Assembly (NCBI GenBank): GCA_038845265.1 | Contig: JAWBQR010000003.1 | Location: 1 to 64,000, forward strand | DNA length: 64,000 nt | Direction of reading: 5' to 3' | Origin: Nitrososphaerota archaeon | GTDB lineage: Archaea; Thermoproteota; Nitrososphaeria_A; Caldarchaeales; Calditenuaceae | Shown: piece after piece, positions 1 through 64,000 of the stretch | How the letters are laid out: each line of letters begins with the position of its first letter | Numbering within the stretch: the stretch's first letter is position 1 | Translations under genes and position numbers: made by a program | The notes under the pieces: model-generated | Told to the model about the DNA's origin: nothing | The model's input: the letters and a program-made list of their open reading frames with translations, nothing else | The model's database searches: none

Positions 1-25
1 TCGCCAGCCATAGAGGTTGATGCAC

Positions 26-295
26 ATGTCGTCGGAAGTTACAGTATTGATAGGAAAGAAGCCAGCCATGAGCTATGTCTTGGCGTGTCTAATATCGCTG
101 CAGCAGGGACAGAATGTTACGCTGAAGGCGAGGGGTAGATCGATTAGCAGAGCCGTAGATGTCGTTCAGATATTGAAAAACAGATTCTTCAAAGACCTAA
201 AGATTCATGAAATAAAGATAGGTACAGATATTATTAAGGGACAAGATGGAAGAGACGTTAATGTTAGTACAATAGAGATACGGGTCGGACAATAA
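26..295 (+). CDS. albA: DNA/RNA-binding protein Alba
   Basis: VLIGKKPAMSY, LKARGRSISRAVDV and VSTIEI are Alba motifs. ATG at 26 follows GAGGT; the ORF track starts at 17. Confidence 0.95.
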   Translation: MSSEVTVLIGKKPAMSYVLACLISLQQGQNVTLKARGRSISRAVDVVQILKNRFFKDLKIHEIKIGTDIIKGQDGRDVNVSTIEIRVGQ

Positions 296-342
296 GTCAC
301 AAAACATTCGAGGGAGGCGGCTGGAGATGCGAGGATTGGTGA

Positions 343-852
343 GTGCAGTTGAGGACTCCAGTATGCCAATTCGACCTAAAGAGTGGAGTACTTTGTGCAA
401 AATGCGAGGCGAAACTACGAGAAAACATCATTACAGAGCTGGACATAAAGATCATGGCTGCTCTTCTAGATGAAGAAAAAAATTTTATTTTTCTGCAAAG
501 ATCCGAATATAGTAAATCATTAGAAGTTAGTGGAGTGGTTTATATTTTTATTAAGTTTGAAGGTGATGTGTCTCATACCCAGTTAGGGGTCCTTGAGTCT
601 AGAATCGAGAATAAAATCAGGAGAAAAGTAAGATTGTTTAGAGATAGTGACAATCTTAACGAGTTCTTAAGTTCATTAATCTCACCGGCGAGAATTGTTT
701 CAATCAGCAAAATATGGTTACCTGATGGTAGTGAAGAATTAGGTCTTTTAATTGATAGCAAATCAAAGTTAACAATTCCGCCAGAGACTCTTCTTGAACT
801 AGTAAAAAAAGCTAAAGACAAGACAATTAGAATTAGATCTATTTCAAGCTAG
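343..852 (+). CDS. Archaeal NusA-like protein (N-terminal Cys motif plus KH-like region)
   Basis: PVCQFDLKSGVLCAKCEAKL N-terminus and ISKIWLPDGSE segment resemble the archaeal NusA paralog family. Confidence 0.7.
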   Translation: MQLRTPVCQFDLKSGVLCAKCEAKLRENIITELDIKIMAALLDEEKNFIFLQRSEYSKSLEVSGVVYIFIKFEGDVSHTQLGVLESRIENKIRRKVRLFRDSDNLNEFLSSLISPARIVSISKIWLPDGSEELGLLIDSKSKLTIPPETLLELVKKAKDKTIRIRSISS

Positions 853-870
853 GCTACATTTTAGTATTGC

Positions 871-880
871 TTTTTAAATA
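871..880 (+). promoter_or_regulatory. Putative TATA box for a leaderless aspS transcript
   Basis: TTTTTAAATA lies about 25 nt upstream of the GTG start at 906. Confidence 0.45.
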
Positions 881-905
881 TTATGATATGTAGCGGTGGA
901 CTAGC

Positions 906-2210
906 GTGCAGGAGGAAGAAAAAAGAATATTTGCCATTGACGTCCAAAAACAAAATGATGGGCTAGTAGGATATTTATTAGGATGGGTTCATGAAATTAG
1001 AGATCTTGGCTCATTAGTTTTTATAGTTCTGAGGGACAGAACAGGTACATGCCAAGTAAGTTTAAGACGCGACTCGTTAAATCAAAATGAACTTGCAGAG
1101 TTAGATAAAATTACTAAGGAATCAGTTGTTAGGGTAGATGGTATAGTAAGGATGGAGCCTAAATCGAGGTTAGGCGCAGAGCTTAAGGCTTCTAACCTCG
1201 TAGTTTTGAGTAGAGCTGCTGAGTCTCTGCCTTATGATGTTGTAGGAAAAGTAAAAGCAACCATGAATACGCGTCTTGAAAATAGAATACTCGATCTAAG
1301 AAGGCCGGAGCATAGAGCGATCTTCTTAATTGGCGATACTGTATTAAGTGCTTGTCGTGAATATTTACGGTCCTTGGGATTTGTAGAGGTAAGAACCCCC
1401 AGAATAATAGCAACTGCCACCGAGGGCGGAGCAAGTTTATTTGAGGTTAAATATTTCGACAAAACCGCGTATCTTGCCCAAAGCCCGCAGCTCTATAAGG
1501 AGGAGCTAGTAACCGTCTTCGAACGGGTATTTGAGATAGGCCCGTTCTTCAGAGCCGAGGAGTCTCATACTAGGCGGCACATTAGTGAATTCACATCCGT
1601 CGATATAGAGGCTGCTTTTCTTAATTATGAGGGAGTTATGAAGATTCTTGAAGAGCTAATCGTCTACGTAATAGAGAAGGTTATATCTGAAAGGAATAGG
1701 GAGCTTAAACTTTTGGGAGTAAGTTTGAAGGTTCCAAAAATACCATTTTTACGAATATCATATGACGAAGCACTAAGAGAACTAGAAGACCTAGGATTAA
1801 AGAAAAAATGGGGCGATGACTTTACGACTCAAGAATTAAGATTATTAGGGTCTAAACACCTAGGTTTTTACTTCATAACTCATTTTCCGACGGCTACTAA
1901 GCCTTTTTATATTAAGCCAAGCGATAGAGACGAATCAGTATCAGAATCATTTGATCTAATGTACCAATGGTTGGAGCTGTCATCTGGTGGTACTAGGATT
2001 TCTGACAGAAAATTGCTTGAATCTAGAATTAGAGAACAGGGTTTAAACCCCGATGCATTTAGATACCATTTAAAGGTCTATGACTATGGAATGCCTCTAC
2101 ATGCAGGATGGGGTCTAGGATTTGAAAGGCTATTGATGGTACTCACGAGAAAAACAAATATCCGCGAGACAATATTATTCCCACGTGATAAATTTAGATT
2201 AACTCCATAA
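906..2210 (+). CDS. aspS: Aspartate--tRNA ligase (archaeal type)
   Basis: GWVHEIRDLG OB-fold, YLAQSPQLYK, FRAEES (motif 2), GLGFERL (motif 3), FPRD..RLTP C-terminus. Confidence 0.95.
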   Translation: MQEEEKRIFAIDVQKQNDGLVGYLLGWVHEIRDLGSLVFIVLRDRTGTCQVSLRRDSLNQNELAELDKITKESVVRVDGIVRMEPKSRLGAELKASNLVVLSRAAESLPYDVVGKVKATMNTRLENRILDLRRPEHRAIFLIGDTVLSACREYLRSLGFVEVRTPRIIATATEGGASLFEVKYFDKTAYLAQSPQLYKEELVTVFERVFEIGPFFRAEESHTRRHISEFTSVDIEAAFLNYEGVMKILEELIVYVIEKVISERNRELKLLGVSLKVPKIPFLRISYDEALRELEDLGLKKKWGDDFTTQELRLLGSKHLGFYFITHFPTATKPFYIKPSDRDESVSESFDLMYQWLELSSGGTRISDRKLLESRIREQGLNPDAFRYHLKVYDYGMPLHAGWGLGFERLLMVLTRKTNIRETILFPRDKFRLTP

Positions 2211-2291
2211 ATTTAATCATCATTAGTAAAAATGTTATAAACTCATCACAATCATATCTTTATATTACGGCATTTTTTAAAAATAATTGAA

Positions 2292-2690
2292 TTGGTTCAA
2301 GAAGTGGTATCTGAAGTATTTCAAAATGCGTTTGTCCTTTATGCAATATTTTGTTTACTTGCTCCAATCATCTTTTACTTATTATCTGTTATACTTGCTC
2401 CTAACAGACCTAAAAAAGTAAAAAGGATGCCGTTTGAGTCAGGACAAACTCCTATCCCTTACAGAGTTAATCCATATCCAATTGAATATTTTCCCTATGT
2501 TATTGTCTATGTAGCATATGCACTTCTAGCATTAATTGCATTTTTGACATCCATCTCATTAATGGAGTCAGCTGAGACCCTATTCACTGGAATTCTAATA
2601 TTGTCAATTGTAACTCTCGTGACCATATACTTGAGCATATACATGAGGAGTTTGGTTCAAAAATTAGAAATTGGGGGACGAGAGAAATGA
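2292..2690 (+). CDS. nuoA: NADH-quinone oxidoreductase subunit A
   Basis: Three TM segments and the K.MPFESG loop; overlaps the start of nuoH. Confidence 0.8.
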   Translation: MVQEVVSEVFQNAFVLYAIFCLLAPIIFYLLSVILAPNRPKKVKRMPFESGQTPIPYRVNPYPIEYFPYVIVYVAYALLALIAFLTSISLMESAETLFTGILILSIVTLVTIYLSIYMRSLVQKLEIGGREK

Positions 2691-3745
2691 TGTTTGAACT
2701 TGTTAAAATTATAACGAACTTAGTTGAATCATTACCAGATTCTTTAAGATCCATTGTTAAGCTGACTTTAAGCGAGGCTTTTATTAAAGCCATGATTTTC
2801 CCGGGGGCTTTGTTCGGAGTAGTCCTCGGTCTATTCGCGGTTTGGTATGAAAGAAAGATCTTGGCACGCGTCATGCTTAGAGTTGGACCAATGCATGTAG
2901 GAAAAGTAAGTGGAATTCTTCAATTAGTTGCTGATGCTCTAAAAATTTTGTCTAAAGAGAGGATAATTCCGGACGTCAAGAATAGGTATTTATTTATAAC
3001 CATGCCTTCTATTGCTTTGTTCCTTTCATTACTATTGTTTGCATTTTTACCATTCGGTGCGGGATGGATTATTTATCCTTCTGAAATCGGGCTTTTGCTT
3101 TTCTTCGGTGTAATGGCTATAAGTCCTATTCCAATCTTACTCGCAGGCTATGCATCAGGTAGCAAATACCCGTTCATTGGGATGAGTAGATTTGCGTTAC
3201 AACTGTTCGGATATGAGATACCGATGTTCGTCTCACTTACAGGGATAATATTGCTTGCAAGATCATTTGATATAATAAAAATCGTAGAAGCTCAAAGTAC
3301 CTTACCGTTTATTTTCCCTCAATTTATCGGATTTATTGTATTTTTCATAACAATGGTTGCTGAGTCTGAGAGAATTCCATTTGATATTCCAACAGCCGAG
3401 AGTGAAATAGTATCAGGATGGCATACAGAGTATTCAGGAGTGAATTTCTTGATGATTCAGTTTACATCATATGAGAAGACTCTCGCTCTATGCGTCTTGG
3501 CATCACTTATCTATTTAGGCGGATGGTATGGTCCACCCGTTCCATTCGTTCCAGAATCAATAATTGCTCCATTTTGGGTAATAATAAAAGCATTAATCCT
3601 ATTCACAGTACTAGCCGTTATAAGAGGGGCTTATCCTCGTTTAACGATAAGTAGAGTATTAGAAATCGGATGGAAATATTTAATACCACTAGGATTCATA
3701 AATCTGTTGGTAACATCCATATTTGTGGCATTAGTTAGCCTTTAG
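2687..3745 (+). CDS. nuoH: NADH-quinone oxidoreductase subunit H
   Basis: ERKILARVMLRVGP, GILQLVADALK, AESERIPFDIPTAESE, PRL motifs; multi-pass membrane protein. Confidence 0.95.
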   Translation: MMFELVKIITNLVESLPDSLRSIVKLTLSEAFIKAMIFPGALFGVVLGLFAVWYERKILARVMLRVGPMHVGKVSGILQLVADALKILSKERIIPDVKNRYLFITMPSIALFLSLLLFAFLPFGAGWIIYPSEIGLLLFFGVMAISPIPILLAGYASGSKYPFIGMSRFALQLFGYEIPMFVSLTGIILLARSFDIIKIVEAQSTLPFIFPQFIGFIVFFITMVAESERIPFDIPTAESEIVSGWHTEYSGVNFLMIQFTSYEKTLALCVLASLIYLGGWYGPPVPFVPESIIAPFWVIIKALILFTVLAVIRGAYPRLTISRVLEIGWKYLIPLGFINLLVTSIFVALVSL

Positions 3746-4085
3746 TTCTCTTTATCTTAAACTCGAGACCTACTGCCATTATATTTGCACGAGTAATCGT
3801 ATATACAGCTTGCTGAACTAGCAATCCGTGATTCTCAAGGTCAAAATTGTTCTTTTGATATCTTACTTTATCATACATTGATTCAATATTCTTAACTAAG
3901 TCCATTTTTCCGGCCAGTTCATGACTATCGATATGAATAATGTTTAAGAGCTTACTGCAGGATGAGTAAGCATCCTCGATAAACTTATAGTCATCAGTCT
4001 CTAAAAACTTTTGCAGAGACAATATTATTTCCCTGAGAATATTCAATACGTTATTCAGTTCTTCTAAGTCATCTTCAGCAGCCAT
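3735..4085 (-). CDS. Hypothetical helical protein
   Basis: 116-aa ORF with ATG start filling the gap between known genes; no recognisable motif. Confidence 0.6.
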   Translation of the reverse strand: MAAEDDLEELNNVLNILREIILSLQKFLETDDYKFIEDAYSSCSKLLNIIHIDSHELAGKMDLVKNIESMYDKVRYQKNNFDLENHGLLVQQAVYTITRANIMAVGLEFKIKRTKG

Positions 4086-4152
4086 AGTTATTACATGAAA
4101 AAATATGAAAAGCCTCTATTTTAGATATTACTGTGGTATGGAGTTGTGGTTA

Positions 4153-5262
4153 TTAATATATGGTTTTTTCTGTCTTGCCGTCGAATATGTGAATCTTCTT
4201 GATATCAAATCCAACCCATACCTGTTGTCCGAGTTCTACCTGAACCGTTAATGGGGTTACTGCTTTAATTATTTGTTCCCCAATCTTTAGGTCTAGCACA
4301 AGATTAGCTCCCTGCGGCTCTACAACGTACACTTCGGCCATAAAGATAGAATTAAGCGTTTTTTCAATACTTACTTGCAGATCTTCTGGACGTACTCCTA
4401 AATAAACCTCAGATGAAGAGGCTTTGTTATAAATCGTTTCGGCTATATCTCTAGGCAGAATGTATTTGAACGCTCCTGCATCAAGTATTACGTCGCCATT
4501 TTTCCTAGACATTGATGTTTTTATCATGTTCATCGGAGGACTACCAAGGAATGCGCCCACAAACATGTCTGCGGGTCGGTGATATATTACGGATGGTTCA
4601 TCATACTGTAGAAGCTTACCTGCATTCATAACTGCAATCTTGTCGGCCATAGCCATTGCCTCGGCCTGGTCATGAGTGACGTATACTGTCGTCACGTTTA
4701 ACTCCTTTTGAAGACGTTTCAACTCGGCCCTCATGAATATCCTTAGTTTAGCATCCAAGTTGCTCAAAGGCTCATCCATCAAGAACACTTTTGGCTTCCT
4801 TACGAGTGCTCTGCCCAGCGCAACTCTTTGCTGTTCGCCACCGCTGAGCTGTCTAGGCTTTCTATTAAGTAGGTGCTCAATATTTAATAACTTAGCAACT
4901 TCCTTTACGCGTCTCTCAATTTCATCCTTCGGGACTTTTCTCATCTTAAGTGGAAAAGCTATATTGTCAAAAGCCGTCATGTGGGGATATAACGCATAAT
5001 TCTGAAAAACCATAGCAACATCTCTATCCTTTGGAGGTAAATCATTTACAACCCTATCTTCAATATATATTTCGCCTGAGTCTGGAGACTCTAGGCCGGC
5101 AATGCATCTAAGCGTAGTGGTCTTTCCGCATCCTGAGGGACCCAGTAGAACAACGAACTCTCCGCTCTTTATGTCCAATGAGACTCCATTTACTGCTAAC
5201 ACCTTGTCGAACCTTTTTACGAGGTCGACTACCCTGACATTACTCATACATATTTTTGACAT
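4153..5262 (-). CDS. Sugar ABC transporter ATP-binding protein (MalK/MsmX family)
   Basis: GPSGCGKTT, VFQNYALYPH, LSGGEQQR, MDEPLSNLD; C-terminal TOBE-like region. Confidence 0.93.
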   Translation of the reverse strand: MSKICMSNVRVVDLVKRFDKVLAVNGVSLDIKSGEFVVLLGPSGCGKTTTLRCIAGLESPDSGEIYIEDRVVNDLPPKDRDVAMVFQNYALYPHMTAFDNIAFPLKMRKVPKDEIERRVKEVAKLLNIEHLLNRKPRQLSGGEQQRVALGRALVRKPKVFLMDEPLSNLDAKLRIFMRAELKRLQKELNVTTVYVTHDQAEAMAMADKIAVMNAGKLLQYDEPSVIYHRPADMFVGAFLGSPPMNMIKTSMSRKNGDVILDAGAFKYILPRDIAETIYNKASSSEVYLGVRPEDLQVSIEKTLNSIFMAEVYVVEPQGANLVLDLKIGEQIIKAVTPLTVQVELGQQVWVGFDIKKIHIFDGKTEKTIY

Positions 5263-5327
5263 TCATCGTCATATATAAGTCTAACAATGCCGAATCTATA
5301 TTCTGCCTATTTTTCCTAAATATTATT

Positions 5328-6245
5328 TTACTTGAGCCTCGCCCTGATCCATCCATATATTGCATCTATTGGATTACTAGAGGGGGGCGGAGCAGTGACT
5401 CCTTTAGCTGCAAGGGCTACTGGGTTATAAATAAGTCCCTGCCTCGTCAGTGTTGACAACTCAATGTCCGTTGACATCTCTAACGCATAGAAGGGGCATG
5501 CATCAACGCAAAAGCCACAGAATACACATCGTCCATAATCAACCTGCGGAAAATATGATTTCTTATTTTGGTCGAGTTTAAAATCTCTTTTTTCAACAAT
5601 CAATTTTAGATTAACAGAATCGTTCTCAATAGAATAAACTTCTGCGTCAGGTGCTTTATCAACTATCTTTGATATTCTCCATCCCTTTAATTTGAGTCTC
5701 GTTAATGATCTGGATAAATACTTTGAAACTAATAGGTCAGACCTATGTTCCCATAAGGGTTCCTGATTAAATCTCATCAAGATTGTGCCATCATCATTTC
5801 TAACTGACTTAAGCTCCGGGTATATTGCCATCAATGGATGCGCTACTCCTTTTCTCGCTCTAAAGACTAATTGAGCGTTGTTTATACTTAATAGAATTTC
5901 ATCTAGAGGTTCAGAAACTTTTTTATTTCCTTTAAGTATCTCACCATGAGTCTTTTCATCGAGTTGAAGAGAGACGTCGTATCCATATACCATTGTTATT
6001 GCCTCCGCAATATTTTGACAAGTTAGGTCGCATAAACTACAACCTGTGCATTTATTTAAATAAAGGATGTGTCTGCCCTTATAGCCCGGATACGCTATAC
6101 CTGCCTTTGGATCATATCTATAATTTTCAGATGGAAGATTAGGCACTCTCTCATATGGATACTTCAAAGTATAGGGGCGCATAATTAAATGCCTCGTGGC
6201 TGTAAAAAACGGCTTCACCAATTGTAAAATCAATCGAGATACCAT
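5328..6245 (-). CDS. nuoI: NADH-quinone oxidoreductase subunit I with large internal insertion
   Basis: TLKYPYE, KGRH.L..KCTGCSLCDLTC and DYGRCVFCGFCVDACP ferredoxin motifs. Confidence 0.85.
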   Translation of the reverse strand: MVSRLILQLVKPFFTATRHLIMRPYTLKYPYERVPNLPSENYRYDPKAGIAYPGYKGRHILYLNKCTGCSLCDLTCQNIAEAITMVYGYDVSLQLDEKTHGEILKGNKKVSEPLDEILLSINNAQLVFRARKGVAHPLMAIYPELKSVRNDDGTILMRFNQEPLWEHRSDLLVSKYLSRSLTRLKLKGWRISKIVDKAPDAEVYSIENDSVNLKLIVEKRDFKLDQNKKSYFPQVDYGRCVFCGFCVDACPFYALEMSTDIELSTLTRQGLIYNPVALAAKGVTAPPPSSNPIDAIYGWIRARLK

Positions 6246-6352
6246 TTTCTGAGTTCATAAAATTTCATATCTATAATTTAAATATTCAGCGGTGAATTGA
6301 GTAGTGAGAAAATGGATAAAATGTTTGAACGAAATATACTCAGTAAAGAGGT

Positions 6353-7063
6353 GTGGTGCACCTGTCAGAGAAGCTCAGTAATGAAAGAGAGCTTGGAAAA
6401 TGGCTTATTAATAAGCTCAAACAAAAATATGATATTTCAAAATTTTATTTTGTTTCATCTTTGAGCATTAACGGAAGTAAAGACCCGTTTAAAATTTTAG
6501 TGGCTACAATATTGTCCCAAAACTCTACTGATAAGGCTGCCATGAATGCATATCACAACTTGGAAAAAATCACAAGAATATCTCCTGCACACATTTGTCG
6601 TCTTAATTATAAAGTGATTGCTTCAGCAATTAGACCAGCTGGACTTCATAAGACAAAGGCAAAAGCATTAAAAGAATTGTCCAGAATAATTTTATCTAAG
6701 TATGATGGTGATTTATTTAAATTACTAAAAAACAGTGAATTAGATATACGTAAGGAACTAATGAAGTTACCAAATGTGGGTTCGAAGACTTGTGATGTAT
6801 TATTAGTAAATATGGGAGTCTTAAAGACGGTTCCTGTTGATACACATATATCAAGAATAGCGAAAAGGCTTGGTCTCGTTCCAAACAATGCGGGGTATGA
6901 AATGATTAGAAGGCGTCTTGATGAAATATTTGATGAGGATGATAGATATGATGCACACTTATTACTTATTATGCATGGAAGAACTACTTGTAAAGCAATA
7001 AACCCTCTTTGCCAAGAATGTTTAATAAGTGAAAAATGTAACTATTACAAATCATATAAATAG
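6353..7063 (+). CDS. nth: Endonuclease III (HhH-GPD DNA glycosylase, 4Fe-4S)
   Basis: ILSQNSTD, LPNVGSKT, VDTH, C-terminal C-x6-C-x2-C-x5-C. Confidence 0.92.
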   Translation: MVHLSEKLSNERELGKWLINKLKQKYDISKFYFVSSLSINGSKDPFKILVATILSQNSTDKAAMNAYHNLEKITRISPAHICRLNYKVIASAIRPAGLHKTKAKALKELSRIILSKYDGDLFKLLKNSELDIRKELMKLPNVGSKTCDVLLVNMGVLKTVPVDTHISRIAKRLGLVPNNAGYEMIRRRLDEIFDEDDRYDAHLLLIMHGRTTCKAINPLCQECLISEKCNYYKSYK

Positions 7064-7093
7064 GTAATTAATATCAATATTTAGGATGATTCC

Positions 7094-8020
7094 ATGAATA
7101 TCAAGAGCCTGGTAGAACTAATTAATCCAAAAAGACTTGCTTCTTCATTTGAAGTTTCATTCAAACTTAAGCGAGCTATTTTAATTTACGTAATTGCAAT
7201 CTTAGCAGCTATCGGTTCAGCGCTATATTATGGATTATACAAATTAAAAATTGTCTTCTTTATGCCGATTTTAAAGGCATTTACACCGCCGTATACTTCA
7301 GCCTGGGATATAATTCTCGGCAGAATAATATATGTAATATTTGGGATGATAATTGTTCTTTTCATATTGAGACTGTCTCTAATGTTTGTCAAAAAGGAGG
7401 GCGTAAAATTTTACGCATTAATTAGCTTAATTTTGCATTCATTTTTAGCCATTGTGATGATTTCGGTGATTTTCTTTATCTTTGCTGCGAATTCACCGAT
7501 AGCAGAAGTTAACATAGTATCTGCGACACTAAGTGACGTAAAACTCAATGGTGTTGAATTAGAGGGACGATATATGTTGAATAATAGTAATATCGAGGTC
7601 CAAGCAGAGACAATTAATGCTGATCAAATCATAGTCACGAGCGTGTTTGAAAATGGAACTATTCCAAATTGGGGTGAAATATATCAAAAAGGAATTACGA
7701 TAGACTTAGGTTCGCTTCGTGAATATATAACAATTAAATCAGCGATAGCATCCAGCGAAGGGAGATTACTCGAGTTGGGTGATATTGAAGTGAGTGAATT
7801 GAAATGGCAGTCTATTCAATTTAGTTCAATTTCAAATATGTTATATTATCCAGTCCCACCCATGAATTTCATAGCGGGTCTATTATCTTTGTTTTCATGG
7901 ATCTGGATAATTGGTTATAGCGTACTTGCAACTAAATATTATTATTCATTAACAACAGGTATTTCAATTCTTATTAGCATAATTATGTTTATGACACTTT
8001 TTATCTTTGGCTTCATCTGA
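7094..8020 (+). CDS. Multi-pass membrane protein (Yip1-like topology) with inserted soluble domain
   Basis: Three N-terminal and two C-terminal hydrophobic segments flank a ~115-aa beta-rich loop. Confidence 0.6.
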   Translation: MNIKSLVELINPKRLASSFEVSFKLKRAILIYVIAILAAIGSALYYGLYKLKIVFFMPILKAFTPPYTSAWDIILGRIIYVIFGMIIVLFILRLSLMFVKKEGVKFYALISLILHSFLAIVMISVIFFIFAANSPIAEVNIVSATLSDVKLNGVELEGRYMLNNSNIEVQAETINADQIIVTSVFENGTIPNWGEIYQKGITIDLGSLREYITIKSAIASSEGRLLELGDIEVSELKWQSIQFSSISNMLYYPVPPMNFIAGLLSLFSWIWIIGYSVLATKYYYSLTTGISILISIIMFMTLFIFGFI

Positions 8021-8723
8021 CTTTACCATTTGGATGAAGCTCTCCATTACGGATCCTAGTGCTCGAGATAGGTTTACCATCTTCTGCAAGGACGATTGGA
8101 CAAACCTCAAGATAAACTGGGTTAAGCCCCCTCTTAATCCTATGTTCATTTATCTCGGTTCCTCTTTTATACGTAAATGGACTGACTACTAACAATTCAA
8201 ATCTAGGGTCACTTATCATTGGACCATATGGGTCTTCGAGCGGATGAATAGAAGCTCTCTCGATCCATTCATACTTTCTAAGCGCCTTTTCAAGATTTCT
8301 TCTTCTAACCTCAAAACTTTCAATATCGCCTTTTTTATCGAGTTTATGTACAAGTTCATCCGTAGTGCAGCCAATATAGACTTTCTCAGCAAGTCTAAAG
8401 GCGATATTAAGGAGCGCTAAATGCCCCACATGAATATTGTCAAACGTTCCGCCTACTCCAGCAAGTTTGAATCTCGGTTTGTAATACTTACTTAACAAAA
8501 TTTCTTCCTCTACCTCATAGTACCAAATTCTTATGTCTCGAAGCAAAACTAACGCTTCACCTTCAGTTATTCCAAGAATAATACTCAGTTCCTGCGGTGT
8601 TAATAAGTAGTTAGATGTTATGAGATTTCTTATCACATATTCTCGCTTCTCTCTATAAGTCGGCATCCTCCTTATTGATTCACTAAGGATGACATACAGC
8701 TCTGGGCAGTCTGTGACTTTCAT
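8013..8723 (-). CDS. coaD: Phosphopantetheine adenylyltransferase (archaeal CoaD) with N-terminal extension
   Basis: VGGTFDNIHVGH, DPYGP, INEHR..RGL.P, DGKPISSTRIR.GE. Confidence 0.88.
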   Translation of the reverse strand: MKVTDCPELYVILSESIRRMPTYREKREYVIRNLITSNYLLTPQELSIILGITEGEALVLLRDIRIWYYEVEEEILLSKYYKPRFKLAGVGGTFDNIHVGHLALLNIAFRLAEKVYIGCTTDELVHKLDKKGDIESFEVRRRNLEKALRKYEWIERASIHPLEDPYGPMISDPRFELLVVSPFTYKRGTEINEHRIKRGLNPVYLEVCPIVLAEDGKPISSTRIRNGELHPNGKVR

Positions 8724-8824
8724 GCCGGCTATTGATATTCTTAATAAGATTCCCTTAGGGATAAATGTTAACAGTCAATAGAAAAAGCTTATAGAAAGCT
8801 AGCCTAAATAATCTCTAGAGAATA

Positions 8825-9121
8825 ATGGGGCCTGTGAACGACTTAACAAAGGTCATAAGCGAGATGAAAGAGACAATCCAGTTCCTAGAGAAGCAGTTGG
8901 AAAGTGGTTCAAGATTAGAATTAATCATTAACCATGTAGAAGATATACTTGAGTCTCTTGATTTAATGTTGTCTGACACAACTCTTCCAGAAAGTATGAG
9001 AGTACAAGTAGAAGGACTCTTAATCAAGGCTAGATACATATCTGAAAAAGCAAAGAACATGCTTGACATGTTGGAAAGGGAGACCCGTAATTTAAAGCCT
9101 AAGAGCAGAACTTGGGAATAA
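8825..9121 (+). CDS. Hypothetical coiled-coil protein
   Basis: 98-aa helical ORF immediately upstream of tldD. Confidence 0.6.
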   Translation: MGPVNDLTKVISEMKETIQFLEKQLESGSRLELIINHVEDILESLDLMLSDTTLPESMRVQVEGLLIKARYISEKAKNMLDMLERETRNLKPKSRTWE

Positions 9122-9123
9122 GT

Positions 9124-10551
9124 ATGGAAGACATATTGAATTATGCATTAAGAATGGCATCTAAAATGAACGTAAAATATGCAGAAGCTAGATATCAGGC
9201 AAACATGTATGAAGAGTCTCTGTTAAAAAATGGTGTACCAGAAATAAGCAGTAAATCACATAGTAAAGGAATAGGGATTAGAGTAATAGTCAACTCTGCC
9301 ATGGGGTTTTCATCAACAAGTACGATCACGAAAAGCAAGATTGAGGAAGCCGTAAAGGAGGCTGTTGGCTTAGCAAAATCATCTTTGATGCTGACAAAAA
9401 AGGGAATAAATCTATCTGAAGAGACCATGCATAGTGATAAAGTTGTTATTAAGCCTAGGATAAATCCTGAATACGTTGCGTCTGAAAGTAGGTTAGAGTT
9501 GTTGAAAATAATAGATGATGAGATGTTAGGCGTAGCTAAGAAGATGAATGTTAAAGTCTCAGGAAGATTGTTAAGCGTTGGATATAGTGTTGTAGAAAAA
9601 ATGATCATGAATACGGATGGAACAAATATATATACAAAACTTCCATACGAAATGGCTACATATTCATTTGTTATATCAGCGAATAATCGTTCATTACAAA
9701 GATACGAAAATATGGGTGCTACTGGTGGATGGGAGATAGTGGAGCGATGGTTATTGGATGAAAAAATTAGAGAAGAAGCGATTAATATTAGCAAAGCAGT
9801 TCTAAGCGCGAAGTCTCCCCCCTCAGACAAGATAGATGTAATTCTTGGATCAGAGATCGTAGGAATAGTTTGCCATGAGTCTACAGGTCATCCGTCAGAA
9901 GCAGATAGAATATTGGGGAGAGAAGCTGCACAAGCAGGTGAAACATATATAACTCCTGAATTAATCGGCAAACAGATTGGGTCTAAAGCCGTAACAATTG
10001 TTGATAATCCAGTAATTCCGGGATCCTTTGGGTACTATGTATATGATGACGAGGGCGTTAAGGCTCGTGAGAGAATTTTGGTAGAAGAGGGAAGAATTAA
10101 GGAATTCCTTCACAATAGAGAAACAGCCGCCGAGTTTGGTGTTAAAAGTAATGGAGCAGCCAGGGCTAGTTCTTATAATAGAGAACCAATGATAAGAATG
10201 TCGAACACGTATATGAAGCCTGGTGATTATTCATTTGAAGAGTTAATCGAAGATATTAAGCTGGGAGTCTATATAAAAAGTTACTTAGAATGGAATATAG
10301 ATGATAAGCGATGGAATCAGAGATATGTCGGCGTAGAGTCATACCTAATCAACAATGGAAGAATAACAGACATGCTGTACCAACCAGCTATAGAATTAAC
10401 TACACAAGGACTATATTCATCCATCGATGCCATAGGTAAAGATCTAGCATTTTATGCCGGGTACTGCGGAAAAGGTGACCCGATACAGGCAGTTCCAGTC
10501 TGGTTTGGAGGACCGCCAGTCCGCCTACGAAACGTTAAGCTAAGTACATAA
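9124..10551 (+). CDS. tldD: TldD/PmbA family metalloprotease (TldD type)
   Basis: HESTGHPSEADR zinc motif, YDDEGV, RMSNTY, CGKGDPIQ. Confidence 0.92.
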   Translation: MEDILNYALRMASKMNVKYAEARYQANMYEESLLKNGVPEISSKSHSKGIGIRVIVNSAMGFSSTSTITKSKIEEAVKEAVGLAKSSLMLTKKGINLSEETMHSDKVVIKPRINPEYVASESRLELLKIIDDEMLGVAKKMNVKVSGRLLSVGYSVVEKMIMNTDGTNIYTKLPYEMATYSFVISANNRSLQRYENMGATGGWEIVERWLLDEKIREEAINISKAVLSAKSPPSDKIDVILGSEIVGIVCHESTGHPSEADRILGREAAQAGETYITPELIGKQIGSKAVTIVDNPVIPGSFGYYVYDDEGVKARERILVEEGRIKEFLHNRETAAEFGVKSNGAARASSYNREPMIRMSNTYMKPGDYSFEELIEDIKLGVYIKSYLEWNIDDKRWNQRYVGVESYLINNGRITDMLYQPAIELTTQGLYSSIDAIGKDLAFYAGYCGKGDPIQAVPVWFGGPPVRLRNVKLST

Positions 10552-10595
10552 GCAAGACAATAAGTGAGCTCTTAAACATGTATTGCATAATAATT

Positions 10596-10668
10596 TGGGC
10601 CGGGTGGGATTCGAACCCACGACCTCCGCCGCGTCAGGGCGGCGTCATAGCCTCTAGACTACCGGCCC
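10596..10668 (-). tRNA. tRNA-Val(GAC)
   Basis: Minus strand folds as a cloverleaf: GGGCCGG acceptor stem, CCGCC-CT GAC GC-GGCGG anticodon arm, GTGGG TTCGAAT CCCAC T arm. No intron; CCA not encoded. Confidence 0.96.
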
Positions 10669-10836
10669 TCTGTTGAGGGGTTAAACAGGATAATTAATAA
10701 ATGCATCGCTTATTATAATAGGTTGAGCATGCTATTCAATGGTCGATCTAAGGAGATTTAATTCAAATGTTGAAGGAGAATTGAGATTTTTGTTGATGCG
10801 TAATACTTATATTCCTATTTAAACGATAGTTTTTTC

Positions 10837-11262
10837 ATGGGTGTTAAGAAGGAGAAATTATCGATGATAGTTTTCTCTGGTACAGATGATAAGTTATATC
10901 CTGTCTCTATACTTGCTAGTGGTGCAGCTGCCCTCGGGTTAGATGTAGAGATATTCTTAACCTTCTGGGGATTAAATGCTTTTAGAAAAGATGTATTAAA
11001 AAGAGAAATGAGGATATCCAAGGATTTTGAAGAAGCGACTCCCGTTGTATCTAATATATTTAGAGAGAAGAATGTCCCACACTGGTACGATATGCTGAAA
11101 CAAGCTAAAGAAGCAGGAAACGTAAAGGTCTACGCATGCGCCATGACCTATGATTTATTCAGCATGAGGAAGGAAGATCTAGCAGATATAGTGGATGGAG
11201 TAGTAGGAGTAGGAGAGTTCTTAGAGAAAGCTAAAGAGAGCAGTATAACACTATTCATATAG
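10837..11262 (+). CDS. DsrE/DsrF-family sulfur carrier (DsrE2-like)
   Basis: [24 protein letters not shown] with the conserved Cys, GVGEFL. Confidence 0.9.
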
Positions 11263-11279
11263 CTTGGAGAGATGAGGAC

Positions 11280-11525
11280 ATGACGTCTGGAGAACATAGG
11301 GTTAGTAAAATAGTAGATGCTAGAGGGAGTCATTGCCCAGGTCCATTGATGGAACTTATAAAAGCCATAAGGAGTGCTCAGGTTGGAGAAGTGATAGCAG
11401 TATATTCTACGGACAGCGGTTCGAAGACTGATATACCTTTATGGGTAAAGAAAGCCGGACATGAATTAATAGGAGTATATGAGAAAGAAGGGTATACAGA
11501 ATTCATTGTAAAGAAAGTTCGATAA
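11280..11525 (+). CDS. tusA: Sulfur carrier protein, TusA family
   Basis: [11 protein letters not shown] motif, D.GS..DIP.W. Confidence 0.92.
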
Positions 11526-11531
11526 TTTACT

Positions 11532-12662
11532 ATGAAGAAGATTGTGATACTTGGTGGAGGAACAGGTGGCACGATAGTAGCTAATGTATTAGCTAGGAAG
11601 ATATCGAGAGACATTGAAATATTAGTTATCAACGATTCTCCTTACCACATCTATCAACCAGCTTTTCTATATAGAGCTCTGGGGGAAATGCTAGATCAGT
11701 CAAAGATCATGAGAGAAGAGAGAAGATTATTGAATAAGAATGTGAAGTTAATTATTGATAAAGCTTTAAAAATAAATCTACAGAACAGGCTAATACATCT
11801 AGAGAGTGGGAAACAATTAGACTATGATTATTTAGTTATCTCAACAGGCTCAAGAATAGTTCCTGAAGAAGTTCAAGGATACCAAGCATCATATAATTTC
11901 TACAGCCTTGAAGATGCTGATAGACTTCATAAAGCATTAGAAAGATTTAGTGAAGGTGTAATAGTGGTAGGAGTAGGCGGTATACCCTATAAGTGTCCGC
12001 CAGCTCCGGCAGAGTTTTGCTGTCTACTAGATTATTATTTCACGAAGAGAGGAATTAGGAATAGAGTCGAGATACATTACTTATCTCCTCTACCTAGAAC
12101 ATTTCCACATGAAGCAGTAGCAGAATCAATAACAGAGATAATGGAAGAGAAGGGGATAGGTTGGCATCCAATGTTCAATATAGAATCCATAGATCCAGAA
12201 AAGAAAATAGTAAATTCTCTTGAAGGAGAATCATTAAAATTTGATCTACTCGTAATTGTCCCACCTCATAGAGGTGCAGAAGTGATAGAAAGATCTGAGC
12301 TAGGCGTTGAAGGGGGCTGGATACCTGTGGACAGACACACTCTTCAGTATAGAGATTATGATGAGGTCTATGCTATAGGTGATGCAACGAACTTACCTGT
12401 ATCAAAAGCAGGCTCAGTAGCACATTTTGAAGCGAAAGTAGTTGCTGAGCGCGTATTTTCAGATCTCATGGGCTATACTCCTACGGCAGTATATGATGGA
12501 AGAGTTACATGCTTCTGTGATGCAGGATTCAAGAAAGCAATACACATGAGCTTCAACTATGAGAAACCACCTAAAAAGCCTAAGTTCAGTTATCTATGGT
12601 ATCTGGGTAAAGAGATGGTAAATAAATTTTATTGGAGCTTGATATTGAAAGGCATAATTTAG
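11532..12662 (+). CDS. sqr: Sulfide:quinone oxidoreductase-like FAD-dependent oxidoreductase
   Basis: GGGTGG Rossmann motif, YKCPPAP, AIGDAT, SKAGSVAH, YDGRVTCF, amphipathic C-terminus. Confidence 0.82.
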   Translation: MKKIVILGGGTGGTIVANVLARKISRDIEILVINDSPYHIYQPAFLYRALGEMLDQSKIMREERRLLNKNVKLIIDKALKINLQNRLIHLESGKQLDYDYLVISTGSRIVPEEVQGYQASYNFYSLEDADRLHKALERFSEGVIVVGVGGIPYKCPPAPAEFCCLLDYYFTKRGIRNRVEIHYLSPLPRTFPHEAVAESITEIMEEKGIGWHPMFNIESIDPEKKIVNSLEGESLKFDLLVIVPPHRGAEVIERSELGVEGGWIPVDRHTLQYRDYDEVYAIGDATNLPVSKAGSVAHFEAKVVAERVFSDLMGYTPTAVYDGRVTCFCDAGFKKAIHMSFNYEKPPKKPKFSYLWYLGKEMVNKFYWSLILKGII

Positions 12663-12720
12663 ACAGAAATACAAGAAGAAGTACCTACATTTAAGAGAGG
12701 GCGGTTAAGGATCGCTGAAG

Positions 12721-12791
12721 ATGGTCCGAGAGATTAAGTTGAATGGTAGAATATTGTATGTAAAGACTGTAAGATGAGAATTAAATTATGA
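12721..12791 (+). pseudogene. Possible frameshifted remnant of a small CxxC protein
   Basis: MVREIKLNGRILY continues in a shifted frame as CKDCKMRIKL*. Confidence 0.25.
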
Positions 12792-12814
12792 TCATTAAAC
12801 TCGAATCATTTCGA

Positions 12815-12838
12815 TAGGATATAAATTTTAATATCCTA
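12815..12838. repeat. Inverted repeat TAGGATAT-N8-ATATCCTA
   Basis: Perfect 8-bp arms read directly from the sequence. Confidence 0.6.
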
Positions 12839-12938
12839 CAACCCAAAGTGAATAAAAATAAAAAAGAACTTTTATGAGAATGGCAGAATTAACATAATTT
12901 TTTTATTAAAAAATATGTATGAAAATTTTACGAAATAT

Positions 12939-13009
12939 TGGGCGAATGAAATTTGAACATTAACCTCCATTAGGGGAGGACGGGCCATAGCTACTAGACC
13001 AACAGCTCC
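12939..13009 (-). pseudogene. Degenerate tRNA-like sequence (tRNA pseudogene or att remnant)
   Basis: Aligns end to end with tRNA-Val at 10596-10668 (TGGGC..AT-TTGAAC..ACCTCC..CATAGC..CTAGAC..), but the stems are broken. Confidence 0.6.
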
Positions 13010-13035
13010 TTCAATTTGTTTTTCTATTATTTTAT

Positions 13036-13572
13036 TTAATTTTTCTTTGCAGCTTTACCTGCCCTGCTTGGATGAATAGTTATTTTTGCATCTGGGAATT
13101 TTTGGTTATATACTGAATTTCCAATTAGGTCTCTTAGGAATAATGCAAGTGCTGCTACCTCACTGTGTGGCTGGTTGGTTATGGCTACATTAATGTCTGC
13201 TAGTCTATATATCTCTGCTGGAACCTTTGCTCCCCCAACGATAACTAGTAAATTTCTTCGTTTAAAATTTTCTTTTATCTCATCTAATACCTCAGGTAAA
13301 TTAGCGCCATACATCGTGAGGTGTACAATATAATCACCTTGACTTTTAGCATTAGATATGATTTCCTTCCAGCTATTTGAGTATCGAATTTTAAATTTAC
13401 CTCCCCATTTTTCTACTACTCTGTTTATTGAACTTATTAAAATATCGTCCTTTTCACCGGTAAATATAATTTCATCTACGCCTAATGCTCGTGCTGTAAG
13501 AGCCACATGAGTTGTTATTCTTTGATCTCTTTTAATTCTGTGCCCAAGCCTTAAGACTGTTACTCTTTGCAT
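13036..13572 (-). CDS. trm56: tRNA (cytidine(56)-2'-O)-methyltransferase aTrm56
   Basis: LRLGHR..RDQRITTHVALTARA, HLTMYG, VGGAKVP, NQPHSEVAALA. Confidence 0.95.
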   Translation of the reverse strand: MQRVTVLRLGHRIKRDQRITTHVALTARALGVDEIIFTGEKDDILISSINRVVEKWGGKFKIRYSNSWKEIISNAKSQGDYIVHLTMYGANLPEVLDEIKENFKRRNLLVIVGGAKVPAEIYRLADINVAITNQPHSEVAALALFLRDLIGNSVYNQKFPDAKITIHPSRAGKAAKKN

Positions 13573-13575
13573 ATC

Positions 13576-14082
13576 TCAACTTAGCATCTTTTCTATCTCT
13601 GAGATTTTTTTATCTATAGTTAATAAGATGGGAGAGGGGTCAAAATAGTTAAGTTTTTGTCCACAAGATGGGCACTTAAAGAAATTATCAATAGCAGTAT
13701 CAAACGTATATTTTTTGCATGAAATATTCCCGCACCAGTAAAATTGATTTTTCTCAAAATGCTCTCTTAAAACTTTTAATCGACCATATATTTTCTTCAG
13801 CTGTGCTTTTACTACTCCTATTATTTGCTCCTGTTGTAATCTCCATTTGAACACTCTCCTATTATTTTTCTTGTCAAAAGCCATCTCATACGTAAGTAGT
13901 GACAAGTCATGAAGATTATGTAAGATTTTTCTTACGTGTTTTACATCCATATCTAGGGTAGATGCCAATTCATCATCTGTCAAGCCGGGCTTTTTAATTA
14001 ATTTCTGAGCTATTTTGGCAGCATCATCTCCTCCAACAATTCTGATTAACTCGATAACTCCGTCCTCATCAATTATCATCAA
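13576..14082 (-). CDS. tfe: Transcription factor E alpha subunit
   Basis: Winged-helix TDDELA...VRKILH.L plus Zn ribbon C-x4-C...F.CP.CG; adjacent to trm56. Confidence 0.9.
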   Translation of the reverse strand: MMIIDEDGVIELIRIVGGDDAAKIAQKLIKKPGLTDDELASTLDMDVKHVRKILHNLHDLSLLTYEMAFDKKNNRRVFKWRLQQEQIIGVVKAQLKKIYGRLKVLREHFEKNQFYWCGNISCKKYTFDTAIDNFFKCPSCGQKLNYFDPSPILLTIDKKISEIEKMLS

Positions 14083-14196
14083 TTTGAATTCCAGATTATA
14101 ATTGGTATACCTGAAATATAAGTTATTTTTTTATCTTTAAAAATTGGTCATACATTCTTTAAATTTAATGAATGCATCATCTAAGGCAGAACAAGG

Positions 14197-15132
14197 ATGA
14201 TCACGGTTTCCCTCAAGGATGTTACACTAATTAAAGGTAATAAAGTGGTACTATCAAAAATAGATATCGACCTTTTTGAAGGAGAGCAACTCACAATTTT
14301 TGGAAATAGTGAAGCGGATATATTATTAGCTATAATCGCTGGAATAATACCTCCAACTCAAGGTGATGTTGAGGTCCTAGGACACAACTTGTTAAAAAAC
14401 CGTCGACAATTACTATCGCAAATTGGATATATTCCTCCTAAACCATATATTCCGTCATTTATGAAAGTAAGAGAATATTTAGAACTATCAATAAAAATGA
14501 GAGGAACTAAAGATCAAGACCAAAGAGAACAAATAAAATCATCTTTAGAAAAGCTTAAACTTACTGAGCTCTCAGATAAACCCATAAGGACGCTGAGCGA
14601 CTCTGAAAAAAAGATGGTCGCCCTAGCTTCAGTGTTTATCACACATAATAAATTATTTGTTCTTTCTAATCCATTTGACAATTTATCACCTCATCATCGT
14701 GAATCAGTTATAGAATTTCTTAGAACTGCCTCAAAAGAAGGAGCGACATGCATATTTACAAGCTCTACTTTTGATCACTTAAGAGAAACGGATAAGATTG
14801 CAATAATGAAAGATGGTAAAATCTTAGCTCAAGGCATATTAAAGAGCCTTATCCAAATGATGTATGATGAACAATACTTAATGCTAAAGGTTGTAGACAC
14901 AAAAACTGTAATTGATAAATTAAGTAAATTCCCTACCGTAAAGAAGATTGGATTAGGACGTGATGGCACGGTAAAGCTATGGCTGAAAGATTTCGATAGT
15001 AATGTTTCATCAACAATTGAGTTATTGTTTTCACTAAACTTAGGCATCAGGCAGGTTTCAATTAAGCAAATAGATATAGTGGAATCATGTAAACAATTAT
15101 ATCAAAAAACAATGAAAGGTGAGCATAGTTGA
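14197..15132 (+). CDS. ABC-ATPase-fold protein with degenerate catalytic motifs
   Basis: Overall ABC-2 ATPase layout, but Walker A/B, signature, Q-loop and H-switch are all altered. Confidence 0.8.
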   Translation: MITVSLKDVTLIKGNKVVLSKIDIDLFEGEQLTIFGNSEADILLAIIAGIIPPTQGDVEVLGHNLLKNRRQLLSQIGYIPPKPYIPSFMKVREYLELSIKMRGTKDQDQREQIKSSLEKLKLTELSDKPIRTLSDSEKKMVALASVFITHNKLFVLSNPFDNLSPHHRESVIEFLRTASKEGATCIFTSSTFDHLRETDKIAIMKDGKILAQGILKSLIQMMYDEQYLMLKVVDTKTVIDKLSKFPTVKKIGLGRDGTVKLWLKDFDSNVSSTIELLFSLNLGIRQVSIKQIDIVESCKQLYQKTMKGEHS

Positions 15133-15812
15133 GAAGTTTGTTATTATTAGAATTTTTAAACATGTATAGAGCATTACATATAATTATACCAATACTTATC
15201 CTACCAACAATTATTTTATGTTCATCAATTTTTCTTCCATTTGACCAAGGAATATTTATCTTCTCTTCTGTTTTTTCTATGCAAATGCTAATGCTATTAT
15301 CACCATTACTACTTTCTGAAATATTGAAGGGTGGATGGAGGCTTATTTATCAAGCGGGAATAATCTATGATACGTTTAAAGTCATTCCAACAATTATTTT
15401 TAGCTCGATAATCATTGCTCTACCCGCAGTATCGATATTCGCAAGTCTTTACACAATTCTAGTTAGTAATTTGTTTTCACTTACCATCTTTATCTCGCTG
15501 TTAAGTATTTGTCTTTTCTCATACGCAGTTGGATCCTTTTTTAAGGCGTTATTAAATGATCAGATACATGCACTTATTCTTTGCATCTTATATGAGGTAG
15601 TATTGCTGCCATTTACAATGATAATCAACTATTATCCTACTCAAAATTTTTCTGGCATGATGTGGCCGTTATTAATACTTATTAATAATATAGTAAATCC
15701 GAGCGTAGTTCATATCGAATTTGAATTAATCAGTAATATTGAATGTTTTTCGGCATATTTCTTCCTGGTTATTATTTCATCGTGGCTATTATGCAGAAGA
15801 ATAAAGTTATGA
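15129..15812 (+). CDS. Putative ABC-2 type permease (about 6 TM)
   Basis: Highly hydrophobic; overlaps the upstream ABC-like gene by 4 nt. Confidence 0.6.
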   Translation: MRSLLLLEFLNMYRALHIIIPILILPTIILCSSIFLPFDQGIFIFSSVFSMQMLMLLSPLLLSEILKGGWRLIYQAGIIYDTFKVIPTIIFSSIIIALPAVSIFASLYTILVSNLFSLTIFISLLSICLFSYAVGSFFKALLNDQIHALILCILYEVVLLPFTMIINYYPTQNFSGMMWPLLILINNIVNPSVVHIEFELISNIECFSAYFFLVIISSWLLCRRIKL

Positions 15813-15910
15813 TACTCTCTATTTATTGAAATAAATATGCTTAGCTTCCACATCGTCTATCAATAGTTATTAATTAATAAATAATTCAGCATTATGGGTT
15901 AGAAGCTGTA

Positions 15911-16813
15911 TTGGCTATACTTGTTGACGAGAAAACTAGGGTAGTGGTTCAGGGAATAACTGGCAGGGAGGGTAGGACACATACTGAGGCTATGCTTAGT
16001 TATGGTACTAGAATCGTTGCAGGAGTCACGCCCGGTAAGGGTGGTTCAGAGATGCTGGGAATTAAGGTTTATGACTACGTTGAAGAGGCAATTAAGGAAC
16101 ATCCTGAGATTAATACATCGATAGTTTTCGTGCCTGCCCAGGCGGCAACGGATGCTTGCTATGAGGCAATAGATGCAGGGATAAAACTGATAGTAGTCAT
16201 AACTGAGGGAATTCCTATTCATGAGACTTTAAAGCTTGTTAGGTATGCCAGATATAAGGGCTCAAGAATTGTAGGCCCTAATTCTCCAGGCATAATCAGT
16301 CCCGGTAAATCTAAAGTGGGGATAATGCCCTCTAATCTCTTCTCTCCAGGCGATGTTGGCATAATCTCTCGTAGTGGTACTTTAGCATATGAAGTCGCAA
16401 TGAATCTGACGAAAATGGGAATTGGGCAGAGCACAGCCATAGGGATAGGGGGAGATCCAGTCGTCGGAACAAATTTAATCGATGTATTAGAGATGTTCAG
16501 CAGGGATAAAGAGACTAAGTACATAGTCATTATTGGCGAGATAGGAGGGGATGCAGAAGAGAGAGCAGCACGATACCTAGAAGAGGTTAGGTACGAGAAG
16601 CCTGTAATAGCATATATTGCTGGAAAGAGTGCGCCGCGTGGGAAAAGGATGGGACATGCCGGTGCAATAATATCGATGGGCGTCGGAGATTTTAATTCAA
16701 AGATTGATGCGTTGTCTCACGCGGGCGTAAAAGTAGCCAGGTCACCTAATGAAATTGCGAAAATACTCAGCACATTGGGTAGGAGTAAGGATGATCAAAA
16801 GCCACTACATTAA
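15911..16813 (+). CDS. sucD: Succinate--CoA ligase alpha subunit
   Basis: VQGITGREG, GVTPGKGG, SRSGTL, GKRMGHAGA containing the phospho-His. Confidence 0.95.
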   Translation: MAILVDEKTRVVVQGITGREGRTHTEAMLSYGTRIVAGVTPGKGGSEMLGIKVYDYVEEAIKEHPEINTSIVFVPAQAATDACYEAIDAGIKLIVVITEGIPIHETLKLVRYARYKGSRIVGPNSPGIISPGKSKVGIMPSNLFSPGDVGIISRSGTLAYEVAMNLTKMGIGQSTAIGIGGDPVVGTNLIDVLEMFSRDKETKYIVIIGEIGGDAEERAARYLEEVRYEKPVIAYIAGKSAPRGKRMGHAGAIISMGVGDFNSKIDALSHAGVKVARSPNEIAKILSTLGRSKDDQKPLH

Positions 16814-16999
16814 TTTGTATCATACTCAGAATATAGCTATTAAGAAATCGCTACAATGTATTTTTTAGTTAAAGGAAGAATACATCGTGGCCATAAATGT
16901 ATTAGACATGATCCACATTCGGTTAATTTCTGGAAACTAATGGGTACAGATACTCTATAAATATCATCCCTAAGGTTATATTTAGTAGGGTGAGCGCCT

Positions 17000-18358
17000 T
17001 TGAGGTGGCTCCTAGCAAATTTTGCCATTGGATTATTAGTGACAATGATGCTGATATCTGCAGTTAATGGGGCTAATGGTTTCAATGTTTTGAAAGATGA
17101 TAATTTAATGATAAAACTAAGCTATCCTGTCGAGGCTGAAGTCGAATCATGTATTAAAATAAATGTCGAGGTAACTACATTGAGAGCTGTTGAGAATCTG
17201 ACCGTCATCCTTAAGTTAACTTATGTAGCCGATTCTACCTTGAACAAATTCTTCGATAAAAAATTAATAGATAATGTTGATACCGACGGGCCTGAATTAG
17301 TTTATTCAAAGACACTGAACGTATGTCTACCGACAGTCACGAAACCTGACCCTTACGTAAAAGCTGAAGTAGCAGCGACATATTCCACCATCGATGATTC
17401 AAATCTTTATGGTGCTTTTTACATGCTAACGGTAAGGTCTCCTACATATAGTCAATTACTAAGCCAGTATAACGAGGCTAAGAAGACAATAGATGCTTTG
17501 AAGAGCGAGATCAGTGGTCTTAAATTGCAGATAGAGTTGTTGAATAATGAATTAGACTCTGCGAGGGAAGCAAATGCTGTTCTAAGTGCAAAACTATTCA
17601 TGATTAATAAAAATTATGAAGAACTCAAGAAAAAATATGAAGAAGTGCTGAAAAAATATGAAGACCTGAATACTCAATACATAAATCTTGTGCAAGATTA
17701 TGGATCCTTGAAAGGAACATATGAAGTCTTGATGAAAAACTATGAGACACTCCAAAAAGACTATCAAGACATTAGGAGAGACTATGAATTGGTTTCAAGA
17801 GAGTTAAGTACACTTCAAGCATTTTATAACGATCTGAAGGTAAGACACTCCGATCTCCAGGAAAGTTATGGAGAAGCTGTGAAAATGATCGGTGAATTAA
17901 AGGGTATAGCCGATGAACGGGAAAGAAACCTAAATATCTTGCAAGCTATGCTTTCACAAGCAGCAAGTGAGGGAAACATCGTTAAATCTCTGGCCGCTGC
18001 ACAAGCAGTAGGACTAGCGGGTATAGGAGGATACTTAGTTTACAGAAAGAAAGCAGAGAAGAGAAGACCTGTAGAGAAGACAAAAGAGGAGAATAAGGTT
18101 AGTAGTTCTGAAGATAGTTCAGTCAAAGTAAGTGAGGCTAAACAGGACGCTACTAGTTCAGTCGATATTAAAATTACTAAGCCATTAAAGATACTTTCCG
18201 GTAGGAGAGTTACTATTCCAATGAAAATTGCTGACGAACTTGGTTTAAAGGTAGGAGATTTAGTAAGAGTTTACAAGAACGGCGAGTATGTCATTATAAA
18301 GCCAGAAAGAGACCATTTAGGACCAAATAATGGGCAGAATCTTTCAGGGCCATCGTAA
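17000..18358 (+). CDS. Exported Ig-like/coiled-coil membrane-anchored protein with C-terminal AbrB/SpoVT domain
   Basis: Signal peptide, beta-rich domain, long Tyr/Leu heptad repeat, TM helix followed by RKK, then GRRVTIP..IADELGLKVGD.V (AbrB). Confidence 0.8.
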   Translation: MRWLLANFAIGLLVTMMLISAVNGANGFNVLKDDNLMIKLSYPVEAEVESCIKINVEVTTLRAVENLTVILKLTYVADSTLNKFFDKKLIDNVDTDGPELVYSKTLNVCLPTVTKPDPYVKAEVAATYSTIDDSNLYGAFYMLTVRSPTYSQLLSQYNEAKKTIDALKSEISGLKLQIELLNNELDSAREANAVLSAKLFMINKNYEELKKKYEEVLKKYEDLNTQYINLVQDYGSLKGTYEVLMKNYETLQKDYQDIRRDYELVSRELSTLQAFYNDLKVRHSDLQESYGEAVKMIGELKGIADERERNLNILQAMLSQAASEGNIVKSLAAAQAVGLAGIGGYLVYRKKAEKRRPVEKTKEENKVSSSEDSSVKVSEAKQDATSSVDIKITKPLKILSGRRVTIPMKIADELGLKVGDLVRVYKNGEYVIIKPERDHLGPNNGQNLSGPS

Positions 18359-18396
18359 CTATTTTTATAACCAATTGTTGAGACGAAAATTATTTT

Positions 18397-19185
18397 TTAT
18401 AGATGCTCAATTTTAATTGTGTTATTTATAATTCGTGCGGCACAAGGCTCAATTCCATAGTATCTACATGAAAAGATCGTTAAGAGTTTTTTGTCAAACA
18501 TATATTCACATCCCTTTGGTACTGGCTCGTGTGCTCTAATTAATATTTCTAAATCATTGTTCTGCAGGAATCTAATTAGAGCCCTTCTCCCAAATACTCT
18601 TGCACCCACGCCCCTCGGACTAGAAGAGAATTCTTCCACGTAGTAGGTAGGGTCATTCCACAGTATTTGAAATGCGGCTGGGTCAGTAACCTCCTCCTCA
18701 GGCCATCTAATACGCTCTATTTCTTCGATTTTTGTAATATTTTCTGGAATGCCGCCATGCATTAGAAGAAACTTATTATTAATTATGGCTACTAGAGGGA
18801 GATATGCGAACACTTCTACAAATATTCCATATGCACCTCTACCCAGTCTTTTGCTAACAACGTCATAAAATCCATATCCAAAATTCATTGATGGCGTTTC
18901 ATGATTACCACGAAGAAGAATAATTTTTCTTGGATGCTGAATCTTAAATTGCATGAGCTCAATTATATTCTCTATCTGGTACGGCCCCCTATCTACATAG
19001 TCACCTAGGAAAATATATGTCTCCGCCTCAGAGCCGAGTACATCCAATGTTGTGTCAACGTCACCATGAGTATCTCCTACTATTAATGCATCATTAGTTT
19101 CTATCTTGATGAGAGAGCCTTCTTTTTCAAGAATATGAATCATCTCATTCGCAAGAGACTTAATCTCATTAATGCTAGTTCTCAT
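18397..19185 (-). CDS. Serine/threonine protein phosphatase (PPP family)
   Basis: GDTHGD, GDYVDRG, LRGNHE, HGGI, LWNDP, IRAHE. Confidence 0.93.
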   Translation of the reverse strand: MRTSINEIKSLANEMIHILEKEGSLIKIETNDALIVGDTHGDVDTTLDVLGSEAETYIFLGDYVDRGPYQIENIIELMQFKIQHPRKIILLRGNHETPSMNFGYGFYDVVSKRLGRGAYGIFVEVFAYLPLVAIINNKFLLMHGGIPENITKIEEIERIRWPEEEVTDPAAFQILWNDPTYYVEEFSSSPRGVGARVFGRRALIRFLQNNDLEILIRAHEPVPKGCEYMFDKKLLTIFSCRYYGIEPCAARIINNTIKIEHL

Positions 19186-19252
19186 GGCACTTCACTAATG
19201 AAAATGGACCGGAAATAAATTGTTTAAAGATGAAAAATGAAGCCATCTTATT

Positions 19253-19789
19253 CTATATTGGTTTAAAGATATAGACAAGATTATCATCAGACAAATTCTT
19301 AGTTACAACTAGTTTGACACGCATCCCTGCTCTGAGAGATTTTAATCCATCTGCAATTACTCTTGCAAGAATTTTAATGTCATCTTGGAACTTAGCAATA
19401 CCTATTATATAGTCATCATGGTTTGAAAAGCTAGCGGGTTTGACATTAATCTGTGTATAGGTCAGGAGGACACCTTCATCATCTATTTTAAACCACTCCA
19501 TCTCACTTTCGTAGCAAACCGAACAGTCTGCTTGTGGAGGGAAGTACTTTGCACCGCATTTTTTGCATTTAGTAGCCATTATCTCTCCTCTTTTTAATCC
19601 ATCGTAGAATGGCATGATTCTCTTAACAGGAAGTAAGTATTTCAGTAGTAGCGTCCTTTGATCAATTAATAATGGGTCTTTTGTCTTATCATCACTTATT
19701 ATCGGTAATCCTGACTTTTTTGCTGCATCCTCAGAAAGTCTTTTTAAGTCTTCGTTAAGTTGTGAAGTTTTATCTTTAGTATTATTCAT
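19253..19789 (-). CDS. Zn-ribbon/OB-fold protein (DUF35), thiolase partner
   Basis: C-x2-C..YFPP..C-x2-C followed by an OB fold; downstream of the thiolase. Confidence 0.88.
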   Translation of the reverse strand: MNNTKDKTSQLNEDLKRLSEDAAKKSGLPIISDDKTKDPLLIDQRTLLLKYLLPVKRIMPFYDGLKRGEIMATKCKKCGAKYFPPQADCSVCYESEMEWFKIDDEGVLLTYTQINVKPASFSNHDDYIIGIAKFQDDIKILARVIADGLKSLRAGMRVKLVVTKNLSDDNLVYIFKPI

Positions 19790-19799
19790 ACCTCATCCC

Positions 19800-20975
19800 C
19801 TATGTTATTGAATAGACAAATACATATGCATAGTGTCCTGTACCACCGACGTTGTGTGAAAGTGCATTTCCGTTACGCACGTCAACCTGTCTTCCACGGT
19901 CTGCACTCCTTCTTAGCTGCTTGACTGCCTCAACGGCCATTGCCACGCCTGTAGCACCTATGGGGTGTCCCTTTGCTTTTAGTCCACCATCAACATTCAC
20001 TGGTATTAACCCACCTATGTAGGTCTGATGTTCCTTAGCAAGAATGTATCCCTCACCTCTCCGGGAGAATCCAAGGTCTTCGTAAGCTAAGATCTCCGCA
20101 ATCGTGAAGCAGTCATGAACCAGAGCGACATCTAAATTCTTAGCTGCTTTTTCATAATCAATCCCTGCTTCCTTGTATGCCATTTTGGCAGCCCTGACAC
20201 TTGATTCAAGACTCGTAAAATCTTTTCTTCTGCTTAGATTTGATGTTCCAGTCGCTACACCCATGCCCTTTATCCATACGGGCGAATCGGTAAGATTTTT
20301 CGCAACATCTTCTGAAGCAATGACGACAGCTGCTGCACCATCAGTTATTGGAGAGCAATCAAGTAGTTTTAACGGCCATGCAACATATTTTGAGGAAAGC
20401 ACTTCCTCCTTTGTTACCCTTTTCTGAAACTGCGCATATGGATTAATCGAGCCATAATAATGATTCTTTACAGCTACCTCTGCTAAATCTTCCTCAGTCG
20501 CTCCATATTTCGAGAAATACTCCGTAGCATAAAGTGCATAATATCCTGGAAAAGTAAGGCCAAAATTTTCAAACTCCCAGAAGAAATTCCCACTTCTTCC
20601 GAGCATCTCTATAACTATTTCCGGTAAGCTTTCGCTCATACGCTCTACACCTAATGCAACCGCAGTCTTTGCCTGTCCAGATGCCACGGTATTGCAAGCG
20701 GCATATATAGCAGCACTTCCTGAGGCGCATGCTGCCTCCACTCTTATAGAGCCTGCATTCTCAAAACCGCAGTACTCTGAGACGGCTACTGCCGGGAGTG
20801 GCTCTGATTGCCATAGCCCAAAAGAGCCTACGGCTATGAAATCAATATCTTTGGGCGTTAGGCCAGCGTCTTTTAAAGCTTCTTTGACAGCTACAAACGC
20901 AAGCTCCTTTATATTCATATCTGTGGATTTTCCAAATTTGCTTAAACCAACTCCGACGATTGCCACTCTTTGCAA
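19800..20975 (-). CDS. Thiolase (archaeal/SCP2-type acetyl-CoA acetyltransferase)
   Basis: EAACASG, HDCF, GHPIGATG, HNVGG. TTG at 20975 is the likely start; the ORF track extends to 21056. Confidence 0.92.
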   Translation of the reverse strand: MQRVAIVGVGLSKFGKSTDMNIKELAFVAVKEALKDAGLTPKDIDFIAVGSFGLWQSEPLPAVAVSEYCGFENAGSIRVEAACASGSAAIYAACNTVASGQAKTAVALGVERMSESLPEIVIEMLGRSGNFFWEFENFGLTFPGYYALYATEYFSKYGATEEDLAEVAVKNHYYGSINPYAQFQKRVTKEEVLSSKYVAWPLKLLDCSPITDGAAAVVIASEDVAKNLTDSPVWIKGMGVATGTSNLSRRKDFTSLESSVRAAKMAYKEAGIDYEKAAKNLDVALVHDCFTIAEILAYEDLGFSRRGEGYILAKEHQTYIGGLIPVNVDGGLKAKGHPIGATGVAMAVEAVKQLRRSADRGRQVDVRNGNALSHNVGGTGHYAYVFVYSIT

Positions 20976-21099
20976 CCAACTAACCCCGTAAGTCACTCGA
21001 CATTCTCCCATATTAATTATATTATTCTTATCAGCTACAATTAACGAAAAAATCACTGACCTTTAAATTCGAGGAGAATAGGCTATAAAACAGCTAGGA

Positions 21100-21756
21100 T
21101 TGAGAAGATCATTGACGATTCTCTTCGACCTGGACGGCACGCTTGTTGAGTATAAAATAAAGGGTGATGAAGCAAAGAAGGAATTTCTATACTATATAAG
21201 TGATATAGGATATCCAGTAAAAGAAATAGACCCCAACCTCCCCCTAGGCTTAATCATAAAACTACTATCAAAAAATTCAGAAGAAAGAGCGAAGGAACTA
21301 TTGAAAACAGCTAACCATATATATAAAAAATATGAGATTGAAGCAGCGAGATTAACGAAAACTAAAGAATTCGCAGTCGAAACACTAATGACTCTTAAAG
21401 ATAAAAAAATCAATGTAGGTGTTACTACTAATAATAGCAAAGAAGCAGTCATGCTATCTCTCAAGAAATCTAAACTGCTTGAATATATTGATGTGATAGT
21501 TACTCGTGATGATGTCGTAGAGATAAAGCCTTCTCCGGAGATGTTAATCAAAGCGGCATGCCTCTTAAAAGCCCCTCTAAACATGTGTATGCATGTAGGT
21601 GATTCATACGTTGATGTCATGGCTGCCAGATCTTCAGGCATGATGGCCGTTGCTGTAGTGGGTGGAGTTTCGCCAATTGATACTCTAAATAAATATCAAC
21701 CTCACTTCGTTATTAACGACCTTAGAGAACTATTAACACTTGTCAATGACTATTAA
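21100..21756 (+). CDS. HAD-superfamily hydrolase (phosphoglycolate phosphatase-like)
   Basis: FDLDGTL, TNN, KPSP, VGDSYVD. Confidence 0.9.
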   Translation: MRRSLTILFDLDGTLVEYKIKGDEAKKEFLYYISDIGYPVKEIDPNLPLGLIIKLLSKNSEERAKELLKTANHIYKKYEIEAARLTKTKEFAVETLMTLKDKKINVGVTTNNSKEAVMLSLKKSKLLEYIDVIVTRDDVVEIKPSPEMLIKAACLLKAPLNMCMHVGDSYVDVMAARSSGMMAVAVVGGVSPIDTLNKYQPHFVINDLRELLTLVNDY

Positions 21757-21806
21757 TCGGCATATTGAGTTGAGCTTATAAATAGCTTTGCTACATAGTT
21801 AACTAG

Positions 21807-22607
21807 TTGAGAAGAAAAAACTCATGCTATCTCTCGATAATTGCTTTTTTATTGATAATCTCATTTCTGTTTTTTAGCTCTCCGGGATTGTTATCAGCCA
21901 GCAAATCAGCAATAGTGGTCAAGTACGTTGAAGGAGCTGTTGGAGAATCTCTTAGCGAACTCATACCCGTAAGGATTAAAATTGTTTATTTAGTAGAGGG
22001 AAAGACGGTATCAAGAAATCCTCCCATTATGGCTTACATTGGAATTGGTGTCTATGCAAGAAGAACTGTCGTCAATAATGAAGTTGAGTTTTACCTCCCT
22101 CCAAGTAATTATTCATTGACGGTATTTTTGTCTGATAGAAGGCTCCCAACATGGAGAGATATAATTAAAATAAGCTCTCCTCTTCACATCACAGTAATTT
22201 ACGAAGAAACAAAGTATAAACCGCTAAAGATCGAAATAGTTGGAAATCACACCACCAATATCTCTAGGGCGACAGTAACTTTGGGACCTATTAATGGGCA
22301 ACGAGTTTACGCATCGCTTCCAGTACTATATTTCTGTGACCACTACGGTAATTTGTCAAAATATCCTGATCTACCTGAAAGTGGTGATTATCTATCAGCC
22401 TTACCCTACTACATGAGAATAGACAAAAAAGATCAAACCTACAACTCAAATAATGAATCTATTCAATTAATATCTTCTCCCTACTCTTTTCAATTTTTGG
22501 TTCCTGCAGATATTGCTTACGTAATTGAAGACCCTAGTTACGTGCCCATATTAATAATAAATGCAACCATTAGAGAGGTAGAGCATAAAAATGCTCAGCA
22601 TTATTGA
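21807..22607 (+). CDS. Hypothetical exported protein
   Basis: Basic N-terminus plus hydrophobic signal peptide; beta-rich mature region. Confidence 0.65.
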   Translation: MRRKNSCYLSIIAFLLIISFLFFSSPGLLSASKSAIVVKYVEGAVGESLSELIPVRIKIVYLVEGKTVSRNPPIMAYIGIGVYARRTVVNNEVEFYLPPSNYSLTVFLSDRRLPTWRDIIKISSPLHITVIYEETKYKPLKIEIVGNHTTNISRATVTLGPINGQRVYASLPVLYFCDHYGNLSKYPDLPESGDYLSALPYYMRIDKKDQTYNSNNESIQLISSPYSFQFLVPADIAYVIEDPSYVPILIINATIREVEHKNAQHY

Positions 22608-23118
22608 TTATTTTTACAGCCCAATAACGTGGATTATCATTAATGTAGGTATACTTATTGGCATAATTTTAGTAGTCAGAGCCACAAACAAGGTAAAGAA
22701 AATGCAAGAAGTCTTAACTATGAATAGATTATTTCAGGAGTTTCTTGATGCTTTGAATAAAAATGTCGATATGAAACAAAAAGAATTGTCGTCATATTAT
22801 GCTAACGCAATTATTAATTACCTAACATCCATTGGGTTTTCACGTATTGGTCAGGGGCAGACATTTAGGGAATTTATTGAGTCATTAAAGCTCTATAAAT
22901 TTATTCACGAGGAGTACCTTAACAATCTAATTAATCTATACGAATACGGGAGATTCAGTAGTGAGATAATTGATAGTCAAGACATTGAAAAATTGAAACT
23001 TATCTTGCTGGAGATAGGAAAATCTGCTAAGAGCTATGTTGAGAGACGACTTCGCGGAGAGCTATCAGGGCCTTCCGAGGATTGGGACCCAGAGGCCCAC
23101 CGAAAACTATCCCATTAA
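22591..23118 (+). CDS. Membrane-anchored protein with DUF4129-like domain
   Basis: N-terminal TM; GQTFREF...LYEYGRFS matches the DUF4129 pattern (T..E....YE..RF). Confidence 0.6.
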   Translation: MLSIIDYFYSPITWIIINVGILIGIILVVRATNKVKKMQEVLTMNRLFQEFLDALNKNVDMKQKELSSYYANAIINYLTSIGFSRIGQGQTFREFIESLKLYKFIHEEYLNNLINLYEYGRFSSEIIDSQDIEKLKLILLEIGKSAKSYVERRLRGELSGPSEDWDPEAHRKLSH

Positions 23119-23992
23119 CAGGCATTTTAAGTAGTTCCAGAATCTTAGAATGAACCTCTGCTGGTGTGCCAGCAATTGATAGTGAATCTACTAAATCTTT
23201 GGGAACTAAGCTTTGAACCTCTGGCCAGTGTCCTGCCCTAGTATGATGCCTGAGTAGTTCGACCTTCTTTGAGTTTAATCCATATTGCTGTAGGTAGTTT
23301 GGGCCCATTCCAAGCGCTAATATAGCTACATATGGCATCATTGTCTTTATTGCTTTATATTTATTCTCATCAATTGAAGTCATAACAGTTACTTCAATGC
23401 TGAACTGGTCTAAAATCCTATTGTTAGCCTCTAGTGTCTCCTTCACGGTCTCTACTGCTTTTTGTACAATATCCAAACCTGTGAAATTAATTAATACTCC
23501 GTCTCCGATCTTTGCTGCAAGTTTAAGCATGTTATATCCCTGAGCAGCTATATAGATTGGTATCTCTCCCCATTTTTTAAAATCGAGCCTAACATAATCG
23601 TCATATCTGTTACTCTCCAATAGCTTTTTCAAAGTATTTACGGTTTCCTCGACTTTTTTTATTGGCGCCTGTTGTTGAATTCCTAGGTTTTCTAGAGTTA
23701 GCCTATCTCCCGCGCCTATTCCTAAACATATTCTTCCAGGATAGATTTCAGATAGTGTGGCTGTAATTTGCGCGATGATGACTGGATGAATTACATAGGG
23801 GTTTAGAATTCCCATGCATATCTGTACTTTACGAGTGGCTTGACCGATAGCTATGCATGAAATAGCGGAGCTGCGATTATAGTAGTGTTCGCTTGTCCAG
23901 ATGGCATCAAATCCTAGTTTTTCGATTATGTTTGAATATATCTTTATTCTCCACAATGGGTCTTTAGGCGGCAACTCTATAGAGAATTTCAT
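23027..23992 (-). CDS. LLM-class F420-dependent oxidoreductase (Mer-like)
   Basis: W.SEHY.NR, NPY..HP, LGIGAGD, AAQG..ML..A..IGDGVLIN, GPLGP. Confidence 0.85.
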   Translation of the reverse strand: MKFSIELPPKDPLWRIKIYSNIIEKLGFDAIWTSEHYYNRSSAISCIAIGQATRKVQICMGILNPYVIHPVIIAQITATLSEIYPGRICLGIGAGDRLTLENLGIQQQAPIKKVEETVNTLKKLLESNRYDDYVRLDFKKWGEIPIYIAAQGYNMLKLAAKIGDGVLINFTGLDIVQKAVETVKETLEANNRILDQFSIEVTVMTSIDENKYKAIKTMMPYVAILALGMGPNYLQQYGLNSKKVELLRHHTRAGHWPEVQSLVPKDLVDSLSIAGTPAEVHSKILELLKMPVNGIVFGGPLGPNPRKALIALREVVSQHSS

Positions 23993-23994
23993 GC

Positions 23995-24252
23995 CTAATC
24001 TCTGACTCCGTACTTATTGAGAACACTTAGAGTCTTTTCGGGCTCGGCTGCTAAGTCAATTTTTAGCAATATAGAGATGGCATCTTTATTGTTGAGGGAG
24101 TTATTAATAAAGTAACTGGCAAGTTGTTCGCCTTCCATTGGACTTATCTTGGCCGTATTCATAGTCGTCAATGCGATATCCAATAATTCTTCTATTATTT
24201 TTTGTGATTGATGATGTCTAAGTAAAGATTCAACCATTGAGTCAGCCACCAT
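23995..24252 (-). CDS. Hypothetical protein
   Basis: 85-aa ORF ending 3 nt before the Mer-like gene on the same strand. Confidence 0.6.
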   Translation of the reverse strand: MVADSMVESLLRHHQSQKIIEELLDIALTTMNTAKISPMEGEQLASYFINNSLNNKDAISILLKIDLAAEPEKTLSVLNKYGVRD

Positions 24253-24315
24253 GTTGGCATTATTATTGTTAATAGGCGAAATATATATAATCAGCCTTAT
24301 TTATATGGTGGAGCC

Positions 24316-25011
24316 TTGGTGGGCTATATAGGTAAACGTTCAAGAATTCTGGGAAGAGTTATGGACGATGCAGTTGTACTAGGCCCCTCCTTCATCGATA
24401 ATGATACATTTATTGATGGCGACGTAACGCTTGGTTACCCAACTAGGAGTAAGTTAAAAGAAATTATCATCAAGAGTTATGATGAACTAGACAATATCAG
24501 TAATGGAGTGTTTATTGGTAAGAAATGTATCATTAGGAGAGGCTCAATAATTTATGAAAATTCTCAGCTTGAAGACGAAGTAGAACTAGGACACAATGTC
24601 TTAGTAAGGTCTGGTTCTAGGATTGGTAGAGGCACTAGGATTGGAAGTGGTGCTCAAATTGATGGAGATGTATTGATAGGTAAAGATGTCTCAATCCAGT
24701 CTTTAGCATACATACCAGCAAAGTCGAGAATAGGCAACAATGTATTCATTGGGCCATTAGTGTGTGTTACAAATGACCGTTACCCGCCTAGTAGAAAATT
24801 GGTCGGCGTAATAATAGAGGATGAGGCCGTGATAGGGGCTGGCTCAATACTGTTACCAGGAATAAGGATAGGAAAAGGGGCGGTAGTTGCTGCTGGATCA
24901 ATAGTCACTTCTGATGTCGAGGATAATAGTATTGTTTTAGGCTCACCGGCAAGGCTCCATGCCACGCGAGCAGAGTATGAACATAAGAAGAGAAAATATG
25001 AATCAGGATGA
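24316..25011 (+). CDS. Hexapeptide-repeat acyltransferase (sugar N-acetyltransferase-like)
   Basis: Left-handed beta-helix repeats, TNDRYPPS, VAAGSIVTSDV, GSPAR. Confidence 0.87.
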   Translation: MVGYIGKRSRILGRVMDDAVVLGPSFIDNDTFIDGDVTLGYPTRSKLKEIIIKSYDELDNISNGVFIGKKCIIRRGSIIYENSQLEDEVELGHNVLVRSGSRIGRGTRIGSGAQIDGDVLIGKDVSIQSLAYIPAKSRIGNNVFIGPLVCVTNDRYPPSRKLVGVIIEDEAVIGAGSILLPGIRIGKGAVVAAGSIVTSDVEDNSIVLGSPARLHATRAEYEHKKRKYESG

Positions 25012-25070
25012 TGCCCTAAAAAATTTTATTAATGAGGTTGTTTATGATTAATGGGGTCTCGAGAGTAGTA

Positions 25071-25379
25071 ATGGTAGATACCTGCCCCACATGCGGGCTG
25101 CCGAAGAACCTCTGCGTCTGCGGGACAATAAGTTATGAATCACAGCGAATAAAGATTAGGCTTGAAACGAAAAAATGGAATAAAACTACTACAGTAATCG
25201 AAGGACTGTCCGGAAGCATGATAAATATTGATGAAGTAGCATCTATACTAAAGTCTCGATGCGCATGCGGAGGAGCGGTCAAAAATGGACAGATTATTCT
25301 ACAAGGAGATCACAGAGAAAAGGCCCAGAAGATATTAATAGAGCTAGGGATAGCGGCCCAGAACATAGAAATTATCTAA
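25071..25379 (+). CDS. Translation initiation factor SUI1/aIF1 homolog
   Basis: CPTCGLP.NLC.C N-terminus, LKSRCACGG, LQGDHR. Confidence 0.93.
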   Translation: MVDTCPTCGLPKNLCVCGTISYESQRIKIRLETKKWNKTTTVIEGLSGSMINIDEVASILKSRCACGGAVKNGQIILQGDHREKAQKILIELGIAAQNIEII

Positions 25380-25695
25380 CAAAACCTCTAGTGCTAATTT
25401 TTGTTTTCGATAACTCCAATATTTTTTTACTTATCCCTTCCCTGATTTGCTCCCTTGTTAGCCCTTCTGTTTTTATCTCAAATTTCTTGGCGATTTCAAT
25501 TAATTTCCTATCCTCAGAATCTGTTTCATTCATAGTCGTCATGACCATTCCTTGAAGGTCTCTTTGTGCTTTTTCAAACTCGGCTCTTGCCTTTGCCAAC
25601 GCCCTCGCCATGTCTCTAATCCTTTCTGGTTTCCATAAGATCATTAAAATTACTATTACGGTAACGACAAACCATTCAATACCCTCAATAGGCAT
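25372..25695 (-). CDS. tatA: Twin-arginine translocase TatA/E family subunit
   Basis: G.EW, one TM, amphipathic ARALAKARAEFEKA, and an archaeal C-terminal KTEGLT.EQI..EI extension. Confidence 0.78.
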   Translation of the reverse strand: MPIEGIEWFVVTVIVILMILWKPERIRDMARALAKARAEFEKAQRDLQGMVMTTMNETDSEDRKLIEIAKKFEIKTEGLTREQIREGISKKILELSKTKISTRGFVR

Positions 25696-25725
25696 ATTGC
25701 TCTCTTCAGCGGTTTATTTAATTAA

Positions 25726-26667
25726 CTATCCTGACTGAGCTTCCAACTTGCCTTCAAGTGCGTCTTTTAGTCCTTTAAACCTGTTTCTAACTGTAACCTC
25801 TGTGACGCCTGCCGCTCTAGCGATATCTTTTTGCGTTACATTTTGGAGTGTTTCCTGGCATGCCATATAGAGAGCAGCTGCTGCAATTCCAACTGGATCT
25901 TTTCCAACGGTCGCTCCCTTAGAAGCAGCTTCATTTAGAAGCCTCAATGCTTCTTGAACGGTCCTTTCATCAAAATTCAATTTTGAAGCTATCTTGCTGA
26001 TATAGATGCTTGGATCAGCTACAGGTATCTTTAACCCAAGATGTTTGATGAGAAGCCTGTATCCCTGAGCAATTGTCTTACGCTTAACAAGTGGATAGGC
26101 TCTTTCAAACTCTCTTAGATCACGAGGTATTCCACTCATTCTACATGCTGCATATGCCGCTGCCGCCATGATGCTCCTAATTGACCTGCCTCTGACAAGC
26201 CCGGCTTTCAATGCTTTTCTGTAAATCATCATTGCTCTCTCAGCAACGGCCTGCGGCAGATGGAGCTTGTCAGTATATACTTCGAGCACATTTGCTGCCT
26301 GTTGTAAGTTTCTAGTCTCAGAGCCGTCAGTGTGAGATGTCTGGTCAAGCTTCTTTAGTTTAAGCATTTTTTCTCTGACCTCCTTCGGCAACTTTCTCCC
26401 TGCAGCATCTTCATCTATCCTGTCAATGACAGTAGAGAGCCCATGGTCTCTATACATAACTGATAGTGGAGCTCCAACTCTACTTCTGCTCTCTTCATCT
26501 TCATCCAAGTTACGCCATTCAGGGCCCCTATCAACATCTTTCTCTACTAAGACGTATCCACAATCTGCACAACTAACCTCCCCAGTCTTTGGGTCAGTAA
26601 TCAAGTTTCTACTACCGCACTCTGGACAGATAATATCTCCTTTCCAACTTTTTAATGGACTTGACAA
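25726..26667 (-). CDS. tfb: Transcription initiation factor IIB
   Basis: CPECG..CADCG Zn ribbon, GPEWR, SRVGAP, cyclin repeats, AGVTEVTVRNR. Confidence 0.96.
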   Translation of the reverse strand: MSSPLKSWKGDIICPECGSRNLITDPKTGEVSCADCGYVLVEKDVDRGPEWRNLDEDEESRSRVGAPLSVMYRDHGLSTVIDRIDEDAAGRKLPKEVREKMLKLKKLDQTSHTDGSETRNLQQAANVLEVYTDKLHLPQAVAERAMMIYRKALKAGLVRGRSIRSIMAAAAYAACRMSGIPRDLREFERAYPLVKRKTIAQGYRLLIKHLGLKIPVADPSIYISKIASKLNFDERTVQEALRLLNEAASKGATVGKDPVGIAAAALYMACQETLQNVTQKDIARAAGVTEVTVRNRFKGLKDALEGKLEAQSG

Positions 26668-26674
26668 TATTTTA

Positions 26675-26683
26675 CACCTCCTC
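26675..26683 (-). promoter_or_regulatory. Shine-Dalgarno site for tfb
   Basis: GAGGAGGTG lies 7 nt upstream of the TTG start. Confidence 0.6.
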
Positions 26684-26791
26684 TGGATAAAGATTTATTT
26701 TGGTCCACCTACTAATTAATAAGAATTTGTCATATATAAATCTTACTTTATGATACCTCAATTGTATATACTAATAGAATTTTTAGGTATA

Positions 26792-27118
26792 TTAGTCTGC
26801 AGCAAACGTACTTTCTGCATTAAATTCTACATCAGTGTTCGCTAATTTATCTCTGATTCGATGAGACAAGTGATCGTTGTAGAGATATCCAGGTATGCTG
26901 ATTAAGCAATCTTCACACCAATAATACTCATAGTCAACTAGTTTATCTTTTTTCGAGGAATATTTTTCATACATATCGCAGGACGCTTCATTGCCTGCTA
27001 CTGCATAATCAAACAACTTGCTTAATGGATTGCTGCATAATCCTAACCTTGGATATAAAAAATATGGAGCATAATAGCGACAACTTGAGCAATTCCTCAC
27101 TTCACTGCTGCTTGGCAT
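26792..27118 (-). CDS. Cys/His-rich putative metal-binding protein
   Basis: C-x2-C..GLC..C and WCEDC..H..H motifs. Confidence 0.65.
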   Translation of the reverse strand: MPSSSEVRNCSSCRYYAPYFLYPRLGLCSNPLSKLFDYAVAGNEASCDMYEKYSSKKDKLVDYEYYWCEDCLISIPGYLYNDHLSHRIRDKLANTDVEFNAESTFAAD

Positions 27119-27223
27119 AAAACTCCCATCCCTTATTGGAGATTAAATTAGGGACCTATATTTATCCATTAAATTTTATCATAATAAAATAATAAACACT
27201 ATAAATATACCGTTAAAAATATT

Positions 27224-27520
27224 TTAATAATTATGGTTTTTCTTAAAAAGAACTTTTCTCGGGTCTTTAATTAATAAAACAATCATCCAAATCATTAGTC
27301 CACCAATTAGTAGATATATGCCTATAACGACTGCCTCAATTGTGATCTCTATAAAAGGTTCACCGTAAAAATATGCAATCAAGCGATCCACAAATGACAT
27401 TAGCGTCCCTCCCCAAAGAATAAGGCTGAGATATCTAAACAAATATTCATCATTCGGCATTCTCGAGTACCAGAGCAATGTTGATATTATTGCCGAAAAA
27501 GTCAATATCAAAATCCACAT
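27224..27520 (-). CDS. Small 3-TM membrane protein
   Basis: Hydrophobic 98-aa ORF with L.LWGG.LM..VD motif. Confidence 0.72.
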   Translation of the reverse strand: MWILILTFSAIISTLLWYSRMPNDEYLFRYLSLILWGGTLMSFVDRLIAYFYGEPFIEITIEAVVIGIYLLIGGLMIWMIVLLIKDPRKVLFKKNHNY

Positions 27521-27571
27521 TTCAAAAAAATATATAAAAACCCAAATATTAACTTAAGTAGGCGAGGCTCT

Positions 27572-27943
27572 ATGGCTTGCTTTCTCGTCCCCATGACAAT
27601 AGGAATTATTTTAACAATTTTAGAGAAGATGACAGGCCATAGATTATTGGAAAGGCTAAGAGTTGACATATTAAATGCATTATTATTGGGTGGTTCTGCG
27701 ATACTGGGATTTGAACATCTTTGGCACGGTGAGGTAGTCCCATGGCCGCCCTTCTTAACAGCGATGACAAATCCAACTGAGATTCCAGTGATGCTTCATG
27801 AAATGATGACGGTGGGCTTAGCATTGACGGCCACCACGACTGCTCTGTGGTTGTCTATAATTATGCTTATTAATATAAAAACAAAGATTCACATTACTGG
27901 AATACTGAATAACAGAGATAAGAGAGTGTCTATAAGTCCGTAA
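27572..27943 (+). CDS. Small 3-TM membrane protein (MACFLVP / EH.WHGE type)
   Basis: MACFLVP start, GG..L..EHLWHGEVVPWPPFLTAM, HEM..VG. Confidence 0.75.
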   Translation: MACFLVPMTIGIILTILEKMTGHRLLERLRVDILNALLLGGSAILGFEHLWHGEVVPWPPFLTAMTNPTEIPVMLHEMMTVGLALTATTTALWLSIIMLINIKTKIHITGILNNRDKRVSISP

Positions 27944-27946
27944 ATT

Positions 27947-29365
27947 TTACTTGTTTACCCTATACTTTATTTTTGGTCCATTGGCCGTGTCTTCTATTAT
28001 GAATCCTAAGTCATATATCCTCTGCCTAATGTTGTCAGCTATTTCATATTTTCTTTCCTTTCTAAGCAATTCTCTTACTTCAAGTATTAGATCAAGTAAT
28101 TTCATATAGGTTTCGCCTACAATCCTCGGTCTTCTTCGTTGGAGAATGCCTAATATTCCCCCCATCTCATAGAAGGCCCTCAATAATTCATTTCTAAGAT
28201 TTTTATTCATGGTATTTTTAGACATTACTAGTTTCCTCGCATCGCTTGCTAGTTTGAACAGAACTGTTAGGGCCTTTGGGGTATTGAAGTCATCGTTCAT
28301 TGCGTCTAAAAATTCATTTTTAAAGTATCCTAATTTGTTAAACAATGCTGATTCATCAGAGCTTAGACTTTCTTTTTCATCCATAAATTCTAGTTCCTGT
28401 ATGATTGAGTAAAGCGACTCTATGGTTGATTTGCTTTGCTCCAAATGTTTCCAGTCAAAGTCTATAGGACTTCTATAATGAGCTGATGAGAAGAAGAGTC
28501 TCAAGACTTCAGCGTCGTACTCTCTAATGACCTCACGTATTGTGATAAAATTGCCAAGCGACTTGGACATCTTCTCACCAGAAACTGTCAAAAGTCCAGT
28601 ATGGCACCAATACTTTGCGAATGGTCTGATACCAGTCGCACATTCTGCCTGTGCTATTTCAGCTTCATGATGAGGAAAGGCAAGTTCTATAGCTCCACCG
28701 TGAATATCGCACTGATCTCTGAAATGAGCCAGTATTATCGCAGTGTCCTCAATATGCCATCCGGGCCTTCCATATCCCCATGGGGAAGACCACCCAAATT
28801 CTTCAATTGTTCTTTTCTTCCATAATGCAAAATCTTGTGGATGCTTCTTTGTGGGGTCAGGCTCTATTCTGTGCATCGCTAATTCTTCCGGCTTCTGTCT
28901 AGATAATCGTCCATAATCAGGATAGAGAGTGGTGTCGAAGTACACGCCTGTCTCGGTCTCGTAAGCGTAGCCTCGTTCAATTAGCTTCTTTATTAGGTCT
29001 ATTATTTCATAAATATATTCAGAGGCTCTGGCGAAGAGATTTATGCTCCTAATGTTTAGTGACTCTAGGTCTTCTAGAAAGTACTTTTCATATTCTCTTG
29101 CTAAGTCGATTGGTTCCATGTTCTTTTCTCGTGCCCTATCAATAATCTTATCGTCAACATCTGTTATATTCATCAAAAAGAAGAGAGAGTATCCTTTAAA
29201 TCTCAGATACCTTGCCATGATATCATAAGCAATATAAGTTCTCGCGTGTCCTAGGTGTGAATAGTCATAGGTAGTGGGTCCACAGACATACATGTATACT
29301 CTATTACCCCTAATAGGCTCAAAGACCTCCAAACTCCTAGTAAGCGTGTTATATATTCTAAGCAA
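27947..29365 (-). CDS. cysS: Cysteine--tRNA ligase
   Basis: YVCGPT, HLGH, GRPGWHIE, FPHHEAE, KMSKS. Confidence 0.96.
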   Translation of the reverse strand: MLRIYNTLTRSLEVFEPIRGNRVYMYVCGPTTYDYSHLGHARTYIAYDIMARYLRFKGYSLFFLMNITDVDDKIIDRAREKNMEPIDLAREYEKYFLEDLESLNIRSINLFARASEYIYEIIDLIKKLIERGYAYETETGVYFDTTLYPDYGRLSRQKPEELAMHRIEPDPTKKHPQDFALWKKRTIEEFGWSSPWGYGRPGWHIEDTAIILAHFRDQCDIHGGAIELAFPHHEAEIAQAECATGIRPFAKYWCHTGLLTVSGEKMSKSLGNFITIREVIREYDAEVLRLFFSSAHYRSPIDFDWKHLEQSKSTIESLYSIIQELEFMDEKESLSSDESALFNKLGYFKNEFLDAMNDDFNTPKALTVLFKLASDARKLVMSKNTMNKNLRNELLRAFYEMGGILGILQRRRPRIVGETYMKLLDLILEVRELLRKERKYEIADNIRQRIYDLGFIIEDTANGPKIKYRVNK

Positions 29366-29501
29366 CTTTTCCCGTAATTAATCATTCGTCCTAAAATTTT
29401 TGCTTTTCCTACGCATGACTAAACCCAAAAATAATGATATTGATCGTAACTACTTAAGCAAGAAGTTTATTTTTTAGTAGAATCTAAAAATAATTAAAGA
29501 A

Positions 29502-30194
29502 ATGAAGGCAGTTATTCTTGCTGGTGGGTATGGTAAGAGGCTGAGACCCCTTACGGACTCGCTGCCTAAAGCATTGCTCCAAGTAGCTGGGAAGTCGATT
29601 GTTGAATGGCAAATTGATTGGCTTAGGCGATACGGTGTTAATGAGATAATTATGTGTGTGGGTTATCTTAAAGAAAAGATTATCGAAAGTATCAGTAGCG
29701 GTCAAAAATTAAATGTAAAGGTCGGATATACCGTCGAGGATGAACCTCTAGGAACAGCCGGTGCATTAAAAAATGCTGAACACTTATTAAGATCTGAGAA
29801 ATCTTTCATTGTAATTAATGGAGATGTGCTCACTGATATTAATCCATTAATTTTGACTGAGAGTCTCAGAGACTATATCGGGGCTGTGGCAGTAGTTCCG
29901 CTCCCATCGCCGTATGGCATAGTAAAATACGATTCTGAAAAGTACAGAATTCTAGAATTTAAAGAAAAGCCAATCATTGAAGAGTATTGGATAAATGCCG
30001 GAGTATATGCTTTTACTTCCGAGGTCTTTAATTATCTACCCCTTAAAGGCGAGCTTGAGTTTACCACTTTTCCCGAATTAGCAAGTAAGGGTCTTTTATG
30101 TGCAATTCCTTTTAAAGGCAAATATTGGAAAAGTATTGATAGCCAAAAAGATTTAGAGGAGGTCGATGCATATTTTAGATCGAATGGTAAGTGA
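29502..30194 (+). CDS. Sugar-phosphate nucleotidyltransferase
   Basis: ILAGGYGKRLRPLT..PK, EPLGTAG, NGD, EKP, INAGVY. Confidence 0.9.
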   Translation: MKAVILAGGYGKRLRPLTDSLPKALLQVAGKSIVEWQIDWLRRYGVNEIIMCVGYLKEKIIESISSGQKLNVKVGYTVEDEPLGTAGALKNAEHLLRSEKSFIVINGDVLTDINPLILTESLRDYIGAVAVVPLPSPYGIVKYDSEKYRILEFKEKPIIEEYWINAGVYAFTSEVFNYLPLKGELEFTTFPELASKGLLCAIPFKGKYWKSIDSQKDLEEVDAYFRSNGK

Positions 30195-30517
30195 AATATA
30201 TGCACAGTGCGGGTCAATTCAGCTTGTTGAGATTTGAGCTCCCAAGCTTTGAGGAGCTAGCACTCCTAGCTTCTTTACTACCTGTACCAATAATGAACTA
30301 TTCAGAGAATGAAAAAGTTGCGTTTGTAATCTTAGTTGGTCCAGGCAGATCTGCTATAATTTATTATGCAAGGGTCGAGAAGAGACCAGAGGGCAGATTT
30401 GTTCACGTAGATAAAATTACTGGTAAAGTATTATATGGAGACAAAGTTTCATTGGAGCCAAATCATACTAGTATTCCAATATTCACTATCAAGAAGCACG
30501 ATTTAGGAACTTTTTAG
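30191..30517 (+). CDS. Hypothetical archaeal protein
   Basis: Overlaps the upstream gene by 4 nt on the same strand; no recognised motif. Confidence 0.6.
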   Translation: MKYMHSAGQFSLLRFELPSFEELALLASLLPVPIMNYSENEKVAFVILVGPGRSAIIYYARVEKRPEGRFVHVDKITGKVLYGDKVSLEPNHTSIPIFTIKKHDLGTF

Positions 30518-31032
30518 AGTCTTATTGCCATAATGTAAGCATCTTCACCGTCGATATAATATCCATGGGCTACTTCAACGATTTTGAAGCCGATGCTTTC
30601 ATAAAGGCCGATAGCTATCTTATTGGTCACACGAACTTCAAGGAAAGCCTCTTCACATCTGTAGATATTTTTTAAGGCATCAAGACATCTCAATAAGAGA
30701 GCTCTCCCAAGACCTCTTCTCCTATGAGGTGGAAGAACAGCAATTGATACAATGTGTCCCGCCCTTTTTATTCTAAGTCTTTCGAATCTTGAAAAAATAT
30801 GCTCAACCCTAGACATTATATATCCGGCAATTTCTCCATTAAATTCTGCTACAAGAAATGCCTTAGGATATGACTTTAAGATTGAATAGAAAAACGCATA
30901 ACTATAATTTTCAGGAAGGCTTACCCTATTTATGTTCATCACAGATAGAATATCGTTTTCGTCAGCTTCTCTAATTATGTAATTTTGACCAATACTATCC
31001 TCACCTTGAAGGACCAATCTCTTATATCCCAT
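30514..31032 (-). CDS. rimI: N-terminal acetyltransferase (RimI/Ard1 GNAT)
   Basis: LPENY, GHIVSIAV, RRRGLG, LEVRVTN, YYIDGEDAY. Start is uncertain; the ORF track extends to 31116. Confidence 0.9.
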   Translation of the reverse strand: MGYKRLVLQGEDSIGQNYIIREADENDILSVMNINRVSLPENYSYAFFYSILKSYPKAFLVAEFNGEIAGYIMSRVEHIFSRFERLRIKRAGHIVSIAVLPPHRRRGLGRALLLRCLDALKNIYRCEEAFLEVRVTNKIAIGLYESIGFKIVEVAHGYYIDGEDAYIMAIRL

Positions 31033-31115
31033 GAGTTTTATGCTGGTTAAAAACTTAATGTTATGAAGAGAAAGGATTTTTAGGTTGAAGATATGTTTTT
31101 TATTAGAAGTAAGCA

Positions 31116-32234
31116 TTGATTATAGGGCCTGAAACCTACTACGATAAATTGGAGGAAATTAAGACTAGAGTGTCGGCTAAGTTTAGTGTAAGGGAAGTAA
31201 GCTTTCAAGAAGGCATACTAACCTTCGAGATATCTGATCATGAGATTAAAAAATCATTCAAAGAGTTATATAAAGACCTTGTCTCAATAGGCTATGTCCC
31301 TACAGCACAGAAAAGCGAGCTAGGCGTAAAGTTAAGGGTTTTACCTAAGCCACAGATAAAAAGTCGGAGGTCAAATCTACCTCTAATTTTGTTAATAGTA
31401 ACTTTGTGTACCATTTTTATCGATGGTTATATCAGGACGGCGGGTGTTCCAACTGGCCTGAGCGCGGCATCCACATCTATTGATAAAATCATTAGGGATG
31501 TATCGCTCTACACATTTGCAATCATCGGCATCATCGGTATACATGAGATGGGGCATAAAATATCTGCAAAAATAGACGGGATAGAATCTAGCATGCCATA
31601 CTTTATACCCGGCGTGCCCGGATTAATGCCTACTTTCGGCGCAGTGATTTTCCAAAAAGGACCGATTGTCAATAAGGATGATTTGTTCGACATAGGGATA
31701 AGCGGTCCTCTGACAGGCTTCATAGCAAGCATAATAGTATTATTTATTGCCTTTAACGAAGCAACATGGATGAGCATAGAGGAAGCCCGAAAGTTGATCA
31801 GCAGCGGAGAAATAGGAGTCCTTCCTTCCCCATTGATATTTGAAATAGCTAATAGATTCCTAGGCAAACCTGGCCTAGTTCCAATATTTCCAATTATAGG
31901 ATTCGCAGCCTGGCTGGGAATGGTAGTTACCAGTCTTAATCTTCTTCCAATTTGGCAGCTCGATGGGGGTCGAATATTTAGAAGCTTAGCCGGACCAAAA
32001 ACTCATGGAATACTGTCTTACGCTACAATAGGCGCACTAATTCTAACCGGCTACATACCATTGGCACTTCTGTTATTATTATTTATGAGAAATCCGGTAG
32101 ATTTCGCTCCATTGGACAATGTATCGCCTCTTTCATTTTGGAGGAAACTATCGTTGGTTGGTATAGTGACAATGATAATTGTCACGTTTGTTGTGCTTCC
32201 AGGCTCGCTTCTTTCCCCACAGTTAAGCGGGTAA
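31116..32234 (+). CDS. Site-2 intramembrane metalloprotease (M50)
   Basis: HEMGH, ISGP, NLLPIWQLDGG. Confidence 0.9.
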   Translation: MIIGPETYYDKLEEIKTRVSAKFSVREVSFQEGILTFEISDHEIKKSFKELYKDLVSIGYVPTAQKSELGVKLRVLPKPQIKSRRSNLPLILLIVTLCTIFIDGYIRTAGVPTGLSAASTSIDKIIRDVSLYTFAIIGIIGIHEMGHKISAKIDGIESSMPYFIPGVPGLMPTFGAVIFQKGPIVNKDDLFDIGISGPLTGFIASIIVLFIAFNEATWMSIEEARKLISSGEIGVLPSPLIFEIANRFLGKPGLVPIFPIIGFAAWLGMVVTSLNLLPIWQLDGGRIFRSLAGPKTHGILSYATIGALILTGYIPLALLLLLFMRNPVDFAPLDNVSPLSFWRKLSLVGIVTMIIVTFVVLPGSLLSPQLSG

Positions 32235-33261
32235 AATGTCCATAGGGAACAATACATACTGATAATGATCTACTGTGAAGACGTATGGCCTGCTGTACGG
32301 CCTCCTGAAGCGTATCAAATACCTTAATATCTAGAAATGGCTGGATAATAGACCTAGGAATAGGGGAGACCAGATAAATCCTAGCATATTTCCTTACTCT
32401 TTCCAAAAAGTCTAAAAAGGCATATTCAAACGATAGATTAGTGTTTTTCAAGTCACTCTCAGAAACATTTTTCTTCCTAAGTCCAAGCAACCTAGTAAAT
32501 TCTTTTGAGCCAATTCCTTCTATACATTCAGCAGTTAATATTATTGTACCGCCCTTTTTTACTGCCGAATAAGTTCCGAATAAGGATTGAAGGCTATGAT
32601 AAAGGTTATCATCATACGGACTTCCGCCAGGCGATATTATTAAGCAGTCAAACTGATCTTTTAATTCAACATTATAGACAGAATGACAACCAGCTTTATC
32701 GTAATAGAGATCAATGAGCTCCCTGCCTGGACTTTGAGCGATCCCAATGTACTGCAAATTAGGAGAAGTCTTGTCTACTACTATTTCTAATCCTAGAAAG
32801 ACTTTAAGTAAAATATTGTCAAGTCCTGGCTTTATAAGTTCTGTGAGAGGAGTCATTGGATAAACATAAATAAGTTTTTTCGCTTCTTCTGTGCATTTCT
32901 GAAGAACTGAAAGATTCTTCATCTGAAAAGATGGAAGTATTGTAGCATTAGACAATTTGTTCTTTAGCTCCTGAATTATCTTTAACTCCTTTCTTTCATC
33001 ACCTAGCCTCCAGCTGGTCAAGAAAATTGTAGAGTCTTCAGTATCGAAATTTTTCAATACTGTTACATATGGTTCGAGAGGATACATAAAATCAACTAAA
33101 ATTATTGCTTCTTCAATGAAAGTTCTTACTTTACTCAATTTATCTTGAAGATCTTCAGCCGCCTGGAGGCGAGGTATTGCCTCATAAATTAGCGCCTCCT
33201 CAGGAGCATCAAATGAATACTCTGCGTCACCTCGTCGAATCCAATACTCCATACCAACCAC
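32182..33261 (-). CDS. Lactate racemase (LarA) C-terminal-domain-like protein, degenerate
   Basis: SPGGSPYDDNLY..AVKKGGTIILTAECIEGIG and IVPYG resemble the LarA C-domain. Confidence 0.65.
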   Translation of the reverse strand: MVGMEYWIRRGDAEYSFDAPEEALIYEAIPRLQAAEDLQDKLSKVRTFIEEAIILVDFMYPLEPYVTVLKNFDTEDSTIFLTSWRLGDERKELKIIQELKNKLSNATILPSFQMKNLSVLQKCTEEAKKLIYVYPMTPLTELIKPGLDNILLKVFLGLEIVVDKTSPNLQYIGIAQSPGRELIDLYYDKAGCHSVYNVELKDQFDCLIISPGGSPYDDNLYHSLQSLFGTYSAVKKGGTIILTAECIEGIGSKEFTRLLGLRKKNVSESDLKNTNLSFEYAFLDFLERVRKYARIYLVSPIPRSIIQPFLDIKVFDTLQEAVQQAIRLHSRSLSVCIVPYGHFTRLTVGKEASLEAQQT

Positions 33262-33285
33262 TAAAAGTGTATCATGGTTAAATTT

Positions 33286-34710
33286 TTAGTCAGATATTAT
33301 TCTCCCCCATGTAGAGTGAAATATTCCTTCCTTATCTATTCTCTTAAACATATGGGCTCCGAAGTAGTCTCTTAATGCCTGTATCAAGTTAGCTGGCAGT
33401 CTCCTACTTGTTACTGAATATAAGTAATTGATGATACTTGAAGTAACAGGAACCGGGACTTTATAATTAAAAGCAAGCTGGAGATACTTAATCATGCTTG
33501 GAAGCCGAGAATTAATATCATCAGAATAATAATTTAATATTTTACTAATAGGATTTACAAATGACTCCTTGTCCTTTAATATCGTGTAGATTTCTTGTAT
33601 TATCCGTGATCTTATGATGCATCCTGCCCTCCAGACCTTGGCAGCATCAGCTACGTTAAGGCCGTACTTCAGTGCTGTGGATCCTTCATGAAGGATATCG
33701 AGTCCTTGAATATATGATGCAATAAAACAGAGTTTAAGAGTATCTCTTACTATTTCTATATCCATTTGTGCCTCGCTCATTGCGGCATAGGGTGAATCCT
33801 TTAAGATTCCTAATGATGAGTAAAGCCTTCTTCGCGTAGATATGAGTCTAGAGGTTACTGCTTCCTCAATTGAAGGTGCTGGGACGCCTAGCTCGATGGC
33901 TGCTTGGCTAGTCCAGAGTCCTGTGCCTTTTTGCTCTGCCTCATCGAGAATCAAATCGACGAGGGGACTTCCTGTTTCCTCATCCCTAAACTTTAATACA
34001 TTCGCCGCTGCCTCTATAAGAAATGACGACAATTCCCCTTTATTAAATTCGGCAAACAGGTCACCTATTATTTCTGACCTTAGTCCATAGACTGTTGATA
34101 AAAAATGATATGCCTCGGCTATTGCCTGCATGATAGAATATTCTATCCCGTTATGCACTGTTTTTACAAAGTGTCCAGCTCCCCCCGTACCAAAATATGC
34201 AACACAGGGAGTTCCATCAAACTTTGCAGAAATTTTTTCAAGAATCTCACCCACAAGTAAATATCCATCGATACTTCCTCCAACCATTATTGAGGGCCCC
34301 TTTAGTGCTCCCTCCTCTCCTCCACTTACTCCTACCCCCAAGAAATGAATTCCCCGCATTGTTAAGTCAATATATCTTCTATCACTATCTTTGAAATGGG
34401 AATTTCCACAATCTATAATTACGTCTCCTTTATCCAACAATGATTTAAGTAGGCTTATCACCTCATCGACTGGCGCTCCTGCCTTGACAAAAATTATTAC
34501 TTTTCTAGGCTTATTGATGCTTCGAATGAATTCTGATAAGTCATAATAACCCTCTATCCCTCTAGCGGCTCCTCTCTCGCTTATGAATTTTCTAGTCTTC
34601 TCAGGTGTCCTATTGAAAACCGAGACCTTGTAGCCATTTCTAGCAAGATTAAGCGCGATAGATTCACCCATCACACCAAGCCCATATACACCAATATCGC
34701 TTCTAGGCAT
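33286..34710 (-). CDS. gnd: NADP-dependent 6-phosphogluconate dehydrogenase (decarboxylating), long form
   Basis: GLGVMG, NRT, VSGGEEGA, GHFVK.VHNGIEY, QKGTG.W, PANLIQA.RDYFGAH. Confidence 0.94.
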   Translation of the reverse strand: MPRSDIGVYGLGVMGESIALNLARNGYKVSVFNRTPEKTRKFISERGAARGIEGYYDLSEFIRSINKPRKVIIFVKAGAPVDEVISLLKSLLDKGDVIIDCGNSHFKDSDRRYIDLTMRGIHFLGVGVSGGEEGALKGPSIMVGGSIDGYLLVGEILEKISAKFDGTPCVAYFGTGGAGHFVKTVHNGIEYSIMQAIAEAYHFLSTVYGLRSEIIGDLFAEFNKGELSSFLIEAAANVLKFRDEETGSPLVDLILDEAEQKGTGLWTSQAAIELGVPAPSIEEAVTSRLISTRRRLYSSLGILKDSPYAAMSEAQMDIEIVRDTLKLCFIASYIQGLDILHEGSTALKYGLNVADAAKVWRAGCIIRSRIIQEIYTILKDKESFVNPISKILNYYSDDINSRLPSMIKYLQLAFNYKVPVPVTSSIINYLYSVTSRRLPANLIQALRDYFGAHMFKRIDKEGIFHSTWGRIISD

Positions 34711-34795
34711 CTTTTCCTCTTCCCCTACGAGTCTTAGCAATCGTTATCCTATAAATCTACCTTTAATTTTGAAGAGAGGTAAGGAGGACATAATC

Positions 34796-35197
34796 ATGGC
34801 TCGATACATCAGAGCGCCAGACTTGGAGGAGTTGGTGAGGAAGATAGCTGAGAATTTATCGATGCATCATATTGATCCATCTAGAGTGAAATGTGTGAGG
34901 AGCTACCAGTCAAAATCGCTGAGAGTTTGTGCCAGGATCCATACAGCATCTAGGGCGTTCTTTACGGGTATAGGTTTTCCACCAATATATGTTATTGAGT
35001 TTGTAAGCAGCAACTTCGATAAGCTTAGTGAAGAAGAAAAAATAAAAGTAATAATTCACGAGCTTTTACACATTCCCAAGTCTTTTGGTGGAGGAATAAT
35101 AAGCCACAGTAAAATAAATTTTGATGAAGAATGTGAACGTTTATATAAATTTTTGATCAATAAAGTTGATACATCTCTTAATCCGCGAAACCAATGA
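34796..35197 (+). CDS. Putative zinc metallopeptidase
   Basis: YVIE...F.KLS.EE..KVIIHELLHIP (HExxH). Confidence 0.8.
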   Translation: MARYIRAPDLEELVRKIAENLSMHHIDPSRVKCVRSYQSKSLRVCARIHTASRAFFTGIGFPPIYVIEFVSSNFDKLSEEEKIKVIIHELLHIPKSFGGGIISHSKINFDEECERLYKFLINKVDTSLNPRNQ

Positions 35198-35843
35198 CAG
35201 TGCATGGAGAGCTATCAATATCCCTGATCAGGAGCGGAGCTATTATGACCATTGAATAAAAACGAGGCTTTGATTCTAAGTTCATATCCTCCACGATTAG
35301 GAATTTAGGGTTTTTTAGGAGAATTTTATGGGCTTCTCTCCCTTCTTCCCTATGTTCTGGCGAGCTTATACTTATTGAGTCTATGCCCAATGCTCTGAGA
35401 TTAGGATAAAAATCCGAGAGATATCTCGCTGCTGAGCTTGATAAACATGGACCTTTATTGATGTATATGTCCGGATCATTAGTTCTAAAAGTCTGGACTC
35501 CTGTCCTTATCATTATCATGGATGCTTCTGATATCTCATTCTGATACTTCTCTAGATCACTTCTGAGTATAAGTTCGCTCGGCCTCTTAGGTACATCTAT
35601 TATAACCGCTTTGCTGAGCACAAAATCTTCAACACCGTGTTCGGATATGCTTTTTCCATCTTGATAAAAATGTCTCTGCGAATCTACGTGTGTACCAACG
35701 TGATTTCCCATCGAGATATACCAACTATTGCTTGAATCTCCCTTTGAAATGCTCTTAATTGGCATTATGCTTATAGGTCTCATGCCTGGATATACAGGAC
35801 TGCTGATTTCTAAGGTGTGAGAGAGAATCACGGGTTTAGTCAT
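35178..35843 (-). CDS. Cyclase / kynurenine formamidase-family metal hydrolase
   Basis: H.GTHVD...HF, RTG, GIDS.S, H..LL, IVE.M, SPC. Confidence 0.88.
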   Translation of the reverse strand: MTKPVILSHTLEISSPVYPGMRPISIMPIKSISKGDSSNSWYISMGNHVGTHVDSQRHFYQDGKSISEHGVEDFVLSKAVIIDVPKRPSELILRSDLEKYQNEISEASMIMIRTGVQTFRTNDPDIYINKGPCLSSSAARYLSDFYPNLRALGIDSISISSPEHREEGREAHKILLKNPKFLIVEDMNLESKPRFYSMVIIAPLLIRDIDSSPCTVIGFAD

Positions 35844-36002
35844 ATAGATAAGCGTTTTTTGCCCATTATTATGGATGTTCAATCATGGCCTACTAATCTA
35901 TATTTGGCCATTGCCTAAATAATCAGGCTATAAATAATGCAGAGCTGGCCAATTAAATATTGTAGGTCTTCATAAATATCGTAACGAATAGTATATCTAT
36001 GA

Positions 36003-37061
36003 ATGAAGCCTAGGGGAATTGGATTGAAGAAAGCATTAATGCTTGGGTATTGGGTGGCACAAGAGCAATATCCGCCGGATAAGCTGTTAGAATTTGCTAC
36101 TCATGCATCAGTCATAGGATTTGACATAATTGTTACGAGCGATCACTTCCATCCCTGGTGTGACAAGGGAGGTCAGGCAGGACATCCATGGATATGGCTG
36201 ACAGCTGTCGCTGAAAGAATTAAAAAGGTCGAAATAGGAACAGCAGTCACTACTCCACTATTCAGATATCATCCAGCCATAGTTGCACAAGCATTTGCAA
36301 CACTTGACTACCTATATCCAGGCAGAGTCTTTATAACAGTAGGAACAGGACATGCAATGAACGAAGTCCCGTTAGGCTTTAAGTGGCCTACATTTAAAGA
36401 GAAAGTTGAGAGGTTAAGAGAAGCAATTGAGATAATTCAGTTATTATGGAAGGGGGACTTTGTTGATTATGATGGAAAATATTATAAATTAAACAAGGCT
36501 AAATTATATACAAGTCCAAAGAAAAAAATAAAACTATATGTAGCCACATCAAATAGTAAGGTTGCCGAGATTGCGGGAGAACTCGGTGATGGCATATTAA
36601 CAAATCCGAGAGGACTTCAAAATTATCTAGAGATAGCTGCGGCAATGGAGAAAGCAGCTGAACGAGTAGGAAAGGATCCAAGTGAGCTTCATAGATGCAT
36701 GGAGTTTAAGGTCTCATATGATGTTGATTATGATAGGGCCTTTAGGGCTGCAATGTTCTGGGCACCGACAGCTATACCTAGGCAAAAAAGAGAAAAAATT
36801 TCAGATCCAAGAGAGCTTGAGGCTATGGTTGGCCCTGAGGAGGAGAAGAAAATAAAGGAAACATGGCTAATCACTAGTGATTCTGACGATATTTACAAGT
36901 CGCTGGGGGAATTTTTAAAGCTAGGATTCGATAGAGTCTACATACACAGTGCATCACCCAATGAAGAAAAATTCCTAAACCTACTTGGCCGAGAGATCCT
37001 TCCCTGGATGCGTGAATATTATGAAAGCCTCAAAGTACCATTAAGAGCATCTGCTGAATAG
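36003..37061 (+). CDS. F420-dependent LLM oxidoreductase, G6PDH/Fgd family
   Basis: EQY.P, SDHFHPW, TPLFRYHPAIVAQAFATL, GTG.AMNE, WP.FKE..ERLRE closely follow Fgd. Confidence 0.85.
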   Translation: MKPRGIGLKKALMLGYWVAQEQYPPDKLLEFATHASVIGFDIIVTSDHFHPWCDKGGQAGHPWIWLTAVAERIKKVEIGTAVTTPLFRYHPAIVAQAFATLDYLYPGRVFITVGTGHAMNEVPLGFKWPTFKEKVERLREAIEIIQLLWKGDFVDYDGKYYKLNKAKLYTSPKKKIKLYVATSNSKVAEIAGELGDGILTNPRGLQNYLEIAAAMEKAAERVGKDPSELHRCMEFKVSYDVDYDRAFRAAMFWAPTAIPRQKREKISDPRELEAMVGPEEEKKIKETWLITSDSDDIYKSLGEFLKLGFDRVYIHSASPNEEKFLNLLGREILPWMREYYESLKVPLRASAE

Positions 37062-37081
37062 ATCCGATTGCTTATTGTTGT

Positions 37082-38239
37082 TTAAGATATCACAGAATGA
37101 TACCATTTGAGAATGTATTCAGGTAGTCTGAGCCCTCTATCTCTCAGTCTATCCACAAGGTACAGTGGTATTGGGCTTGTTGCATAAGCTGCCTTGATAT
37201 AAAAATCATTAGGAGAGCCAGCTCTATATTTTGACTCTATATAGTATGAATAATCAGAGAGACTTTCAATTGTTGAGTTCTTAGTGCCGACTATGGACGC
37301 TACAATTCCGCCTAGCTTCTTAAAGTTTTTGCACCATGAAGCAACTACTTCAGTCTCACCGCTATAGGAGATCACAATAAGTACGTCGCCTGCCCTTGGG
37401 GCTGGAGTGCTTGACTCGCCGCTTACATAGACTTGATCACCAATAGCCCTTTTTACGTGTCCCAGTCTTACTGCTGTCATTCTTGCAACTTCATGACTGC
37501 TTCCAAGCCCAGCAAAAAAGCATACATGTCTACGTTCAAGAAGGTCTACAAGCGTCTTGAGAAAATCAGACTTGACGATATCTTCTACAATCAGTGTAGT
37601 CTCACCGACAAGCCTTGAGATCTTTTGGTTGATAACAGATGGAGAGGAATCTTCGTGTATGGCTTCAGCTAATGCGTGTAGTATTAATCCAGCTCCTAGT
37701 ATAAACACATCTTCAAGTATACCTACTGCCTTAAACTCTGTTGTCTCGGCTGAATCGTTATAAATTTCTCTGCCCTTAAGAATAGTTAATGTGCCGAACT
37801 TCTCACCAAGCTTACCTAAAGGTGATTCAGAATCACTCGTAATTACATCAATTCTATAATCTCTATTATTCTCAATTTTTGAGATCAATAATGCCATTTT
37901 TTGGGCGTCTACAAGTGGAATTAGTGATTTTCCACTCCCAGATAATATGAGTAATGAGACTTGGCCATACCTTTGTCTAAGAATGGGGGCTGCCATATCG
38001 ATGTCTCTTTCTGGAAAACCTATGTCTCCTCTGTCAACCACTATTTTTCCTCTACTCATCTTTGCCATCTCGCTACATACGATACTTAGGGCGCCCTTAC
38101 TTCTTCCTTCGCCACTTGGAATAATTACGCCGGCACTTTTAAGATCTATGTAGAGATTTTCTAACTGTCTAGGATTAAGTTCCGTCAGATTTTTGATTAT
38201 GCGATTCATGAATCCTACGGTACTCGCTTGTATAGACAT
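37082..38239 (-). CDS. Tandem SIS-domain sugar-phosphate isomerase (6-phospho-3-hexuloisomerase-like)
   Basis: Two PHI-like repeats: GEGRS..LSGSGKS..ITSDSESPLG and GLGSS..ISYSGET..GTKNSTI. Confidence 0.75.
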   Translation of the reverse strand: MSIQASTVGFMNRIIKNLTELNPRQLENLYIDLKSAGVIIPSGEGRSKGALSIVCSEMAKMSRGKIVVDRGDIGFPERDIDMAAPILRQRYGQVSLLILSGSGKSLIPLVDAQKMALLISKIENNRDYRIDVITSDSESPLGKLGEKFGTLTILKGREIYNDSAETTEFKAVGILEDVFILGAGLILHALAEAIHEDSSPSVINQKISRLVGETTLIVEDIVKSDFLKTLVDLLERRHVCFFAGLGSSHEVARMTAVRLGHVKRAIGDQVYVSGESSTPAPRAGDVLIVISYSGETEVVASWCKNFKKLGGIVASIVGTKNSTIESLSDYSYYIESKYRAGSPNDFYIKAAYATSPIPLYLVDRLRDRGLRLPEYILKWYHSVIS

Positions 38240-38283
38240 TTCATCAACAATACTAGTTAGCCTTGATAAAAATATTTAATGCA

Positions 38284-39057
38284 TTAGGGTTGTCTCCATC
38301 TTGCATATTTCAATAACAATGCATTTATTAACACAGTATATAGAATTAGACCAATCCACATCAGTATTGTTTCAAAAAAACTTATGGAGACTAATTGTAT
38401 GGAAGCTTGCGCTAATCTGGCTGGGACTGTTGTCGGAATTATGTATACAAGCACTCGGAGAATTGGGTCACTAATTATGTGTACTGGGTAATATACTGGT
38501 GGGAGAAAAGATAAGATGGCCGTTAGTATTGGGCCGTATGTCCATAGGTCTTTTATGTCATTGAGGAAGCTAGATATTAGAAATGCAAGGGCCGAGACCA
38601 ACGCCCAAGTTAGTCCAATACAGGACAAGAGAATCATGCCTGAATAGAGTGTTAAATAGCCATAGACTTGTAAAAGAATAAAAAAGATCAATATTCCAGG
38701 TAGTGCGGTAATAAGATTTCCAATAGCTAGGCCCAATGAGTATGTCAATGGACCGACGGGTGAAGCAACATACATGCCTTGAAGTTTGAGGACAATTCTT
38801 AAAAATGCTGCATCACTTTCTAGAGAGATAGTTGTTGCAACCGTGATTGTTATTATTCCTCCAATCAATACATATGGTAGGTAATGGGATCCACCATAGA
38901 GATTTATGAAGAAGAGTAATGCTAAGGGGGTAATTCCATAACTTAAGCTCCAGAATGGATTTCGCTTAAAAGGCATGATACCGAAAAGTGCCATTACTGC
39001 ATAGATGGATTTGATAACTCTAATCATCTCTTTAAGCTTCATCATGAACACTGCCAC
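38284..39057 (-). CDS. ABC-2 type permease
   Basis: About 6 TM, YVASP, PPVYYP; overlaps the ATPase gene. Confidence 0.85.
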   Translation of the reverse strand: MAVFMMKLKEMIRVIKSIYAVMALFGIMPFKRNPFWSLSYGITPLALLFFINLYGGSHYLPYVLIGGIITITVATTISLESDAAFLRIVLKLQGMYVASPVGPLTYSLGLAIGNLITALPGILIFFILLQVYGYLTLYSGMILLSCIGLTWALVSALAFLISSFLNDIKDLWTYGPILTAILSFLPPVYYPVHIISDPILRVLVYIIPTTVPARLAQASIQLVSISFFETILMWIGLILYTVLINALLLKYARWRQP

Positions 39058-39943
39058 CTACTAATGAAATAAATACGTCTTCTAATCTTATTGGTGAAAT
39101 GGTTATTTGGCAGCCCTGATTCAAAACAAGCTTAGCAACCTCATCTATATGATCTTCATCTACGTATAGTAGAAGTTTATCACCTAGATTAATTACCTGC
39201 CCATATTTTCGCAAAGCTGCTTCGGGGATGGTGCATTTAATCTCTACGCGTATCTTTGGTTTAATCTTAAATTTTATGCTCTGTAAATCTCCATATGTAA
39301 GTAGTCGGCCTCTATCCATTATGGCGATTCGATTAGATAGGACCTCTGCTTCTTCCATGTCTTGCGTCGTTAAGATAAAAGTGAAACCCCTCTTCGCGTA
39401 TTGATTGATGTATTTCCAGACATTAATCTTGCTTATAGGATCCAAACCAATCGTTGGTTCATCTAAAAAAGTGACCTCGGCTTCAGCCGCTATTGCCATC
39501 GTAACTAAGACTCTTTGACGCAGCCCTCCCGATAGTTTCGAGCAAATTACATTACGATGCTCCCAAAGATCCATCTCTCTCAAATACCTAGTTGTCCTTT
39601 CTCTCGCATCATTCATGCTTAATCCTCGTGCTGACAAATAGTAGTATACGTGTTCCCATGGTGTTGCCAAGCTGAGTGGTCTAGCCTCTTGTGGGACGAC
39701 GGCTATCAATTTTCTTACATTCTTTGCGTCTTTAAAAACATCGTAATCAAGGATCCGCACCGTTCCAGATGTCTGTCGTAACTGTGTAGTAGCTATGTTT
39801 ATGAACGTTGTCTTTCCAGCCCCGTTCCTTCCTAACAACGAGACAAGCTCGCCCCGATTAACTGTCAATGTGAAGTCCCGCAATGCCCAGTTTATCCCAT
39901 CATATGTCTTTGAGACATTAAATGCCTCTAAGACATTCTTCAT
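39032..39943 (-). CDS. ABC transporter ATP-binding protein (DrrA-like)
   Basis: GRNGAGKTT, LSGG, LDEPTIGLD. Confidence 0.92.
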   Translation of the reverse strand: MKNVLEAFNVSKTYDGINWALRDFTLTVNRGELVSLLGRNGAGKTTFINIATTQLRQTSGTVRILDYDVFKDAKNVRKLIAVVPQEARPLSLATPWEHVYYYLSARGLSMNDARERTTRYLREMDLWEHRNVICSKLSGGLRQRVLVTMAIAAEAEVTFLDEPTIGLDPISKINVWKYINQYAKRGFTFILTTQDMEEAEVLSNRIAIMDRGRLLTYGDLQSIKFKIKPKIRVEIKCTIPEAALRKYGQVINLGDKLLLYVDEDHIDEVAKLVLNQGCQITISPIRLEDVFISLVGGSVHDEA

Positions 39944-40035
39944 TAATATTGAAGATGCATTTTCTGAGATTAATACTATGCATTCCTGTTTAGAAATATT
40001 TATCTAAGAGAAGTAAAAATATTATATGAGGTATC

Positions 40036-40281
40036 ATGCCGATCGCGTTCGTGTTAATTAATACAGAAATTGGAGCAGAAGAAGAGGTTGTTAAGCAGAT
40101 AAAAAAGTTACCAGCCGTCAAAGAGGCATATCTAGTCTATGGTGTTTACGACATAGTAGCCAAGGTTGAGGCTGAAACGATGGATAAGCTAAAAGAGATT
40201 GTATCTTGGAATATTAGGCGCCTCGAAAAGGTGAGGTCTACATTAACTATGCTCGTCATGAGTGGTGAGCAGGGAGGTTAA
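40036..40281 (+). CDS. Stand-alone Lrp/AsnC ligand-binding-domain protein
   Basis: AFVLIN..G.E, VYGVYDIVAKV, IRR...V.STLT. Confidence 0.9.
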   Translation: MPIAFVLINTEIGAEEEVVKQIKKLPAVKEAYLVYGVYDIVAKVEAETMDKLKEIVSWNIRRLEKVRSTLTMLVMSGEQGG

Positions 40282-41541
40282 ATAACTAGGACTGACGAGG
40301 TGTCTCCTGGCGGAGACGGCGACATCATAAGTTCCAATGGTTATTTTTCGCTCCTTTTTCGTTGATATAGGTTTCATATTACTCATCCTTAATTCGCATT
40401 TAGAGCATCTATATCCCTTCTCTCTTCCAAGAGATTTCATTTTTCTGCCACATCTTGGACAGGTCGGAGCCTCAAAAACCAGTTTAGGCGCCAGGTCCAA
40501 TATTTTGAGTTTCTCAATATTTAACGTTATTCCTTGGGGCTTCAGTTTTACGGCCCCATATACCTCGATGGTGTCTCCTGGAATTAGCTCTGCGATTACT
40601 TTTCTCAAATTGCCTGTCGGTTCATATGCAGCGAGCGTTATTCTGCCTGTATTGTCTTCCATTTCTATGAATACGTGCCCTCCTTCTATTACTCTTGGCC
40701 TGGAGGCTACTCTTCCAGTAATAACGACGGATTGAAGTGGAACTACATCCTTTATTCTGGTCCGTACATAATGTAAATCTGTGGCCTGGTTAGTCTTGAA
40801 AATCTCAAAGAACGCCACAGGCTCGCCTATCTTTAACATATTATAAGCAGTCACGGCATACTTATCATCTATTGACCGCACCCCAAGTAAGACTGGGCAC
40901 GGCGTATTGGGAGCTATCCTTATACAGTCCTTGTCATAGTCATAGTTATCAAAGGTAAATGGCCGGGTAGAAAGGTCCATCTTTATTACTGAATCTCGAT
41001 CAATTCTCCGAGGCTTACCCCAATTTTCAGGAGTTCTATAAGCGATAAGTTCATATGTCTTGAGCGTGGATACATCAGCTCCAGCTGCCGCTAATGCACC
41101 GACTATGCCTCGTCCCTCCTTATACACCTTATATTTTATATCAAGCTCGGAGCATAGTCTATAAGCCTCTTCAAGATCTATTATCTCTCTTAAAGTCCTC
41201 CAGTAATGCTCTATAAGACTCCCCCTCTTTTCCTCAGGAACATAGACTATTCCTGGATCAGTGCCGTCGCTTTCAAGATCAGCATACCTCTCGACTATTT
41301 CAGCGACCGTATCCTCAATCACTTGCATGTTTGTCTCATCAACTTTTAAGACAATACATAGTGCAGCATTCCCCCTAGTCTTAAATGGACAATTAGGGTT
41401 GAGTCTTACTAGCCATGGATAATCTGCCCTTCTATATCCCTTCTCTTCAAGGACTTTTAACGCCATAGCAGCGACATAAGTAGTACACATAGTCCGCTTA
41501 GAATCAGTGTCATCAATCCCTATGTACAGCGTCTTCGGCAT
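40243..41541 (-). CDS. tiaS: tRNA(Ile2) agmatidine synthetase
   Basis: IGIDDTDS..CTT, LVRLNPN.PFKTRGN, FKTNQ.TD, GGHV, AYEPT, C-terminal Zn ribbon. Confidence 0.95.
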   Translation of the reverse strand: MPKTLYIGIDDTDSKRTMCTTYVAAMALKVLEEKGYRRADYPWLVRLNPNCPFKTRGNAALCIVLKVDETNMQVIEDTVAEIVERYADLESDGTDPGIVYVPEEKRGSLIEHYWRTLREIIDLEEAYRLCSELDIKYKVYKEGRGIVGALAAAGADVSTLKTYELIAYRTPENWGKPRRIDRDSVIKMDLSTRPFTFDNYDYDKDCIRIAPNTPCPVLLGVRSIDDKYAVTAYNMLKIGEPVAFFEIFKTNQATDLHYVRTRIKDVVPLQSVVITGRVASRPRVIEGGHVFIEMEDNTGRITLAAYEPTGNLRKVIAELIPGDTIEVYGAVKLKPQGITLNIEKLKILDLAPKLVFEAPTCPRCGRKMKSLGREKGYRCSKCELRMSNMKPISTKKERKITIGTYDVAVSARRHLVSPSYLTSLLTTHDEHS

Positions 41542-41594
41542 CTATTTTTATTATTTCACTTACCTAAATTAGAGCTTTAATTGTCGTTCTTCAG

Positions 41595-42701
41595 ATGATA
41601 CTATGGATAAAAATGAAGTATCGAGACATGTTGAACAGTTTCGTGCCATATGAGTGGGAACCCTCCACAATGGAGATAGCGTCAAGAATTGGATTAGATC
41701 CTAAAAAAATCATTAGGCTTGACACTAATACTTCGCCTATCCCGCCCGTCAAACTTCTCTCCAAAATTGGCAAACGAATTCATAAGATACAGATTAATCA
41801 ATACCCTGATACTAGTTATTCTGCGCTTCGAGAGGCGATATCAGACTACACCGATATTTCAATGGATTCAATAATCCCTACGAATGGTGCTGATGAGGCA
41901 TTAGACATTATTTGTAAAATATTTCTTGAGAATGGATACGAGGCAATTGCCTCTACCCCAACTTATTCATACTTTAGAATAGCCGTCGAGCTGCAAGGTG
42001 GAAGATATGTAGGTATTATCAGGAATGCTGATTATTCAGACAACATAGAGGCAATCCTATCAAGAATAAATAACCAGACTAGACTCATATTTCTCTGCAG
42101 TCCGAACAACCCGACTGGTAACCTTACACCGATAGAAGACATAGAAAAAATATGCAAAGAAACCGATGCCGCCGTTGTTGTTGATGAAGCATATTACGAG
42201 TTCAGTGGTAAAACGGCTGCTAGTCTAATCGAAAAATATGATAATCTGATAATTGTAAGGACGATGTCAAAGGCATTCAGCCTAGCGGGTGCGAGGATTG
42301 GATATATCCTAGCATCCGGAAAAACTGTGAGGCTCCTAAATAAGGCTAGGCCTCCTAATAGTCTCGGGGTCATAAACATCGAGTTAGCCATACTTGCATT
42401 AAAGAAACGAAAATACATGTACGACCTGACTAGACTGATCAATAGTGAAAAGGAGAAATTATTTAGGAAATTATCTAAGATAGATGGTATGATAGTATAT
42501 CCCTCTGAGGCAAACTTTCTGCTGATAAAGTTTATAGATCCACCTGCAGATAAAGTCTATGAACACCTCTTGAAAGAAGGAATAGTTGTCAGGAATTTAT
42601 CCACAATACCCGCGACTAAGGATTGTTTGAGAATAACTATCGGTACAAAGAAACAAAATCAGAGATTACTCAACGCGCTGAATAAAATAAAGGGTGAATA
42701 A
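41595..42701 (+). CDS. hisC: Histidinol-phosphate aminotransferase
   Basis: NGADE, SPNNPTG, DEAY, RTMSKAFSLAGARIGY. Confidence 0.9.
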   Translation: MILWIKMKYRDMLNSFVPYEWEPSTMEIASRIGLDPKKIIRLDTNTSPIPPVKLLSKIGKRIHKIQINQYPDTSYSALREAISDYTDISMDSIIPTNGADEALDIICKIFLENGYEAIASTPTYSYFRIAVELQGGRYVGIIRNADYSDNIEAILSRINNQTRLIFLCSPNNPTGNLTPIEDIEKICKETDAAVVVDEAYYEFSGKTAASLIEKYDNLIIVRTMSKAFSLAGARIGYILASGKTVRLLNKARPPNSLGVINIELAILALKKRKYMYDLTRLINSEKEKLFRKLSKIDGMIVYPSEANFLLIKFIDPPADKVYEHLLKEGIVVRNLSTIPATKDCLRITIGTKKQNQRLLNALNKIKGE

Positions 42702-43116
42702 ATATATGCGGACCTATACATCAACAATAAAAATAAAATCGACCAACAGAGTAGAAATGATTAACATCACTCATAAAGTAAGTGAAATTTTGCGGAGTTC
42801 TGAAATAAAAAATGGCATAGTATTGCTGTTTACAAGGCACACAACGTCTGCATTGACCATAAATGAAGATGAGCATAGGCTAAAGAAAGATATCATGGAT
42901 TTATTGGAAAAGATAGTTCCAGAAAATGCAGATTATAGGCATAACGAGATAGACAACAATGCTGACGCGCATCTGCGTTCAAGCTTGATGCAGCCTTTCC
43001 TAATAATCCCCATAGTCAACGGCTCCTTACAATTGGGAACATGGCAGAGTCTATTCTTCCTCGAGCTAGACGGTCCAAGAAATAGAGAAATTATAGCAAC
43101 GATAATAGGCGAATAG
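42694..43116 (+). CDS. yjbQ: YjbQ/UPF0047 family protein
   Basis: HTTSALTINE, YRHN..NADAHL, LGTWQ..ELDGPR. Confidence 0.92.
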   Translation: MNKYMRTYTSTIKIKSTNRVEMINITHKVSEILRSSEIKNGIVLLFTRHTTSALTINEDEHRLKKDIMDLLEKIVPENADYRHNEIDNNADAHLRSSLMQPFLIIPIVNGSLQLGTWQSLFFLELDGPRNREIIATIIGE

Positions 43117-43119
43117 GCT

Positions 43120-44595
43120 TTAAACTCCGAGTCTGAGATATGCGTCATTAAGCTCATAAATAAATTTATCACGCCATTTCTGAAACGCCTGAGGATATTT
43201 TGGATATTCTTCGTATAGACTGATTAGGCGCCTGCTTTTTTTCGCAACAAAGCTTAGACCTCGGGCAAGCCTCGGCCTTTCCATCACTCTTCTCCTCAAC
43301 TCTCCATCGATTAGAAGTCTCAAAAAACCGCTTAGAAGCGGAAATCTGGGATGTTCTCTCCTCTTTATGCTTTCAATATCTTCTTGTGATAAGAAGTATT
43401 TCATGCCAAAATTGATATCATCATTTGATAACGTTTGGAGATACCTCCTTAAGACCTCGAAGCTTGCCATCTGATAGCCATACAGTTTTACGTATTCTAC
43501 ATTGTATTTCCAGAGTCCATTTTCACTGACATCGCCGGATTCAATGGATTCTACGAGAGTCCTCCCAAGCACTACACTTGCATACAATGCGGGCCCCATA
43601 CCTCCTGCATCAATAGGCCTAGGCATCCATGCTGCATCGCCAATTATTGCAAAGCCGTTAGCGACCATACAATCATTTTGTCTCCTTACGGAGACTTGCC
43701 AAACGCCATATGAGTTACCGAGATCAAGCGGACCATTCGGCTCTCTCGGATTTCTAAGCACCATATTTGCCTTGACATATTTATCGATTAAAGATCTGAG
43801 AGTATCATTAAGCCCACTCATCATGTTGCGACGATCGAGACTTTTCTTCTGTATTCCTAACCCTATGTTTACCTTAGATTCTCCTTTTGGAAAAGTCCAA
43901 GCATATCCACCAGGCGCCAAGAATTGATCTAAATGAATCAAGCAATATTTCGGAGAGAACTGTGACTCATCATTTGCCGCTGGGTCGAACTCTAAAATAT
44001 ATCTACCAGTCGATTCTAAATCATTTTCCTTATCTATCTCTCTTTCTATCCAACTTTTGATCGGTAGATTCGCCCTAAGGATTGATGCTGCGCCTGAAGC
44101 ATCGACTACTACTTTAGCAGTCTTCTTAAAGATGCCCTTATCAATCATATTAATCCCTTCTACTCCCGAGATAAAGTCATTCCTGACTAAGAGCTTCCTG
44201 ACGTCTACTCCATGAGCTACATCTACACCCATTTTCTCAAGATACATAAGCTGTTTCCTAGACCATGCTTTCCTATTAACCAGATATCCATCACCATCAA
44301 AGATAACTTTCACTTCACGGTTGGGCGAATAGAGCAGGACACCATCGACCTTATGCTCAATTTCTGGGCTATCGTAGCGTATGCCGAGATTATTACACAC
44401 GTAGTCGAGACTCCTCTTGCTTACTGCATCACCGCATATCCAGCCACTCTTTGTCTTCTTCCCAAACTCCTCTCTTTTATTACGATCAACAAGGAGTATT
44501 CTCAGCCGCTGATTGGAAAATCTCGATATAGCCATCGCGGTATGACAACCAGCTACTCCACCTCCCACGATTATGACATCATAGTCGACATTCAT
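43120..44595 (-). CDS. Geranylgeranyl reductase family flavoprotein
   Basis: GGGVAG, CGDAVS, PGGYAWTFPK, GDAA..P.DAGG. ATG at 44595 is the likely start. Confidence 0.85.
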   Translation of the reverse strand: MNVDYDVIIVGGGVAGCHTAMAISRFSNQRLRILLVDRNKREEFGKKTKSGWICGDAVSKRSLDYVCNNLGIRYDSPEIEHKVDGVLLYSPNREVKVIFDGDGYLVNRKAWSRKQLMYLEKMGVDVAHGVDVRKLLVRNDFISGVEGINMIDKGIFKKTAKVVVDASGAASILRANLPIKSWIEREIDKENDLESTGRYILEFDPAANDESQFSPKYCLIHLDQFLAPGGYAWTFPKGESKVNIGLGIQKKSLDRRNMMSGLNDTLRSLIDKYVKANMVLRNPREPNGPLDLGNSYGVWQVSVRRQNDCMVANGFAIIGDAAWMPRPIDAGGMGPALYASVVLGRTLVESIESGDVSENGLWKYNVEYVKLYGYQMASFEVLRRYLQTLSNDDINFGMKYFLSQEDIESIKRREHPRFPLLSGFLRLLIDGELRRRVMERPRLARGLSFVAKKSRRLISLYEEYPKYPQAFQKWRDKFIYELNDAYLRLGV

Positions 44596-44715
44596 CAAGG
44601 ACGATGAACAAAAAAGAAGTATAAAACCATTGCCAAAATTCAACAAACCAAATTACATCGCTAAATAAAAAGGGAAGTACTTAAATTGTTCTATTCTTTA
44701 GACACATTCAGATCT

Positions 44716-44790
44716 CGGGCCCGGCGGGACTTGAACCCGCGTTCTCCGGCTCCGCAGGCCGGCGCCTTATCCAAGCTAGGCCACGGGCCC
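44716..44790 (-). tRNA. tRNA-Arg(GCG)
   Basis: Minus strand: GGGCCCG acceptor stem, CCGGC-CT GCG GA-GCCGG anticodon arm, GCGGG TTCAAGT CCCGC T arm. Confidence 0.96.
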
Positions 44791-44799
44791 CAAAATACC

Positions 44800-44940
44800 T
44801 CATTTATGATCAGCACACTCATTGATTATTTTTTCACATATTCTTCGCAATTCGTCTTTCATCATTGTTGCCTTGCTTGACAAAATTTTTTCTGCTTCTT
44901 CGAAAATTTTTTCAATCCGTTTAATGGTAGCCTCTTCCAT
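44800..44940 (-). CDS. Small 46-aa helical protein (not in the ORF track)
   Basis: MEEATIKRIEKIFEEAEKILSSKATMMKDELRRICEKIINECADHK*, starting 15 nt downstream of atpD on the same strand. Confidence 0.45.
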   Translation of the reverse strand: MEEATIKRIEKIFEEAEKILSSKATMMKDELRRICEKIINECADHK

Positions 44941-44955
44941 ATTTTTTATTTATGT

Positions 44956-45615
44956 TTAGGATGATTTAAGGCTAGTTGTCGATGACCTTCTTTCGATTAG
45001 TCTTTTAATATGTTTAAGTTTAGTAAAGTAGTCCCTCTCCATTTCATCTAACGTCATTGTTATTTCTTGAATGGCCGAGTTGTATCGAGGTATTACGACA
45101 TATTCTAATGCATTTAGTAGCCTCTGAGTCTTTTTTAGCTCATCAGCTACTCTAAAGATTGCGCTTTCTGCAGCGGCAGCATTACATAATATGGGAACTA
45201 TCTTTTTCATTTTTCTTACTGCTTCGTCTAAGCTGATTGAGGTATCGCTGATGCTGTAACTGTATTGGATATCACTTGATTTGACCTCTATTAACGGCAG
45301 AGGTATTCCCATCATCGTATATTTATTAATCTCTATCTTTACCGTTTCGGGAACAGTTAATGCGATGCTTTCAATTCTTGTTGGGCCTATCTTGATGTAG
45401 CTATCCTGGACGGAGAGGTAAGCATCAGTGAGCAGCTCGGTTAACTGTTCTCTATAATGTTTTGCCTGTTCTATCAATTCATTTAGCCTAGTAACAAGCA
45501 CGTCACGCTTATCCTCTAAAATGCTGTAGACACGTTCGGCAACACGTACTGATCTCCTTAGCCTAATTAATTCTAACTTGGTTTTCAGGTATCCTCCTCC
45601 AAACGAGACAGACAT
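44956..45615 (-). CDS. atpD: A/V-type ATP synthase subunit D
   Basis: TK.EL..L, LEDKRDVL, KKTQR.LNALEYVVIP, LDEMER. Confidence 0.93.
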   Translation of the reverse strand: MSVSFGGGYLKTKLELIRLRRSVRVAERVYSILEDKRDVLVTRLNELIEQAKHYREQLTELLTDAYLSVQDSYIKIGPTRIESIALTVPETVKIEINKYTMMGIPLPLIEVKSSDIQYSYSISDTSISLDEAVRKMKKIVPILCNAAAAESAIFRVADELKKTQRLLNALEYVVIPRYNSAIQEITMTLDEMERDYFTKLKHIKRLIERRSSTTSLKSS

Positions 45616-45721
45616 CTACTTTTCCGAGAACTCATTTTTTTAACTATAAAATAAATATTAAATCAATAGGAATGTAAGTAAGGTTATTTAATTTGGATTG
45701 ACTCATAATTAATTAGAATTT

Positions 45722-47134
45722 GTGATGCAACGCGATGCTTCAAGATTTGTGGGAGTTGAGTATACCAGTATATATGAGATTAAAGGCCCCTTAATCATTG
45801 TAGATAATGTCTATAGCGCGGCGTACGATGAACTAGTAGAAGTTGAGACGCCAAGCGGCGAGAAGAGACTGGGAAGGGTATTAGAGATTGGACATGGCAG
45901 GGCTGTTGTCCAAGTATTTGAAGGCACACAGGGACTATCTATAGAGGGCGTAAAAGCAAGGTTTCTTGGAACAACGATGAAACTCGGCGTATCTACGGAT
46001 ATGCTAGGCAGGGTTTTTGATGGTCTGGGGAGACCGATAGATGGTCTTCCTCCTCCGGTTACGACTGATTATAGAGACATCAATGGAGAACCTATTAATC
46101 CTGAGCAGAGGGACTATCCAAGTGACTTTATTCAGACAGGTATCTCGGCGATTGACGTCATGAACAGTCTTGTAAGGGGACAGAAGCTTCCTATCTTTAG
46201 TGGGTCAGGGATGCCGCACAACACTTTAGCTGCACAGATAGCTAGGCAGGCAACTGTTCCGGGTAAAGAAGAAGAATTCGCAGTAATTTTTGCAGCTATC
46301 GGAGTTCAGAATGATGAAGCAAGATACTTCAAGACAAGTCTAGAGGAAAGTGGTGCACTGAGTAGGTCAGCCCTCTTTCTAAATCTAGCAGATGACCCCG
46401 CTGTTGAAAGAATAATTACTCCAAGGGCTGCGTTGACTCTTGCAGAATACCTAGCATTTGAAGAAGATTATCACATCCTCGTTATATTGACGGATATGAC
46501 GAATTATTGTGAGGCATTAAGAGAAATAAGTGCGGCCAGAGAAGAGGTCCCAGGAAGGAAGGGTTATCCCGGCTACATGTATACTGATTTGGCCTCTATT
46601 TATGAAAGAGCTGGAAGAATTAAGAATCGTAAAGGAAGCGTTACACAGATGCCGATCCTGAGTATGCCGAGCGATGACATTACTCATCCGATCCCCGACC
46701 TCACTGGCTATATAACGGAGGGGCAGATAGTGTTAGGAAGAGAAATTCACAGGAAGGGGATCTATCCGCCAATTAACGTATTAATGTCTCTTAGTAGGTT
46801 GATGGGACCGGGAATCATCGCTCCTAAGAAAACTAGGCCAGACCATGGCGATGTAAGTAATCAACTCTATGCGTCATATTCACGTGCCGTCCAACTAAGA
46901 TCACTGGCAGAAATCGTGGGAAAATCAGGACTGACGAGCACTGATTTGAGGTATCTTGAGTTTGGAGACTTATTCGAACAGCGATTTCTTAGTCAAGATA
47001 AGGATGAAAATAGGTCTCTTGATGACTCACTTGATATTGCTTGGGAGATTTTATCATATCTTCCTGAGTCAGAGTTAACAAAGATCAAGCCAGAGTATAT
47101 TAAGGAACATTATAAGAATGTAGAAAAGAGTTAA
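45722..47134 (+). CDS. atpB: A/V-type ATP synthase subunit B
   Basis: [54 protein letters not shown]. Confidence 0.96.
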
Positions 47135-47155
47135 CTAAGTTGTCTATTAACTATT

Positions 47156-47971
47156 TTAAAATGTGTTGTACAAAACTAATGCAGTTAATCCGCCAAAGGC
47201 TGAACAAATAATATTTACAACATGATTGTTAATATAGCTAATTCCTTTTATTTTCTCACATCTTGTATTGCAGTGGATATAGTCCTCAGTAATTGAATGA
47301 CATATTGGGCATCGATATACTGCTTGTAATAATTGTCCAACTATGCTGTCGATGGTTGTCCCTCCTATTCCTGAGACAAGAGTAATCAATGCAAGTTTTG
47401 TCAGTGTTAATGACTTATTGTTAATTAGAAATGGAGCTAAAGAGGCTGTTAAGATTAATGTTGAAAAGAAAGCCCCAGCATAGCCGTATGTCGTGACTCC
47501 GCCAGGAGTTCCGGGCCTAGTCTGTTTGAGCCCTATTATTAGCCTTGTTGGGCCCCTGTACAGTAATCCGACCTCGGTGGCTAGTGTATCAGCGAAGACT
47601 GCTGAGACCGAGCCAATAAAGCCTACTAATGGTAAACTTGATGAATTGAAGGTAAGTATTGAATAGATGCTGAAGAAGATCGCAATGAGACCATTTCCTA
47701 AAACGTTTCGCCATCCTCTTATGCCTGTCTTTGACTCTGCGGCACCTATGCTTTTCTTATATTCATATCCTATTCTCGTAGTTAGCCCGGAGATGAACAT
47801 AAAGATACATAGAGCAACTATTCCTATTCTGCCGATTGTAAAATAGATTATTATGCCAATTATTGCTGCTGTTATGGTGCCTAGGACATCGAGTACTCTC
47901 AGTTTAATCGATAATAGTGCTATGAGTGATATAACCACAATCGACTCTATTATTAATGAGAGATGAATCAA
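47156..47971 (-). CDS. DUF92 family membrane protein
   Basis: R...NV.GNG, ADTLATEVG, GTPGGVT, DS..G..LQ, NN..VN. Confidence 0.88.
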   Translation of the reverse strand: MIHLSLIIESIVVISLIALLSIKLRVLDVLGTITAAIIGIIIYFTIGRIGIVALCIFMFISGLTTRIGYEYKKSIGAAESKTGIRGWRNVLGNGLIAIFFSIYSILTFNSSSLPLVGFIGSVSAVFADTLATEVGLLYRGPTRLIIGLKQTRPGTPGGVTTYGYAGAFFSTLILTASLAPFLINNKSLTLTKLALITLVSGIGGTTIDSIVGQLLQAVYRCPICHSITEDYIHCNTRCEKIKGISYINNHVVNIICSAFGGLTALVLYNTF

Positions 47972-47974
47972 AGT

Positions 47975-49288
47975 CTATCTTCCTCCCTTAATTAAGTCTG
48001 CAATCCGCCATAACTCTTCTAACGAGCATTGTGTCTGCTCCCTTCTATTTAGATCTCGGACAGTTATTTGATGCTGTTCCACTTCTTTATCACCAATAAT
48101 AATTAGGAATCTTATGCCTCTTTTTTCGCATGACTTGATGACGTCGGATATTCCCCGCGCCATGACCTCGATCTCTGTTGCTATTCCCTGCTCTCTCAAT
48201 TTTCTTGATATGTCGAGGCTGTAGCCCCATGCATTTTGAGAAAGAGGTGCGACATACACATCGGGAGGTTGAACGACCTCAGTCTGGCCGAGCTTATCAA
48301 CTAAGTATTGGTAAACCCTAGTAATCCCGATAGCAGCCCCCACACCTGGGACTGGCCTCCCACCAAACAACTCCACAAGTTTATCATATCTCCCTCCCCC
48401 CGCGAGAGCTACTTCTGCCAAAGGACCATAAACCTCGAATATCATTCCCGTATAGTATCCGAGTCCTCTTGAGAATCCTGGATAGTAAATCAGTAATTCG
48501 CTGTTGATGGTCTTAGAAGCGAGCGTCACTATCTGGAATAAGTTCATAGCTGCTTCCGCTGCTTCTTCGTAATTATCGAGCATGCCTAACACCTTTTCTA
48601 CAAGGTTCTTTGCTGGCGCAGGCTCAATTAGTATCAATTCTTCTAGAGTTCTTATGGGTGCAAGATTCTTTGCATTCTTTTTAGCGAGGTCTCTTGCCTC
48701 ATCTATTCTAGCCCTGTCTATTAGTGAGAGTATCTCGTCCTGAATCTCTTCCCTTATTCCTGCTCTGTTCATAAGGGCTCTATGGATACCTACATGGCCA
48801 ATCTTGAACGAAAACTCCGCTATCCCAATATTTCTAAAAAAGTCATTTACTATCATTAAAATCTCGACATCAGCTATTGGATCTTTGGATCCGAAAAGCT
48901 CGAATCCACCATGATAAAATCTACGTCTTCTTCCCCATTGGGGCTCGTCAAGTCTGTAACAATCAGCTATGTATCCAAGCCTTAGGGGAAGTGGTCTTCT
49001 GCTAAGCTTACTGGCAACTATTCTTGCGACGGGGGCAGTCATTTCTGGCCTAAGTACGAGTTTTCTGTTATGCTTGTCAGTGAATACATACATACGTTGA
49101 AGTATCTCTTCTCCGGATTTGGCCGCAAATATTTCGTAATACTCTATTGGTGGTGTCTCTATCTGATTGTAGCCATAAAGTCTAAATAACTCCTTGACAA
49201 CTCGAATGATCTTATTAAATACTGTAAAGTCTTCTGGAAGCAGATCGTCCATCCCTCGTGGGGGTTCTGTAATCTCGGTAACTGGCAA
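47975..49288 (-). CDS. hisS: Histidine--tRNA ligase
   Basis: PRGM.D, LRPEMT, RGLGYYTG, GGGRYD, C-terminal anticodon-binding domain. Confidence 0.94.
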   Translation of the reverse strand: MPVTEITEPPRGMDDLLPEDFTVFNKIIRVVKELFRLYGYNQIETPPIEYYEIFAAKSGEEILQRMYVFTDKHNRKLVLRPEMTAPVARIVASKLSRRPLPLRLGYIADCYRLDEPQWGRRRRFYHGGFELFGSKDPIADVEILMIVNDFFRNIGIAEFSFKIGHVGIHRALMNRAGIREEIQDEILSLIDRARIDEARDLAKKNAKNLAPIRTLEELILIEPAPAKNLVEKVLGMLDNYEEAAEAAMNLFQIVTLASKTINSELLIYYPGFSRGLGYYTGMIFEVYGPLAEVALAGGGRYDKLVELFGGRPVPGVGAAIGITRVYQYLVDKLGQTEVVQPPDVYVAPLSQNAWGYSLDISRKLREQGIATEIEVMARGISDVIKSCEKRGIRFLIIIGDKEVEQHQITVRDLNRREQTQCSLEELWRIADLIKGGR

Positions 49289-49395
49289 TTCTATCGCACA
49301 AATCCTTATTCATTGCTCCTTATTTATCATTATTTTCAGGGAGAAAACAACATCTTTTTTAACTCTGAGCCACCTATAATTTATTAGCGGATAGA

Positions 49396-50328
49396 ATGAC
49401 GAAGTGTTCGCGCTGTGATTCGGAAAAAGTCATATTCAAGCGAGAAGATTCAGGAGAGTTCTTTTGCAGAGCGTGTTTTATTGAGAGCTTTGAGAAGCGT
49501 GTAAGAAAAACAATAGCCAAGTATAATCTATTAAGGGAGGACGATAGGATAGCCCTTGCCCTATCCGGAGGGAAGGACAGCCTCGCTCTCCTAAAATTGT
49601 TGTCGAGACTAGAAAAGAACTTCCCAATGGCCTCGCTTGTTGCTATAACAATCGATGAAGGCATTCCTGGCTACCGAGATGAGTCTCTTAAACTAGCTAT
49701 AGATCTTTGTAATAAGCTAGATGTGGAGCACTATATCTGCACGTTTAATGAGCTATACAATATTACCATTCATGAATATATGTCAAGCAATAAGAGAGAA
49801 AAAATTGGTCTTGGTCCATGCAGCTTATGCGGAATCCTCAGACGAAGAGCACTAGACATAATGGCTGAAAAAGTAAATGCAACAGTCATCGCAACAGCGC
49901 ACACGTTAGACGACATAGTTCAGACATACATAATGAATATACTTAGAGGAGATCTACCAAAGGGATTAATAGGTATTAGAAATGATGAGGTACCCATCCC
50001 CAGAGTCGCGCCTTTTAGATTAACACCAGAAAGAGAAGTAGTCCTCTATGCATACATCCAAGGAATACCATTCCAAGAGACGCCCTGCCCATATGCATCA
50101 TTTTCACAAAGAGATCTAATAAGAAGATTCTTAACAGAATTTGAGGAAACCCACCCTGGCTCTCTGTACGCCGCATTGTCGAGAATTGAAGAACTGCTAT
50201 CTGGACAGGAGAGGAAATATGGAAAAAAATTATGCAAATCCTGCCTAACCCCCTCTTCTAATGATTTATGTAGGGCATGTCAGGTAATGAATGAATTACT
50301 TGGACTGAAAACTACTTCGACTCTCTAA
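49396..50328 (+). CDS. tRNA 2-thiolation protein (TtuA/NcsA/Ctu1 family)
   Basis: N- and C-terminal Zn fingers, SGGKDS PP-loop, CSLCGILRR, H..DD, CPY. Confidence 0.9.
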   Translation: MTKCSRCDSEKVIFKREDSGEFFCRACFIESFEKRVRKTIAKYNLLREDDRIALALSGGKDSLALLKLLSRLEKNFPMASLVAITIDEGIPGYRDESLKLAIDLCNKLDVEHYICTFNELYNITIHEYMSSNKREKIGLGPCSLCGILRRRALDIMAEKVNATVIATAHTLDDIVQTYIMNILRGDLPKGLIGIRNDEVPIPRVAPFRLTPEREVVLYAYIQGIPFQETPCPYASFSQRDLIRRFLTEFEETHPGSLYAALSRIEELLSGQERKYGKKLCKSCLTPSSNDLCRACQVMNELLGLKTTSTL

Positions 50329-50428
50329 GCGATGAATAGATAACATAGGCAACATACAGCGCTACACCAATTACAAATAGATAGTAAACATTTGAGTATA
50401 GCATGTCTATGTACTGTTCAAGACTCAT
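50312..50428 (-). CDS. Small single-TM protein, 38 aa (not in the ORF track)
   Basis: MSLEQYIDMLYSNVYYLFVIGVALYVAYVIYSSLRESK*; AAGGGA upstream of the ATG. Confidence 0.5.
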   Translation of the reverse strand: MSLEQYIDMLYSNVYYLFVIGVALYVAYVIYSSLRESK

Positions 50429-50492
50429 GAATGTGTCATCCCTTGAATTTATGAAGCAAATGGAATCTTATTACCTTTTCTAAAGAGTCAGC

Positions 50493-53400
50493 TCAGTGTT
50501 TCTCAGCAAGTAGGCGTGATATATCGTTATATAGTTGCATTAACACATCTTGATAATTAATTTCATTGTTCTCAATCCTATCCATAGTTTCTTCTAGTTT
50601 CTTTGTTAATTCTTCGGAAACTAGATCACCATATTTACTAGATAGGTATTCATATACCAATTTTCCGAGTCTAGTGTTTAGTAATCTTCCATTGTTCTGG
50701 AAGATGTATCCTCTCGAATATAAAAGTTCAATTATTCTTGAATATGTACTCGGCCTGCCTATCCCCTTCTGCTTCATCATCGAGATTAGCTCTCCTTCAC
50801 TGAGCAGCCATTTAGAAGGAACACGCCTCAGCTCTAATCGCACAACTCTGTATCTTCCTGGGGAAATTTTTTCTTGGGCCTTTATAGTAGGCAAAACTTT
50901 GAGGAAGCCTAGTTCAATTATACTAACAACTCTATTCAACGTCGATATATTGTCATCTATATTTATTACGAGTTCTTGCGTTGTTACTACTGCGTCTACC
51001 ATCTGTGAGGCTATGAATCTGTTAAATATTAAATCGTATAGCCTTAATTCCTTCTCTCCGAGCCTTAAGGGAAATCTCATGACGCCTGAACGGAGATAGA
51101 ACTCTAATTGTCTCTTGCTTATCGGTCTGGTCGGCCTTATACATTCATGAGCGCCCTCACTTTTGTAGGTCCTCGGCTTAAACATGCCAGGATAATTTTC
51201 ATCGATATATTGCTGTGCAATCGATAGTCCAGTGTTTGATACGGTTGTGGCATCTGTCCTATGATACGTAATTAAACCTGACTCGAATAGTGTCTGTGCT
51301 ATGCGCATTGTCTCTGAGGAGCTTAATCTAAGATATATGCTCGCGTCCCTGAGCAATGAGTCGGTCGTATATGGTGGCGGTGGATGAACTGTCTCCAGCC
51401 TCTCTGTAGGGACCTCAACCTCTGCAAAAAGCTCACCACTATTCGCCTTCTCCTTTAGGTCTTCTAAATTCCTAGGCTCTATGAAGTCAATTCTTAACTC
51501 ATTCTCAAGCCAAAAAGTGGCTACTGTTTTTTTCTTTTTCGCTTCTTCCACTCGCTCGATTATCCAGCCCAGCACTGGTGTCTGAACGCGCCCAGCTGAG
51601 AGGGTCTTTCTCCCAAATCTTTCCCATAATTTCCTACTTAGTTCAAAGCCGAGCCACCGATCCTCGATTCTTCTAACGGTCTGCGAGTCAACTAATGAAA
51701 TTCTAATCCGTTCCGGCTGAGTTAGAGAGCTTCTAAGGGCTTTACGTGTAACTTCGTGGAATACAAGACGCATAATATTACTGTTATATGGATAAAGGTT
51801 GCAATAGAGGTCATAGCCGATCTTCTCACCCTCAGCGTCAGGATCAGTAGCTATCAGGACTTTATTCGCCTCCATTGCCAACTGCTTTAGCGAATCCATG
51901 ATTTCTTTTTTCGAGAATACCTCTTCCGACCCGCATTCAGGACATTTATCATGATCTGTAAATTGTTCACCACACCTAAGACATCTCTTAACAAAAGTAT
52001 AATTTGGAATGAACATTTTTCCTTGAATATTTATTCCGTGAAATCCATACATCGTCGTTAAATCAAATATGTGTCCTTGACAAGCCGCAATTGTTAGAAC
52101 CATCTCTCCGCTTAAAGATTCATAGACTGTTAAGGCCCCGATTCTCCTGCGTACGGGTCTCCCGAAAAATGTAGCAATTGTCCTTGCCTTTGTGGGAGAT
52201 TCAACGATCATCAATGCAGACTTAATGATATCTAACTCCTCAGCCTTGAATTCTCCCTTTCTAATGCTTATTATTTTTCTTCTATCTTCGTCTACCTTTT
52301 CAAACTCTTTTGCAGCTATACTTTCTGAGTAATCAATAATTGATTCATCTTCGTAAACTAACTTGACACGCTTTAGCAATCCATGTAGTGCTTTTTCATC
52401 ATCTACTATGATGAATGATATTCCTTTACTTATTCCCCCTGCGTAAAGTCTTGATGTTCTACCGGAGGCTTGAATAAAACCATCAACGTCTGGAATAATT
52501 AGTCTATACTCGTCTTTGAGAGCTTTAATGTAGATATCAGCGCGCTCAGATAGTGTTTTTACCCTATCCTCAGTAAGCAACTCTTGAATTAACTTCCTAG
52601 CTTCTTTGACGGCCTGAAGGACAAAGGCTTCAAATCCACTTAGCTCAGCCCCATTATTTATTGCCTCACGGACTTTTTCAATAACTTCTGAATGAGTTGG
52701 CACGGTTTTGGAGAGCATCGCTACGATCCGTTGAACTTCTGTTGATAACGGGTCATCAATTAGTGGGGAGATGTTTCGCAGAAGAGTTAAGAGCTTAGCT
52801 GGATCATATTCATCTTTGGATATTCTGATCTCTCTTCTCGGGACTCCGGCAAATATAACGTACCGAATATTCTCTGGGAGGTCTATTCCTCTTGCCAGAG
52901 GGCTCCTATTACTTGCAACCCCGATAAGTGCCTGGTAATGTCCATTAGTGAATAAGCTAATCATTTTTGGATTCATTTTGGAATATGCATGTACAGGGAT
53001 TTTCTTTTCATTTAAATACTCAGAGAGCCTCAATGCATAACTAGTCCCCTGGATTTGGGGGACAAAAATTAGACATCCACTACCATATTTTTTAATCAAG
53101 CTGTATACTTCTTCTTCAATAGTTTTAGATGGCCTTATGACGAAGTTCGTTATATTTCTAACGAATTCGAAGCTGTATCCGGGCTGAAAACCAAAGAGGT
53201 ACCGAAATAGCTGCATGCGTTTTGTCCTTATGCCACGTAGAGTCGCACCAGAGACTACTAAGATTTTGCCCCTAGTTTCATCATAATTCTGCATCGATTC
53301 CTCAAGCATATCTAGTTCGTCTATTTCTCCCTCTGTGGGTCTCTTCTTTCTCCTAATCTCAATTATGCGCATTACCTTATCAATAATTTCAGGTTCATAT

Positions 53401-54095
53401 CCCATAAGCATAACAACTTTATCAATATTTTTTGGACTCTTAAGAAATGAATCAACATCGTCAACAAAAATAAAACTAAAATTGTTATGTTTTAGTATCT
53501 CAAACCTGCTGTAAAGAAATCTATCAGTCGTTATTAGTATGTCGAACTCGCCTTTCCTTACCCTATCTAGTATCTCCTCACTATCTTTCTTAGGCATGCC
53601 GGAGTAATAGCCTATTACTACCGGTTTCTTTCCCTCTAGCTTTTCGAGAAACATATTTGCCTTGTCTAGGAAATGCTGTACAAGTAGGCTACTTGGAACT
53701 ATGAAGTAGCTCTTCTGACCCTTAATGGCCAAATATATGCACATGATTAAGCCGAAAATCGACTTCCCCATACCAGTAGGCGCAACGATCGAGAAACTCC
53801 TGCCCAGATAGACACGTCTTGCCCACGTCTCCTGAAGCGACCATGGATATGACCCCACTAATCTTTTGAAGAATTCCTTGAACTCGTTAATCCATATACT
53901 AACCTCTAGGGGCTGCTTGATTTTCATCAGCGTACCCTTACTGCTTAACTTTTCATAGAGCTCGAACCTGTCCATCACTTGCTCCGAGAGGCATTCTCTG
54001 CAGACGCCATTTGCCAATAGTTCATTATCAGTAATGTCGCCGCCACAATTCGGACAACAACCAATGTAGGTCGCTCTAATCTCCGTAGACTTCAC
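50493..54095 (-). CDS. rgy: Reverse gyrase
   Basis: N-terminal Zn finger, APTGMGKS, DDVD, QASGRTSR helicase-like domain; VESPTKA, SAGRVQ, ITYHRTD topoisomerase IA domain. Confidence 0.97.
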   Translation of the reverse strand: MKSTEIRATYIGCCPNCGGDITDNELLANGVCRECLSEQVMDRFELYEKLSSKGTLMKIKQPLEVSIWINEFKEFFKRLVGSYPWSLQETWARRVYLGRSFSIVAPTGMGKSIFGLIMCIYLAIKGQKSYFIVPSSLLVQHFLDKANMFLEKLEGKKPVVIGYYSGMPKKDSEEILDRVRKGEFDILITTDRFLYSRFEILKHNNFSFIFVDDVDSFLKSPKNIDKVVMLMGYEPEIIDKVMRIIEIRRKKRPTEGEIDELDMLEESMQNYDETRGKILVVSGATLRGIRTKRMQLFRYLFGFQPGYSFEFVRNITNFVIRPSKTIEEEVYSLIKKYGSGCLIFVPQIQGTSYALRLSEYLNEKKIPVHAYSKMNPKMISLFTNGHYQALIGVASNRSPLARGIDLPENIRYVIFAGVPRREIRISKDEYDPAKLLTLLRNISPLIDDPLSTEVQRIVAMLSKTVPTHSEVIEKVREAINNGAELSGFEAFVLQAVKEARKLIQELLTEDRVKTLSERADIYIKALKDEYRLIIPDVDGFIQASGRTSRLYAGGISKGISFIIVDDEKALHGLLKRVKLVYEDESIIDYSESIAAKEFEKVDEDRRKIISIRKGEFKAEELDIIKSALMIVESPTKARTIATFFGRPVRRRIGALTVYESLSGEMVLTIAACQGHIFDLTTMYGFHGINIQGKMFIPNYTFVKRCLRCGEQFTDHDKCPECGSEEVFSKKEIMDSLKQLAMEANKVLIATDPDAEGEKIGYDLYCNLYPYNSNIMRLVFHEVTRKALRSSLTQPERIRISLVDSQTVRRIEDRWLGFELSRKLWERFGRKTLSAGRVQTPVLGWIIERVEEAKKKKTVATFWLENELRIDFIEPRNLEDLKEKANSGELFAEVEVPTERLETVHPPPPYTTDSLLRDASIYLRLSSSETMRIAQTLFESGLITYHRTDATTVSNTGLSIAQQYIDENYPGMFKPRTYKSEGAHECIRPTRPISKRQLEFYLRSGVMRFPLRLGEKELRLYDLIFNRFIASQMVDAVVTTQELVINIDDNISTLNRVVSIIELGFLKVLPTIKAQEKISPGRYRVVRLELRRVPSKWLLSEGELISMMKQKGIGRPSTYSRIIELLYSRGYIFQNNGRLLNTRLGKLVYEYLSSKYGDLVSEELTKKLEETMDRIENNEINYQDVLMQLYNDISRLLAEKH

Positions 54096-54140
54096 AGATT
54101 ACGTTATTTAAGAAGCAAGTAAAAAATATAAAGAGAAGAA

Positions 54141-54686
54141 TTGTCAGAGTGGCATAAATATCTAACGAGGTGTCTGCTTCCTCTCAATCCTATTCCTAGC
54201 GGTGGACATAACTGGGCTGGCATAGCGGCAATAATAACATCTAGCAAAGAAGCACTGTTAGTGAAGAGAGCAGTCAGGCCCGGTGATCCCTGGAGTGGCG
54301 ACTGGGCGATGCCTGGTGGAAGATGGAGAGATGGGGATACTAATCTCTATGAATGTATTAGGAGAGAAGTCTTGGAAGAGACATCGATAGATATTTCTAT
54401 GCTTGAGGCACTCGGCTGGTTGCCTGAAAGATCGCCGCGTGTCAGACCGGAGCTGAAGATTATGCCCCTAGTATTATTGACAAATAGTCGATTAAGCGTG
54501 ATTTTGAATGATGAACTAACGGATTATTGTTGGGCCTCTCTTCAAAACCTTGTATATGAGAAAAGGGTTGTGAATACGCCGAGGGGAGAAATATTAACAG
54601 ATGTCTACTTACTTAGTGGAGGTGAGTTTGTCTGGGGATTAACAGCTCGAATTATTCAAGAGATAACTAACTGCATTCAGTTATGA
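54141..54686 (+). CDS. Nudix hydrolase (CoA pyrophosphatase-like)
   Basis: PWSGD.A.PGG..RE..EET Nudix box; VWGLTARI. Confidence 0.85.
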   Translation: MSEWHKYLTRCLLPLNPIPSGGHNWAGIAAIITSSKEALLVKRAVRPGDPWSGDWAMPGGRWRDGDTNLYECIRREVLEETSIDISMLEALGWLPERSPRVRPELKIMPLVLLTNSRLSVILNDELTDYCWASLQNLVYEKRVVNTPRGEILTDVYLLSGGEFVWGLTARIIQEITNCIQL

Positions 54687-55367
54687 TTTAGGAATTAGTC
54701 TGAAGGATTTTGGTTCTATGTATCCATACGTAGTTTTCCAGACCACATTGTAATCAGATATTATGATTCGTTTACTGAAAAGTGGGCAGTCTAATACAAG
54801 TGTCTCATATTCACCACCCTCACCTCCAGGATTGAATCCATAATTGTTTGAGGCGTCTATGAGTTCTTTCACAGCCTGTCGGTCGATTATTCTTCCGAGC
54901 CACTCTCGTCCTAATCCATATGCATTTACAGAAGTTATCATGACCTCGTAGCCCCTACTTATGATCTCATCTAGTATAGCTGTGCCAGATGACCCCCAGT
55001 TAGGTGAGACGTGGCTTAGTGAATATTCTCTGCATATATGATCTATCCTTTTCTTCTGATAATTACTGATTATCGAGCCGCTCAGTATGCCGTTTACTCG
55101 ATATTTAGCTATGATTTTCTTTATTGAGTGCATCAATTCAGTGTACTCTATTTCTTTTTCACCACTAACTTCAATGAATAAATGTGGTATTCTCATTGCT
55201 TCTGCCTGAAGTGGAGTTATGGATAGACACACTGTGTGAAACATCCATGAGTCGAGTCTTTTTGGCTTAATGGTCAGCAGACATGCAACTTCATGCCCAG
55301 TTTCTAATGCCTTCTCCACTGCAAGAGTCGAGTCCTTACCGCCTGAAAAGAGTGCTAATAACCTCAC
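54681..55367 (-). CDS. Diphthine--ammonia ligase (Dph6 family)
   Basis: FSGGKDS, DSWMFH, S.YQ, GEGGEYETLVLD.PLF. Confidence 0.9.
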   Translation of the reverse strand: MRLLALFSGGKDSTLAVEKALETGHEVACLLTIKPKRLDSWMFHTVCLSITPLQAEAMRIPHLFIEVSGEKEIEYTELMHSIKKIIAKYRVNGILSGSIISNYQKKRIDHICREYSLSHVSPNWGSSGTAILDEIISRGYEVMITSVNAYGLGREWLGRIIDRQAVKELIDASNNYGFNPGGEGGEYETLVLDCPLFSKRIIISDYNVVWKTTYGYIEPKSFRLIPKS

Positions 55368-55436
55368 TGGCGATCATCTCTATGTCCAGCATTATAACTC
55401 TTATATTCCTATATTTGTTAAACTGAGTGATGAGGG

Positions 55437-56453
55437 ATGTATAGAATCGCGATTATTAGGGGTGATGGGATAGGGCCCACAATAATGGGAGAGACGCTCA
55501 GAGTTTTAAGCTTCATCTCTGATAGGCTTGGTTTAAACATTGATTTTTTAGAGGCCCCAGCAGGCGATAAGGCCCTGAGAGATTACGGCACACCATTACC
55601 CAGTGAAACACTCTCGGTAATTGAGAAGTCTGATGCGTGTTTAAAGGGCCCAGTCGGAGAGACTGCAAAGGACGTAATTGTCTATCTTAGGAGAAGATTC
55701 GATCTCTACGCAAACTTGCGTCCTGCTAAGACTTATGAGGGCGTGAAGAGCAAATATAGTAACGTAGACTTATTAATAGTTAGAGAGAACACGGAGGATG
55801 TATATCGAGGCGTTGAGGACATTAGTCGAGACTATGCAGTAGCATTAATGTCATTTTCTAGGTTTGGCACGGAGAGAATAGCTAGGATTGCCTGCAAATA
55901 TGCATATATGAGGAGGAAAAAAATAACGATTGTGGATAAGTCTAACGTCATAATGGCTCATCGCTTCTTTAGAGAGGTCGCCTCCTCAGTGATTAAGTCT
56001 CTCGGAGGCATCATGCTCGATTTTATGTACGTGGACAATGCGGCATATCAGCTTGTCGTAGACCCGACACAGTTTGATACTATACTTACCACTAACATGT
56101 TTGGAGATATCTTGAGCGATGAAGCTGCAGGCGTCTGCGGCACACTAGGACTTGCACCTTCTGGAAATATAGGCGAAAATTACGCATTATTCGAGCCTGT
56201 TCATGGATCAGCGCCAAACCTTGATCCCAAGTACGCCAATCCCATAGCAATGATACTCTCTGCATCCATGATGCTTAAATGGCTCGGGGATAAACATGAC
56301 GATGAACGCGCAAAAAATTCAGCTAATTTGTTAGAGAGCTCGGTCGAAAATTTATTGATGAAAAGAAACAGACTAACGCCAGACCTAGGCGGGAGATCAA
56401 CTGTTTACGAGGTCTGCGACGCTCTTATTAATGAATTGGAAAATAGGGTCTAG
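55437..56453 (+). CDS. leuB: Isocitrate/isopropylmalate dehydrogenase family (likely 3-isopropylmalate dehydrogenase)
   Basis: [36 protein letters not shown]. Confidence 0.75.
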
Positions 56454-58147
56454 AGAATCGGCCTCGTGACTGCACCCATCGCGGCGGATGTAACTAGTGA
56501 TGCATATTTACCGAGTAGCCCAGTAGTAATTTTTGGTGGACGTATCCTTAGTTTTCTCAATCTCTCTTGAAGCTCCTCTTGAGAAATTAGTAAGTCTAGT
56601 CTTCCTTCCTCGACGTCTATTAGAATCTTATCTCCATCCTCGACCGCTGCTATTGGTCCTCCATCTGCAGCTTCTGGCGCGACGTGGCCAACCATAAGTC
56701 CCCTCGTGGCGCCGCTAAACCTACCATCCGTGACCATTGCTACATGCTCGCCTAGCCCAGCGCCAACTATTGCGGCTGTAACCCTAAGCATCTCTGGCAT
56801 GCCTGGGCCTCCCTTAGGGCCTTCATACCTGATCACCACTACTTCGCCTGGATAAATTTCTCTTTTCTTGATAGCGTTAAAAGCATCGTCCTCGCTGTCA
56901 AACACGCTTGCGGATCCCTCGAATCTCTTGCTCTCTGTAGCCGCGACTTTCAGTACCGCTCCTTCTGGCGCTAGGGTTCCTCTAAGTATCCTTATCCCGC
57001 CAGTTTGACTTATTGGGCTCTTCGGGTCGTGAATAACTTGAGCATGGATAGTCTCGGGGAATTTGTAGCTTAGGAGATTTTCGCTCATTGTTTTGCCAGT
57101 TACTGTAAGTGTGTCTCCATCGAGTAGGCCATTTTCTAGGAGTTTTTTCAATATTGCGGGGACACCGCCAAACCTCTCGAGGTCAACCATTACGTGTTCG
57201 CCTGCCGGCCTTATCCTTACTATGTATGGCACTTTTTTCGAAAGTCTGTCAAAGTCCTCGAGCGATAATTTAACACCTGCTTCATGAGCGATAGCCAAGA
57301 GGTGAAGAATGGCATTAGTTGATCCGCCAATTGCCATGAGTAGGGATATGCCATTTAGGAGTGCCTCATATGTTAATATGTCTCTCGGCTTAATCCCGTT
57401 CTCGATTAGTCTGGTCAAGGCTATGCCTGACTCATATGCATAAGCTATTCTTCTGGAAGAAGTTGCTGCAGGCGTAGCGCTTCCAAGTAGGGATATTCCA
57501 ATCGCCTCTGAAATGCAGGCCATCGTATTTGCGGTAAATAGTCCTGCGCAAGTCCCGACTGTAGGGTGAGCAAATCTCTCCAGATCAAGTAGCTCCCTCT
57601 CAGATATCTTACCAGTGAGATATCCCCCGACAGCCTCATGAACATCTTCTATTGTAAGTTTTTTATCCATATAGTATCCGGGCTCGGCTGTGCCTGCATA
57701 GAGATATGCGGCTGGCCTGTTTATTCTCGCCATGGCCATCATTAGTCCTGGCTGAGTCTTGTCGCAACCGCCTATACATACAAAGCCGTCAAATGCATGT
57801 GCAACGATCTGTGCCTCAACTGTATCTGCGATCAACTCTCGGCTCACTAAGCTATACCTCATTCCCTCGGTTCCCATTGTGATGTTATCATTGACCACGA
57901 TCGTAGGCATTGACAAGGCTATGGATCCACCAGCAACTATCCCTTCCTTGACGAATCTTGATAGTGTCAGTGTATGAAAGTTACATGGCCCGACTTCGCT
58001 CCACGAGACCACGACTCCGCATAGTGGCTTGCCAAAATCTTGCTCACTGATGCCGATTGCTCTGAGAAACGCTCTGTGAGGAGCATTCAATAATCCCCAG
58101 TACCTATCACTGCTCGGCAACTTTGAACCTGAAGACTCATTACTCAT
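56450..58147 (-). CDS. ilvD: Dihydroxy-acid dehydratase (IlvD/EDD family)
   Basis: [43 protein letters not shown]. Confidence 0.92.
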
Positions 58148-58233
58148 GACGCAAAAAAGGAACAAGCTAGATATTAAGCACCGCGGCTATACTTAAAATA
58201 TTTATACTGTTAACTGCTCCTATAAGTCCGAGT

Positions 58234-59697
58234 ATGCAGCCTATTAAGTACAAAAATTATATTGATGGAGAATATGTGGAGTCTTTGAGTGGTGAGCAAT
58301 TCCTAGACATAAATCCTGCAAATATTAACGACGTCTTGGGTAGTTTTCAATCATCTACGAGGGAAGACGCAGAGAAAGCTATCTCTGCAGCATTAGAAGC
58401 GCAGGAAAAATGGGCTGAGACGCCTCCGGGAGAAAGGGGAAGAATACTGATCAAAGCATCAGAGATTCTTGACTCGATGAAGGAAGACCTGATAACTATA
58501 TTGACTAGGGAGGAAGGAAAGACCCTTAATGACAGCAGAGTAGAGGTCAACAGAGCAGTCAGCCTATTTAGGTTTTACGGCGTACTTGCAAGCAGAATTC
58601 ATGGCGAGAGCCTACAGTCTTCAGAACTAAGGACGCATCTAATTACTGTTAAAGAACCTGTCGGTGTCGTCTCTGTTATTACTCCTTGGAACTTCCCGAT
58701 AGCCATTCCGTCTTGGAAGATCGCGCCAGCACTCGCATGCGGAAACACAGTAGTCTTCAAGCCAGCCTCCTATACACCATTAATAGGCTACATGTTAGTA
58801 GAAGCGTTAGTAAAGGCAGGAATACCTAAAGGCGTCATCAACTATGTTACTGGGAGCGGCTCAACTGTTGGATTAGAAATGATCACTAACAAGAACGTAG
58901 ATGCAATAACTTTCACAGGATCGCTTGAAGTAGGTGAGGAGATTCGTCGTCAATCGGCACTCGCTGGAAAAAACATTAGAATACAACTGGAGCTTGGCGG
59001 TAAAAACCCAGCAATTATTCTTCCTGATGCAAACATTGATAAAGCTGTAGAGATGGTGGCAAGGGGAGCCTTTGGACTCACTGGCCAGGTATGTACAGCC
59101 ACCAGCAGAGCTATAGTGCTGGATAAAGTCGCTGAAGAATTTACCAGAAAGATAGTAGAGAAAGCGAAGAAACTTAGGGTAGGCAACGGTCTGAGGGAGG
59201 GAGTAGACCTTGGACCAGTCGTTGGTCAGCGAGAGCTAGACAAGGTCCTCTCATACATCGAGATAGGAATGAGAGAAGGCGCAAAGTTACTCACAGGTGG
59301 AAGACGCCTTACTGGCGGAGAATATGATACGGGATATTTTGTCGAACCCACCGTATTTGCGGACGTCACCCCAGATATGAGAATTGCGAAAGAAGAGATA
59401 TTCGGCCCTGTACTCGCAATAATGGTTGCAAGTTCTCTTGACGAAGCGATAGAGATTGCAAACTCTGTTGATTATGGACTCGCCGCATCAATATTTACGA
59501 ATAGTTTAGACAAGGCCTTTGAATTTATTTCTAGGATAAAGGCCGGCGTCGTGAAAATAAACAAACCAACAACGGGCATAGAAATTCAAGTGCCCTTCGG
59601 GGGATATAAGAAGTCAAGCACCGAGACATTCAGGGAATTAGGAGAAGCAGTAATTGAGTTTTACACAAAGACAAAAACAATATACATAGGATACTAA
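58234..59697 (+). CDS. Aldehyde dehydrogenase, likely 2,5-dioxopentanoate (alpha-ketoglutarate semialdehyde) dehydrogenase
   Basis: ITPWNFP, FTGS, LELGGKNP, GQVCTA, EEIFGPV; next to the KdaD-like gene. Confidence 0.85.
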   Translation: MQPIKYKNYIDGEYVESLSGEQFLDINPANINDVLGSFQSSTREDAEKAISAALEAQEKWAETPPGERGRILIKASEILDSMKEDLITILTREEGKTLNDSRVEVNRAVSLFRFYGVLASRIHGESLQSSELRTHLITVKEPVGVVSVITPWNFPIAIPSWKIAPALACGNTVVFKPASYTPLIGYMLVEALVKAGIPKGVINYVTGSGSTVGLEMITNKNVDAITFTGSLEVGEEIRRQSALAGKNIRIQLELGGKNPAIILPDANIDKAVEMVARGAFGLTGQVCTATSRAIVLDKVAEEFTRKIVEKAKKLRVGNGLREGVDLGPVVGQRELDKVLSYIEIGMREGAKLLTGGRRLTGGEYDTGYFVEPTVFADVTPDMRIAKEEIFGPVLAIMVASSLDEAIEIANSVDYGLAASIFTNSLDKAFEFISRIKAGVVKINKPTTGIEIQVPFGGYKKSSTETFRELGEAVIEFYTKTKTIYIGY

Positions 59698-59703
59698 AAA
59701 TAA

Positions 59704-60624
59704 CTAAACACTTCTAAGGTGATTTTTTACTGCCCGGTTTCTAAGAGTACCTATTTTTTCGATAGTGATTTCAATAATATCGTTATTTTGAAGTGAAAAA
59801 TCATCAGGTGGGACTATGCCTGTACCGGTCATAAAAACTGTTCCAGGAGGGATAGGATTATCTCTCAAGAGGTATTCCCTGAGTTCCTCGAAAGTCCTTT
59901 TCATCATTCCGGTGTTTGTCTCTCCTTGAAAGACTAAATTTCCATCTCTGAAAATTCTCATCTCAATCTTCAGATTTCTTGGATTATCAACGGAGTCGGC
60001 TGTGAGTATTGCTGGCCCTATTGCACATGCGTTCTTGTAGATCTTTGCCTGTGGGCAATAGAGTGGATTTTCTCCCTCAATATCTCTAGCAGAGACGTCG
60101 TTACCTACAGTGTATCCAGCTATCTCTAGGTTCGGGCCTAGTACAAGGGCTAGTTCTGGTTCTGGAACAGTCCAGTTCGAGTCACTTCTGATATATACGT
60201 CTTGATTCGGCCCGACACATCTATTCCTCGTGGCCTTAATGAATATCTCAGGCCTCTCAGCATCATAGACCTGGTCATATACCCCCTTCGCCCTTGTCTC
60301 ATATTCTCGAGCATCTTTACTTCTAAGATAAGTAACACCTGCTCCCCACACCTCAGGAGGAATAATCGGTATCAAGAGATGCGATTTACTGTTACTGGGC
60401 CTGATGTCTAGTTCTGAGTATAGATAACTTTTAGCAGCGTTGTTCTTCATCTTATTTTCAAGATACTCAGATATGGATAGCCCCTTTTTGCTCGCTATTT
60501 TGAGTAATTGCAAAAATGAATTTATCCTCCTTCCTCCAATCCTAGTTATGTCAATTACTTCCTCACCATTAACCACGCCTAGCCTCGGCCCCAGCCTATG
60601 AGAATAGAACCTGACGATACGCAT
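59704..60624 (-). CDS. FAH-family 2-keto-3-deoxypentonate dehydratase (KdaD/XylX-like)
   Basis: EVWGAGVTY, VYDAERPE.F.KAT, RSDS.W.VPEPEL, DVSARDIEGENPLY.PQAK.Y. ATG at 60624 is the likely start. Confidence 0.85.
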   Translation of the reverse strand: MRIVRFYSHRLGPRLGVVNGEEVIDITRIGGRRINSFLQLLKIASKKGLSISEYLENKMKNNAAKSYLYSELDIRPSNSKSHLLIPIIPPEVWGAGVTYLRSKDAREYETRAKGVYDQVYDAERPEIFIKATRNRCVGPNQDVYIRSDSNWTVPEPELALVLGPNLEIAGYTVGNDVSARDIEGENPLYCPQAKIYKNACAIGPAILTADSVDNPRNLKIEMRIFRDGNLVFQGETNTGMMKRTFEELREYLLRDNPIPPGTVFMTGTGIVPPDDFSLQNNDIIEITIEKIGTLRNRAVKNHLRSV

Positions 60625-60737
60625 TTCTACCTTTGTGTCAACTAAAAAAATAAAAGCAATATATATACTATTACGTCTTTTAAAAAATTTCAACAAAAAT
60701 CGTACTTATTTATCTATATATTTTTTAATTTTTCGTA

Positions 60738-61559
60738 TCATTTTGTCAACAAATGTTTAATTGAGGGTGAGGGGGGCGGCATCCTTTTGTGCTCGCTTCT
60801 CTTAATCATCCCAAAGACTCTTTCGATCTTTTTGATATCTATACCTGTCAAATCTGAGGTCTCCTCAACGCTCAGCCCCAGGTCTACTATTGCATAGAGA
60901 ATCTGATCCAACTCATTATAGGTGATTCCAAGCTCGTCTTCGTCGGTTTGTCCTGGCCAAAGACCGGCCGACGGCTTTTTATCGATTATCCTCTGAGGCA
61001 CTCCTAATATTCTTGCTAATTCTTTGACGTATGTCTTATAGAGATCACCAATCGGAAGTATGTCTGCTCCACCATCTCCATACTTTGTGAAGTATCCTAC
61101 CACTAATTCAGACTTATTTCCACTTCCTACGACGAGAAGATTTCTATTATTTGCATACATATAAAGAATGGTCATCCTGAGTCTTGGTGCAATATTTCCA
61201 TATGCTAATCTACTCAGTTTAGGATTGTCTCTATAAAGTTTCGAGACGCCACTTTGGATATCTGAAATGTCAATTGTAAATGTTTTTATTCCTAACACCC
61301 TCGCGAACTCCTCTGCGTCCTTTACATCCTCTCTAGGAGTTGTGGAAGTTGGCATTATTAGTCCGAGGACTCTTGAAGGCCCTACGGCTCTTACACATAG
61401 GGAGGCAACTGTAGCCGAGTCTATTCCACCACTTAAACCAAGTATGAATCCATCACATCCAGAAAATTCAAGTGCATCACTTATGAAACCAGTTATAATT
61501 TTTATCGCCTCGTTGAAATCTAATGCCGGCAGAATAGTTCCCATGCTGCTCCTCTCCAT
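60738..61559 (-). CDS. nadE: NH3-dependent NAD+ synthetase
   Basis: GLSGGIDS, N...RLRM, GYFTKYGDG, PSAGLW.GQTDE, SEHKR. Confidence 0.95.
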   Translation of the reverse strand: MERSSMGTILPALDFNEAIKIITGFISDALEFSGCDGFILGLSGGIDSATVASLCVRAVGPSRVLGLIMPTSTTPREDVKDAEEFARVLGIKTFTIDISDIQSGVSKLYRDNPKLSRLAYGNIAPRLRMTILYMYANNRNLLVVGSGNKSELVVGYFTKYGDGGADILPIGDLYKTYVKELARILGVPQRIIDKKPSAGLWPGQTDEDELGITYNELDQILYAIVDLGLSVEETSDLTGIDIKKIERVFGMIKRSEHKRMPPPSPSIKHLLTK

Positions 61560-61576
61560 GCATTGTATTAATATAC

Positions 61577-63517
61577 CTAACCTAAAATTATTCTTAAAAA
61601 TCTATAAACTATTCCACCTAACAATATTGCGAAGAATATCTCGAAGATAGTTATTAGGAAAGCTTTCTTCCAGCCGATCTCCTTTATCAGAGCAGCAATC
61701 GTTGATATGCACGGGATGTAAAACATTGCTACAACTGTAAAGACAATCATGTTGATGGGACCGAATCCCTGAATGTCTAGGAAGTTGGATGTCCCGAATA
61801 TTGTGGAAAGCAAAATTACCATGAGCTCCTTCCTCAGTATACCAAAAATCAGCGTTATTCCCGTCATCATTGGGAGGCCGAGCCAACTTACTGTTATAGG
61901 ACTAAGCGCTGCTACTATTGGACCTGTAAGTCCAAATAATTCAATCATCTTTATCGCGACGCTTCCCAGAACTATTAGTGGAAAGGCTATTTTAATAAAC
62001 TCAAATATTCGGAACCATGTTTGTTTTAATACTGTTTTGACGTGGGGCATTCTATATTCATGCATCTCCATTATCAGCGCAGTAGGCTCTCCCGGCAAAG
62101 CCTTAAATGCAATCCTCCCAAGAAGAAAAATTATTGCTAAGTTGAATATGTATATTGCCAATGCATATTCAATTCCTAGGAATTTTCCCACAAGGCTTAG
62201 AATTATTATTGTCCTCGCAGCGCATGGTACAAGAGTGACAATAAAAGTCGCTATTGTCCTCTCTCTCTGCGTCTCCAATATTCTGCATCCAATACATGCT
62301 GGGACATTACAGCCATATCCGAGAAGTAGCGGGATGAAGGCTTTACCGTGAAGCCCCATCCTATGCATCAGGCTATCCATTAGGAACGCGACTCGGCTTA
62401 TGTATCCTGAATCCTCTAATAAGTACAATACGATATAAAGTGGTACGAGATAAGGAAATACTACTGTGATTCCAGCTATTATTCCTTCAGCCGCACTCCA
62501 GAACAATTCTCCAATTGGCCCGGCTCTAGAGATGCTATTAAATAAAGTCTGCCCATTATAGAATAATGCATTTAATAAATCTGAGATATAGCCTCCGACC
62601 GTAAATATCGTGTAAAACATTATCAACAGTAAAGAAATCATTATTGGATAGCCCCATAGTTTATGTATCGTTAATTCATCCAGCTTTTCTATTAGTTTAG
62701 TCCTTGCCGGTGAAGTTATACGCTCCACTTCTCTAGCAATATTGCATGCCTTTTCGTACCTCTCAGCGATTATTGCTTCGCCACATGGCCGGCCCTCAAT
62801 GCTTTCTATCTCCTTTGCAAGTTGTCGGGCAACCATAATAAGCGCTGGATTAAGTTTGTTTACCTCATTCTCAACTTCCTCATCACCCTCCAGTAATTTA
62901 ATAGCGGCATATCTTGCAGGATAACGAAGTCCCAGGCCCTCGATCAATTTTACAAGCCTTTCAATTCTCTCCTCTATTTCTCTTCCGAGCTTTACATAGT
63001 TGTTTTGAGTGTTTATTCCCTTCCGAGCTATCTCTATTACTTTTTCCATTAATTGGTATATTCCTACACCTTTTATCGCTATCGTCGGTATGACTGGTAC
63101 TCCGAGGATTTCTTCTAATTTTTTTATATCTATATGTATTCCTTTTTTTGCAGCTTGGTCAACTTGGTTCAATGCAATGATCATTGGTCTACCTAGTTCG
63201 ATTAGCTGTAATGTGAAGTATAGATTTCTTTCAAGCGTTGATGCGTCTATCACGTTAATGACTACATCGGGCTTTTCCATTACGATGTAGTTCCTTGTTA
63301 TCTGCTCTTCTATCGAATATGCCGAGAGGGAGTATATTCCGGGCAGGTCTATTATGTCTATGGTGTAGCCCCTGAAGTGTAAGGTTCCCTCTGCCTTTTC
63401 CACTGTTTTGCCAGGCCAGTTACCTATATGTTGATGAAGACCGGTAAGATAATTAAAGATCACGGATTTTCCGACATTTGCGTTACCAGCGAGAGCTACC
63501 TTAATCGTCTTTGCCAT
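61577..63517 (-). CDS. feoB: Ferrous iron transport protein B
   Basis: GNANVGKS, GNWPGKTVE, DLPG, GYGCNVP, VPCAAR, YIPC. Confidence 0.96.
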   Translation of the reverse strand: MAKTIKVALAGNANVGKSVIFNYLTGLHQHIGNWPGKTVEKAEGTLHFRGYTIDIIDLPGIYSLSAYSIEEQITRNYIVMEKPDVVINVIDASTLERNLYFTLQLIELGRPMIIALNQVDQAAKKGIHIDIKKLEEILGVPVIPTIAIKGVGIYQLMEKVIEIARKGINTQNNYVKLGREIEERIERLVKLIEGLGLRYPARYAAIKLLEGDEEVENEVNKLNPALIMVARQLAKEIESIEGRPCGEAIIAERYEKACNIAREVERITSPARTKLIEKLDELTIHKLWGYPIMISLLLIMFYTIFTVGGYISDLLNALFYNGQTLFNSISRAGPIGELFWSAAEGIIAGITVVFPYLVPLYIVLYLLEDSGYISRVAFLMDSLMHRMGLHGKAFIPLLLGYGCNVPACIGCRILETQRERTIATFIVTLVPCAARTIIILSLVGKFLGIEYALAIYIFNLAIIFLLGRIAFKALPGEPTALIMEMHEYRMPHVKTVLKQTWFRIFEFIKIAFPLIVLGSVAIKMIELFGLTGPIVAALSPITVSWLGLPMMTGITLIFGILRKELMVILLSTIFGTSNFLDIQGFGPINMIVFTVVAMFYIPCISTIAALIKEIGWKKAFLITIFEIFFAILLGGIVYRFLRIILG

Positions 63518-63794
63518 TGCTTCTGTATACCTCTACAATTATTCTTTCAGCTATTCCTCGTCCAACTACTATTCTTGACCCCCTTACTAGTACTTCTATT
63601 GGTCCATGAAATGGGGCTGAGCCTATGACTGTAATTCTCGTTCCAGGGGTTATTCCCATCTCCATTATTCTCCTAGCGTGACCACATCCACGTCCCCTTC
63701 CATGACTAGGAATTATAGCTACAACTGTTCCAGATTCGCCTGCCCTTAATTCTGTCAATGAAACTCTTTTCTTATTTTCGTCGGAATTATTCAT
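63501..63794 (-). CDS. feoA: Ferrous iron transport protein A
   Basis: RRIMEMGITPG, APFHGP...VRG, A..I.V. Confidence 0.93.
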   Translation of the reverse strand: MNNSDENKKRVSLTELRAGESGTVVAIIPSHGRGRGCGHARRIMEMGITPGTRITVIGSAPFHGPIEVLVRGSRIVVGRGIAERIIVEVYRSNGKDD

Positions 63795-63811
63795 TGACTC
63801 ACCCGTATTCT

Positions 63812-64000
63812 TTAACGCTGCTTCACTTGTATGAGAGAGGCAACCTTCCTGTTCAATGCTTGTTGTCTCGTCCCGACCCTAATGGTAATCGGACCGTCAA
63901 ATGGCTCGATATTCAATATCTCGACCAAGGCTCCAGGAACAAGACCTACGCTCTTAAGATATTGTAAGAGTTGTACACTTTCATCAGTAACTTTTACGAC
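63812..64000 (-). CDS. Partial gene (3' end) with a FeoA/SH3-like domain, probably a DtxR/MntR-family metal regulator
   Basis: Minus frame reads VVKVTDESVQLLQYLKSVGLVPGALVEILNIEPFDGPITIRVG...VKQR*; upstream of feoAB and truncated by the window edge. Confidence 0.7.
   Translation of the reverse strand, partial: VVKVTDESVQLLQYLKSVGLVPGALVEILNIEPFDGPITIRVGTRQQALNRKVASLIQVKQR

Follow-up and report, generated by a model that had tools for sequence, protein, structure and literature searches.

On the forward strand of the 64,000-nt stretch of DNA that was analysed (the window), positions 17000..18358 hold a genuine gene of a Caldarchaeales (Aigarchaeota) genome, whose 452-aa product joins an Ig-like ectodomain, a long coiled-coil stalk and a transmembrane (TM) segment to a C-terminal AbrB-type domain. 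We give about even chances to the view that the protein is a membrane-tethered one-component DNA-binding regulator, with paired tails that would sit on DNA at the membrane. It belongs to a lineage-wide, uncharacterised single-gene design, in which an extracellular stalk of S-layer-gap length is combined with a DNA-binding-type domain.

The coding sequence starts with TTG, ends with TAA, and the position of its start codon is matched by homologues in the alignment. A TATA-box-like TATAAATA (16956..16963, +) lies approximately 37-44 nt upstream of the start codon, and a Shine-Dalgarno-like GGTGA (16988..16992, +) precedes the TTG by 7 nt; both were read from the sequence, and their function is putative. 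Directly after the stop codon, the sequence contains a T-run (18362..18366, +). Contigs from two studies end near it, one from an RNA-Seq run at 18383 and one from a metatranscriptome-labelled run flagged 'probably DNA' at 18385, which gives a weak hint that the T-run may act as a terminator. Contigs of two RNA-Seq runs map to positions 17015-17231, 17511-17748, and 18252-18383 of the gene, such RNA-library contigs being no proof of transcription. In RNA libraries, neither the adjoining phosphoesterase gene nor the intergenic stretch upstream is covered, which by the rule of the tool counts as no finding. The gene is flanked by sucD, a metallophosphoesterase gene and further housekeeping genes, a set that varies from family to family. 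A comparison of gene neighbourhoods across families revealed no conserved operon partner or neighbour, and thus the locus offers no pointer to a regulon.

The N-terminus (aa 1-24; 17000..17071, +) opens with M-R, followed by hydrophobic residues at aa 4-22 with a Kyte-Doolittle (KD19) value of 2.26. Signal-peptide-like N-termini align in 23 of 23 homologues, confirming as a signal-peptide-like stretch what the original prediction had read as a signal peptide, which remains a predicted one. The beta-rich domain with two Cys that was proposed to follow is an Ig-like beta-sandwich (aa 25-148; 17072..17443, +): AlphaFold2 predicts nine strands for aa ~25-148, with a pLDDT of 90.9 when the domain is folded alone, and both C51 and C109 are invariant in all 23 aligned sequences.

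The stalk (aa 150-325; 17447..17974, +) consists of 25 heptads without a skip, with a Tyr/Leu core and Tyr at position a in 13 heptads; the regular Tyr heptads noticed earlier are correct from aa 206 on. AlphaFold2 builds aa 150-323 as a single helix of 174 residues with pLDDT >90. This fits the previous estimate of a stalk of about 25 nm, and a length of approximately 26 nm is derived from aa 150-325. Modelling of two copies of aa 140-452 gave an ipSAE of 0.57 in three of three runs, compared to 0.00 for the best of three controls; in the calibration with solved structures, 20 of 30 pairs and 1 of 23 single chains reached the mark used for this score. The runs share at least 68% of their contacts, with a partner pLDDT of at least 74. 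Along aa 150-328, residues meet their counterparts in the other chain (i to i), and aa 393-436 of both chains are in contact as well. The stalk is hence predicted to pair as a parallel, in-register dimer with paired AbrB tails. The dimer is the only oligomer modelled, and since both the coiled coil and the AbrB dimer belong to the textbook folds, the result may in part reflect memory of solved structures.

A Gly/Ala-rich TM segment (aa 330-348; 17987..18043, +) follows the stalk. Its KD19 is 1.31, with a range of 1.23-2.15 in homologues; it aligns with more hydrophobic segments of homologues and of tail-less relatives, and AlphaFold2 does not build it as a helix (pLDDT <50). Adjacent to it lies the basic stop-transfer cluster RKKAEKRR (aa 349-356; 18044..18067, +), such that the net charge steps from 0 in the 15 aa before the TM segment to +5 in the 15 aa after it. 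Of 23 homologues, 21 have their most hydrophobic window in the TM segment, and in these the step recurs, with +3 to +5 after the segment. By the positive-inside rule, these charges support a predicted N-out/C-in, type I topology, and both the domain order and the out-to-in orientation proposed before hold up. The putative cytoplasmic linker (aa 357-393; 18068..18178, +) is of low complexity (pLDDT <50) and varies among homologues, where it is Pro-rich; it measures 37 aa here and up to approximately 75 aa in homologues.

The tail ends in an AbrB/MazE/SpoVT swapped-hairpin domain (aa 394-438; 18179..18313, +). The assignment to this domain type, made before from the letters alone, is borne out by PF04014, which scores 30.1 bits on the whole protein and 32.9 bits on the C-terminal piece alone (Pfam cut-off 24.7) and matches 17 of 17 homologous tails tested. 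NCBIfam TIGR01439 scores 26.8 bits, just below its cut-off of 28.3. Against the PDB, a profile of the tail retrieves as its top match the double-psi barrel of the Cdc48 N-domain (3.3e-6) and, further down, solved MazE (3.4e-5), B. subtilis AbrB (1.4e-4), and archaeal AbrB-family regulators (1.5e-4). Residues G401, R402, R403, P407, and G419 are invariant in 51 of 51 tails, and across these tails the net charge of the domain lies between 0 and +5, the median being +4. According to the hmmsearch ranges (profile 11-45 versus AbrB chain 15-49), R403 is placed opposite AbrB residue 15, which we take to be the Arg needed for DNA binding. At E<=1e-3, the tail profile finds 113 proteins, nearly all of 420-516 aa, and a search for short proteins sharing words with the tail, of limited sensitivity, found none; this type of tail thus appears to be almost confined to the stalk-AbrB family. 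The source genome contains four further AbrB copies in ORFs of approximately 330-350 aa, judged by eye to be AbrB-PhoU-type, and a fifth of 61 aa with a weak match (17.9 bits, below the Pfam cut-off).

Conservation of the fusion in relatives, as expected from the original prediction, is observed in most homologue-bearing genomes of the order. Among 65 order genomes with a homologue, 50 encode the fusion in one ORF, one has it split by an N-run, and 14 are devoid of the tail; the fusion is present in 11 of the 12 genera having the gene. An assembly artefact, named at the outset as a possible source of error, or a gene-call fusion is ruled out by the recurrence of the single ORF in 50 genomes and by an 822-nt contig (17564-18385), which stems from a run of another study and joins stalk, TM segment, linker, and AbrB domain. 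The tail-less forms make up one genus entirely (ten genomes, among them a complete one of 1.68 Mb) and four of the six genomes of another. In the tree they nest inside tail-bearing clades, and this fits a single gain of the tail with at least two putative losses. Domain fission was looked for in the tail-less genomes and not found: in the four that were searched, no separate tail-like AbrB gene came to light, the best matches scoring 19.5-24.6 bits with the same profile that yields 79.7 bits in the source genome. These matches lie in frames of 336-420 aa and are AbrB-PhoU-type by analogy with the source genome; likewise, no AbrB ORF was found within the flanks retrieved around the gene in tail-less genomes. 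As the tail is absent in 14 of 65 genomes, with no separate copy in the four searched, the core function does not need it.

Beyond the order, ectodomain homologues occur in other archaea (profile E 8e-18 to 5e-4), and 30 of 41 representatives examined carry no AbrB domain. They delineate a hitherto unannotated archaeal family of stalks composed of an Ig-like domain, a Tyr/Leu coiled coil and a TM segment. Its tail-less members (approximately 250-380 aa) share with our protein the signal peptide, the Ig-like domain, the heptads with Tyr at position a, and the position of the TM segment. In contrast to it, they lack the AbrB domain, and most of the full-length representatives end with a strongly hydrophobic TM segment and a short basic or poly-Pro tail. 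Judging from the existence of these relatives and of two tail-less sub-lineages, the stalk module predates the tail and fulfils a function independent of it. An ESM Atlas lead places the tail-less family in Thermoproteota and Bathyarchaeota; the best feature scores of this resource (0.87, 0.85, and 0.81) are all <0.9 and serve as leads only. In public records, proteins of the family go under the wrong names 'Smc', 'TOPRIM nuclease' or 'Zn-ribbon protein', and the stalk-AbrB protein has automatic database labels only. PF24161 (CCDC39), PF24319 (DUF7491), and other Pfam names attached to relatives were dismissed as coiled-coil noise: PF24161 has no match in the source genome, and DUF7491 gives matches in 13 of 14 control genomes, all of them short of the cut-off. 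Matches of the coiled coil to SMC, Rad50 and similar proteins fall far under the respective cut-offs.

The membrane-tethered regulator would work as follows. A single-pass, N-out/C-in envelope protein would pair via its parallel coiled coil of approximately 26 nm and hold one Ig-like domain some 30 nm outside the membrane, an estimate composed of the stalk length and an assumed size of the Ig-like domain. Inside, after the basic cluster and the flexible linker, each chain would carry half of an AbrB-type swapped-hairpin barrel; such a barrel takes two chains, both of which the parallel stalk would bring together. Ectodomain and stalk might touch something in the gap beneath the surface layer, or report on it, and the tail pair, with its positive charge, could bind DNA at the membrane and thereby act on a set of responding genes. 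Several observations count against the regulator: the weakly hydrophobic TM segment, the NCBIfam score under its cut-off, the 14 of 65 genomes that are devoid of the tail, and the missing pointer to a regulon. Furthermore, AbrB pairing would be hard to reconcile with a SlaB-like trimer, and swapped-hairpin domains can also serve protein contacts, the best PDB match being the Cdc48 N-domain.

Unlikely, yet the strongest of the alternatives, is a structural envelope anchor or spacer in the manner of SlaB or its helper Saci_1846. The stalk would then hold or brace the surface layer at a distance of about 30 nm, and the AbrB-like tail would be a dimer clasp or a protein dock that binds no DNA. The layout indeed matches that of SlaB, for which the portions of PMC10903991 considered here describe a signal peptide, Ig-like domains, a coiled coil, and a C-terminal TM segment. 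For Saci_1846, the corresponding portions of PMC12207459 report Ig-like domains and a C-terminal TM segment, and mention no coiled coil. In the parts of PMC10903991, PMC12207459 and a 2026 preprint used for this purpose, the S-layer gaps of other Thermoproteota span 30-37 nm, to which the stalk length comes near. The occurrence of the stalk module without AbrB in other archaea (30 of 41 representatives examined) and the absence of the tail in 14 of 65 order genomes point in the same direction. However, the SlaB-like character put forward originally is supported for the layout only. A profile of the ectodomain has no match among PDB sequences at E<=10, one Ig-like domain faces three, and no slaA-like or other canopy-protein gene adjoins the gene in any family looked at. 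The Foldseek comparison with SlaB that had been suggested, complemented by VIA-align, revealed among the matches listed nothing but generic Ig-like, arrestin and transglutaminase sandwiches (top VIA-align Z 10.3), with SlaB absent. Moreover, the 2026 preprint reports candidates for self-anchored colossal S-layer proteins in Caldarchaeales, and the source genome itself encodes three large secreted candidates. Two of them (1106 and 1342 aa) terminate in a TM segment, and the third, of at least 1705 aa, is truncated by a contig end; two of the three have no Pfam match. Finally, a mere clasp would need neither the invariant Arg-Arg of 51 of 51 tails nor a net charge of +4.

A bolder reading, which we regard as improbable, is a physical coupler between surface layer and nucleoid, in principle a prokaryotic counterpart of LINC-type bridges. 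The rigid, dimeric 26-nm stalk would touch the underside of the S-layer, and the paired AbrB tails would hold DNA. If so, envelope strain, growth or division geometry could be passed on to chromosome position or gene expression with no soluble messenger.

Two further explanations are, in our estimation, very improbable, and about equally so. In the first, the protein is a latent transcription factor: an envelope signal would set off regulated intramembrane proteolysis in the weakly hydrophobic, Gly/Ala-rich TM segment, releasing the AbrB dimer to act on DNA. Helix-destabilising TM residues favour intramembrane proteases, and the tail-bearing forms have Gly/Ala-rich TM segments with a KD19 of 1.2-2.4, as opposed to 2.0-2.95 in tail-less relatives outside the order; on the other hand, no protease gene is linked to the locus, and a tail cut from the stalk would lose its pairing element. 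In the second, many copies would tether the chromosome to the envelope without gene-specific regulation, holding the nucleoid at the membrane and aiding segregation or division. AbrB-type domains are not strict about the DNA sequence they bind, and a basic tail on a flexible linker of 37 to approximately 75 aa would suit a tether, as would the altered chromosome copy number of Sulfolobus S-layer mutants (as cited in the portion of PMC10903991 considered), but the tail is absent from ten genomes of one genus, the two of these that were searched yielding no replacement, and no segregation genes are located nearby.

To our knowledge, few or no pure cultures of Aigarchaeota/Caldarchaeales exist, and the cell biology of Caldarchaeales has been deduced from genomes. 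For this order, the stalk-AbrB protein constitutes a testable candidate for a device that would report the envelope state to the chromosome without a two-component relay, or hold the chromosome at the envelope, and one genus, having lost the tail in nature, lends itself to a ready comparison.

Among known systems, SlaB resembles the protein in its signal peptide, Ig-like beta-sandwich, long coiled coil and C-terminal TM segment, with an expected reach of approximately 30 nm. SlaB has three Ig-like domains, in some species two, and our protein one (aa 25-148). The coiled coil comprises approximately 175 aa here and 132 in SlaB. Furthermore, SlaB is a trimer and is encoded beside the canopy gene slaA, whereas the present protein passes the model test as a predicted dimer, two copies being all that was modelled, and its gene has no canopy neighbour. 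The 104-aa cytoplasmic tail with the AbrB domain sets it apart from SlaB.

With regard to its putative function, the protein compares to transmembrane transcription regulators, defined in the considered part of PMC10269533 as proteins that unite a predicted DNA-binding domain with at least one predicted TM region. Having a PF04014 domain, a TM segment at aa 330-348 (weak, KD19 1.31), and a hydrophobic N-terminus, it qualifies, by definition and on its predicted features, as an unusual kind of transmembrane transcription regulator. It shares with ToxR, CadC, TcpP, and the archaeal ArnR/ArnR1 the single pass, a predicted cytoplasmic DNA-binding domain, an extracytoplasmic part, and the one-component design, which would allow action on DNA from the membrane. 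In the known examples the DNA-binding domain is N-terminal; our protein differs by its predicted type I topology, its signal peptide, and the C-terminal position of the predicted DNA-binding domain. This domain is a predicted AbrB swapped-hairpin barrel instead of the (winged) helix-turn-helix of ToxR/CadC/ArnR-type regulators, and an Ig-like head on a coiled coil of 26 nm takes the place of their compact sensor. We found no description of a stalk-AbrB fusion in the literature, where the supplementary lists of PMC10269533 and of the 2026 preprint may name such proteins. With AbrB, MazE, and SpoVT (PF04014), finally, the protein has in common the domain itself, as identified by HMM, a predicted dimer tail, and a conserved Gly-Arg loop before the Ile-Pro motif. 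Known proteins of this family are small soluble ones, or have the domain joined to other soluble modules; in our protein it is suspended from a membrane stalk, which can provide its dimerisation.

The stalk-AbrB gene (window positions 17000..18358, forward strand) is an ORF of 452 aa that starts with TTG and stops with TAA. Read from the sequence of the same strand, a TATA-like TATAAATA lies upstream at 16956-16963, GGTGA stands 7 nt 5' of the TTG, and a T-run is found 3' of the TAA. The protein begins with a signal-peptide-like hydrophobic N-terminus (aa 4-22; Kyte-Doolittle score KD19 2.26), followed by a nine-strand beta-sandwich (aa ~25-148; AlphaFold2 pLDDT 90.9 folded alone) and a single unbroken helix (aa 150-323; AlphaFold2 pLDDT >90), whose 25 heptads run with no skip and carry Tyr at position a in 13/25 and mostly Leu at d. 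A Gly/Ala-rich hydrophobic transmembrane (TM) segment (aa 330-348, KD19 1.31), with a net charge of 0 on its N-side and +5 on its C-side, leads via a linker of low model confidence to an AbrB/MazE/SpoVT domain (aa ~394-438), which scores 30.1 and 32.9 bits against PF04014 (cut-off 24.7) and 26.8 bits against NCBIfam TIGR01439, slightly below the cut-off of 28.3. The protein had thus been described correctly in the original prediction, almost to the residue. By the positive-inside rule, the sequence predicts a single-pass protein, N-out/C-in. The AbrB-type domain, hereafter the tail, is cytoplasmic and strongly constrained; across 51 tails, Gly, two Arg, Pro and Gly are invariant in the motif around aa 401-419, and the median net charge of the domain is +4.

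The tail profile matches solved structures of MazE, AbrB and archaeal AbrB-family regulators and also picks up the related Cdc48 N-domain barrel. The ectodomain profile has no match at E<=10 among PDB sequences, and Pfam has none to aa 1-150. By predicted structure, the ectodomain resembles generic Ig-like sandwiches: Foldseek gave 11 matches at E<=1e-3, the best to arrestin and VPS26 lobes, with TM-scores of 0.35-0.61 among the matches listed, and VIA-align found 38 chains with Z>=8, led by transglutaminase C-terminal barrels, VPS26, arrestin and RbmA (Z 9.8-10.3).

When two copies of aa 140-452 were modelled with a 17-row alignment, 3/3 runs gave an ipSAE of 0.57, compared with 0.00 in the best of three controls; contact agreement between runs was at least 68% and partner pLDDT at least 74. 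Contacts run from residue i to residue i over aa 150-328, i.e., a parallel, in-register coiled coil, and aa 393-436 of both tails are also brought together. In the calibration of this pair test, 20 of 30 proteins with a solved pair structure reached the mark, as did 1 of 23 with a solved single-chain structure; passing it indicates likeness, not proof, because both motifs resemble solved structures. Our proposal is that the stalk pairs two chains and that, therefore, two AbrB half-barrels would form one putative DNA-binding unit at the membrane, while the ectodomain, ~30 nm out, may contact or sense something beneath the surface layer.

The source genome (1.37 Mb, 34 contigs, 93% complete; the window is contig 3) is that of a Caldarchaeales (Aigarchaeota) archaeon, and sequencing runs containing the window stretch carry hot-spring metagenome labels. 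With the whole protein as query (E<=1e-10), homologues were identified in 65 of 76 genomes and 12 of 15 genera of the order, and in none of the four genomes of one family. All 65 loci were scored with HMMs of ectodomain and tail. Both parts lie within one ORF in 50 of them, so that the fusion, whose conservation in related genomes was a check on the original prediction, is retained across most of the order; one further locus carries an N-run between the two parts. The tail is absent in 14 loci (genus g7, 10/10; genus g6, 4/6), among them a complete single-contig g7 genome of 1,680,938 bases. The g7 proteins end within a poly-Pro stretch, which opens the linker in other homologues. Locus L013 (G023:C6, ORF 1977-3008) encodes a homologue of 344 aa ending inside the TM segment; the copy may be decaying, or the sequencing may be in error. 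The tail is lost in most members of its genus.

The ectodomain profile has only 42 matches at E<=1e-3 among 1.84 billion representative proteins; of the 41 scored, the window's own protein being excluded, 11 bear the tail and 30 do not. Full-length tail-less relatives are mostly 250-380 aa long, and most share the signal-peptide-like start and Tyr/Leu heptads, with a strongly hydrophobic C-terminal TM segment (KD19 2.0-2.95) ahead of a short end that is basic or poly-Pro. In several tail-less members, a run of 6-9 prolines forms the C-terminus. In AbrB-bearing members the TM segment is rich in Gly and Ala and less hydrophobic (KD19 about 1.2-2.4) than in tail-less relatives outside the order (2.0-2.95; proteins P0009-P0049 and the homologue alignment). 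The ESM Atlas places tail-less stalk proteins in Thermoproteota and Bathyarchaeota, placements which are leads only because their scores are under 0.9.

At E<=1e-3 the tail profile retrieves 113 proteins, almost all of 420-516 aa, labelled 'hypothetical', 'AbrB/MazE/SpoVT family DNA-binding domain-containing protein', 'Chromosome partition protein Smc', 'nuclease with TOPRIM domain' or 'Zn-ribbon protein', and a short-protein search found no short proteins sharing words with the tail. Judged from these matches, this type of AbrB domain appears confined almost wholly to the stalk family. Two metagenomic proteins deviate: P0044 (121 aa) joins the first ~33 ectodomain residues directly to the AbrB domain, through either a deletion within the gene or a collapsed assembly, and P0134 (533 aa) combines an unrelated N-terminal part with the stalk end, TM segment and AbrB domain.

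A maximum-likelihood tree of ectodomain and stalk comprised 64 rows from the order and eight outgroup rows, leaving out G030 and eight duplicate named loci. Nine tail-less g7 rows (SH-aLRT 99) are nested in a clade of 14 rows (support 100), the remaining five of which bear the tail, and tail-less g6 rows stand beside two tail-bearing ones. Tail presence switches at least three times within the order; given the tail-less outgroup, the simplest history is a single gain with two or more losses. In the four tail-less genomes searched, the tail profile found no strong match (best 24.6 bits vs 79.7 bits in the source genome), which suggests that the tail was lost there rather than the gene split. 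The picture is that Caldarchaeales added an AbrB domain to an older stalk module.

The gene stands alone in its genomic context. In its own genus it is flanked by sucD and a convergent metallophosphoesterase gene, metabolic genes are inserted on either side in a sister genus, and NAD synthase, ThiF-rhodanese, acylphosphatase, PUA protein and amidase genes are neighbours in other families. About 3.4 kb downstream, a 266-aa ORF (21807-22607, forward strand) has a signal-peptide-like N-terminus. Five of six AbrB matches in the source genome, the stalk-AbrB gene included, reside in larger proteins. Four ORFs of about 330-350 aa outside the window (C1:39216-40226, C2:62609-63649, C4:13264-14319, C8:68081-69070) have an N-terminal AbrB domain at or above the Pfam cut-off and look by eye like the archaeal AbrB-PhoU type; a 61-aa ORF (C9:34214-34396) matches weakly (17.9 bits, below the cut-off).

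Contigs from two RNA-Seq runs match the gene at 99-100% identity (17015-17231, 17043-17196, 17511-17748, 18252-18383), and one from a metatranscriptome-labelled run flagged 'probably DNA' (17564-18385) covers stalk, TM segment, linker and AbrB domain; such contigs give no expression levels and may reflect DNA contamination. In two studies contigs end at 18383 (RNA-Seq) and 18385 (metatranscriptome-labelled), ~25 nt beyond the stop, the loose end of the former being Illumina adapter sequence. As these positions lie just beyond the T-run, they may mark the transcript 3' end.

We favour, with about equal confidence and doubt, a membrane-held, ectodomain-sensing, putative DNA-binding regulator. 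What chiefly counts against it is that 14 genomes have lost the tail and that the TM segment of this protein is weakly hydrophobic. A purely structural anchor, its tail serving as clasp or protein dock, is unlikely but the strongest competitor. The boldest reading, in which the protein would link the S-layer directly to the nucleoid, mechanically or by position, seems improbable. That intramembrane proteolysis frees the tail, or that the protein is a non-specific chromosome tether, is in each case quite improbable.

As for the surface layer itself, three large predicted secreted proteins of the source genome are candidates for a self-anchored colossal S-layer protein: 1342 aa (C7:71299-75327; L074:500-4528), 1106 aa (C17:12136-15456; L075:137-3457) and at least 1705 aa, truncated by the contig end (C20:75-5189; L073). 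The first two end with a TM segment and a tail, basic in the 1106-aa protein, and two of the three have no Pfam match. A 2026 preprint describes self-anchored 'colossal' S-layer protein candidates in Caldarchaeales and, elsewhere in Thermoproteota, S-layers carried on stalks 30-70 nm above the membrane.

Our literature search found no paper describing the stalk-AbrB fusion; supplements that might list it were outside its reach. The likeness to SlaB, the Sulfolobales S-layer stalk protein, is one of general look rather than of demonstrated kinship: the stalk-AbrB protein carries a single Ig domain, gave no sequence match and has no neighbour like the canopy gene slaA. It falls under the definition of a transmembrane transcription regulator published in PMC10269533; within that class its topology, its kind of DNA-binding domain and its ectodomain are each unusual. 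In its likely mode of action the protein resembles these regulators, and in its build it resembles SlaB.
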